Source: Rheinheimera sp. (GTDB lineage: Bacteria; Pseudomonadota; Gammaproteobacteria; Enterobacterales; Alteromonadaceae). Taken from it: DNA of 44,698 bases. Of the stretch, positions 1 through 44,698 are shown in pieces. The DNA lies in contig JBFKFH010000001.1 of assembly GCA_041618685.1 (NCBI GenBank), forward strand, positions 1 through 44,698, read 5' to 3'. The position numbers and the translations under genes are program-made. Each line of letters begins with the position of its first letter. The first letter of the stretch is position 1. The notes under the pieces were generated by a model, which was given only the letters and a program-made list of their open reading frames with translations, searched no databases and was not told the DNA's origin.

Positions 1-2088
1 CTGCGGCGGAATATACTGGCTGATAACACCATCGATAACATCAAGGCGAATGGCACTGATGGTTTCACTGATATCTGTCGCATCAAGCAATTCGTTGCGC
101 TGCTCGTACACAACTTTACGCTGATCGTTGGCAACATCATCAAACTCAAGCAACTGCTTACGAATATCAAAGTTACGCGCTTCTACTTTACGCTGTGCAT
201 TCTCTATCGCACGGCTTACCCACGGGTGTTCGATAGCCTCGCCCTTTTCCATGCCCAGACGGCGCATCATGTCGGCCATGCGGTCAGAGGCAAAAATACG
301 CATTAACGCATCGTCCAGCGACAGATAGAACCGGCTTAAACCCGGATCGCCCTGCCGGCCGGCACGACCACGCAGCTGGTTATCAATACGGCGTGATTCG
401 TGGCGTTCAGTACCAATAATATGCAAGCCACCGGCCGCAATTACTGCGTCATGCCGCACTTGCCAATCAGCTTTTACTTTTTCTTTTTGTGCATCGGTGG
501 CATCTGCGCCTAATGCTGCCAGCTCAACCTGCAAGCTGCCGCCCAGTACGATATCGGTACCACGACCGGCCATGTTGGTAGCAATGGTTACCGTACCTGG
601 CTGACCTGCCTGGGCAATAATTTGCGCTTCATTCGCATGAAACTTGGCATTTAACACCTGATGCTTAATTTTGGCTTTATTCAGCAAGCCTGACAGCAGC
701 TCTGAGCTTTCAATTGACGCCGTACCTACCAACACCGGACGGCCGGCATCACGGCTGGCAATAATGTCAGCGATAATGGCCTGATACTTATCTTCTGCCG
801 TTAAATACACCAGATCAGGCATATCGTTACGCACCATAGGCCGGTTTGTCGGCACCACGATGGTTTCCAGGCCATAAATTTGCTGGAACTCGAAGGCTTC
901 GGTATCTGCAGTACCGGTCATACCTGACAGCTTGTCGTACAAGCGGAAGTAATTCTGGAACGTAATAGATGCCAGGGTCTGGTTCTCGTTCTGAATTTTT
1001 ACGCCTTCTTTGGCTTCTACCGCCTGGTGTAAACCTTCTGACCAGCGACGGCCTTCCATCGTACGACCGGTGTGCTCATCAACAATAACAATTTCACCGT
1101 CTTTTACCACGTAGTCTACATCGCGCTTAAATAGCTGATGCGCACGTAATGCGGCGTATACGTGGTGCAGCAAGGTAATATTGGCGGCGGAAAACAGCGT
1201 ATCGTGCTCTTGGATCAGCCCGTGCTCGCGCAGCATGTCTTCAACTTTAATCTGGCCTTTTTCGGTCAGATAAACCTGGCGCGCTTTTTCATCTACGGTG
1301 AAGTGACCATCACCATGTGCGCCTTCTTCGTCTTCTTTATCTTGCTTCACCAGCTGGGGTACCAGCAGGTTAATTTGCTTATATAGCTCTGAACTGTCTT
1401 CTGCCGGACCGGAGATAATAAGTGGCGTACGGGCTTCATCGATTAATATCGAATCTACTTCATCGATAATGGCAAAGGCCTGATCGCGCTGAACGCGGTC
1501 ATCCGGCGAAAAGGCCATATTGTCGCGCAGGTAATCAAAACCAAATTCGTTGTTGGTACCGTAAGTGATGTCTGCCGCATAAGCCTGCCGCTTGTCAGGG
1601 TGCGCCATGCCCGGCACATTGACGCCTACGCTCATCCCTAAAAAGGCAAATAACGGTGCGTTAGTTTCGGCATCGCGACGGGCCAGGTAGTCGTTGACGG
1701 TAATAACATGTACACCAGCGCCACTTAGCGCATTAAGGTATGCAGGTAAGGTAGCGGTAAGGGTTTTACCTTCACCGGTACGCATTTCAGAAATTTTGCC
1801 CTGATGCAGCACCATGCCGCCCATCAGTTGCACATCAAAGTGGCGCATGCCAAACACGCGCTTACTGGCTTCGCGTACCGTGGCAAATGCCTGTGGCAGA
1901 ATATCATCCAGGCTGCTGCCATCGGCCAGTAATTGCTTAAATTCCTGTGTTTTCTGCTTCAGCTGGTCGTCGGATAAGGCTTCAAATTCTGCCTCTAACG
2001 CATTGATCTGCTGTACTTGTTTTTCTAATTTTTTTAAGAAGCGGTCGTTGCGGCTACCAAATACTTTGGTAAAAAGTTTTCCAAACAT
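1..2088 (-). CDS. secA: Preprotein translocase ATPase SecA (3' end runs out of the window)
   Basis: Not in the ORF track because the stop lies outside the window. Manual translation from ATG 2088 gives [20 protein letters not shown]...[12 protein letters not shown]...[10 protein letters not shown] (Walker A), with [31 protein letters not shown] and [15 protein letters not shown] in the same frame. Confidence 0.98.
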
Positions 2089-2287
2089 TATCCAAATACC
2101 ATGTTAAGTTAAAACTGCAGTGCAGCCCCGGCGGCGCTTGGCTCAGCCAGTAAAAAGTATTAAAACCTCAGCATATTACGCCAGATATGGTGGCCGATGC
2201 TAACGCTTTCAAGGTGTAACATTCTCCGTCACCGCGGAAGCTGCTACACTGCGCATAAGTATCAACAGCCGCAGGTGCGTCAGGCTT

Positions 2288-2761
2288 ATGGCCCGTTACA
2301 CACAAAAACCTCTGGACATCAGCAAGGTGTTATCACACAGCTCGCTGGCATCGAAGCAGCAACAGGTCAGCCTGGTGCAGCAGTTGAATAAGGTACTGGC
2401 CGAGGTGTTACAACTGGAGCAACTTAGTTTTTGCCAGGTTAGCTGTATTCGTGATGGCCGGGCAGTTATTTTATCCGCCTCTGCGCCCTGGCTAACCCGT
2501 TTAAAATTGCAGCGCGACGCCATTCTAGACAATTTTCGCCGAAAAATCTTGCCTGATTTAGCCGGAATAGACATTGAGGCGTCACCCGACGGTCAGATCA
2601 CCACACTAAAACAACCGGTACAGCTGAAAAACAGCCATCAGTTATCTGAGCAGGCGGCGCAATGCTTACGCACCGTAGCAGCTGGCAGTGACGGTGCGCT
2701 AAAACAAGCCTTGCTGAACCTGGCACAAAATGCCGGTAAGCCAAAAGATAAAACCCGGTAG
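2288..2761 (+). CDS. dciA: DUF721/DciA-family protein (DnaB helicase loader-like)
   Basis: 157 aa. Lies on the opposite strand between lpxC and secA, the usual DUF721 position in non-enteric gammaproteobacteria. Has a CQVSCIRDGRAVILSASAPWLTRLK core and a C-terminal LSEQAAQCL...LKQALLNLA helix pair. Confidence 0.8.
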   Translation: MARYTQKPLDISKVLSHSSLASKQQQVSLVQQLNKVLAEVLQLEQLSFCQVSCIRDGRAVILSASAPWLTRLKLQRDAILDNFRRKILPDLAGIDIEASPDGQITTLKQPVQLKNSHQLSEQAAQCLRTVAAGSDGALKQALLNLAQNAGKPKDKTR

Positions 2762-2775
2762 CGACCGGGTTTTAT
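2748..2775. terminator. Bidirectional intrinsic terminator between dciA and lpxC
   Basis: Perfect 12-bp stem ATAAAACCCGGT-agcg-ACCGGGTTTTAT with A/T tracts on both arms; it contains the dciA stop codon. Confidence 0.85.
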
Positions 2776-2808
2776 ACTTGTACTTTAGTGGTAAAGCTGG
2801 GTAGCGGG

Positions 2809-3732
2809 TTAACCCAGCTGTGGCGCAAGTTTGGGTGCCAGATACGAAATCGGCATTTGCGCTTTATCTTCAAAGGTGACGAATTCCCAGTTTTCCTGGT
2901 TTGCCAGCACCGCACACAGCAACTGATTGTTCAGTGCATGGCCGGTTTTAAACGATTTAAACTCGCCTAAAATACTGTAACCGGCCATATACAAATCGCC
3001 GATAGCATCAAGAATTTTGTGTTTAATAAATTCATCGTCGTAGCGCAGACCATCCTGGTTTAATACCCGGTATTCGTCCAGCACGACGGCATTGTCAAAG
3101 CTGCCACCTAATGCCAGGTTGTTTGCACGCAGGTATTCCACTTCATGCAAAAAGCCAAAAGTACGGGCCCGGCTGATATCTTTAATAAAACCGGCGGCTG
3201 AAAAATCCATTTGCATATGCTGGGTGGTTTCAGCAATTACCGGATGATTAAATTCAATGGCGAAATCAATTTTAAACCCATGATGCGGTTTAAATTCAGC
3301 CCATTTGTCACCGTCTTCAACGCGAACTGCTTTTTTGATGCGAATAAACTTCTTCGCCAGGCGCTGCTCAGCCACACCGGCTTCAAGCAACAAGTATACG
3401 AATGGATTAGCGCTGCCATCCATAATAGGAATTTCTGCTGAGTCTACTTCAACCACCAGGTTGTCGATACCCAGCCCGGCAATGGCCGCCATCAGGTGTT
3501 CAGTGGTGGATAGCCGCACGCCATTTTCATTGATTAAACAGGTACACATCACCGTATCACCCACTAGCTCGGGCGCTACTTTGAAGTCGACCACAGGATC
3601 AAGATCAACACGACGGAACACAATGCCCGTGTTGTCTGGCGCAGGTCGGAGAGTAAGCGTAACCTTTTCGCCTTTGTGCAATCCCACCCCAATGGAGCTG
3701 ACTGTCTTGTCGATGGTACGTTGTTTAATCAT
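2809..3732 (-). CDS. lpxC: UDP-3-O-acyl-N-acetylglucosamine deacetylase
   Basis: MIKQRTI...GVGLHKG start, with [26 protein letters not shown] and the zinc motif [10 protein letters not shown]. Start moved to ATG 3732 (upstream GAGCAGGAAG RBS) from the track's 3813. Confidence 0.97.
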
Positions 3733-3864
3733 AATTTCTTCCTGCTCAAATAATAAGCAATCACAAAATGGCGGCGAAGCATAGCATAACGTGGCAATTA
3801 TGCCAAATTTCACTGAACAGCAGCTTAACCCTGCTGTCGGCCTTGCCAGCGACTAAGTCGGAAC

Positions 3865-5025
3865 TTAGTCAGCTTGTTTGCGTAAAAACGCCGGAATATC
3901 AAAAATATCAATATTCGCTTTGCTTTCTGGTTGTGTCTTCACCGCTGCAGCCGGTGCTTCTTCACGCATAGCCTGCGGTGCAGACTTCTGCATGGTGTTA
4001 CCCTGCTGCACATAAACCGGCATAGGTTCCGGGCGGTTGCTTGGCACCAGGCTGATATCTGGCCGGCGGTCTGCACCAATACCGGTAGCAACCACAGTAA
4101 CCCGCAGTTCATCATGCATGTTAGGGTCAATTACTGCACCTACTACCACAGTAGCATTTTCTGATGCGAAGGCTTTTACTGCATTACCGACGGTTTCAAA
4201 TTCTTCAATGCTGATGTCTAAGCCGGCAGTGATGTTCACCAGAATACCTTTGGCACCTGACAGATCGATATCTTCCAGCAGTGGGCTGGAAATAGCTTGC
4301 TCTGCCGCTTCTTCAGCCCGATCCGGGCCAGACGCACGGCCACTGCCCATCATCGCAGTGCCCATTTCCGCCATCACGGTACGTACGTCAGCAAAGTCGA
4401 CGTTTATTAAGCCTGGACGGGTAATTAGTTCAGCAATACCCTGCACCGCGCCTAACAAGACGTTGTTAGCGGCTTTAAATGCATCGAGCAGGCTGGTGCC
4501 TTTACCTAACACCTTTAACAGCTTGTCATTTGGAATGGTGATTAGCGAGTCAACATGCTTACTCAGCTCTAATATACCTTCATCGGCATACGCAGAGCGT
4601 TTCTTACCTTCAAATGGGAAAGGTTTAGTTACTACCGCTACCGTTAAAATACCCAGTTCGCGCGCGACTTCAGCCACGATTGGCGCAGCACCGGTACCTG
4701 TACCACCACCCATACCGGCGGCGATAAATATCATATCCGCACCCTGAATGGTTTTTTTGATGGTTTCGCGATCTTCTTCGGCAGAACGACGGCCAATTTC
4801 CGGATTAGCACCGGCACCTAAGCCCTTGGTTACATTAGCGCCTAACTGCAGCGTAATGTTTGCCGATGAATTGCGCAGCGCCTGCGCGTCGGTATTCGCC
4901 GCAACAAACTCTACACCTTCAATATTGCTGGCTACCATATATTCAACAGCATTACCGCCGCCGCCGCCAACACCAATGACTTTAATTACAGCTTCTTCGC
5001 TGTGGTTTTCCATTAACTCAAACAT
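3865..5025 (-). CDS. ftsZ: Cell division GTPase FtsZ
   Basis: [10 protein letters not shown], tubulin signature [17 protein letters not shown], and C-terminal [11 protein letters not shown]. Confidence 0.99.
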
Positions 5026-5052
5026 AGCTCTCTCTCCGTTTCTACGCTTACT

Positions 5053-6288
5053 TTAAAATTCGCCTTTGAACCAGCTGCTGATCCGCTTGACGAAACTGCT
5101 TACTGAATCACGCACGTCAGCCGCTTTTTTCTGCTGGGTGCGCGCATCCTTACCGTACAATAACAAGCCCACCACACTGGCGTAGGCCGGATCCTGTACG
5201 TACTCTTTTAAACCGGTAACATGCATAGGCTGCCCCACACGCACCGGCATCTGAAAAATGTCCTCGGCAAATTCTACCGCACCTTCCATCTTGGCTGTAC
5301 CGCCGGTTAACACTACGCCAGCCGCTATTTGCTCTTCGAGGCCTGAGCTACGAATTTCTTCCAGCACCAGCTCAAACAGCTCCTGATACCTGGGCTCTAC
5401 AACCTCCGCCAGGGTGTGGCGTGACATAGACCGGGCCGGACGTCCGCCGACACTGGGCACTTCAATACTTTCTTCCTTGCCCACCATGCTGCGCAGCGCA
5501 CAGGCATATTGCACCTTGATGTCTTCTGCATGACTCAGCGGCGTGCGGAATATTTTCGCAATATCGCTGGTAACCTGATTGCCGGCTACCGGGATCACCG
5601 CTGTGTGGCGTAGAGCGCCATTGGTATAAATGGCTAAATCTATCGTGCCGCCACCCATGTCAACCACACAGACACCAAGCTCTTTTTCATCATCGGTCAG
5701 CACGGCAAAACTGGAGGCCAACGCGGAAAAAATCAGCTGATCCACCTGCAGCCCACAACGCTCGACACATTTTTCAATGTTTTTTGCCATATCGTTAGCA
5801 CAGGTAATAATGTGTGCCCGCGCTTCCATCCGCACACCGGACATACCAACCGGGCTTTTTATACCCTCTTGCATGTCGACAGAAAACTCCTGCGGCAGGA
5901 CATGCAACATGCGACGTTCGGCCGAAATCGGCACTGATTTGGCAGCGTGGATCACATTTGATACGTCTTCGTTGGTTACCTCAGTGTCGTTAATCGGCAC
6001 CATACCGCTTTCGTTCTGGCAGCGGATATGTTTACCGGTAATGCCCAGATACACTGACGACACCCGGCAGTCAGCCATCAACTCGGCTTCATCAATAGCG
6101 CGCTGCACCGCCTGAACGACCAGATTTAAATCATTAACGCCGCCTTTATCCATACCGCGTGAGACATGAGTGCCAACACCGACAATGCTTAGCTTGTCAT
6201 CTGCGGTTATTTCGCCCACGACCGCTTTAATTTGTGCAGTGCCAATATCCAGGCCAACAATCAGATCTCTTTCTAACGACTTAGTCAT
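5053..6288 (-). CDS. ftsA: Cell division protein FtsA
   Basis: Actin-fold motifs GLDIGTAQI, VDMGGGT and VLTGGTAK; amphipathic C-terminus SWFKGEF. Confidence 0.99.
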   Translation of the reverse strand: MTKSLERDLIVGLDIGTAQIKAVVGEITADDKLSIVGVGTHVSRGMDKGGVNDLNLVVQAVQRAIDEAELMADCRVSSVYLGITGKHIRCQNESGMVPINDTEVTNEDVSNVIHAAKSVPISAERRMLHVLPQEFSVDMQEGIKSPVGMSGVRMEARAHIITCANDMAKNIEKCVERCGLQVDQLIFSALASSFAVLTDDEKELGVCVVDMGGGTIDLAIYTNGALRHTAVIPVAGNQVTSDIAKIFRTPLSHAEDIKVQYACALRSMVGKEESIEVPSVGGRPARSMSRHTLAEVVEPRYQELFELVLEEIRSSGLEEQIAAGVVLTGGTAKMEGAVEFAEDIFQMPVRVGQPMHVTGLKEYVQDPAYASVVGLLLYGKDARTQQKKAADVRDSVSSFVKRISSWFKGEF

Positions 6289-7037
6289 GCTTTTCTCTTT
6301 TGTTCAGTGCTGTACCGCACCGCTATACCGGTGTCGTAACGCAAATCTACTTCGGCTACGGCGTCGGTTTTATGTTTACTGATCACCGGGTACAGGTCGA
6401 TAAAGCGCTGTACCCGTTTTAACGTATCATCCCGGCCCAACTTAAGCGCCACGCCATTGCTGAGGCTTAATTGCCAGGAAAAACGCTCGGTTAGCCCAAG
6501 CGCTATGGCATTAAATTTATGCAGGGCCAATAAGCCCTGCATATGGCGGAACATGTCCAGAGCATCCTGCTGGCTGCCTTCGGGGCCGGTTAACATCGGT
6601 AGTTCCGTTTTCAGCTGCTCTATGGGTGCGACAAAAACCTCACCCTGTTGATTTAGTAATTGCTGCTGATTCCAAATAGCTACCGGCTGTTGTTCTGTAA
6701 CAACCACAACCAGGGCATCAGGCCATTGTTTGCGCACGGCTACCTGATAAACCCAGGGTTGCTGCAACAGGAACTGTTGAACCTGGTCCACGTTCACGCT
6801 AAAAAAGTTACCCACATATTGCCGTTGAAGTTTCTGGTGCAAGCTCGAACCGTCGATATGATGAAAATCACCATACAATCGCACTTGCTGTACCGGTGCA
6901 CCGTGCTTACTGTGCAGCCAGTCATTTACCTTTAACCCCAACCAGACCAGCACCAACATGGCGGCAATAAAAAACACCACACCGGCATAAAATCCCGGGC
7001 GTTGTTTAAATTGCGGCGATGGCAGGTGCCAGTTCAT
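6285..7037 (-). CDS. ftsQ: Cell division protein FtsQ/DivIB
   Basis: Single TM, POTRA region (PWVYQVAVRKQWPD), C-terminal VDLRYDTGIAV; lies between ddl and ftsA. Confidence 0.95.
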   Translation of the reverse strand: MNWHLPSPQFKQRPGFYAGVVFFIAAMLVLVWLGLKVNDWLHSKHGAPVQQVRLYGDFHHIDGSSLHQKLQRQYVGNFFSVNVDQVQQFLLQQPWVYQVAVRKQWPDALVVVVTEQQPVAIWNQQQLLNQQGEVFVAPIEQLKTELPMLTGPEGSQQDALDMFRHMQGLLALHKFNAIALGLTERFSWQLSLSNGVALKLGRDDTLKRVQRFIDLYPVISKHKTDAVAEVDLRYDTGIAVRYSTEQKRKA

Positions 7038-7039
7038 TA

Positions 7040-7969
7040 TTATTTTGCCCCTTGTGCTTGCGTTAGTATCGCCTGCACTAATTGCGAAAAACTCAGGCCG
7101 GCCGCTTTTGCCGCCATCGGCACCAGCGATTTTTCGGTCATACCCGGTACCGTGTTCACTTCCAGCAAAAAGTGCCTGCCTTGCTGGTCAAGCATGATAT
7201 CTACCCGCCCCCAACCTGAGGCACCAACCGCATTGAATGCTTTGAGTGCAGTTTCCTGCATTGCTGCCGTTTGCTCTGCACTTAGCGGCGCCGGGCATAA
7301 ATATTCCGTGCTGTTGGCCTGATACTTGGCTTCATAATCATAAAATGCCCGCGGTGTACGCATTTCAACTACCGGCAGTACCTGACCATTTAATATGGCA
7401 ACGGTAAATTCACGGCCGTCAATCCAGCGTTCAACCAGAATTTCACTGTCATACTTTAACGCGGCACTAATGGCCTGTTGCAGTTCTGCGGCGCTAACGG
7501 CTGCGCTCATGCCAATACTTGAGCCTTCATTGGCAGGTTTCACCATTACTTTGCCGCCAAGGCTGGCCAATAAACCGGCGAAATCTGTGTCGTTACTGTG
7601 CACGACGGCAAACGGCGCCGTAGGCAATTGCTGCGCCTGAAACAACCACTTGCAACGTACTTTGTCCATTGCCAGTGCTGAGCCCAACACACCGCTACCG
7701 GTATAAGGCAGACCCAGTTGCTGTAAAGCACCCTGCATACTGCCATCTTCGCCACCGCGACCATGCAACACAATAAATACCCGTTCGGCACCGGTTGCCG
7801 CCAGCTCGGCCAGTGACTGATGCTGCGGGTCAAAAGCGAATGCGTCGATACCACTGTCGAGCAACGCATTGAGCACTGCCTGGCCCGAGCGTAATGAAAC
7901 TTCACGCTCTGCTGAGAGCCCGCCAAACATCACAGCAACTTTGCCAAAAGCGGTTTCAGAACTGCTCAT
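7040..7969 (-). CDS. ddl: D-alanine--D-alanine ligase
   Basis: [33 protein letters not shown], omega loop FYDYEAKY (Tyr type, D-Ala-D-Ala), and [10 protein letters not shown]. Confidence 0.97.
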
Positions 7970-9420
7970 GCTTTTTCTCCTGCACTGGCTTTCAATTTAG
8001 CGATATTCATTTGCATGGCAGCCAGCTGTTTTACCAGCGCGCCTATGTTACCGGCCCCCTGCGTTAGCACGACATCGCCATCCTGTAATACGGATGCTAG
8101 GCTGACAGCCAATTCTGCCGGTTCAGCGACATAAATCGGGTCTAAGCTGCCACGGGCGCGGATTGAACGGCACAAGCTACGGCTATCCGCACCGGCAATT
8201 GCTGTTTCGCCTGCGGCATAGACTTCCAGCAACAACAAGGTGTCGACACTGGACAGCACCTTGGCAAAATCTTCATATAAATCGCGGGTGCGGGTATAAC
8301 GATGCGGCTGGTACGCCATCACCAGGCGGCGCGTAGGCCAGGCTGCACGCACCGCGGCGATAGTCGCTGCGACTTCGGTTGGATGGTGGCCATAGTCATC
8401 GAGCAATAATACTTTGCCGTTACCACTGTCAAATTCACCATACTGCTGAAACCGCCGGCCAATACCTTCAAACTTGCGCAGCGCCGCCAGTATTGCCTGC
8501 TCGCTAATGCCTTCATCCAGTGCCAGCGCAAAAGCAGCGGTGGCATTGAGTGCGTTATGCTTACCCGGTAAATTCAGCTCAACTTCGCGCTGGTTGCCAT
8601 TGTTGTCGGTGATCGTAAACTGGCTTTGCGTGCCATTCTGGCTGAAATCACTGATGACAAAATCAGCATCAGCACTAAAACCATAGGTCAGCACAGTACG
8701 GCCGATTTGGCCAATCAGTGCTCTGAGTACCGGATCGTCAATACATACCACTGCGACGCCATAAAACGGCAGGTTATGACAGAACTCCAGATAGGTGGCT
8801 TTGAGCTTTTCAAAGTCACCCTGATACGTGTCCATGTGATCGGCTTCAATGTTAGTGATCACGGTTGCCAGCGGCTGCAGATGCAAAAAAGAAGCATCAC
8901 TTTCATCGGCTTCGGCAATTAAATAGCGACCTGCGCCGAGCCGGGCATTAGAACCGGCTGAATTCAGTAAGCCGCCAATGACAAAAGTCGGGTCAGTGCC
9001 CGCTTCGGCGAAAATCGAAGCCAGTAAACTGGTGGTTGTGGTTTTGCCATGTGTGCCGGCTACCGCAATACCATGGCGAAAGCGCATCAATTCGCCCAGC
9101 ATTTCAGCCCGGCGTACTACCGGAATGCGTTGCTCGCGCGCGGCGGCTACTTCTGCATTGCTCGGGTTAATAGCACTGGACACCACCACGACACTGGCAC
9201 CGCTAACATTGGCTGCAGCATGGCCAAAGTAAATAGTGGCACCGAGTGAGGTTAAGCGCTCAGTCACCGCGTTTGGCGCAATATCTGAACCGGAGATGTT
9301 ATAGCCTTCGTTTACCAGCACTTCAGCAATGCCGCCCATGCCCGCACCGCCAATGCCGACAAAATGGATCCGTTCTACCCGGCGCATAGCCAGTTTTTTC
9401 TGTTGTGGGGTACTAATCAT
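7966..9420 (-). CDS. murC: UDP-N-acetylmuramate--L-alanine ligase
   Basis: [27 protein letters not shown] and DDYGHHPTE. Start set at ATG 9420, which forms an ATGA overlap with the murG stop. Confidence 0.97.
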
Positions 9421-10517
9421 ACTTGTTGTCCTGTTACCGGCTGTTTGATGGCCTGCTGACATAGTGCCACTACCTGTGCTGTTGCCTGATCTAACGCACA
9501 GGCACGCGCTTTGGCGGCCATTTGCTGTAACGAATCCTTACTCTGTAACCATTGCTGCAACAGTGGCAGCAACCTTTGCTCAGTAAACTCGTGCTGGGTT
9601 AGTTGTAGCGCGCCGCCCTGTCGGGTTAACCAAAGCGCGTTCGCTGTTTGATGGTCATCTATTGCGCCGGGTAAGGGCACAAACAGTGCGGCGACACCGG
9701 CACAGGCCAGCTCACTTACTGTTGAGGCGCCCGCGCGGCATATGACCACATCGGCCCAGGCATATGCCTGCGCCATATCATCAATGAAGGCCGTCACTAC
9801 AGCATCCAAGTTACTATGTGTCGTCTGCTGATAGCGCTGCTGCGTTTGCTCATGCAATACTTTGCCGGTTTGATGCCGCACTTGCAGCGCGCCATCGGCT
9901 GCGGCGCGGGCAAAAATGCCGGGCAAGGTGTCGTTTAACACCTTTGCGCCCAAACTGCCGCCAACCACCAACACTTTTAAACTGCCGCTGTAATTGTGCG
10001 ATGCGCCGATATTAATCAGCTCGGCACGCACCGGATTGCCAACCAGTTGTTGCTTGGCATGCCCGGCAAACGCCGACGGAAAAGCCACCAACACCTGCTT
10101 TGCCAGACGCGCCAGTAAACGATTCGTGCTACCGGCAACGGCGTTTTGTTCATGGATCAGCAGCGGTACCTGTTGCAGCCAGGCGGCAACGCCGCCAGGC
10201 CCGCTGGCATAGCCACCGAAACCCAATACCAGATCCGGCTGCACGGCTGCCAGCACCTTCCGTGCCTGCAAGACCGAGTTCAGCAACATCCACGGCGCTT
10301 TTAACAACGCTAACCAGCCTTTGCCACGTAAACCTGCGACATCAATGCTATGAAACGGCCAGCCAAATTGCGGCACTAAGGTGGCTTCCATCCGGTTAGC
10401 GGTACCCAGCCAGTGAACCTGCCAGCCAGCTGCATGCATTGCCGTCGCCACCGCCTGTGCCGGGAAAATATGCCCGCCGGTGCCTCCGGCCATAATCAGA
10501 ATACGCGGTTTAGTCAT
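9417..10517 (-). CDS. murG: Lipid II GlcNAc transferase MurG
   Basis: [37 protein letters not shown] and DDHQTANA. Confidence 0.98.
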
Positions 10518-11721
10518 GCCGACCTCCGCTTACGGCCTGCTTACCGCTTAAACGCACTTCAAAATCGATACGCAGTAACAACGCTGCAGCTATCAGCATA
10601 ATAATCAGGCTACTGCCGCCTGAACTGACAAACGGCAGTGTCAGACCTTTAGTAGGCAAGGCACCGGTTGCCACGCCGATGTTAACGGCTGACTGAAAGC
10701 CAATCCAGATTGCCAGCGCATAGGCCAGAAAACCATGAAAACTAAGCTGTTTTGCCAGCGCGCGTTGTCCAATCCATAGCGCGCGGTATACCAGCGTAAA
10801 CATCAGCAACACCAGTATGCTGACACCAATAAAACCGGTTTCCTCAGCAATCACTGCCAATATAAAATCTGTATGCGCCTCAGGTAGATATTCCAGTTTT
10901 TGGATGCTATTACCCAGCCCCTGGCCAAACCAACCACCGCGGCCAAATGCCATCAGAGACTGGGTAAGCTGATAACCACTGCCAAACGGATCTGCCCAGG
11001 GATCCAGGAAGGCAGTAACCCGCTTCCAGCGGTATTCGCTGTAAACAATCAACACGCCAATGGCCAGCAAGCCAGTAAAAATTAAACAGAAAAACTGCCA
11101 TAACTTGGCGCCGGCTAAAAACAACAACGCCACTGACGTGGCAAACATCACAATCACAGTTCCCAAATCCGGCTGCATGAGCAGAAGTACCGCAAAAGCA
11201 AACAGCACCAACAGCGGCTTGATAAAGCCTTTAATGTTGTCACGCACTTCTTCATGCCGCCGCACCAGATAACTGGACAGATACACAAAGAAAAATAATT
11301 TGGCCGGCTCGGCAGCTTGCAGACCAATAGGCCCAATTGCCAGCCAGCGTGTACTGCCGTTAACGTTGCGACCAAATAGCAGCACAGCAACTAACAGTGC
11401 TACGGCAGCGAATAACAGCAACATATTGCTGTTATGCCACCATTGTACCGGTACATTGATAACCACCAGCGCCGCTGATAAACCCAGCGCCAGATACACC
11501 AGATGCCGGATAGTAAAATGCAGCTCATTGTCATACAAACGGGTTGCAACCGGCACTGAGGCACTGGTTACCATCACGACCCCTACGGCGAGGATCAGCA
11601 ACAGCAGGGTTAGAAACAACCGGTCATAGGCCGCGCCATCATCTGCATTCCACCAATCACTGAGATTTTGAAACGGGTTTTGCAGCGGATTCTTAATTAA
11701 GCGCATGGCGAGTTGTTTCAT
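10510..11721 (-). CDS. ftsW: SEDS peptidoglycan polymerase FtsW
   Basis: Multi-TM protein with NGSTRW, QPDLGT, GYQLTQSL, LPEAHTDF and GLTLPFVSSGGSS. Confidence 0.97.
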   Translation of the reverse strand: MKQLAMRLIKNPLQNPFQNLSDWWNADDGAAYDRLFLTLLLLILAVGVVMVTSASVPVATRLYDNELHFTIRHLVYLALGLSAALVVINVPVQWWHNSNMLLLFAAVALLVAVLLFGRNVNGSTRWLAIGPIGLQAAEPAKLFFFVYLSSYLVRRHEEVRDNIKGFIKPLLVLFAFAVLLLMQPDLGTVIVMFATSVALLFLAGAKLWQFFCLIFTGLLAIGVLIVYSEYRWKRVTAFLDPWADPFGSGYQLTQSLMAFGRGGWFGQGLGNSIQKLEYLPEAHTDFILAVIAEETGFIGVSILVLLMFTLVYRALWIGQRALAKQLSFHGFLAYALAIWIGFQSAVNIGVATGALPTKGLTLPFVSSGGSSLIIMLIAAALLLRIDFEVRLSGKQAVSGGRHD

Positions 11722-13058
11722 AACACCTCCGCCTTAACCGCTGCGGTAAAGTGTTCGCCACGCTCACTGTAACTCTTGAACATATCCAGGCTGGCACAGG
11801 CTGGTGACAACAACACCATATCACCCGCTTTGGCCAGTTTTGCCGCTACTTTGACCGCTTCCTGCAGGCTTTTCACCTGAATGCTGTTTGGCTGCAGCGC
11901 GGCTATTGCCGGGCCATCCTGCCCCAGCGTTATTAGTTGTTGCACGTCGCGCGCCAGCACCGGCTGCAGTTCTGACACGTCGGCGCCTTTGGCATCGCCA
12001 CCGGCGATTAGAATCAGCCGGCCAGTTATACCAGGACGCAAGCCGGCAATAGCGGCAAGTGTTGCGCCAATATTGGTGGCTTTGGAGTCATTAACCCAGC
12101 GCACCTGGTTTTTTTCCGCCACTAAAATGCAGCGATGCGGTAACGAAACGAACTGCTGCAGCGCGGTAATTATGCCTGCACGGCTGGCTCCAGCGGCTAA
12201 CGCCAGGCTGCTGGCGACTAATGCATTAAATTCATTGTGCGCACCAAATAATGCCATCTGAGCCACCGGCATTAACGGTTCGGCGGCAATAACTAACCAG
12301 CGCTCGCCGTCTAGTTCAGCGATACCGTAATCAGAATCTTGCAGCGATATCCCCAGCGTGTGTTCTGCCAGCTCGGGTGTTGTCGCCGCATCCGCTAAGT
12401 TAAATACAGCTAACTGGGAATGCTGATAGACCCGTTGCTTTGATGCGGTATAGGCCGCCATCGTATGGTAACGGTCCAGGTGATCGGCGCTGACATTCAA
12501 AATGGTACTGGCCAGGCTATGTAAGCTGCTGGTGGTATCCAGCTGAAAACTGGACAATTCCAGTACGTAAACCTCAGTGTCTTGCTGGCTGATAGCATCC
12601 AGTACCGGCAAGCCAATATTTCCGGCTGCCAGTGCTTTGATGCCGCTGCACCTGAGCATTGCTTCTACCAGCTTGGTCACGGTTGACTTGCCATTTGAGC
12701 CGGTAATCGCAATGACAGGCTTATGATTAAAGCGGGCGAACAGCTCTACATCGCCAACCAGCTCGACGCCTTGTGCCACGGCAAAGCGGATAGCCGGATG
12801 CATAGGTGATAACCCCGGGCTTAGCACTATCATGTCCATCTTGGCCAGCCGGTTTGCATCCAGTTCACCCAGATAGATGCCGTCCACTTTTTCCGTCGCG
12901 ATCTGTTCAATACCAGCCGGCTTAGCGCGGCTGTCCATCAGTACCGGTTTTACCCCCTGCGCCAGCAAAAACCGCACCGTGGCCTGGCCAGACAGGCCCA
13001 ACCCCACAACTGCAATGCGTTTTTTCGCTAACACTGGCGTTACTGATGTTTGCGTCAT
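11718..13058 (-). CDS. murD: UDP-MurNAc-L-Ala--D-glutamate ligase
   Basis: GLGLSG, ITGSNGKSTV, ELSSFQL, DHLDRY, NDSKATN and LSPACASLD. Confidence 0.98.
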   Translation of the reverse strand: MTQTSVTPVLAKKRIAVVGLGLSGQATVRFLLAQGVKPVLMDSRAKPAGIEQIATEKVDGIYLGELDANRLAKMDMIVLSPGLSPMHPAIRFAVAQGVELVGDVELFARFNHKPVIAITGSNGKSTVTKLVEAMLRCSGIKALAAGNIGLPVLDAISQQDTEVYVLELSSFQLDTTSSLHSLASTILNVSADHLDRYHTMAAYTASKQRVYQHSQLAVFNLADAATTPELAEHTLGISLQDSDYGIAELDGERWLVIAAEPLMPVAQMALFGAHNEFNALVASSLALAAGASRAGIITALQQFVSLPHRCILVAEKNQVRWVNDSKATNIGATLAAIAGLRPGITGRLILIAGGDAKGADVSELQPVLARDVQQLITLGQDGPAIAALQPNSIQVKSLQEAVKVAAKLAKAGDMVLLSPACASLDMFKSYSERGEHFTAAVKAEVL

Positions 13059-13060
13059 AA

Positions 13061-14143
13061 TTATCTCAGTTTCAGGGTGGCAAGGCCAACCAGCACAAAG
13101 ATGATAGATAAGATCCAGAAGCGCACTATTACCCGCGGCTCTGGCCAGCCTTTTAATTCATAATGATGGTGAATAGGCGCCATACGGAAAATGCGTTGTC
13201 CACGCAACTTGTAAGACCCCACCTGCAGGATGACCGACAGCGTTTCCATAACGAAGACGCCACCCATGATAAACAGTACAATTTCCTGCCGCACCAGTAT
13301 CGCAATGATGCCCAGCACAGCGCCAAGCGCCAGTGAGCCTACATCACCCATAAAGACCTGTGCCGGGTAGGTGTTAAACCATAAAAAGCCCAAACCTGCG
13401 CCCACCAGGGCGGCGCACACAACCACCAATTCACTGGCATGTGGCAGATATGGAATATTCAGATAGCCGGAGAAGTTCACGTTACCGCTGACATAAGCAA
13501 TAATGGCAAACGCTGACGCCACCATAATGGTTGGCACAATCGCCAGGCCGTCGAGGCCATCGGTCAGATTAACCGCGTTACTGGTACCGACAATGACAAA
13601 GTAGCTCAATGCGATAAATAAAATGCCCAGCTGTGGCATCACATCTTTTAAGAACGGCAGTAGCAGCGCCGTTTCTGCCGGACGTTCGGCGGTGAAATAC
13701 AAAAACGCTGCAGTGACGATAGCAAATAGCGATTGCCAGAAGTATTTCCAGCGCGCAATCAGACCCTTAGGGTCTTTACGGATCACTTTACGGTAATCAT
13801 CAACAAAACCAATCCAGCCAAAACTGACCAGCACAAACAGTACTACCCAGACGTATTTATTTTCCAGATTGGCCCAAAGCAACGTACTGATCAGCACGGC
13901 GCCCAGTATCAGCAAGCCGCCCATTGTTGGCGTGCCTTTTTTAGAGAAATGGCTTTCCGGCCCGTCACCACGTACCACCTGGCCAATTTGCATGCGCTGC
14001 AAGCGGGCGATAAGTTTCGGCCCTAAATACAGGCTTAAAAATAACGAAGTCAGAATGCCAAGTATGGCGCGAAACGTCAGATAACTGAAAACATTGAATA
14101 CGCTGAAGTATTGCGTTAAATACTCGGCTAACCAAACTAGCAT
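13061..14143 (-). CDS. mraY: Phospho-N-acetylmuramoyl-pentapeptide transferase
   Basis: [33 protein letters not shown] and MAPIHHHYE. Confidence 0.99.
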
Positions 14144-15513
14144 GGCTTACTCTCCTGCTGACATCTTTCTAGCAAGTCTTGCACGACCAGTTCCATCTTC
14201 GCACTACGCGAACCTTTCACTAGCAGGGTGACTTCCTGTTGTGCTGATACAATCGGGAGCAGGCGCTCTAATAATGCCTGTCGCGAACTGAAATGCGCGC
14301 CCTGTCCATTGAACAAATCGCTGGCGCTCTGTGATAACACGCCAACAGTGAACAACAGATTAATACCGGCATTTTTCGCGTATAAACCAATTTCTTCGTG
14401 GTATAAACGGGCATCAGCGCCTAACTCCGCCATATCGCCCAAAATAAGTACGCGGTAGCCGGTGTAGCTCGCCAACAGATCTATCGCGGCCTTTACCGAC
14501 TCAACATTCGCGTTGTACGTATCATCAATTAGCCGCAGTGCCGGGTTTACCATGGTGACATTAGTACGACCTTTTACTGCCTGCATTTGTGCCAGGCCCA
14601 GTTGCACCTCGGTCAGGCTGGCACCTACTGCAATGCACGCCGCCGCAGCTGCCAGTGCATTAGCAACATTGTGTTTGCCGGGGATCGTAAGCTGAATAAA
14701 CTGCCTGCCGCTGGGGCAAACCAGCTCAAAGCCTGCACAACCATTGCTATCCAGTACGATGCCGTCAGCGGAGTAATCCGCGGCGGTAGTTGCAGAAAAC
14801 TGTATGACCTGTTTGCCTTCTAACCGGCGCAACCAGTAATCAAGGTATTCACTGTCAGCCGGTATAATAGCCAGCCCGTGCTGCGTTACCGAGTTGAATA
14901 TTTCCCCTTTGGCACGGGCAACACCGTACACATCGCCAAAGCCCTCTAAATGCGAAGGGGCGACATTGGTAATAATGGCCACATCAGGTTTCGCCAATGT
15001 GGTGGTATAAGCGATTTCTCCCTGATGGTTAGCCCCTAACTCCAGCACAGCAAAATCATGTTGTGCCGTCAGGCGCAGCATTGTCAGCGGAACGCCGATA
15101 TCGTTGTTAAAATTCCCTTGAGTCGCCAGTACCTTGCCACGGCGGGTTAATATCGCCGCCATCATTTCTTTCACCGTCGTTTTACCGGCACTACCGGTTA
15201 CGGCTATGGTTTTCGGTGCCAGGCGGGCTTTTACTGCAGCCGCCAGCTGGCCTAATGCCAGTCGGGTATCGCGGACAATAATCTGCGTAATGTCTTCAGT
15301 TACCGGATGCTCTACAACAACGGCTGCGGCACCACGGGCTTTTACGTCGGCAACAAAAGCAGAGCCATCAAAGTTAGGCCCTTTTAACGCAATAAACAGA
15401 TCGCCGGCGGCGATAGCCCGGCTGTCAGTGCTGACAGCGCTGATGCTGACATCTGCACCGGTCAGCACACCGTCAAGGATCTGCGCGATTTCTTTACAGT
15501 TCAGCGTAATCAT
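14137..15513 (-). CDS. murF: UDP-MurNAc-tripeptide--D-Ala-D-Ala ligase
   Basis: [39 protein letters not shown] and VKGSR. Confidence 0.98.
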
Positions 15514-16967
15514 TCCGCCATCTCCGTAACCAGTTGACGAAGATAGGCCCGCTCATCGTACTGCCGATGCTCGGCGCCAATAATTTGTACCGTTTCATGC
15601 CCTTTGCCAGCAATCAGTACCACATCACCAGCCTGGGCACTGATCAAGGCCAGTTTAATGGCAGCCTGCCGATCCGGCTCTATGCTGTAACTGCCATCCG
15701 GGCTCATGCCGGCGGCGATATCATCACAGATCTGCAGCATATCTTCGCTGCGCGGGTTGTCAGCGGTAATGATGACATGGTCGGCATACTGCTCAGCAAT
15801 TTGCCCCATTAGCGGGCGCTTACCGCGGTCGCGGTCACCACCGCAGCCAAATACGCACCACAGGCGGCCAGCACAGTGCTTACGCAGCGACTGCAATGCC
15901 TGCTGTAATGCATCAGGCGTATGGGCATAATCGACTACAGCGGTGAACTGCTGGCTGAAGTTGAATTGCTCCATCCTGCCAGGTACAGCGCGTAATTTAC
16001 TGCATGCCGCCACGACAGCGGGTAACTCATAGCCCAGCACTAACATGCTAGCCATGGCTGCCAGCACGTTTTGAATATTGAATTCCCCTAACAGCGGCAA
16101 ATATAAGCTGTGCTTACCCGCATGGCTGGTCAGTTGCAGCTGGTAGCCGTCGGTGGTAGCCGTCACATCAGAATATGCCAGATAGCGGTTATAGCCGCGG
16201 CAGTGTTCTGCCTTGCCATATGCCCACACCGGTAACTGGCTCTGCGCGGCCAGCTTGCGGCCAAACTCATCAGACACGTTGATCACTGCGGCTCGGCTTA
16301 ACTGCGGCGTAAATAGCAAGGCTTTCGCTGCGCCATACTCGGCCATAGAGCCGTGATAATCCAGATGATCCCGGGTCAGGTTGGTAAATACCGCGACATC
16401 AAATAGCAAACCGGCCACCCGTTGTTGCACCAGCGCGTGCGACGATACTTCCATCGCGGCCAGCTGGGTGTGTTGTTGAACAAAACCAGCCAGAATGCGC
16501 TGTATATCGACATAGTGTGGCGTCGTGTTTGGTAATGGTGTTAGCTGATTGCTGCTACCGTAACCCAGCGTGCCAATAACAGCGGCCTGTTGTGCCAGTT
16601 TCTGTGCCAGCTGGGTAATAAAAAACGTACAACTTGATTTGCCATTGGTACCGGTAACACCAACCAGTTGCAGCTTACGCGCTGGTTGTTGATAAAACGT
16701 GGCGGCCAGTGCAGGCAATAACTGCATCAATTCGGGCAACACCACTACCCGCTTATCGTCGTACTGTCCTTCGTCGGTCAGTACCAGTGCGGCACCTTGC
16801 GCCAGCGCCTGAGCAATAAACTGCTTACCATGCTGATTAACCCCGGGTATCGCCAGAAAGACATCATCTGCTGCCACCTTGCGGCTGTCTAACTGCAATT
16901 GATTCAGTTCACATTCCGGCGCGTCGCTGGCATATAGCGCAAGCCATTGCTTACTGTTAACCGGCAT
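15510..16967 (-). CDS. murE: UDP-MurNAc-L-Ala-D-Glu--meso-diaminopimelate ligase
   Basis: VTGTNGKS, EVSSH, RDHLDYH, VDYAHTPD, the mDAP-specificity motif DNPR, and AGKGHE. Confidence 0.98.
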   Translation of the reverse strand: MPVNSKQWLALYASDAPECELNQLQLDSRKVAADDVFLAIPGVNQHGKQFIAQALAQGAALVLTDEGQYDDKRVVVLPELMQLLPALAATFYQQPARKLQLVGVTGTNGKSSCTFFITQLAQKLAQQAAVIGTLGYGSSNQLTPLPNTTPHYVDIQRILAGFVQQHTQLAAMEVSSHALVQQRVAGLLFDVAVFTNLTRDHLDYHGSMAEYGAAKALLFTPQLSRAAVINVSDEFGRKLAAQSQLPVWAYGKAEHCRGYNRYLAYSDVTATTDGYQLQLTSHAGKHSLYLPLLGEFNIQNVLAAMASMLVLGYELPAVVAACSKLRAVPGRMEQFNFSQQFTAVVDYAHTPDALQQALQSLRKHCAGRLWCVFGCGGDRDRGKRPLMGQIAEQYADHVIITADNPRSEDMLQICDDIAAGMSPDGSYSIEPDRQAAIKLALISAQAGDVVLIAGKGHETVQIIGAEHRQYDERAYLRQLVTEMAE

Positions 16968-18708
16968 GGTTACCTCCTGCTACTGCAGTAATTCTGGGCT
17001 GACTGGCAGCATCAGGGGTCAGGTTCAGCAATTGCATGCTGGCCCCCATAATATTGGCAAATACCGGGGCAGCAATTTCGCCACCATGATAGAAGTCGCC
17101 GGCAGGTTCGTTAATTACCACCACACATGCCAACCGTGGTGCTGATACTGGCCCAACGCCGGCAAACGAGGCGACATAATCTTCACCATAACCACCGGCA
17201 ATGGCTTTACGCGCAGTGCCGGTTTTACCGCCGACGCGATACCCTTTCACCTGAGCTTTAGTCGCAGTGCCGCCAGGCATAATATTGGCTTCCATCATTT
17301 CCAGCATCGCAGCCGCATTTTTGCTGTCTAACACCTGCTCACCCGGATATGCCTGATCAGTTTTTAAAATAGTTAACGGCCGGCTGATACCGCCATTAGC
17401 CATAGTGGCGTAAACACGGGCCAGCTGGGCTGCGGTTACCGATAAACCGTAGCCAAACGATAACGTCGCGCGTTCAAAATCTGACCAGCGGCGACGATGG
17501 CTTAGCATGCCACTGCTTTCGCCATTCAGACCCAGCCCGGTATCAATGCCCAGGCCCATATTGCTGTACAGCGCCAGCACATGCTCGTGCGGCATTGACA
17601 GCACCAGCTTGCTGACACCGACATTGCTCGACTTCTGAATAATGCCGGTCAGGCTGAGGGAGTTATAATTGTTGGCATCGCGCACCCAGCTACCACCAAT
17701 GCGCATATAACCCGGAGCAACATCCACCTTCTGATCAAACTTGGCCGCACCAAATTCCAACGCGCTAAGCACTGCCAGCGGTTTCATTGTTGAGCCGGGT
17801 TCAAAGGTATCGGTGATCGCACGGTTACGGAATAAATATGCCGGTGCGTTACCACGGTTATTCGGATTGAACGACGGGCTGTTGACCATCGCCAGCACTT
17901 CGCCGCTTTGTACATCAACCACGATAGCTGAGCCTGACGTTGCACCATAAGACAACACCGCTTTTTTCAATTCGCGGTAAGTGACTGACTGAATGCGCTG
18001 ATCGATACTCAGCTGCAGGTTACCCGGTGCTTGCGCCTGGGCCCGTTCCAGTACTTCTATCTCACGGCCTTTAGCATCTTTACGGAACACTTTACGTCCG
18101 GCAGTACCGGTAAGTAATTCGTCATAGCGTTTTTCAATGCCCTCGACACCCACGTCATCAACATTGGTAAAACCGATAAGTTGAGCGGTGACTTCTCCGG
18201 CCGGATAATAACGGCGTGATTCCTGGCGAAAATAAATACCCGGGACCTGTAGTTTTTTCACATAGTCGACCACCGCCGGGTTAACCTGGCGCTGTAAATA
18301 AACAAAACGCCGCTGCGTATTGTCGCCAATCTTGTTCAGTAACTGCGCCGGTGTCATTTGCAGAATCTCAGCCAGGGCATGCCAGCGCCGCTCATCTGCC
18401 GCAGCATGGCGTTCAATGACGACTTTAGGATCTGCCCATATGGCTTCGACCGGCACACTTATCGCCAGCTCCTCACCGTTGCGATCTAAAATCATACCGC
18501 GTAACACTGTGTCGGCTTCAACCCGCAGGCTGCGCATATCACCCTGACTGACCAGCATGTCAGGTTCAACCACCTGTAACCAGGCTGCCCGCACGACTAA
18601 CGCGGTAAAAACCCCGGCCAGGCTTAACAATACAAATGCAAAGCGCCAGCCCAGTACCGATGGCACTGTTCTGGCTTTTGCCTGAGGCGCTTTCGTTTGC
18701 CGACTCAT
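16957..18708 (-). CDS. ftsI: Septal transpeptidase PBP3
   Basis: N-terminal TM and RGMILDRNG; transpeptidase motifs EPGSTMK (SxxK), KSSN (SxN) and GKTGT (KTG). Confidence 0.98.
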   Translation of the reverse strand: MSRQTKAPQAKARTVPSVLGWRFAFVLLSLAGVFTALVVRAAWLQVVEPDMLVSQGDMRSLRVEADTVLRGMILDRNGEELAISVPVEAIWADPKVVIERHAAADERRWHALAEILQMTPAQLLNKIGDNTQRRFVYLQRQVNPAVVDYVKKLQVPGIYFRQESRRYYPAGEVTAQLIGFTNVDDVGVEGIEKRYDELLTGTAGRKVFRKDAKGREIEVLERAQAQAPGNLQLSIDQRIQSVTYRELKKAVLSYGATSGSAIVVDVQSGEVLAMVNSPSFNPNNRGNAPAYLFRNRAITDTFEPGSTMKPLAVLSALEFGAAKFDQKVDVAPGYMRIGGSWVRDANNYNSLSLTGIIQKSSNVGVSKLVLSMPHEHVLALYSNMGLGIDTGLGLNGESSGMLSHRRRWSDFERATLSFGYGLSVTAAQLARVYATMANGGISRPLTILKTDQAYPGEQVLDSKNAAAMLEMMEANIMPGGTATKAQVKGYRVGGKTGTARKAIAGGYGEDYVASFAGVGPVSAPRLACVVVINEPAGDFYHGGEIAAPVFANIMGASMQLLNLTPDAASQPRITAVAGGNHAG

Positions 18709-19013
18709 GGCACTGTCACCGCGATATCTTGTTCACCCACCGGACGCACCATGTGTAAGCGATTGCGGGCAATGTCTTCAACCCGGCTGTGTTCAGACAA
18801 GGCGCGCTGTTCCAGCACCAGGTTACGCCACTCGATATCCAACTGGTCGCGTTGCTGATACAGGCCGTCCTGCGCAATGGTCAGCTGCCGGTTTAAATGG
18901 GCAAAATGCACGACAACCAGTGCTGATACAATGCAGCTTAACAACAGCAACACCAGCCACTTTTGCTGGCGCCAGTCGCGGGCAATCAGGCTGTGCAGGT
19001 TAATATTATTCAT
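18705..19013 (-). CDS. ftsL: Cell division protein FtsL
   Basis: 102 aa, TM plus coiled coil, [19 protein letters not shown]; lies between rsmH and ftsI. Confidence 0.95.
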
Positions 19014-19950
19014 GGCTTTGCTTCTGAGCTATGCGCAGTACAGCACTGCGGGCACGTGGGTTTGCTGCCAGCTCTTGTTCAGACGGCATTATGGCTTTGC
19101 CAACCAGTTTGAGCTCAGTGCGTTGATTCATCTGCGCGGCTGTCAGTGGGATACCGCGTGGTATCGGTTCACCTTTGGAATAGCGCCGCATAAACTGTTT
19201 TACCAGACGGTCTTCCAGTGAGTGAAAACTGATCACTACCAACCGTCCACCCGGCTTTAATACCTGCATTGCGGCATGCAACGCCTGATTTACCTGCTCC
19301 AATTCGCTGTTGATATAAATACGAATTGCCTGAAAACTGCGCGTGGCCGGATGTTTTTTCTCTTTATTGCTTTTCGGTACTGCGTCACTGATCAGTTTCG
19401 CCAGCTGGGCGGTACGCGTAAGCTGGCTGTCCTGCCGCGCGGCAACGATTGCCTGGGCAATGCGCCAGGCAAACTTTTCTTCGCCATATTCCCGCAGTAC
19501 AAAGCTAATGTCTTCTACGTCGGCCTGCGCCAGCCAGTCGGCAGCACTGATACCTGAGCTGGGGTCCATCCGCATATCCAGCGGACCATCCCGCATAAAA
19601 CTAAAGCCTCGATCAGCGTCATCCAATTGTGGAGAGGACACGCCAAGATCAAGCAAAATTCCGTCCAGCGCACCGGCAATGTGCTGCTGTTCGGCAATAG
19701 TTGCCAGGGCGGCAAAGGGGCTGTGGGTGATATGAAAGCGGGGATCGGCCATTAATGGCGCGGCAGCAGCTATCGCGGTGGGGTCGCGATCTATAGCAAA
19801 CAATCGGCCTTTGGGGCCCAATAACGCTAATATTGCCCGGCTGTGGCCGCCACGGCCAAAGGTGCCATCCAGATAGCAACCTTCAGGTTTAAGCGCTAAG
19901 CCGTCTAATGCTTCTTGCAGCAAAACGGAAATATGAGCCGAAGTATTCAT
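19006..19950 (-). CDS. rsmH: 16S rRNA m4C1402 methyltransferase
   Basis: [42 protein letters not shown] and SFHSLEDR. Confidence 0.99.
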
Positions 19951-20415
19951 TTACAGTGCAAAGTCCTGTAATCGTTCTGACAGTTCAACATCACCGGCAT
20001 TCTCCTGTTCCAGCGCTATATCAGCGGCTAAACGGTCATGCCAGGCAGTTTCATCCCAGATCTCGAATTTGTTTAATTGACCAACCAGACGGATCCCCTT
20101 GCTCAGACCAGCATGCTGGCGCAACGGGGCAGGCAGTAAAATACGGCCGCTTTTATCCATGTCACAATCAGTCGCATTACCCAGTAACACGCGCTGTAAG
20201 CGGCGTTCCTGCGGGTTTAAGCTGGACAAGCGCTTGAGTTTTTCTTCTATTTCTTCCCACTCGGCCAGCGGATACAGCAATAAACAGGGGTCGTGTAAAT
20301 CTATCGTACAGACTAGGTGGCCCTGACAATCAGACAGCAGAAATTCACGGTAGCGCGCCGGAAGCGCTAACCGTCCTTTCTCGTCCAGTGTCAACGTAAA
20401 TGAGCCACGAAACAT
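19951..20415 (-). CDS. mraZ: dcw transcriptional regulator MraZ
   Basis: MFRG start and two DxxGR repeats (LDEKGRL, MDKSGRI); first gene of the dcw cluster. Confidence 0.98.
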
Positions 20416-20469
20416 AAGCGTCCTGTGCGATTAGTTTTTGAGCTTTGGTTTGCAGGTTTGCCAAAATGA

Positions 20470-20495
20470 TCCACTTTTACCCACAAATCCCCACA
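20470..20495 (-). promoter_or_regulatory. MraZ-binding direct repeats
   Basis: CCAC at 20471, 20481 and 20491 (minus strand TGTGGGGATTTGTGGGTAAAAGTGG). This is a 10-bp-periodic GTGG(G) array just downstream of the promoter, as in known MraZ operators. Confidence 0.85.
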
Positions 20496-20502
20496 ACGAT
20501 AC

Positions 20503-20532
20503 AGTTTAGGGCGCAGGTTTAACCATTGTCAA
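20503..20532 (-). promoter_or_regulatory. Sigma-70 promoter of the dcw operon (Pmra)
   Basis: Minus strand TTGACA (20532-20527), 18-nt spacer, TAAACT (20508-20503), directly upstream of the MraZ repeats. Confidence 0.8.
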
Positions 20533-20664
20533 GGTAAAAACGGTGTGATTGATCGAATGCAATCACAGTAAAAATAAGCGTTTCAGCGAAGGTGATGATT
20601 TTGGTGGAAAAAAGTGGAGCGGTTAGAAAACTATCAGCCTTTTTCTGTACGATATAACCATTTC

Positions 20665-20686
20665 GGCCACCCGCCGTGGCTTTTTT
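20665..20686 (+). terminator. Putative intrinsic terminator upstream of the RpiR gene
   Basis: GCCAC-ccgcc-GTGGC followed by T6; the stem is short. Confidence 0.45.
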
Positions 20687-20706
20687 CCACTGCGCCTTGC
20701 CAAGCT

Positions 20707-20721
20707 GGAATAAATTATTCA
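20707..20721. promoter_or_regulatory. Candidate MurR/RpiR operator (autoregulatory site)
   Basis: GGAAT-aaatt-ATTCA, 70 bp upstream of the regulator ATG; same pattern as the sites at 24227 and 24279. Confidence 0.55.
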
Positions 20722-20790
20722 ATACTGGGCTATCTTACTAATAACAAATTCTCAATCATTACACAGCAGCAAATAAAGGATATAAACCTT

Positions 20791-21636
20791 ATGGTGTGTT
20801 TATTGAAAATCCGCGGCATGCTGGAGCAAATGTCAGTTATCGAGCGAAAGCTGGCAGATTTTATTCTGGATAACGCGCATTTGCTACGGGATTATTCATC
20901 ACAGCAGCTGGCGGATGCCGTTGGTACCAGCCAGTCCAGTGTGGTGAAGTTTTGTCAGAAACTGGGCTATAAAGGCTACCCTGATTTAAAGCTGGCTATC
21001 AATGAAGCGGTTATTACTGCATCAACATTGAATCGCGACAATCAGGAAGCAAAACCGGCGGCCAACAATCTGGTAGCGCTGGTTGAGCAACTGCAGTTTA
21101 GCTTGCACAGTCATCTGCGCGGCATTCTGGAAATTAATGATGAAACTGCCCTGCTTGATGCAGCAGACACCTTGCATCAGGCAGATAAAGTGCTGATTGC
21201 CGGTTTTGGCATCTCGGGCATCGTCGCCCATGATATGCAGTTTCGTTTACTGCAGCTTGGCAAACTGGCGTTACAACACAGTGATCCGGCAATAACCTTG
21301 CAGCTGGCCAGCACGCTGAATAAAAACAGCGCTATTTTACTGGTGTCAGAATCAGGTCAGAATACCGATTTGCTAAAACTGGCACGCTACGCCAAACAAC
21401 AGAATATACCGCTTATCAGCCTGACCAGTTACAAAACCAATGCGCTGAGTATGGCGGCCAGCGTAGCGTTGTATGCGCTGAGCGGCGACGAAAATGTCAG
21501 AATTAACCCGATATTAGTGCAGCTGGCACAACAGCACCTGTGCCATATTCTGTATTTATTACTCTGCCAGCAGCAAAATAATGATCATCAACTGGAAGAA
21601 AACAGCAAGCTGCTGGACGTACTGGAACAGCCATGA
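20791..21636 (+). CDS. MurR/RpiR-family transcriptional regulator (HTH_6 + SIS)
   Basis: ERKLADFIL...SQSSVVKFCQKLGYKGYPDLK HTH and an SIS domain (GFGISGIVA, VSESGQN, ISLTS). Start set at ATG 20791 after TAAGGA; the track's GTG 20614 extension is not family-like. Confidence 0.9.
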   Translation: MVCLLKIRGMLEQMSVIERKLADFILDNAHLLRDYSSQQLADAVGTSQSSVVKFCQKLGYKGYPDLKLAINEAVITASTLNRDNQEAKPAANNLVALVEQLQFSLHSHLRGILEINDETALLDAADTLHQADKVLIAGFGISGIVAHDMQFRLLQLGKLALQHSDPAITLQLASTLNKNSAILLVSESGQNTDLLKLARYAKQQNIPLISLTSYKTNALSMAASVALYALSGDENVRINPILVQLAQQHLCHILYLLLCQQQNNDHQLEENSKLLDVLEQP

Positions 21637-21655
21637 TGGCAGCGCAACCTGGCCG

Positions 21656-22750
21656 TCAGGGCAACATTTCCAAGCCATCGATAGCAGTGATCCCCAAACC
21701 CGGCACATCTTCAATGGTAATATCAGCATCATTAAATTTTACGCTGCTCTTTACCGGGTCAAACTGACACAGTGAGGGGCCATCCAGATCAATCTTGGTA
21801 ATAACGTCTGATTTTGCTACCGCGACATGGACTGCTGCTGCCACGCTGATACTGCCTTCTAGCATACAACCGATCATACATTGCATATCGTAGAATGAGC
21901 AGATATCGGCAATTTTTATTGCATTAGCAATGCCACCGGTTTTCATCAGTTTAATATTGATAATATCCGCCGCCCGCATTTTTATCAGGTCAATAACCTC
22001 GCGTGGGCCGAAGCTACTTTCGTCCGCCATTACCGGTGTATGCACACGCTCGGTGATAAACTTCAGTCCTTCAAGATCATAGGCTTTCACCGGCTGCTCT
22101 ACCAGCTCTAGCCGTACTCCGGCGTCTTCCAGTTTGTGCAACGCATACACGGCTTCTTTTGCCGTCCAGCCCTGATTGGCATCCAGCCGAATTAATGCCT
22201 TGCCTTCAACTGCAGCATAAATTGCTTTTACCCGCTCAATATCAACACCAATGTCTTTACCCACTTTTACTTTGAGTGTTTCAAAACCACGGTTAATTGC
22301 GTCCAGAGAATCAGCAACCATTTTATCGATGTAATCGACACTGATGGTAATGTCTGTGGTAATTTTGGGCACACCACCGCCAAGGATTTTGTACAGCGGC
22401 GCCTGGTATAACTGGGCAAATAAATCATACACTGCCATTTCTACTGCGGCCTTTGCACTGTAGTTCTTCATAATGCAGTTTTGTATTAGCCGCACGATGT
22501 GGTTTAAATCACTGATGTCCTGCCCGATCAACTTTGGCTTTATTACCGTACGAATGGCTTCGATGATAGAGCCATGAATATCACCGGTGATAACCGCTGT
22601 GGCAGGGGCTTCGCCATATCCAATATGGCCGCTGTCGGTATGCACCATCACGACAATGTCTTCGATGCTGTTGACTGTGCGCAAGGCCGTTTTAAATGGC
22701 GTTTTCAGCGGTATCCGCAACATTCCCAGTTTTATATCAGTTATTTTCAT
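21656..22750 (-). CDS. L-Ala-D/L-Glu dipeptide epimerase (enolase superfamily, YkfB/YcjG-like)
   Basis: Capping-loop TALR, catalytic KVK, metal ligands DANQG/EQP/ADES, second Lys NIKLMK, and the epimerase-specific DLD motif. Confidence 0.92.
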   Translation of the reverse strand: MKITDIKLGMLRIPLKTPFKTALRTVNSIEDIVVMVHTDSGHIGYGEAPATAVITGDIHGSIIEAIRTVIKPKLIGQDISDLNHIVRLIQNCIMKNYSAKAAVEMAVYDLFAQLYQAPLYKILGGGVPKITTDITISVDYIDKMVADSLDAINRGFETLKVKVGKDIGVDIERVKAIYAAVEGKALIRLDANQGWTAKEAVYALHKLEDAGVRLELVEQPVKAYDLEGLKFITERVHTPVMADESSFGPREVIDLIKMRAADIINIKLMKTGGIANAIKIADICSFYDMQCMIGCMLEGSISVAAAVHVAVAKSDVITKIDLDGPSLCQFDPVKSSVKFNDADITIEDVPGLGITAIDGLEMLP

Positions 22751-22778
22751 AGTCGTCTCAGTTTAAAATCGTCTCGGT

Positions 22779-24155
22779 TTAACGCAGTGATTTAATGGCA
22801 TAGAGCGCATCTAGATACGACTGCTCAGCATTGGCATACAAAGGCAGTAAAGGTGTTACCACAACGCCATTCAGTTTGCCGCGGTACAGCCCGCCATGCT
22901 GTGTCGGGTACATTAAGCTGTTCACATCATGGATCATAAAGGGTTCATCGTTAGCCATACCCAAATACAGTGATACATGGCCGGGAAAATAAAACAGATC
23001 ACCAACCTTAGCCTGCTGTATTGCCGCCATTTTTTCTGCCGGGCTGCTATCTGCAGCAAAGCGGATATTGCTGCCGTATGCCCCTTTACCCTGTTGGCCG
23101 GAGTTACGTGGCATCAGCAGGCCAAAACTGCGGAATACTTCGCCGATAAAACCGGTGCAGTCACGGCCGTTGTAATCATGCCCCCAGCCATAACGTTCGC
23201 CGAGAAACTTAAAAGCCTGGTGCAGAATATTCGCGGCGGTAAAAGGTAAGTAGCCCTGCTGCACGTCGGCACTTAGTGGCAGTAACGCCGCGGTTAATGT
23301 CAAACTGCCATCGGCGTTTCGCACCGGTAACTGCACAATATGGCTGGCGACGGTGTTTTGTCCATATAACATAAAGCCGTGTTCAGCCGGGCTCAGTAGG
23401 GGTAGCCGTACCCCCATATCCAGCTGCAGCTCAGACACTGCCGCCAACTGCGGATTAAATGCTGTGCGTACAGTCGCTCCGGTGATAACAACAAAAGGCT
23501 GTTGTTGGCTATAGGCCAGCACTTGTTGTTTTGTGCCAATCGCAATATCGGCAGCCTGCACCCAGCCGGTATAGTTAAAACTGCGCACCAGCTGCCACTG
23601 TTTATCCGCACTTTGGTGCAATACGGCAACCGCATCAGCCGGAAACAGTGCCGTCTCAGCGAAGCGGTCTAAATCCTGGTTGGCTTCTGCGTTGAATACC
23701 CGGTCCAGGGTTGGAAATGCCCGCAGCGGTGTACGCCTGACAACCAGGCCAAACTGCAGCCGGTTTTGCAACTGCACAGTATTCAGTGCCAGACGGCGCT
23801 GGTAGTCCTGCCAGTGCTGTGCGCTAAGCTCAGTGCCATCTGCATAGAAACGGGCACTGGAAGGCGCAGCGCTGACAGATTGAATAATTTGGCGTAATTC
23901 CTCGGCACTATATGCTGCAGGCAAATCTGACAAGGGTTGCATTTCTGCTTGCAGCGCAAACGTTTGCTGGTTGCGTTCGGCAATTTGCTCTGCTGTTAGC
24001 AGCAATTTATCGCCATCGGCAATTTTCGTCTGCCAAAACTGGCGCTTCATCTGTTCCGGCTGTAATAGCGGCACATCAGAACTAAACTGGTTAGCAGACA
24101 CCGTGGTCAGTGCCAGCAGGCAGTAAGTACACAGTAACCACGTTATATTTTTCAT
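22779..24155 (-). CDS. Exported SH3-domain NlpC/P60 peptidase (putative gamma-D-Glu-meso-DAP endopeptidase/dipeptidyl peptidase)
   Basis: Signal peptide, SH3-like segment (LHQSADKQWQLVRSFNYTGWV), and a C-terminal NlpC/P60 domain with YGWG...DCTGF (Cys), PGHV (His) and MIHD (third residue). Confidence 0.88.
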   Translation of the reverse strand: MKNITWLLCTYCLLALTTVSANQFSSDVPLLQPEQMKRQFWQTKIADGDKLLLTAEQIAERNQQTFALQAEMQPLSDLPAAYSAEELRQIIQSVSAAPSSARFYADGTELSAQHWQDYQRRLALNTVQLQNRLQFGLVVRRTPLRAFPTLDRVFNAEANQDLDRFAETALFPADAVAVLHQSADKQWQLVRSFNYTGWVQAADIAIGTKQQVLAYSQQQPFVVITGATVRTAFNPQLAAVSELQLDMGVRLPLLSPAEHGFMLYGQNTVASHIVQLPVRNADGSLTLTAALLPLSADVQQGYLPFTAANILHQAFKFLGERYGWGHDYNGRDCTGFIGEVFRSFGLLMPRNSGQQGKGAYGSNIRFAADSSPAEKMAAIQQAKVGDLFYFPGHVSLYLGMANDEPFMIHDVNSLMYPTQHGGLYRGKLNGVVVTPLLPLYANAEQSYLDALYAIKSLR

Positions 24156-24222
24156 GTCTGTTCCTATGTAACTCTTTATTTTTTATAAAATAAAAACCTT
24201 TCAACCAGTGCTTAACCTAGCG

Positions 24223-24293
24223 CAAAGGAATGAAATATTCCAATTTTTTACAAAATTGAGCATAAATTATTTTCCAAAGGAAAGAAATATTGC
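24223..24293. promoter_or_regulatory. Paired candidate operators in the divergent NlpC-P60/TBDR promoter region
   Basis: CAAAGGAATGAAATATTCC (24223-24241) and CAAAGGAAAGAAATATTGC (24275-24293) are 17/19 identical and 52 bp apart; each carries GGAAW-N5-ATTSC. Confidence 0.6.
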
Positions 24294-24299
24294 TATGTT
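24271..24299 (+). promoter_or_regulatory. Putative sigma-70 promoter of the TonB-dependent receptor
   Basis: TTTCCA-N17-TATGTT with an extended -10 TG (TGcTATGTT). Confidence 0.45.
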
Positions 24300-24409
24300 A
24301 ATTTTGTGCAGAAAATAAACGCTATGCATCGGAAACAAAACGGGCAAGCAGACCCGAGCAACGGATAGTCAGATAAAAACAAAATAACGCAACTCCAGGA
24401 GAGATAGTG

Positions 24410-27253
24410 ATGAAGTTGAATAAGCTGATTCAGGCCCTAACCCTTGCCGGCCTGAGCACACATGCATTTGCCCAGGACACCGCCCAGCAGAGCGACATTG
24501 CTGCCGAGGACGCTAAAGTCGAGCGGATCCGGGTTACCGGGTCAAGCATTAAGCGTACCGCCCTTGAGGGCGATTTACCGATCACCGTTTTCAGCCGTGC
24601 CGACATCGACGCAGCCGGCATTACTTCCGCAGAACAATTACTACTGCAAATGAATATCGCTGGTAATTCGTCTGATAACCTGGCCAGTAATGGCGGTATA
24701 GTGTCAGAAGAACAGCGCGGCAATAACGGCGTCTCTGGCGCTAACCTGCGCGGTCAGGGTGCAGATGCAACGCTGGTGCTGCTAAATGGCCGTCGCGTGG
24801 CAACACATGGTCTTAAAGGCCGGGCGGTAGATTTAAACTCTATTCCATTTGCGGCGCTGGAGCGGGTTGAAGTGCTGCGTGACGGTGCCTCAGCCGTATA
24901 TGGTACTGACGCCATCGGCGGCGTAATTAACTTTATTACCAAGAAAGATTACACCGGTGCTGAAGCATCGGCGTTTGTCGACCATACCGAAGCGGGTGGC
25001 GGAAATATCTATCGCACAAACCTGTTGTTCGGCACAGGTGACATTAATAAAGATGGCTGGAACGTGTTTGGTACGCTGTCATACAAGAAAAATGAAGTGC
25101 TGGCGGGTAATGACCGTGACTTCTCGACCACCTTTCAGCCAGCGCGTGGCTTATCGCCTGACACCCGCGGTACCCCTTTCGCTACCGTATTTAACCGCGG
25201 CGCGAGTCAGTCAAACTTAATTGGTACCGGCCTGATAGACCCGCTTGACGGGCAGTCGGTTACCGCAATAAATATCCTTGATTTGCCTGGCGGCGGTGGC
25301 TGTGAAAGCGGCGGCGACATGATGGGGCCGTACGACCATCAACTGTGGAGTTCAGAATCATCACGTTATGCCTGTGCCTGGGATTACCCGGCGGCCGCGC
25401 GTATTCAGCAACCCCAGGAAAGCATCGACTTTATCGGCCGCGCCAGTTTTAAACTGGCTGAAGAGCATATGGCTACACTGGAGTTCGTTGCATCTGAGGT
25501 TGATGTCAGCAAAGCCTTTGAACCCAACCAGATTTCTCCCGGTTCAACCTTTGGCCCCGACGCCTGGTATCCCAGCACTGGCGAATCTTATGATGCCGTT
25601 TACAATGCGCTGGCTAACTATTTTGGTGCCGATCAGCTGAACTATGGCGAACGTATTGCCTACCGCTGGCGTTGTATGGCTTGTGGCCCGCGCGAAATTG
25701 ACACGACCACCAAAGCCTATCGTTTTCTGGCGGCTTTTGAGGGCGTAATAGCAAACTGGGATTACAATGTTGGTGTGTCACGCGCATCCAGTGAATCAGA
25801 ATCTACCCTTGGCACTGGCTACCACTACACGGCAGAGTTACAGCAAGTTCTGGGTAGCGGCCTGATTAACCCTTTCCTGATGCCTGGCCAAAGCCAGTCA
25901 GCGGCAGGAATGGCCGCGCTCAATAGTGCCTCTGCGTATGGCGTTAAGCTATATGGCGGCGAGTCGATTATGACGCAGATTGATGCGACATTCTCCGGCG
26001 AGCTGGGGTTTGAATTGCCTGGTGGCAACATTATGATGGCCGCCGGTGTTGATTTGCGCCGTGAAGAGTTTAAGTTCAACGGTGATGAGCGGGCAGAGAT
26101 GCGCCCGGTGTTTAACGCCCCTTTTGATAATGCCAACGTACTGGACAAAGTCAGCCGCGACATTAAAGCCGTATTTGTTGAAGTGTATCTGCCGGTGTTA
26201 GATAACCTGGACGTAACACTGGCCAGCCGCTATGACAAATATGACGGCTTTGGCAGCACCACTAACCCGAAAATCTCTTTCAGCTACCGTCCAATTGAAG
26301 AACTGATGTTTCGCGGTGCTTATAGCACAGGCTTTAAAGTGCCATCGTTCAACCAGTTGTTTAATGGTGTAACCGAGTCACAATATACCGGCCTTGACCT
26401 GGCTGATCCGGCGACATGCCCGGGTGGGGTGGCGGATGAAAACGTTGCCGGCTGTGAACGTATTCAACCGGTAGAAATTTTTGGTGGTAAAGAAGATTTG
26501 TCACCTGAAGAATCCGAACAGAAGAGCTTTGGCTTTGTCGTGGTTCCTGTCGACTATTTCAACATCAGTGTCGACTGGTGGGAAATTGAACGTACTGACA
26601 CGATTCGTTCCGCACCACGTGATGTATTAATTGAAAACTACGATCTGTTTGCTGCCAACTGGATCCGCAATGCTCAGGGCACTGTGGTTGCCATTGACCG
26701 GCGCTATATTAACTCGGGTGGTACCTTAACCCGTGGTATCGAGGTTGATGCCAATCTGACCGGCGAACTGGCTGGCGGAACCTGGAAAGTAAACCTGAAC
26801 GGCAGCTATATCGACAGCTTTAAAACTAAAGGCATCGACAGCTTACCGTACAGTGAAGACCTGGTTGGCGAATATGTCCGTTACTACAACCTGCCCATCC
26901 GCTGGAAGCACACGTTGAATTTCAACTATGCCCATGGCGACTGGAGTCATAGTCTGACGCAACTATACCGCGACGGCTATAACGATGAGTTACCGGTAAG
27001 CGTACGCAATGGCAGCTATGTCCCATCGCAGTGGAACCCGAAAGTTGACGAGTACATTACCTATAACTATAGCGTGACGTACAAAGGCATTGACGATCTG
27101 AGCCTGACCTTTGGTATTAAGAACCTGTTTGATGAAGATCCGCCATTTACGGCCCACCAGAATGACTTTGCCGCTGGTGCTGGCTGGGAACCGCGTATTG
27201 CTGACCCACGTGGTCGCGCCTATACGTTGTTAGTTGAATATAAGTTTATGTAA
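24410..27253 (+). CDS. TonB-dependent receptor
   Basis: Signal peptide ending AFA, TonB-box-like ERIRVTGS, plug motifs NLRGQG..TLVLLNGRR and ERVEVLRDGASAVYGTDAIGGVINFITK, and C-terminal NLFD...GRAYTLLVEYKFM. Start is ATG 24410 or GTG 24407 after AGGAGAG. Confidence 0.96.
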   Translation: MKLNKLIQALTLAGLSTHAFAQDTAQQSDIAAEDAKVERIRVTGSSIKRTALEGDLPITVFSRADIDAAGITSAEQLLLQMNIAGNSSDNLASNGGIVSEEQRGNNGVSGANLRGQGADATLVLLNGRRVATHGLKGRAVDLNSIPFAALERVEVLRDGASAVYGTDAIGGVINFITKKDYTGAEASAFVDHTEAGGGNIYRTNLLFGTGDINKDGWNVFGTLSYKKNEVLAGNDRDFSTTFQPARGLSPDTRGTPFATVFNRGASQSNLIGTGLIDPLDGQSVTAINILDLPGGGGCESGGDMMGPYDHQLWSSESSRYACAWDYPAAARIQQPQESIDFIGRASFKLAEEHMATLEFVASEVDVSKAFEPNQISPGSTFGPDAWYPSTGESYDAVYNALANYFGADQLNYGERIAYRWRCMACGPREIDTTTKAYRFLAAFEGVIANWDYNVGVSRASSESESTLGTGYHYTAELQQVLGSGLINPFLMPGQSQSAAGMAALNSASAYGVKLYGGESIMTQIDATFSGELGFELPGGNIMMAAGVDLRREEFKFNGDERAEMRPVFNAPFDNANVLDKVSRDIKAVFVEVYLPVLDNLDVTLASRYDKYDGFGSTTNPKISFSYRPIEELMFRGAYSTGFKVPSFNQLFNGVTESQYTGLDLADPATCPGGVADENVAGCERIQPVEIFGGKEDLSPEESEQKSFGFVVVPVDYFNISVDWWEIERTDTIRSAPRDVLIENYDLFAANWIRNAQGTVVAIDRRYINSGGTLTRGIEVDANLTGELAGGTWKVNLNGSYIDSFKTKGIDSLPYSEDLVGEYVRYYNLPIRWKHTLNFNYAHGDWSHSLTQLYRDGYNDELPVSVRNGSYVPSQWNPKVDEYITYNYSVTYKGIDDLSLTFGIKNLFDEDPPFTAHQNDFAAGAGWEPRIADPRGRAYTLLVEYKFM

Positions 27254-27337
27254 CCCACTTTAGCCACCGGCTGTCCCGCCGGTGGTTATTGTCCCGTCAA
27301 GGATGACAGCAACTCCCACCTGATCCTGGTGATTTTT

Positions 27338-27360
27338 GGCCCGCTAATGCGGGCTTTTTT
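27338..27360 (+). terminator. Intrinsic terminator after the TBDR
   Basis: GCCCGC-taat-GCGGGC followed by T6. Confidence 0.85.
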
Positions 27361-27491
27361 ATTATCTGCGCCATGCTATTGCCCGGTACCAGCGTTAACA
27401 TCAACCTTGTGCTGGCGAAAAACAATTGCCGGTGCTTTTAGGCTAAAAATGTACTATCGTGAGCTGCCGTATTGCTATTAGCGTGCCCTTT

Positions 27492-28115
27492 ATGACTAGA
27501 ACCTGTCTGTTACTGACGCTGGGCCTGTGTTTTTCTTCGCTGGCTGCCACATTAGAAGTGACCGTAACGAATACCCAGCAGCAGCCGCTGCCCTACACCG
27601 TTGTCGAATTAGTACACCCGGAATATCTGGCGGCCCCGCCGGCTGAGGCAGCAAAGGTCGTCCAGCAACAGCTGAATTTTCAACCTTTCGTCAGCGTGGT
27701 ACAACAAGGAACACGGGTAGAGTTTCCCAACCTGGATAAAACCCGCCATCATGTCTATTCCTTTTCAAAAGCCAAAACCTTTGAACTGCGCTTATATGCC
27801 GGCAAGCCTGAAGCGCCGGTAATGTTTGATCAGGCAGGTGTTGTCACCCTTGGCTGTAACATTCATGACAACATGCTGGCGTATATCTACGTTAGCGCCA
27901 GCCGTTATGTTGCTCTGACCGATGCCGACGGCAAGGCAAGCTTTTCTGAGCTGCCAGCGACAACCTATCAATTACAATTGTGGAGCCCATGGCAAACACA
28001 ACCCTTGCCTGCAGCGCAAGGCAGCATAAATGCCGGGCAGAAAAACATCACGATAGAACTTGATATTGCGCCACAGGCATTACCTGCGACACCGAAAAGA
28101 GGCTTTGGTGACTAG
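27492..28115 (+). CDS. Periplasmic cupredoxin-like protein (methylamine-utilization MauL-like) with C-terminal transthyretin-like domain
   Basis: Signal peptide, FQPFV..V..GTRVEFPNLD..RHHVYSFS, and GCNIHDNM (Cys-x2-His-x2-Met, type-1-copper-like). ATG 27492 preferred to GTG 27459. Confidence 0.8.
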   Translation: MTRTCLLLTLGLCFSSLAATLEVTVTNTQQQPLPYTVVELVHPEYLAAPPAEAAKVVQQQLNFQPFVSVVQQGTRVEFPNLDKTRHHVYSFSKAKTFELRLYAGKPEAPVMFDQAGVVTLGCNIHDNMLAYIYVSASRYVALTDADGKASFSELPATTYQLQLWSPWQTQPLPAAQGSINAGQKNITIELDIAPQALPATPKRGFGD

Positions 28116-28145
28116 TACTAATGTTCAGTCACCCGCCAGAAGGTG

Positions 28146-28527
<382 letters not shown>

Positions 28528-28540
28528 GGCGGCGATTATA
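28528..28540 (-). promoter_or_regulatory. rnpB promoter -10 and GC-rich discriminator
   Basis: Perfect TATAAT (28540-28535) followed by CGCCGCC immediately before the RNA 5' end; the -35 is weak. Confidence 0.7.
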
Positions 28541-28546
28541 CCCGAT

Positions 28547-29398
28547 TTATTCGCTGGCACCAGACAATTGCAGTGCAAGTTTATACAGCGCGTTTTTCTT
28601 GCCACCATGAATTTGGGCCGTGATAGCCGCCGCCTTTTTCAGCGGTAACTCTGCCAGTAATAATTGCAGCGTAGCCAGCGCCGCCGCACTGACCTCGGCA
28701 TCAGCTTTTGGTGTCGGAGCAATCATCAATACCATCTCACCCTGACAGCGCTGCGGATCGGCGTCCAGCCATGCACTAATCTGTGCTGCTGTGCCGTATT
28801 CCACATGTTCGAAGGTTTTGGTTAACTCCTTGGCCAGTACCAGTTCACGTTCAGGCCCAAACACCTTGGCAACATCCGACAAGGTATCTTTAATACGCCG
28901 CGCAGTGTCATAACAAATAATCGTGCCAACCCCTGCTGGTACATCGGCCAGTTGATTCTGCCGTTGCTGGCTTTTCGGGAGCAAAAAACCGATAAAATGA
29001 AATTTGTCGGTAGGCAGCCCGGCGGCACACAAGGCCGTGATCAATGCGCAAGGGCCTGGTATCGGTATTACCCGCACACCGGCTTCACGGCATTGCCGTA
29101 CCAGGCTGTAGCCCGGGTCACTGATCAGTGGCGTACCGGCGTCAGACACCAGAGCAACATTTTCACCAGCCAGACACTTTTGAATAATACTGGCCGCCCG
29201 CTGTTTTTCATTGTGGTCATGCAGTGCAATCGTTTTCGCCGAAATTGCCAGATGCTGCAGCAGACGACCGGTGTGCCGGGTGTCCTCCGCCGCTACCCAA
29301 TCTACCTGCCGCAAAGTGTCGATAGCCCGTTGGCTGATATCTGCCAGATTGCCAATTGGCGTGGCTACTACATATAAAAACCCGTTGTCTTTTGCCAT
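28547..29398 (-). CDS. rsmI: 16S rRNA C1402 2'-O-methyltransferase
   Basis: LYVVATPIGNL, AAEDTR, VSDAGTPLISDPG and KELTKTFE. Confidence 0.98.
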   Translation of the reverse strand: MAKDNGFLYVVATPIGNLADISQRAIDTLRQVDWVAAEDTRHTGRLLQHLAISAKTIALHDHNEKQRAASIIQKCLAGENVALVSDAGTPLISDPGYSLVRQCREAGVRVIPIPGPCALITALCAAGLPTDKFHFIGFLLPKSQQRQNQLADVPAGVGTIICYDTARRIKDTLSDVAKVFGPERELVLAKELTKTFEHVEYGTAAQISAWLDADPQRCQGEMVLMIAPTPKADAEVSAAALATLQLLLAELPLKKAAAITAQIHGGKKNALYKLALQLSGASE

Positions 29399-29469
29399 TT
29401 CGTGATTAATATTCGCTATTTAATTGAGCTTAACCGGCAGTCTCAGTAAGATAAGACCATTGTTTCGTT

Positions 29470-31311
29470 ATGGTACTGCGCATTGTGACTTCCAGCAAAT
29501 TAAAGCCTTTAATATTTATCTGCCTAGGTAGCGTACTCGCTGGCTGTGCGCAGGGCCCGGTGCAGACACAAGTGCCGGCGGCTGATGCCGCGCCTATCGT
29601 AAAAACCGGTCAACCTGCAGTTTCCGCCCGGGAACTGTTTCGCCTGGCGGCAAATTATCAGGCTGAGCCGCAACACTACCATTTACTTAAAGCCGCCAGA
29701 CAGGCGCTAGCCGAGCAGGATTACTTACTGGCGCTGGCCATTAGTGAAAATCTGAAGTTGAGCCCATACCCTCTGGTCAGGCGGCAGAATATGCTGGTGT
29801 TATTAAAAGCCTACCTGGCGACTGACCAGCAACACAGCCTGACCGAGTTACTAAGCAACGTTGATATTAATGCGGTGGCTGAAGCAGATCAGACGGAATT
29901 CTTATGGCTCAGTAGCCAGCACCACAGCCAGCAGTTGCGCTATCTGGCCGCCAGCCGGAGTTTATTATTGTTGCAGCAACGTCCGGACGCAGCAAAACGC
30001 TTCGCGCAATATGCGGACCTATTGTGGCAAAACTTGTCAGCGCTGAGCGACAGCCAGCTCGAGTCACTGCGTACCGGTGCCAGTAATACCGCATCTGGCT
30101 GGTTAAATCTGGCTGCGTTAAGCCGCCGTTACATTGGTCAGCCGGCAGAACTGCAACAGGCGTTCAGCGATTGGCAGCGCCGCTATCCGATGCTTCCGCC
30201 ACTGGAACAACTGCCTGCAGCGGTGCGTCAGCTTATCCGGCTTACCCCTTATCAGCCGCGCAGAATCGCCGTGTTGCTGCCATTACAAGGCCAGTTCCGG
30301 CCGCATGCTCTGGCTGTACAATACGGTATCTTAGCTGCCGCCAGCGGTAACGATGCTGCCGGCTTAGTGTTTATTGACAGCCAGCAACCGGCTGACACTA
30401 TCCGCCAGCATGTTGAACAGGCGCAGGCCGAATTTGTTATTGGCCCGTTGGTTAAAGATCAGGTTGATAGCGTACGTCAGCTGGCAGACTGGCGATGGCC
30501 AACGCTGTTTCTAAATAGCAACGACAGTAACAGCCGCGCCGCAGAGCAGTTTTATTTTGCCCTGAGCATGGAAGATGAAGCGGCGCAAATGGCACAATTA
30601 TTTGAGCAAAAAAACTATCGCCGGCCAGTTGTGATCAGTGCAGCTAACAACAGCAACTTGCGTATGCAACAACGCTTTGCCGCCCAATGGCAGCAACTGG
30701 GCCATGCCGCGCCGGAGTTGCACCAGTTTAACAGTAAAGAAGATCTGGAGAGTTTAATTAGCCGTTTACTGGAAACAGATCGCAGTCGCGAACGGGTAAA
30801 GCAGCTAAGTAATTTAGTACCGGAAAAACTGGAAGCCGATCCGCACAGCCGGTTAGATATTGATGCTATTTATCTGCTGGCCGATCCGGTACAAACGCGT
30901 TTGTTTAAGCCCTTTGTTGATGTATCGGTTAGCCAGACGGCGCCTAAGTTGCCGATATACGCCAGTTCCCGCAGCCACAGCACCAGTTTGGACAGTACCG
31001 ACTTACGCGATTTAAATGGCCTGACATTTACCGAAATGCCCTGGATGCTGGGTGAGCAAAACAGCCTGGCGTTGCGCCAGCAGTACCAGCAGCTGTTCCC
31101 TGAGCAAGATGAAACACTGCAGCGTTTGTTCGCCATGGGGTATGATGCGTACCAGTTGATAGGTAGTCTGCGCCAGCAGCAACAATTGCCGGCAACGGTA
31201 TTCCCAGGTTTAACCGGTCAACTGCGTTTATCTGGCAACGGCAGCATAGTGCGCCAGCTCAGCTGGGCTGGGTATCGTAATAATCAACTGCGCCCGGTGC
31301 AGGAACCCTGA
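29470..31311 (+). CDS. lpoA: Outer-membrane lipoprotein PBP1a activator LpoA (LppC family)
   Basis: Lipobox LAGC, IAVLLPLQG, VIGPLVK, IYASSRS, RLFAMGYDAY and GLTGQL; divergent from rsmI and upstream of yraN. Confidence 0.92.
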   Translation: MVLRIVTSSKLKPLIFICLGSVLAGCAQGPVQTQVPAADAAPIVKTGQPAVSARELFRLAANYQAEPQHYHLLKAARQALAEQDYLLALAISENLKLSPYPLVRRQNMLVLLKAYLATDQQHSLTELLSNVDINAVAEADQTEFLWLSSQHHSQQLRYLAASRSLLLLQQRPDAAKRFAQYADLLWQNLSALSDSQLESLRTGASNTASGWLNLAALSRRYIGQPAELQQAFSDWQRRYPMLPPLEQLPAAVRQLIRLTPYQPRRIAVLLPLQGQFRPHALAVQYGILAAASGNDAAGLVFIDSQQPADTIRQHVEQAQAEFVIGPLVKDQVDSVRQLADWRWPTLFLNSNDSNSRAAEQFYFALSMEDEAAQMAQLFEQKNYRRPVVISAANNSNLRMQQRFAAQWQQLGHAAPELHQFNSKEDLESLISRLLETDRSRERVKQLSNLVPEKLEADPHSRLDIDAIYLLADPVQTRLFKPFVDVSVSQTAPKLPIYASSRSHSTSLDSTDLRDLNGLTFTEMPWMLGEQNSLALRQQYQQLFPEQDETLQRLFAMGYDAYQLIGSLRQQQQLPATVFPGLTGQLRLSGNGSIVRQLSWAGYRNNQLRPVQEP

Positions 31312-31318
31312 GTTCAGC

Positions 31319-31666
31319 ATGAATAAACTGGGGCAACAGTATGAACAGCTGGCACTGGAGTACCTGCAGCAGCAGGGTTTGCAGCCGATACAACAAAATT
31401 TCCAATGCAAGGCCGGCGAAATAGACCTGGTGATGCGCGATGGTGACAGTATCGTCTTTATTGAGGTGAAATACCGAGCCAGCTCGGCTTTTGGCGGCGC
31501 GGCAGCCGCTGTCACCGCCAGCAAACAGCAGAAACTACTGCGCGCCAGTCGCTGGTATCTGCAACAATACCGACTGACAAATCAACCGTGCCGGCTGGAC
31601 GTGGTAGCAATAGAAGGCCAACCGCCGTACCAGTTGCAATGGATAAAAAATGCGATTACGCAATAG
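31319..31666 (+). CDS. yraN: YraN/UPF0102 family putative nuclease
   Basis: GEIDLVM..VFIEVKYR and CRLDVVAI. Confidence 0.93.
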   Translation: MNKLGQQYEQLALEYLQQQGLQPIQQNFQCKAGEIDLVMRDGDSIVFIEVKYRASSAFGGAAAAVTASKQQKLLRASRWYLQQYRLTNQPCRLDVVAIEGQPPYQLQWIKNAITQ

Positions 31667-31687
31667 AACAATCAGCAGGACACCCTG

Positions 31688-32269
31688 ATGCAGGAACACA
31701 TTCGCCAGCTTTTTAGCGAAAATATACAAACTATGATTGCCGCCGGTGAAAGCCTGGCCGGGCCGCTGGAAAATGCGGCCTTTGTTATCGTTAACAATCT
31801 GGTAAGCGGCGGCAAAGTGATATGCTGCGGCGATGGTGCCACAAATGCACTGGCCAGCCATTTCTCGCAATTGTTGCTAGATCAGTTTGAAACAGAGCGG
31901 CCCTGCTTGCCGGCACTGGCTTTACAAGCTCACAACGACAGCCTGCATCACAGCCATCAGCAGGATTATCTGGCACGGCAAATTAAAGCATTAGGCCAGA
32001 GCAATGATGTCTTACTGGTGGTATCGGCTACCGGCAGTGAACCCAGCCTGATAAAAGCGGTCGAAGCGGCATTAACCAATGATATGAAAGTTATTGCGTT
32101 AACTGTAGATGGCAGCGGCGAGCTATCCGGCTTACTAAACCAACAAGATGTAGAGCTGAAAGTACCGGCACACCGCCGGGCACGCATTTTTGAGTGCTAC
32201 ACCTTTTTACTGCACACTTTGTGCGAACTTATCGACATGACGCTGTTTCCGCAACAAGGAGATTTATGA
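31688..32269 (+). CDS. diaA: SIS-domain DiaA/GmhA-like protein
   Basis: GGKVICCG, FETERPCLPALAL and LHTLCELID; lies between yraN and dolP. The GmhA catalytic motifs are degenerate. Confidence 0.7.
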   Translation: MQEHIRQLFSENIQTMIAAGESLAGPLENAAFVIVNNLVSGGKVICCGDGATNALASHFSQLLLDQFETERPCLPALALQAHNDSLHHSHQQDYLARQIKALGQSNDVLLVVSATGSEPSLIKAVEAALTNDMKVIALTVDGSGELSGLLNQQDVELKVPAHRRARIFECYTFLLHTLCELIDMTLFPQQGDL

Positions 32270-32841
32270 ATACGGTAAAATTACTATGTGCCTGCACCCT
32301 GCTCGCACTGTTGCAAGGATGTGCAGCGGCGATAGTTGCCGGTGGCGCATCGGCAGTGACATCGGCTAACGACCGGCGCACCCTGGGTGCACAGATTGAT
32401 GATACAAATGTTGTGCTAAACGCGCAACGCGCCCTGGCCGATCATCCGGCCACCGCAGAAGGCAGCAATATTAATGTCAGTAGCTACAACGGTGTAGCAT
32501 TGCTTACCGGCCAAACCAGCAGCGAACAAATTCGCCAGCAGGCTCAGGCCTTAGTTGGCGCTATAGACGGCGTGCGGGATGTGCAGAACCAAATCCGGAT
32601 TGGCAACAACACCGCGATGACAACCCGTACCCGTGACGGCTGGATCTCGACCAAGGTAAAAACCCAGTTATTAGCCGATGAACAGGTCAGTGGCCTGAAC
32701 ATTAAAGTGATTACTGAAAACGCTGAAGTATTTTTAATGGGTATTGTCAGTGAACAGGAAGCGGCAAAAGCGGTTGACATTGCCCGTCATGTCGATGGCG
32801 TGTCACGCGTAATTAAAGCCTTTGAAATTCGTCAGAACTAA
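32266..32841 (+). CDS. dolP: Dual-BON lipoprotein DolP
   Basis: Lipobox LQGC, DRRTLGAQIDD and two BON domains (LLTGQ, DGWISTKVK, VFLMG). ATG 32266 overlaps the diaA stop (ATGA). Confidence 0.92.
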   Translation: MNTVKLLCACTLLALLQGCAAAIVAGGASAVTSANDRRTLGAQIDDTNVVLNAQRALADHPATAEGSNINVSSYNGVALLTGQTSSEQIRQQAQALVGAIDGVRDVQNQIRIGNNTAMTTRTRDGWISTKVKTQLLADEQVSGLNIKVITENAEVFLMGIVSEQEAAKAVDIARHVDGVSRVIKAFEIRQN

Positions 32842-32843
32842 AT

Positions 32844-32869
32844 AAAAAGGCCGCTAAGCGGCCTTTTTT
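32844..32869. terminator. Bidirectional intrinsic terminator
   Basis: AAAAAGGCCGC-taa-GCGGCCTTTTT between the convergent dolP and DUF599 genes. Confidence 0.88.
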
Positions 32870-32925
32870 CTTCTGTTAAGACTGACACTCAACTGACAAA
32901 TTATTCGCAAAAACCTGATAACCGC

Positions 32926-33603
32926 TTAGCACTCCTGCAACGCCTTTAGCACCTTTGAATGAAATTCGCGCTGTTTCATCACCAGCATGACCACCACCGA
33001 TGCCACCATAAACATAATGGGATCGATAAACCACGCCAGTGCTGACAGTGAGAAATAAATTGAGCGCAAACCATAGTTAAATGAGTGCCCGGCCTGATCA
33101 ATCACCTTCGATGCCCGGTTGGCATACAGTTGTTGCTCTTCTGTCGTCATATCACGACCATCCGGCGCGGCACCAATTAACACGCCACAAAAACCGTACT
33201 GGCGTAATGACCAGGTGAACTGAAAAAAGGCAAACACAAAGATAAAGGCCAGCAAGAGTAATTTAAGCTGCACTGAACCTTCGGTGTAATTCGCCCAGGG
33301 CACAAGGTTCGATAACATTAAGCTAAGCTTTTCTGCCGACGTCATCGCCGTAAGTAAACCGGCCAAAATTAACAGTGTGCTCGAGGCAAAAAACGTGACG
33401 TTGCGCTCTAATGTAGAGATAAGCCCAACATCGGCCATCTTGTTATCGCGCAGTAGCATTTTCTGCATCCAGTCATTGCGCTTACGACGCAGTTCAAACG
33501 ATAAACAACTTACCGCCTTGGCTCGCCGTTTGGCAAATAAGGTGTAGCCAACCCATAAGCAAAAAAACCAGACAACCGCTATTAAATCCATACTGTATGC
33601 CAC
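32926..33603 (-). CDS. DUF599-family membrane protein
   Basis: RNDWMQKML.RDN, FFASSTLLILAG and FNYGLRSIYF with several TMs; GTG start after GGAGG. Confidence 0.85.
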   Translation of the reverse strand: MAYSMDLIAVVWFFCLWVGYTLFAKRRAKAVSCLSFELRRKRNDWMQKMLLRDNKMADVGLISTLERNVTFFASSTLLILAGLLTAMTSAEKLSLMLSNLVPWANYTEGSVQLKLLLLAFIFVFAFFQFTWSLRQYGFCGVLIGAAPDGRDMTTEEQQLYANRASKVIDQAGHSFNYGLRSIYFSLSALAWFIDPIMFMVASVVVMLVMKQREFHSKVLKALQEC

Positions 33604-33640
33604 GATATTCCTCCACTGCTAGCGCTGGGTTAAGCTTACG

Positions 33641-34549
33641 CTATATTAGCTTTGCCTGCAGCCGGCGCTGACGATTAAATTGCCACGCATCAAGGGTATA
33701 CAGCAATAATGCCAGCCAGATTAAACCAAAGGTAATAAGGCGCCCGGCGGCAAAAGGCTCATGGTATAACCAGACGCCAAACACAAACATGCAGCTGGGG
33801 CCTATATACTGAAAAAAGCCCATGGTAGAGAGCTGCAGCCGTCTGGCACCGGCGATAAAACATAATAACGGCACCGTGGTAACCAGGCTGGCAGCAACCA
33901 GATAGCTGTTTAATTGCCAGCTGTTGTGCAGCAAGTTCACTGCACTGCTGTCGGCAAACTGCCACCAGTACCACAACGCCAACGGCAGTAACAATAATGA
34001 TTCAATAAACAACCCGCTCACAGCATCGACCGCCAGCTTTTTTCGCATTAAACCGTAAATAGCAAACGAGCCGGCGAGCGTCAGCGCTATCCAGGGTAAG
34101 GAACCAAATGTAATCAGCTGAATTAGCACGCCGCTACAGGCCAGAGCAACTGCCGCCCATTGCAGCTTGCGCAGCCGCTCTTGCAAAAACAACATGCCCA
34201 GCAGCACATTTAATAGCGGGTTAATGTAGTAGCCTAAGCTGGCGTCAAGCATGTGATTGCTGTTTACCGCCCAGATAAACAGGCCCCAGTTACCGCCCAG
34301 CAGCACCGCCGACAACAACAACCAGCCTAATGTTTTCGCCTGGCGCAGGATGGCCATGACGTTGCCACCTTGCTTTAACGCCACTAGCACCAGTAGTAAC
34401 AGCAGAAATGACCAGACAATACGGTGCACCAGTATTTCGCTGGCAGGTATAAAATCGATTTGCTTAAAATACAGCGGCGCTAGCCCCCATAAACTATAGG
34501 CAGAGGCGGCAAAAATCCCCCCCAGTTTTTGTTCGCGCGTTAAAGACAT
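33641..34549 (-). CDS. rarD: EamA-family transporter RarD
   Basis: AYSLWGLAPLYFK, EILVHRIVWS, ASLGYYINPL and GFFQYIGP. Confidence 0.95.
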   Translation of the reverse strand: MSLTREQKLGGIFAASAYSLWGLAPLYFKQIDFIPASEILVHRIVWSFLLLLLVLVALKQGGNVMAILRQAKTLGWLLLSAVLLGGNWGLFIWAVNSNHMLDASLGYYINPLLNVLLGMLFLQERLRKLQWAAVALACSGVLIQLITFGSLPWIALTLAGSFAIYGLMRKKLAVDAVSGLFIESLLLLPLALWYWWQFADSSAVNLLHNSWQLNSYLVAASLVTTVPLLCFIAGARRLQLSTMGFFQYIGPSCMFVFGVWLYHEPFAAGRLITFGLIWLALLLYTLDAWQFNRQRRLQAKLI

Positions 34550-34629
34550 TGCAGCAGGCTCCGGTAAATGAGCCGCTATTATACGCGCAATAGTATTATC
34601 CGCGCAGCGCAGCCGTCGGTAAAAACCGG

Positions 34630-35082
34630 TCAGCCAACTAAATAAGTGCCGGTACCCAGCGCAATATGCACACCCTGTTCATTGTGTAGCTCCATCCGGC
34701 ACACCGCGACCTTGTTGCCAGCTCTGATCACACGAGCGGTAGCGATGAACTGCTCGCCACGGCCCGGCCGTAAATAGTCAGTGCGGATGTCTATAGTGCT
34801 CATTTTGCCAAGCCGCTCGACAAGCTCTGCAGGCTCAACGTCAGCCAGGCGCCCCAATGCACTGGACACTGCCATAATGCCACCTGCTACATCCAGCACT
34901 GAGGCTATCACACCGCCGTGTAATATTTTCTGCAACGGATTGCCTATTAACTGTTCTGACCAGCTAAAGCTCACCTCGACGCTATCTTCACCAAAGCCGG
35001 TGACTTTTAATCCCAACAAGCGATTGAATGGCATTTGGTCAAAAGTGCTGGTAATCATCGGAAGCAACGGACTGTTTTGCAT
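34630..35082 (-). CDS. yigI: Hotdog-fold thioesterase (YigI-like)
   Basis: MPFNRLLG, LHGGVIASVLD and TIDIRTDYLRPGRG; adjacent to rarD. Confidence 0.85.
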   Translation of the reverse strand: MQNSPLLPMITSTFDQMPFNRLLGLKVTGFGEDSVEVSFSWSEQLIGNPLQKILHGGVIASVLDVAGGIMAVSSALGRLADVEPAELVERLGKMSTIDIRTDYLRPGRGEQFIATARVIRAGNKVAVCRMELHNEQGVHIALGTGTYLVG

Positions 35083-35231
35083 AGTTTTCTCACTGGTAAG
35101 ACCTTAATGTCATCTTTAGGCAGTCTACCCTACACGGCTTGGTTCGCAACCTGCTGACAATAATTTGTTGTTTCTGTGCGGAGTAATTGCCTTTAGAATG
35201 GCGGCTTATTTTTGCTAACACCTGGTACTAA

Positions 35232-37055
35232 GTGATAGACGATCTGCTGCCCCTGCTAAAACAAGCCTTTGGATACAGCGAATTCCGTGATGGTCAGCTG
35301 GAGGTAATCCAGGCTGCGCTGTCAGGCCGGGACAGCTTTGTGCTGATGCCAACCGGTGGCGGCAAATCGCTGTGCTATCAGCTGCCTGCACTGATGCTAC
35401 CGCAAGTTACCTTAGTGGTATCGCCGTTGATGTCACTGATGAAAGATCAGGTTGATGCGCTACAAGCCAATGGCATCGCCGCCGAATTCATTAACAGCAG
35501 TTTAAGCCGGGAACAGGTACTACAGGTGTTTGCCAGGCTGCGCCGTGGCGAGCTGAAGTTACTCTATGTCGCGCCGGAAAGGCTACTGCAACCGCAATTT
35601 CTCGATCGGCTGCAAGATGTTGGCGTCAGCCTGTTTGCCATCGACGAAGCGCACTGTATCTCACAGTGGGGCCACGATTTTCGCCCCGACTACATGGCGT
35701 TGGCACTGCTAAAACAACGCTTCCCAATGGTGCCGGTTATGGCGTTGACCGCGACCGCAGACGCAGCAACCCGGCGCGATATTTTGCAGCAGCTCACGTT
35801 GCAACATCCTTTAGTGCATCTGGGTAGTTTTGACCGGCCCAATATCCGTTATACCGTACAGGAAAAATTTCGCCCGGTTGAACAACTGGTTAGCTACCTG
35901 CAGCAACAAGACGGTGCCAGTGGCATTGTGTATTGTGGTTCACGGCGTAAAGTGGATGAATTGACCGAACAGTTAAAACAGCGCGGTTTTAATGCCGCTG
36001 CTTACCATGCTGGCATGAGCAGCGAAGATCGCAACACAGTGCAGGATGCATTTAAACGTGATGATTACCAGCTGATAGTGGCAACAGTGGCGTTTGGTAT
36101 GGGCGTGAACAAATCAAATATCCGCTTTGTCGTGCACTTTGAACTGCCGCGCACTATTGAGGCTTACTATCAGGAAACCGGCCGTGCCGGACGGGACGGT
36201 GTTGCCGCAGAAGCGGTATTGTTGTTCGATCCGGCTGACATTGCAAAAATGAAACGCTGGCTTGATGCTGAAGAAAACGCCCAGCGCGCGGAAGTAGCCT
36301 GGCAGCGGTTTCTAGCGATGGCCGCTTTTGCTGAGGCCCAAACCTGCCGCCGGCTGGTTCTGCTGAACTATTTTGGCGAAGCCCGGCAAACCCGCTGCGG
36401 TAACTGTGACAGCTGCCTGCAGCCACCTCAGCAATTTGACGGAACCGAGTTAGCGCAAAAAGCCCTGTCTTGTGTGTACCGGGTAGGTCAGAGCTTTGGT
36501 ATGCATCATGTTATTGATGTGTTGCGCGGCGGGCAAAACCAGAAAATTGTTGAACTGGGCCATGACAAATTATCTACCTGGGGTATCGGCAAAGAGTTAA
36601 GCCACGATTATTGGCTGAGTATTTTGCGACAGCTAATCCACTTTGGTCTGCTGCAGCAAGACATTACCGCGCACTCGGTATTGAAGCTGCAACCGGCCTC
36701 CCGCACTATATTACGCGGAGAAACCCGCTTAGCACTGGCGGTGCCGCGCTTACAAAGTGTCAAACGCGAACCCGAACGGCTGAGCAAACAACAGTATGAT
36801 CGCGCTCTGTTTGGCCGGTTAAAAACCTTACGTAAACATATTGCCCAGCGCGACGATGTGCCGCCTTTTGTCGTGTTCAGTGATGCCAGTTTAATTGAGA
36901 TGTGTCAGCAGTTACCCACAGACAATCGCAGCCTGCTGGCTATTTCTGGCGTAGGCCAAACCAAGTTGGCACGCTATGGTGCCGACTTTATTGATGAAAT
37001 TAGTGATTATCTGGCCGCAGACAATCAGCCGCCGCCGGGTAAACTGGCAAAGTAA
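35232..37055 (+). CDS. recQ: ATP-dependent DNA helicase RecQ
   Basis: [40 protein letters not shown] zinc ligands (CRR...CGNCDSC), and an HRDC domain ([12 protein letters not shown]). Confidence 0.98.
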
Positions 37056-37330
37056 GCAGCCAGGTTGGTCACATCAGCATCGGTTAAACCAGCCGCCATC
37101 GGCGACATTATCGGATTTTTCCGCTCGCCATCGCGGTATGCTTTAATAGCAGCTTCCAGATATTTGGTTTTTTGCCCGGCCAAATTAGGATAATCCGGTA
37201 TGATTGAGATGCCGTTACTGCCATGACAGGCGGCACATACCGCTGCTTTGGTTTTTCCGGCGGCAACATCCGCAGCCGTGGCTGCCGAGGTTAGCAATAA
37301 TGCACTCAGTACTAACACAAGTTGTTTCAT
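37025..37330 (-). CDS. Periplasmic monoheme cytochrome c (c553/c554-like)
   Basis: Signal peptide, CAACHG heme motif, YPNLAGQ, and axial-Met region IMSPMA. Confidence 0.93.
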
Positions 37331-37519
37331 CGGTGCTCCAATCTTATTTTTATCAGATGTAGTTATAACCTAAGTGGCTGAATGCTCAAGCCATATATAC
37401 GTCTGCTGTAATGTTTTTCCGCATAACATACAATTCAGCCGTTTTTCTGCTGACACTATAAGATACGGTATGTTACTGTTTAACCGCTAATTAATTCACA
37501 TTATCCAGTTCAACAGGGA

Positions 37520-40399
37520 GTGTCTGACGTGAGAATTGCCATGTATGGTGTCTTGCTGCTGTTATGGCTGTTCAGCACTGCTACTGCCGCCTTTCATGCC
37601 GAAACAAACCGCCTGCACAGCAGCACATTGAGCGATAGACAGTCGCTGCGCGAGCTGTATTTTCAACTGACACCCGTGACCACATCACTGGACGATATAT
37701 TGGCCGATCCAGCCAACCATCACAGCTTTCATTTGCTCACATCGTCACGGCGTCTTTTGTTCAACGAGCATCAAGCCGTCTGGTTGTTCGCCCGGTTAGA
37801 AAATACCGGTAACCGGCCGCTGCATACTGTACTGGAGTACGATTTTCCGCTGGCTGACAAAATTGAGATTTATCAGGTTAACCGGCACAGTCAGGATGTG
37901 TCCCTATTAAGCCGCACCGGTAATGATTATCCGTTTAACGAGCGCGCACTGCCCTACCGCTCTTTTGCTGTCAGCCTGGTGCTGCCGCCTGCGGCAGAAA
38001 TAGACATCTATATCAAAGTGCAGGATGCCGCCGTTGTACCCAGCGAACTGCAGCTATGGCGCTATGATCACTTTATCGCGGTTCAACAGCAAGAAGCCAT
38101 GCTGGACGGTTTGTTGCAAGGTTTTTTGTTGCTGCTAGCTATGTATAATCTGCTGTTGTTTAGCCGCAGCAAAGCCCTGTATTACCTGTATTATGCTGGC
38201 TACTTCGTAAGCTTTGCTCTGGTAGTGGCCGTGCTTAATGGCATGGCCTTTGCCTTGCTGTGGCCCGGCTATCCGGAAATCAACCAGGCTGTTTTGTATA
38301 TCGTAGCCGGCGTTAACCTGTTGTGCCTGAATCTGTTTGTACGCTATGTCGTACACAGCTTGTCAGGTTTCTGGTGGCATTGCTGCAGCCATATCAGCAG
38401 TTTTGTCGCGCTATTGCTACTATTTAGCCCGTTGTTCGCCGGTGGCCAGCTGCGACTGTATCTGTTGTTCTTTGCGGTGTGCTGGGTATTAGGCACCAAT
38501 CTGCTATTAGCACTGCACCTGAGTATAAAGGGGCAAGCGCAAGCCAGAAGTTTTATCTGGGCCTGTGTGTTTACACTGATTAGTGCATTGCTACTGACGC
38601 TTAATCAGGCTGGCTACCTACATTACGATTTCAACTGGCTTTATATTCTGTTTGCTCTGGTGTTGCTGTGCCTGGCGCTTACCAGCTTTAATCTGCAACA
38701 ACTTAAATCCGCTGCCGAACAGCCAGTAAGTACCGATGCTGAGTTGCAGCAGTATCACGATATATTTCATCATGCGGTTGAAGGCATGTTCACGACAACG
38801 CCTGATGGCAAACTGTTAAATGCAAACCAGGCGTTATTAACGATTCTGGGCTACCACAGTTTAGACGAGTTGAAACAAGCCGTTGGTGGTAGCGGCATGG
38901 CCCGTTTTTATGCCGACCCGGCTGAACGCCAGTACATGTTGCAACAGCTGGAGCAACGCAGTAGCAAAAGCTTCGAAATTCGCGGCTTGCGAGCTGATAG
39001 CAGCCCTTTCTGGGCGCTAATGTCAGTGCGGCTTGCACCGTCTGATAACACGCATCCGGCCTTTGTGCATGGCTCTGTCATCGACATTACCGAACAAAAG
39101 CTGGCGCACGAACAGCTTGCCTATCTGGCAAATCATGATGCGCTGACCTCGCTGTACAATCGGTTTTACTTCGAACAGCAACTGCAGACGCTATGTAGCC
39201 AGCCTGGAATAGGTAAAGGCTGCGTCATGTTTATTGATGTGGACCAGTTCAGGGCGATAAACAGCGGTTGCAGCCACAGTGCCGGTGATGCGCTGCTAAA
39301 ACAGCTGAGCGAAGTGTTAAAACGCGCCACGCACCACAATGGGCCGTTGGCCCGGCTTGACGGCGATGAGTTTGCTATCCTGCTGGCCGGTAAAAATGCC
39401 AATGAGGCTTTCTCTTTAGCCTATCGATTACTCGATGCTGTGCGCGAATTTCGCTTTATCTGGCAAGACCATGTTTACAGTATTAGTATCTGCGTTGGCA
39501 TTGCCGAAGTGCAGCAAGATGACTCGGCTGCTGACAGCGTCCTGAAAAAAGCCGACGCCGCCTGCAGTATTGCCAAAGAAAAAGGCCATAACCGCATCCA
39601 GTTGTTTGATATAAACGATGAGGATACCCAGCGCCATCAGTCTGAAGTACGCTGGACAACACAATTGCGCCAGGCCATACAGGAAGACCGCTTTGTGCTG
39701 TATCAGCAAGCTATCCGTACACAGGAGGCAACATCAAGCACGGAACACTATGAAGTGTTGCTACGTTTAACAGCTGAAGATGACAGCCTGATCCCCCCTG
39801 GCAGCTTTTTAAGCTCTGCCGAACGCTACGGCCTGATGCCGCAAATAGACCGCTGGGTGATCAGGCAGTATTTTCGCTGGTTGCAGCAACAGCCGGAGCA
39901 TTTAAACCAACTTTATCTGTGCCATATCAATGTGTCCGGTGCCGCATTGCTCGATAGCAGTTTTACAGCTGATGTGCAGCAACTGTTTGAAAAATATCAG
40001 ATCCCGTTTGAACGTATCTGTTTTGAAATCACCGAAAGTGTCGCCATCGTCAACCTGCAGGCTACGCTGAGCTTTATCGACCATTTCCGGCCACAAGGCT
40101 GTCGCATTGCACTGGATAACTTCGGCAGTGGTTTTTCATCCTACAACTATCTGAAACACTTCCCGCTAGATTTCGTCAAAATAGACGGCCATTTTGTCCG
40201 GGACATGCTCGATGATCACTACGACAGCGCCATTGTGAAATCTATTCATGATGTTGCCCGGGCCATGGGCATTCAAACAGTAGCTGCTTTCGTTGAAACC
40301 GACGATGTACTGCCGGCATTGCAGCAAATGGGGATAGACAACGTGCAGGGCTATGCTATTGCGCGTCCAATGCCGCTTAGTAGTTTATTGCAGCTATAA
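37520..40399 (+). CDS. 7TMR-DISM sensor with PAS, GGDEF and EAL domains (catalytic motifs degenerate)
   Basis: Periplasmic DISMED2-like region (RTGNDYPFNER), ~7 TMs, PAS (IFHHAVEGMF...DITEQK), GGDEF (HDALTSLYNR...ARLDGDEF), and EAL (EVLLR, FEITE, VKID, QGY). Start uncertain (GTG 37520 or ATG 37541). Confidence 0.9.
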   Translation: MSDVRIAMYGVLLLLWLFSTATAAFHAETNRLHSSTLSDRQSLRELYFQLTPVTTSLDDILADPANHHSFHLLTSSRRLLFNEHQAVWLFARLENTGNRPLHTVLEYDFPLADKIEIYQVNRHSQDVSLLSRTGNDYPFNERALPYRSFAVSLVLPPAAEIDIYIKVQDAAVVPSELQLWRYDHFIAVQQQEAMLDGLLQGFLLLLAMYNLLLFSRSKALYYLYYAGYFVSFALVVAVLNGMAFALLWPGYPEINQAVLYIVAGVNLLCLNLFVRYVVHSLSGFWWHCCSHISSFVALLLLFSPLFAGGQLRLYLLFFAVCWVLGTNLLLALHLSIKGQAQARSFIWACVFTLISALLLTLNQAGYLHYDFNWLYILFALVLLCLALTSFNLQQLKSAAEQPVSTDAELQQYHDIFHHAVEGMFTTTPDGKLLNANQALLTILGYHSLDELKQAVGGSGMARFYADPAERQYMLQQLEQRSSKSFEIRGLRADSSPFWALMSVRLAPSDNTHPAFVHGSVIDITEQKLAHEQLAYLANHDALTSLYNRFYFEQQLQTLCSQPGIGKGCVMFIDVDQFRAINSGCSHSAGDALLKQLSEVLKRATHHNGPLARLDGDEFAILLAGKNANEAFSLAYRLLDAVREFRFIWQDHVYSISICVGIAEVQQDDSAADSVLKKADAACSIAKEKGHNRIQLFDINDEDTQRHQSEVRWTTQLRQAIQEDRFVLYQQAIRTQEATSSTEHYEVLLRLTAEDDSLIPPGSFLSSAERYGLMPQIDRWVIRQYFRWLQQQPEHLNQLYLCHINVSGAALLDSSFTADVQQLFEKYQIPFERICFEITESVAIVNLQATLSFIDHFRPQGCRIALDNFGSGFSSYNYLKHFPLDFVKIDGHFVRDMLDDHYDSAIVKSIHDVARAMGIQTVAAFVETDDVLPALQQMGIDNVQGYAIARPMPLSSLLQL

Positions 40400-40518
40400 A
40401 ATATATTTACGTTGCCCTATTGCTGTAAGAATGACCAACTCAGTACAATGCCGGCGCGATATCTCATCGCTCCTTAACAGGCAAACCTAAATTAATATAC
40501 GTTTCGTTCGGAGTCTTT

Positions 40519-41124
40519 ATGCAACGGCTGCGTGAATTATCGCGTCGTGTTGAGGCTGTGTATGGCGAAATAGCGACAACCTTTTCAACCTATCAGCAAC
40601 AGCGTGGTTTAACTTGCCGCTCTGGTTGCGGTGAGTGCTGTTTGCAACCGACGATTGAAGCGACGGTGCTGGAAATGTTGCCGCTGGCATTACACTTGTT
40701 TGATCAAGGTAAGGCAGAACAAACACTGACACAACTCGAAGAGTTAACAGCACCTCAGAGCTGCTTATTTTATCAGAAGCTGTCGTTTGACGGAAAACAG
40801 GGCCAATGCAGTGTTTACCAGCACCGGCCGAGTATTTGCCGCATGTTCGGCGCGGCAGGCTATCGTGATAAACAAGGCAAAACAGCGTTATCCAGCTGTA
40901 AAATTATCAAGACCGAGCAAGCGGCACGGTATCAGGACACCTTAATTGCACTGGAGTCTGACCCGCCGCCGCTGATGATTATGGCCAAAGAGCAGGTCAA
41001 CGAATTGGACTATGAGCTGGGGAAACAACACCTGCCCATCAATGATGCCTTGCAGCAAGCACTGGAAAAGGTGTTATTTAAAGCCTGGTACAGTGGCTTC
41101 AACGATGATCAGCAAATTGCCTGA
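40519..41124 (+). CDS. YkgJ-family cysteine-cluster (CxxCxxCC-type) protein
   Basis: CRSGCGECC...CLFY...CSVYQHRPSICRMFG. Confidence 0.85.
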   Translation: MQRLRELSRRVEAVYGEIATTFSTYQQQRGLTCRSGCGECCLQPTIEATVLEMLPLALHLFDQGKAEQTLTQLEELTAPQSCLFYQKLSFDGKQGQCSVYQHRPSICRMFGAAGYRDKQGKTALSSCKIIKTEQAARYQDTLIALESDPPPLMIMAKEQVNELDYELGKQHLPINDALQQALEKVLFKAWYSGFNDDQQIA

Positions 41125-41129
41125 AATCA

Positions 41130-41159
41130 GGTAGCAACTCGCCTTCGCGGGTTGCTACC
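41130..41159. terminator. Stable hairpin between convergent genes
   Basis: GGTAGCAACTCGC-cttc-GCGGGTTGCTACC, a 13-bp stem with one G-U pair and no U-tract. Confidence 0.55.
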
Positions 41160-41166
41160 CCATAGC

Positions 41167-42186
41167 TTACCAGCCGGACAGTACCACTTTACCAATCGCT
41201 TTACCGCTTTCCAGCAACTGATGTGCCTGGCGCAGGTTAGCCGCATTGATGCTGCCAAACGTTTGTTTTAACGTTGTTTTAATCTGCCCTTGCTGGATTA
41301 GCCGGCTTAAATCAGTCAACAGCTGATGCTGTGCCTGCATATCGGGGGTGGTAAACATGGCACGGGTAAACATAAACTCCCAATGCACAGAAATGCTTTT
41401 TTGCTTCAGCAACCGGATATCAATGCCATTCGCAGGGTCATCAATCAACGCTAACTTGCCTTGTGGTGCCAGTAACTGCACCAGCTCAGCATAATGTTGC
41501 TCGGTGTGGGTTAAACTGGCAACGTGGCTGACACAAGTTAAATCCAGTGCCTGTAGTTGCGGTAACAACGGCTGACTATGATCCAATACATAATGGGCGC
41601 CTAATTCGGTGACCCATTGTTTGCTTTCAGGCCGCGATGCAGTAGCAATAACCGTCGCCGTCGTCAGCTGCCGCGCCAGCTGCACCAACACCGAACCTAC
41701 ACCACCGGCGGCGCCGGTAATGAGCAACACCGGATGAGGGTGCTTTAAACTTGGCAACTGTACTTCCAGCCGGTCAAACAACAACTCCCAGGCTGTAATA
41801 GCCGTTAACGGCAGCGCTGCGGCTTCGGCATAGCTGAGGTTATCCGGCATAATGGCAACCAAACGCTCGTCTACCAGCTGCAATTCACTATTGCTGCCGG
41901 GCCGGGTAATACTGCCGGCGTAAAATACCTTATCACCGGGCTTAAATAAGCTGACATCGTCGCCTACCGCGACCACCTCACCCGCCGCATCCCAGCCTAA
42001 TACTTTAAATTGCCCGACTTGTGGCGCAGCACGTTGGCGTACTTTGGTATCAACCGGGTTAACAGATACCGCAGCCACCCGTACTAAAATATCACGCCCG
42101 CTGGCCACGGGCTCAGGCAGGTCAATATCCTGCAACGCCAGAGCATCTGTGGCGGGTAATGACTGTTGATAACCTACTGCTTTCAT
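41167..42186 (-). CDS. Zinc-binding alcohol dehydrogenase family/NADPH:quinone oxidoreductase-like MDR protein
   Basis: SVNPVDTK, LGWDAAG, AAALPLTAITAWE, GAAGGVG and HWEFMFTR; no catalytic Zn cysteines, so QOR-like. Confidence 0.9.
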   Translation of the reverse strand: MKAVGYQQSLPATDALALQDIDLPEPVASGRDILVRVAAVSVNPVDTKVRQRAAPQVGQFKVLGWDAAGEVVAVGDDVSLFKPGDKVFYAGSITRPGSNSELQLVDERLVAIMPDNLSYAEAAALPLTAITAWELLFDRLEVQLPSLKHPHPVLLITGAAGGVGSVLVQLARQLTTATVIATASRPESKQWVTELGAHYVLDHSQPLLPQLQALDLTCVSHVASLTHTEQHYAELVQLLAPQGKLALIDDPANGIDIRLLKQKSISVHWEFMFTRAMFTTPDMQAQHQLLTDLSRLIQQGQIKTTLKQTFGSINAANLRQAHQLLESGKAIGKVVLSGW

Positions 42187-42214
42187 TTACTGTCTCCTTA
42201 GGGTTAACCCTACC

Positions 42215-43582
42215 TTAGACTGAGAGTCGATAACGGTCAATTTTCTTTATCAGCCCCTGGCGCGATAAGCCCAACAGCCGGGCAGCCTGGCTTTTATTAC
42301 CGCCGGTTTGTGCCAGTGCCTGTTTAATCAGTCGGATTTCCAGGGCCTGCACTGCAACGTCTAGCTGTAAGCTGTCATGTTCTGCCTGAGCCGGCAGTTC
42401 AGACAGGGTCGCGACCGCCTCCGGATGCAGCAAACTGATGTCGGCCATGCTGATCACGCCGCCCTGCGCCACCGCAGCAACACTTTCCAGCGTATTTTTC
42501 AATTCGCGAATATTGCCCGGCCAGTCACGGTGTAAAAACCAGCTTAACGCCGTGCTGTCCAATCGCAATGCCTGATCTTGTTGCCGGGTCAGCTGCTCAA
42601 GAAAAAATTGCAGTAATAGCGGTATGTCCTGCCGTCGTTCGGCCAGTGCGGTTGTTTCCAGCGTGATGCCTTTAATTCTGTAATACAGGTCTTCACGAAA
42701 CTGGCCGGCTTTTACCAATGCCGGCAGATTGGCATTAGTGGCAGAGATGAGCCTGACATCAATTTTTTGCTGCTGGCGCCCACCAACCGGGAAGAACGTA
42801 CCTTCTTGCAATACCCGCAGTAATTTCACCTGCATTGGCAGCGGCATCTCGCCAATTTCATCTAAAAATAATGTGCCCTGATCAGCTAGCTTCAACAAGC
42901 CGGGCCGGTCTTTATCCGCCCCGGTAAAAGCACCCTTTACATAACCGAATAGCTCACTTTCCAATAAGTCTGCCGGTATCGCCCCGCAGTGCACTGAAAC
43001 AAAAGGACGTGCAGCACGCTGGCTTAGCTCGTGCAATGCGCGTGACACTACCTCTTTGCCGGTACCCGACGGGCCGGTAACCAGCACCCTCACGTCAGTA
43101 GGAGCAATGCGCTGAATTAACGTGCGCATCGCTTCTACCGACGCCGATACGCCAATCAGCCGTTGTAAGCCTCCACTGTGATGCTGCTTTAGCTGCTTCA
43201 GCTCTGTGTCCAGCTGGTGCTTATTTAACGCCCGCTTAATTACCACGGCCAGCAAGTCAGGGTCGACCGGTTTGGCGATAAAGTCCCAGGCACCTAATGC
43301 AATGGCATCCAGCGCCAGTTGCCGCTCGGCATGGCCGGTAAGAATAATCACCGGCCGGCTGTTAAATTCTGCCAGCGCCTGCAGTGTATGCTGGGGCTCA
43401 AACTCGGGAGGCAATGACAAATCAAGCAGGATCAAATCTGCATTAAATCGGCTCAGCTGATCCCGGGCGCCAGCTAAATCAGCAGCCGTTTCCACCTGAT
43501 ACCCACTTTGCGTGAGCCAGCTTTGCGCCAACTGACGAAATGCCGGCTCATCATCGACTAACAAAATCCTGCCATTACTCAT
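42215..43582 (-). CDS. Sigma-54-dependent response regulator (NtrC family)
   Basis: REC (ILLVDDE, LLDLSLPP, KP), AAA+ (GPSGTGKE, ESELFG, GAFTGA, FLDEIG, FREDLYYR, WPGNIREL), and a Fis HTH. Start set at ATG 43582, overlapping the kinase stop. Confidence 0.95.
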   Translation of the reverse strand: MSNGRILLVDDEPAFRQLAQSWLTQSGYQVETAADLAGARDQLSRFNADLILLDLSLPPEFEPQHTLQALAEFNSRPVIILTGHAERQLALDAIALGAWDFIAKPVDPDLLAVVIKRALNKHQLDTELKQLKQHHSGGLQRLIGVSASVEAMRTLIQRIAPTDVRVLVTGPSGTGKEVVSRALHELSQRAARPFVSVHCGAIPADLLESELFGYVKGAFTGADKDRPGLLKLADQGTLFLDEIGEMPLPMQVKLLRVLQEGTFFPVGGRQQQKIDVRLISATNANLPALVKAGQFREDLYYRIKGITLETTALAERRQDIPLLLQFFLEQLTRQQDQALRLDSTALSWFLHRDWPGNIRELKNTLESVAAVAQGGVISMADISLLHPEAVATLSELPAQAEHDSLQLDVAVQALEIRLIKQALAQTGGNKSQAARLLGLSRQGLIKKIDRYRLSV

Positions 43583-44698
43583 CTGTGCTGTCCTGTAGAC
43601 TGTGGTTAAACTGCAACTCAAAGCTGACCGGCCAGCCAAGATCGGTGCGGTGGCGGACAACTCCGTCGTGTGCCTGCATTATGCGTCGTACAATTGCCAG
43701 GCCAAGACCACTGCCACCGGTACGTTTACTGACAAAGGGCTGAAACAGGCTGGCACGCTGCTCAGGCGGGATCGCCGGGCCGTTGTTGTGGACATATAAA
43801 TACACGCCGCTGGGGTCGCTATGCGCAGCAAGTTGAATGCAGGCATCGGGCTGGTTACGGCAAAAAGCCAGTGCGTTGTCTATCAGGTTAATCAGCACCT
43901 GTTGCAGCCGGTAGCTATCAACATACAACTGCAACTGCTCAGGCACCGCCAGCTGATAAGCCACCCCCTGCCAGTTTTGCTGATTCAGCACACTTTGCAG
44001 TAATGGTTTAAGCTGCACACTGCTGCGCTGTAACTGCAGCTGACCGGAATAACTTAGCAGGTCAACAATCAGGCGGTCGGCGCGCTTTAATTGCTGCTGT
44101 ATATGCTGACGGGTATCCGCGGCGGTTGTCGCCGCCGCCATCGCAATAATATTCAACGGGTTGCGTAATTCGTGTGCCATTGCCGCCGAAAGCGCGCCCA
44201 GTTCAACCAAATGCTGTTGATCAAGCCGCTTACGCTCAGCTTCGGCCAGTTTCAATGACTGTTCAAGAATGCGGCAGTTACTTAGCAGCAAGGCAGCAAA
44301 TACCTCGCCCTGCAGCCGATAGCCCGGCGTAACATCTTCCCAGCCGCGCAGCTGATAATACCAGCCCTGCTCGTCGCGCAAACACTGGATCTGTAAACCG
44401 CCGTTTGGTGGGTCTGCCCGCCCCAGGCTGACAGTAACGTGCTGACGCAGCTGACCGGACAACAGCCGCCCAGCTAATGCCGCCAGGTCTTCCCAGCTGT
44501 TACATTGCTGCAGTTGCGACCGCCAATGCGCCAGCAACGACTCATTTAATTGCACCCCTGGGTAGATCAGCCGTCGGGCTAACGCAGCTAAAGGCCGGTA
44601 ACAGGCTGCAGATAACAGTAGCAATAACGCAGAGTACAGCCATAATTGACTGGCAGGCACCGCAGCCAGTGCCTGCATACCCAGCTGCCCTAATAAAG
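43575..44698 (-). CDS. Sensor histidine kinase (5' end outside the window)
   Basis: H-box AMAHELRNPL, N-box NLIDNA, F-box LFQPF and G2 GSGLGL; the frame stays open to the window edge. Confidence 0.93.
   Translation of the reverse strand, partial: LLGQLGMQALAAVPASQLWLYSALLLLLSAACYRPLAALARRLIYPGVQLNESLLAHWRSQLQQCNSWEDLAALAGRLLSGQLRQHVTVSLGRADPPNGGLQIQCLRDEQGWYYQLRGWEDVTPGYRLQGEVFAALLLSNCRILEQSLKLAEAERKRLDQQHLVELGALSAAMAHELRNPLNIIAMAAATTAADTRQHIQQQLKRADRLIVDLLSYSGQLQLQRSSVQLKPLLQSVLNQQNWQGVAYQLAVPEQLQLYVDSYRLQQVLINLIDNALAFCRNQPDACIQLAAHSDPSGVYLYVHNNGPAIPPEQRASLFQPFVSKRTGGSGLGLAIVRRIMQAHDGVVRHRTDLGWPVSFELQFNHSLQDSTDE

Follow-up and report, generated by a model that had tools for sequence, protein, structure and literature searches.

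A four-gene locus of a Rheinheimera sp., a bacterium of water, which encodes an RpiR-family regulator, an Ala-Glu epimerase, an exported NlpC/P60 peptidase, and a TonB-dependent receptor (TBDR), probably serves to import peptidoglycan (PG) peptides through the receptor, cut them at the gamma-D-Glu-mDAP bond, epimerize the released dipeptide, and use it as food. This reading is drawn from sequence comparison and genomic context. It is very likely that the cargo of the receptor is PG-derived at all. The module is real and conserved, with PG peptides as its likely cargo. The original prediction, a module for feeding on foreign cell walls, holds as to the PG linkage of the receptor, and needs changing as to its substrate, its argument against self-recycling, and its compartment.

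Organization of the Locus

The window (the whole stretch of 44,698 nucleotides analyzed here) is contig C1 of a Rheinheimera sp. genome of 3.18 Mb in 349 contigs, and the closest named homologs of the locus proteins are found in Rheinheimera, Alishewanella, and Arsukibacterium. All four predicted genes were recovered at their predicted positions (table 1). The regulator and epimerase genes are convergent; the epimerase and peptidase genes lie on the same strand, with the peptidase gene 28 bp upstream. The peptidase gene and the divergent gene for the ~947-aa receptor have a 254-bp intergenic region in common, in agreement with the promoter region that had been proposed for both. The locus is flanked on one side by mraZ, with which the dcw cluster begins, and on the other by rnpB/rsmI. 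Of the homolog loci examined outside the genus, none was found to adjoin mraZ. As had been claimed, Pfam detected no inner-membrane permease and no amidase among the genes of the window locus, and Amidase_2 queries found no exported amidase in the window's genome.

Table 1. Features of the locus and its borders in the window
Feature	Position	Strand	Basis or remark
Candidate operator palindrome GGAATAAATTATTCA, 5' of regulator	20707-20721		Core kept in most of 32 aligned genus promoters
RpiR-family regulator, HTH_6 + SIS, 281 aa	20791-21636	+	Pfam
L-Ala-D/L-Glu epimerase, YkfB-like, 364 aa, cytoplasmic	21656-22750	-	Best solved relative 1jpm
SH3b-NlpC/P60 peptidase, 458 aa, SH3_6 + NLPC_P60	22779-24155	-	Pfam
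Divergent promoter core	24227-24315		Near-invariant, 33 genus loci
Operator-like sites in divergent promoter core	24227-24241, 24259-24273		Motif scoring
TonB-dependent receptor, type A, 947 aa, plug + barrel	24410-27253	+	Pfam
Terminator-like hairpin (intrinsic type) 3' of receptor	27338-27365	+	
rnpB (RNase P RNA gene)	28147-28526	-	Fixed downstream border of variable receptor slot

Between the receptor gene and rnpB lies a gene for an exported protein (27459-28115, + strand) which has no Pfam family above the cut-off. Its homolog comes and goes in the receptor slot, and in two loci (L244 and L247) it is paired with an unannotated ORF of ~415 aa which is absent in the window.

Linkage of the Receptor to Peptidoglycan Genes

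The receptor of the window (hereafter type A) has a TBDR fold with plug and beta-barrel, and a C-terminal aromatic residue. It reaches no NCBIfam receptor cut-off, and its structural model has a mean pLDDT of 72.6. Among 7997 scored proteins, 4857 matched at E 1e-100 or better, not all of which are necessarily of the same subfamily. A literature search found no characterized member of this family, in line with the earlier statement that no muropeptide TBDR of this type had been characterized, although subscription papers or supplements might contain data on the fitness or expression of a homolog.

Type A was found in 18 of 36 same-genus genomes. The peptidase and epimerase genes lie upstream of it in all 18 and the regulator gene beside it in 17; in the remaining one the contig ends early. 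Homologs were sought in 5 of the 64 GTDB parts, and the best 80 matches, corresponding to 79 loci, were kept; 74 neighbor proteins were scanned with Pfam and then used as probes for PG genes. Among the 63 non-Rheinheimera loci from these best 80 (identity of at least 38.5%), 52 carry a PG-catabolic gene (S13, 36; S66, 26; M15, 19; AmpG-like, 15; Amidase_2, 11; MurQ, 9). A peptide-side gene is present in 50 of these 63 loci and a sugar-side gene in 25, and four Xanthomonadales loci from the same best 80 carry the same peptidase. A stricter list from the best 80, with a limit of 8.5 kb, gave 8/14 (≥55%), 46/51, 2/3, and 0/11 (≤36.5%).

Control windows around unrelated TBDRs contained PG genes in one case out of 75, which proved to be an anmK locus. 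These controls comprise 35 windows into which all 42 TBDR matches of genome G031 were merged (one positive), 20 of 41 matches in G061 (none), and 20 of 103 in G062 (none). Because the probe families had been taken from the counted loci, some of which are related and therefore not independent, a hold-out of 300 genomes was drawn evenly from the phylum; the receptor family was detected in at least five of them (two candidates were scored per genome), and four of these five, a small sample, have PG neighbors. A lack of linkage between the receptor and PG genes had been set beforehand as the result that would overturn the prediction, and what was found was linkage in 52/63 homolog loci against 1/75 controls, and in 4/5 of the hold-out. 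Taken together, these genomic contexts, which recur in many Proteobacteria, strongly suggest a link of the receptor to PG peptides.

The other 11 of the 63 loci (from the best 80) have no PG gene, and several of them are short contigs. Close homologs without PG genes include L040 (66%), L041 (69%), L042 (67%), L046 (61%), and L045 (57%), the first four of which also lack the operator motif described below. Four of the five genomes tested from PG-less loci encode the peptidase and epimerase elsewhere. One type A homolog (L055:9932-12835, 48%) lies without a PG gene amid what looks by eye like a photosynthesis cluster. The window's genome also encodes another receptor (G000:C52:8674-11580), which is 54-55% identical to TBDRs whose neighbors are AnmK (L204) or MurQ together with the peptidase (L151, L154, and L158); in this genome it has neither PG neighbors nor the motif.

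Exchange of Receptors behind One Promoter

The peptidase is present in 34 of the 36 genus genomes. An unrelated Oar-like receptor of ~1010 aa (type B) occupies the same slot in 15 of the 16 type A-less genomes, whereas the contig of the sixteenth stops at the peptidase gene. In these 15 sister genomes type B sits behind the same promoter as type A does elsewhere, and the core of this promoter is near-invariant whichever receptor follows. In a quick tree built from the flanking genes (32 rows, restricted to loci with all four genes; the flanking genes may themselves recombine), the A/B label changes seven times, five of which are forced by well-supported branches. Both receptor families are linked to PG genes in other lineages. 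Moreover, among 15 non-Rheinheimera peptidase clusters from metagenome loci that have 6 kb or more of flank on each side, 14 have a TBDR, belonging to at least four families. The peptidase-epimerase pair seems, from these arrangements, to need a receptor and not one particular receptor family.

One locus (L117:5905-9752) contains a whole type B receptor gene and, after it, a 3' remnant of type A with 209 codons, which looks like a replacement in progress. An unannotated ORF encoding a lipoprotein-like protein of ~470 aa (L240:9150-10553 and L234:9048-10496), which has no Pfam match, is often found beside type B.

The Peptidase and Its Tyrosine Gate

The exported SH3-NlpC/P60 peptidase with an intact Cys-His-His triad was confirmed: the triad is C333-H393-H409, and the hydrophobic N-terminus was judged by eye and hydropathy to be a Sec signal. 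Its structural model (pLDDT 93) is closest to DvLysin (3m1u, TM 0.75) and PnpA (6sqx, TM 0.73), and gave a TM of 0.46 to YkfC. Both sequence and model indicate the four-domain type of DvLysin and PnpA, with a c-clip, two SH3b domains, and an NlpC/P60 domain carrying the triad.

According to the available part of PMC4600125, recycling enzymes of this superfamily are defined by a Tyr in SH3b1 and an Asp, and lysins by Ala/Asn at these sites. When NYTGW in the peptidase is aligned with 3h41 (GYPGW) and 3m1u (FAAGW), Tyr195 falls at the gate position, which corresponds to Tyr118 of BcYkfC and Ala211 of DvLysin. The Tyr of the YkfC subfamily is therefore present, and the small gate residue with which the DvLysin/PnpA lysins admit sugar-bearing substrates is absent; PnpA has a Thr at this position. 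On the other hand, the site of BcYkfC Asp256 is occupied by Asn351 (PRNSG vs. PRDSG). We considered filing the peptidase as YkfC proper and rejected this assignment because of Asn351 and the nearer fold of DvLysin/PnpA. The peptidase remains a triad enzyme with a predicted gamma-D-Glu-mDAP specificity, and belongs with DvLysin/PnpA and not with YkfC proper. Tyr195, Asn351, and the triad are each found in 120 of 121 homolog matches, which include near-duplicate loci; the remaining match does not cover the site.

In the accessible data of the same source, the DvLysin mutant A211Y lost its PG activity, its activity on TCT fell from 5500 to 90, and that on free tetrapeptide was retained (4900 vs. 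6100); for sugar-bearing muropeptides the decrease was about 60- to 90-fold (PMC4600125, Table 2). Since Tyr195 lies at the position of this mutation, the peptidase may be regarded as a naturally occurring counterpart of the A211Y mutant. The prediction is that it favors free stem peptides and releases L-Ala-D-Glu, the substrate of the epimerase. Whole muropeptides had been proposed as the cargo to be cut, and here the Tyr gate predicts free stem peptides instead. From the pairing with the epimerase and the receptor, a role in peptide catabolism is likewise predicted, and not that of a lysin.

The Epimerase

The best solved relative of the epimerase is B. subtilis YkfB (1jpm, 329 bits). No NCBIfam cut-off was reached (best 251 of 500). 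The protein retains R24, K160, K162, D190, E218, D243, K267, D321, and D323, which include the KxK motif, three metal ligands, second Lys, and DxD motif of Ala-Glu epimerases of the enolase superfamily, as well as Arg24, which binds the Glu carboxylate (residue roles as given in the available text of 10.1101/2022.05.01.490185). Nothing signal-like was found at its N-terminus. These features bear out the proposed cytoplasmic Ala-Glu epimerase with its catalytic motifs, and the epimerization step assigned to it is well supported by sequence similarity.

The epimerase is 72-78% identical to Xanthomonadales-type copies (L043, L044, and L183) versus 51-66% to most marine-type copies (L124-L145), and the receptor is likewise closer to Xanthomonadales-type than to most marine-type loci. 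A horizontal exchange of epimerase and receptor genes with Xanthomonadales-type loci is possible.

Regulator, Operator Motif, and Candidate Regulon

The regulator had been described as RpiR/MurR. Membership of the RpiR family holds (HTH_6 and SIS domains), whereas the protein is not a MurR of the E. coli type: it scores 92 of the 408 bits of the NCBIfam MurR cut-off (PRK15482), and murQ of the window's genome lies on another contig, not beside it. The name MurR was rejected for these two reasons. A longer reading of the gene from a GTG start (20614) was also rejected, because the ATG at 20791 is where the HTH starts and the extension would take in the operator.

A palindrome, GAATAAATTATTC, recurs in the divergent promoter, the core of which hardly varies among 33 genus loci, and upstream of the regulator gene. 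The site in front of the regulator has the best score of the genome and was part of the training set. Of 1935 ORFs in the window's genome, 23 have a motif match of at least 11 bits in their upstream region. Matches that were not part of the training set precede the genes for a GH3 enzyme, anmK/TBDR2, M14/NhaC-like/DdpX, and an Asp/Glu racemase, and those at GH3, anmK, and NhaC are found again in some of the five relatives compared. The ampG, ampD, ldcA, and DUF819 promoters of this genome lack such a match. Strong matches genome-wide number 7 versus 1-6 in shuffles, an excess so small that the case for the motif rests on its position and conservation. Three Xanthomonadales loci, all GC-rich, also have the motif at their peptidase promoter, and the RpiR proteins encoded in two of them have an HTH nearly identical to that of the window regulator. 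A sigma-70 scan yielded 10 sites (8.8 expected), and the divergent region contained none of them. We predict that the palindrome is an operator bound by an RpiR regulator which represses the locus. Either of the RpiR paralogs in this genome could be the binder; an apparent third RpiR on C129 proved to be the same gene as the RpiR on C213.

Elsewhere in the window's genome, a probable sugar-side scavenging set was observed, several members of which have the palindrome (L289 on G000:C213, L290 on C142, L291 on C314, and L296 on C343). It contains an RpiR paralog, a second TBDR, and AnmK; a BadF kinase, a MurQ-like protein, and NamZ; an exported GH3; and an M14 peptidase, an NhaC-like transporter, and a D-Ala-D-Ala dipeptidase. 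The anmK-TBDR2 locus was considered as an ong cluster and rejected: its Pfam content includes AnmK, and the available description of ong lists other enzymes. Among 80 metagenome loci, homologs of the NhaC-like, GH3, NamZ, and DUF819 genes were found beside the peptidase in 8, 9, 18, and 19, respectively, versus 0, 0, 1, and 0 among 75 controls.

Proposed Pathway and Alternative Explanations

Judging from the neighbor genes, the receptor would take up stem peptides or small muropeptides. The peptidase, in view of its fold, triad, and Tyr gate, would split free L-Ala-gamma-D-Glu-mDAP(-D-Ala) in the periplasm, and the dipeptide might cross the inner membrane through a permease encoded in trans, for which NhaC-like (C142) and DUF819 (C24) proteins are candidates. 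The epimerase would then convert L-Ala-D-Glu to L-Ala-L-Glu, which PepD (C40) would hydrolyze to L-Ala and L-Glu, and the RpiR protein may repress the locus at the palindrome. We infer both the periplasmic site of cutting and the foreign origin of the cargo; they are left as proposals because the genome has gspD (type II secretin, above the cut-off) and PnpA is secreted by the type II secretion system (T2SS; available part of PMC7860986).

The same chemistry could serve a receptor whose main task is to retrieve PG peptides that leak from the cell itself through the outer membrane. The argument that self-recycling would not need an outer-membrane receptor was too strong, since NixC of Xanthomonas has been proposed for the cell's own PG products (available text of PMC4173781) and offers a precedent for self-recapture. 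In the genus the locus adjoins the dcw cluster, a position confined to the genus in our data. The genome encodes mpl, ampG, ampD, and ldcA, and with Mpl, AmpG, and AmpD present self-derived fragments would also be available. However, the proposed route would destroy the tripeptide on which reuse by Mpl depends, and no motif was found at the promoters of the recycling genes ampG, ampD, and ldcA; both points favor feeding over repair and make self-recapture unlikely.

It is improbable that the peptidase is secreted by the T2SS and attacks walls or debris outside the cell, with the receptor importing the products, in the way that PnpA cleaves Vibrio PG (PMC7860986, available part). The fold closest to DvLysin and PnpA and the presence of gspD would fit such a role; Tyr195, however, sits where the A211Y exchange abolished the PG activity of DvLysin (PMC4600125, as above), and PnpA has Thr at the gate.

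We also consider it quite unlikely that the receptor imports other peptides (oligopeptides or non-PG peptides with D-amino acids) and is only loosely tied to PG. Solitary close homologs lie beside gcvP (L040, L041, and L046), and one of these has M1 and M2 peptidases as further neighbors; the neighborhoods also include S9 peptidases, serine hydrolases, and Opp-like genes; and TonB-dependent peptide removal has been reported in Brevundimonas (10.64898/2026.10.27.762230). The commonest neighbors (S13, S66, M15, Amidase_2, and MurQ) are nevertheless PG-specific in their bond chemistry. That the receptor is instead an iron, B12, or otherwise unrelated receptor which landed in a recombination hotspot is very improbable: the database label "iron complex outermembrane receptor", the best Foldseek matches (siderophore and B12 receptors), and the variability of the slot point that way, but the Foldseek matches are all generic TBDRs, identity to the listed solved chains is at most 16%, no cobalamin riboswitch was found at the receptor locus, as bears on the earlier counter-reading of a response to B12, and both swapped families are PG-linked elsewhere. 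A Fur-box scan gave 10/19 matches at the receptor, but no promoter of the comparison set exceeded 13/19, and the scan speaks neither for nor against an iron receptor.

Comparison with Known Systems

Tannerella forsythia is an auxotroph that salvages PG and lives on wall fragments of other bacteria. Another Gram-negative auxotroph with this way of life is Fidelibacter multiformis IA91, for which the main text of the report names no outer-membrane transporter and has 0 matches for TonB (PMC11652737). In the available part of a paper on recycling in Caulobacter, TBDRs are mentioned only for GlcNAc (PMC13046382).

Adjacent genes for an NlpC/P60 gamma-D-Glu-mDAP peptidase and an Ala-Glu epimerase are also known as YkfB-YkfC in B. 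subtilis and B. cereus and as BT1313-BT1314 in Bacteroides (PMC2954226 and PMC4600125, available parts). The B. cereus pair is similar in its exported peptidase, cytoplasmic epimerase (as proposed), and Tyr gate. In contrast to these pairs, the window peptidase has the longer DvLysin architecture with Asn for Asp256, and in the window a TBDR and an RpiR regulator accompany the pair; the available texts describe neither of them there. With DvLysin and PnpA the peptidase has in common the four-domain fold, a Cys-His-His triad, and Asn at the YkfC Asp site (available part of PMC7860986); it differs from DvLysin in its natural Tyr at Ala211 and its pairing with an epimerase and a receptor.

In the NixC/GlcNAc system of Xanthomonas campestris, a carbohydrate utilization (CUT) system, a TonB-dependent transporter was likewise proposed, by genetic epistasis, for PG degradation products (PMC4173781, available text). 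By its description, NixC is GlcNAc-induced and sugar-centered, with a self-derived substrate. The ong cluster of Pseudoalteromonas likewise combines a TBDR, a MurR/RpiR repressor, and a periplasmic hydrolase for the use of a scavenged polymer fragment, as shown by knockouts, and differs in its substrate, oxidized chitin, and its other enzymes (PMC9537276, available part).

As in loci of the CUT/PUL type, a TBDR, degradative enzymes, and a regulator stand together in the window locus, which by contrast has no inner-membrane transporter and neither a carbohydrate substrate nor a SusD partner. In other lineages inner-membrane transporters sit in the locus.

Implications for a Probable Use of Cell Walls as Food

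Bacterial cell walls represent a large stock of organic carbon and nitrogen in soil and water, and this stock is turned over slowly. For the entry of wall fragments through the outer membrane of Gram-negative heterotrophs, NixC is the sole precedent that we found in the available texts, and it is an indirect one. In culturable bacteria, the present locus puts forward a receptor, a candidate operator and regulon, and a peptidase whose specificity prediction concerns one residue. Its contributions are a Tyr-gated lysin fold, a candidate regulon, and unrelated receptors that have repeatedly replaced one another behind a single promoter. The layout would be that of a TBDR utilization locus with a peptide in place of a carbohydrate as substrate, in which the enzyme pair would work like YkfC-YkfB. 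As a broader and more tentative proposal, which we hold to be quite possible though short of probable, several unrelated TBDR families may be dedicated, interchangeable PG-peptide importers that define a widespread proteobacterial regulon for feeding on the walls of other bacteria, the peptide equivalent of carbohydrate utilization loci, in which a naturally gated enzyme of the DvLysin type would cut the stem peptides. If the PG-peptide reading of the present locus is true, a large receptor family that is now labeled as iron receptors would have to be re-annotated.
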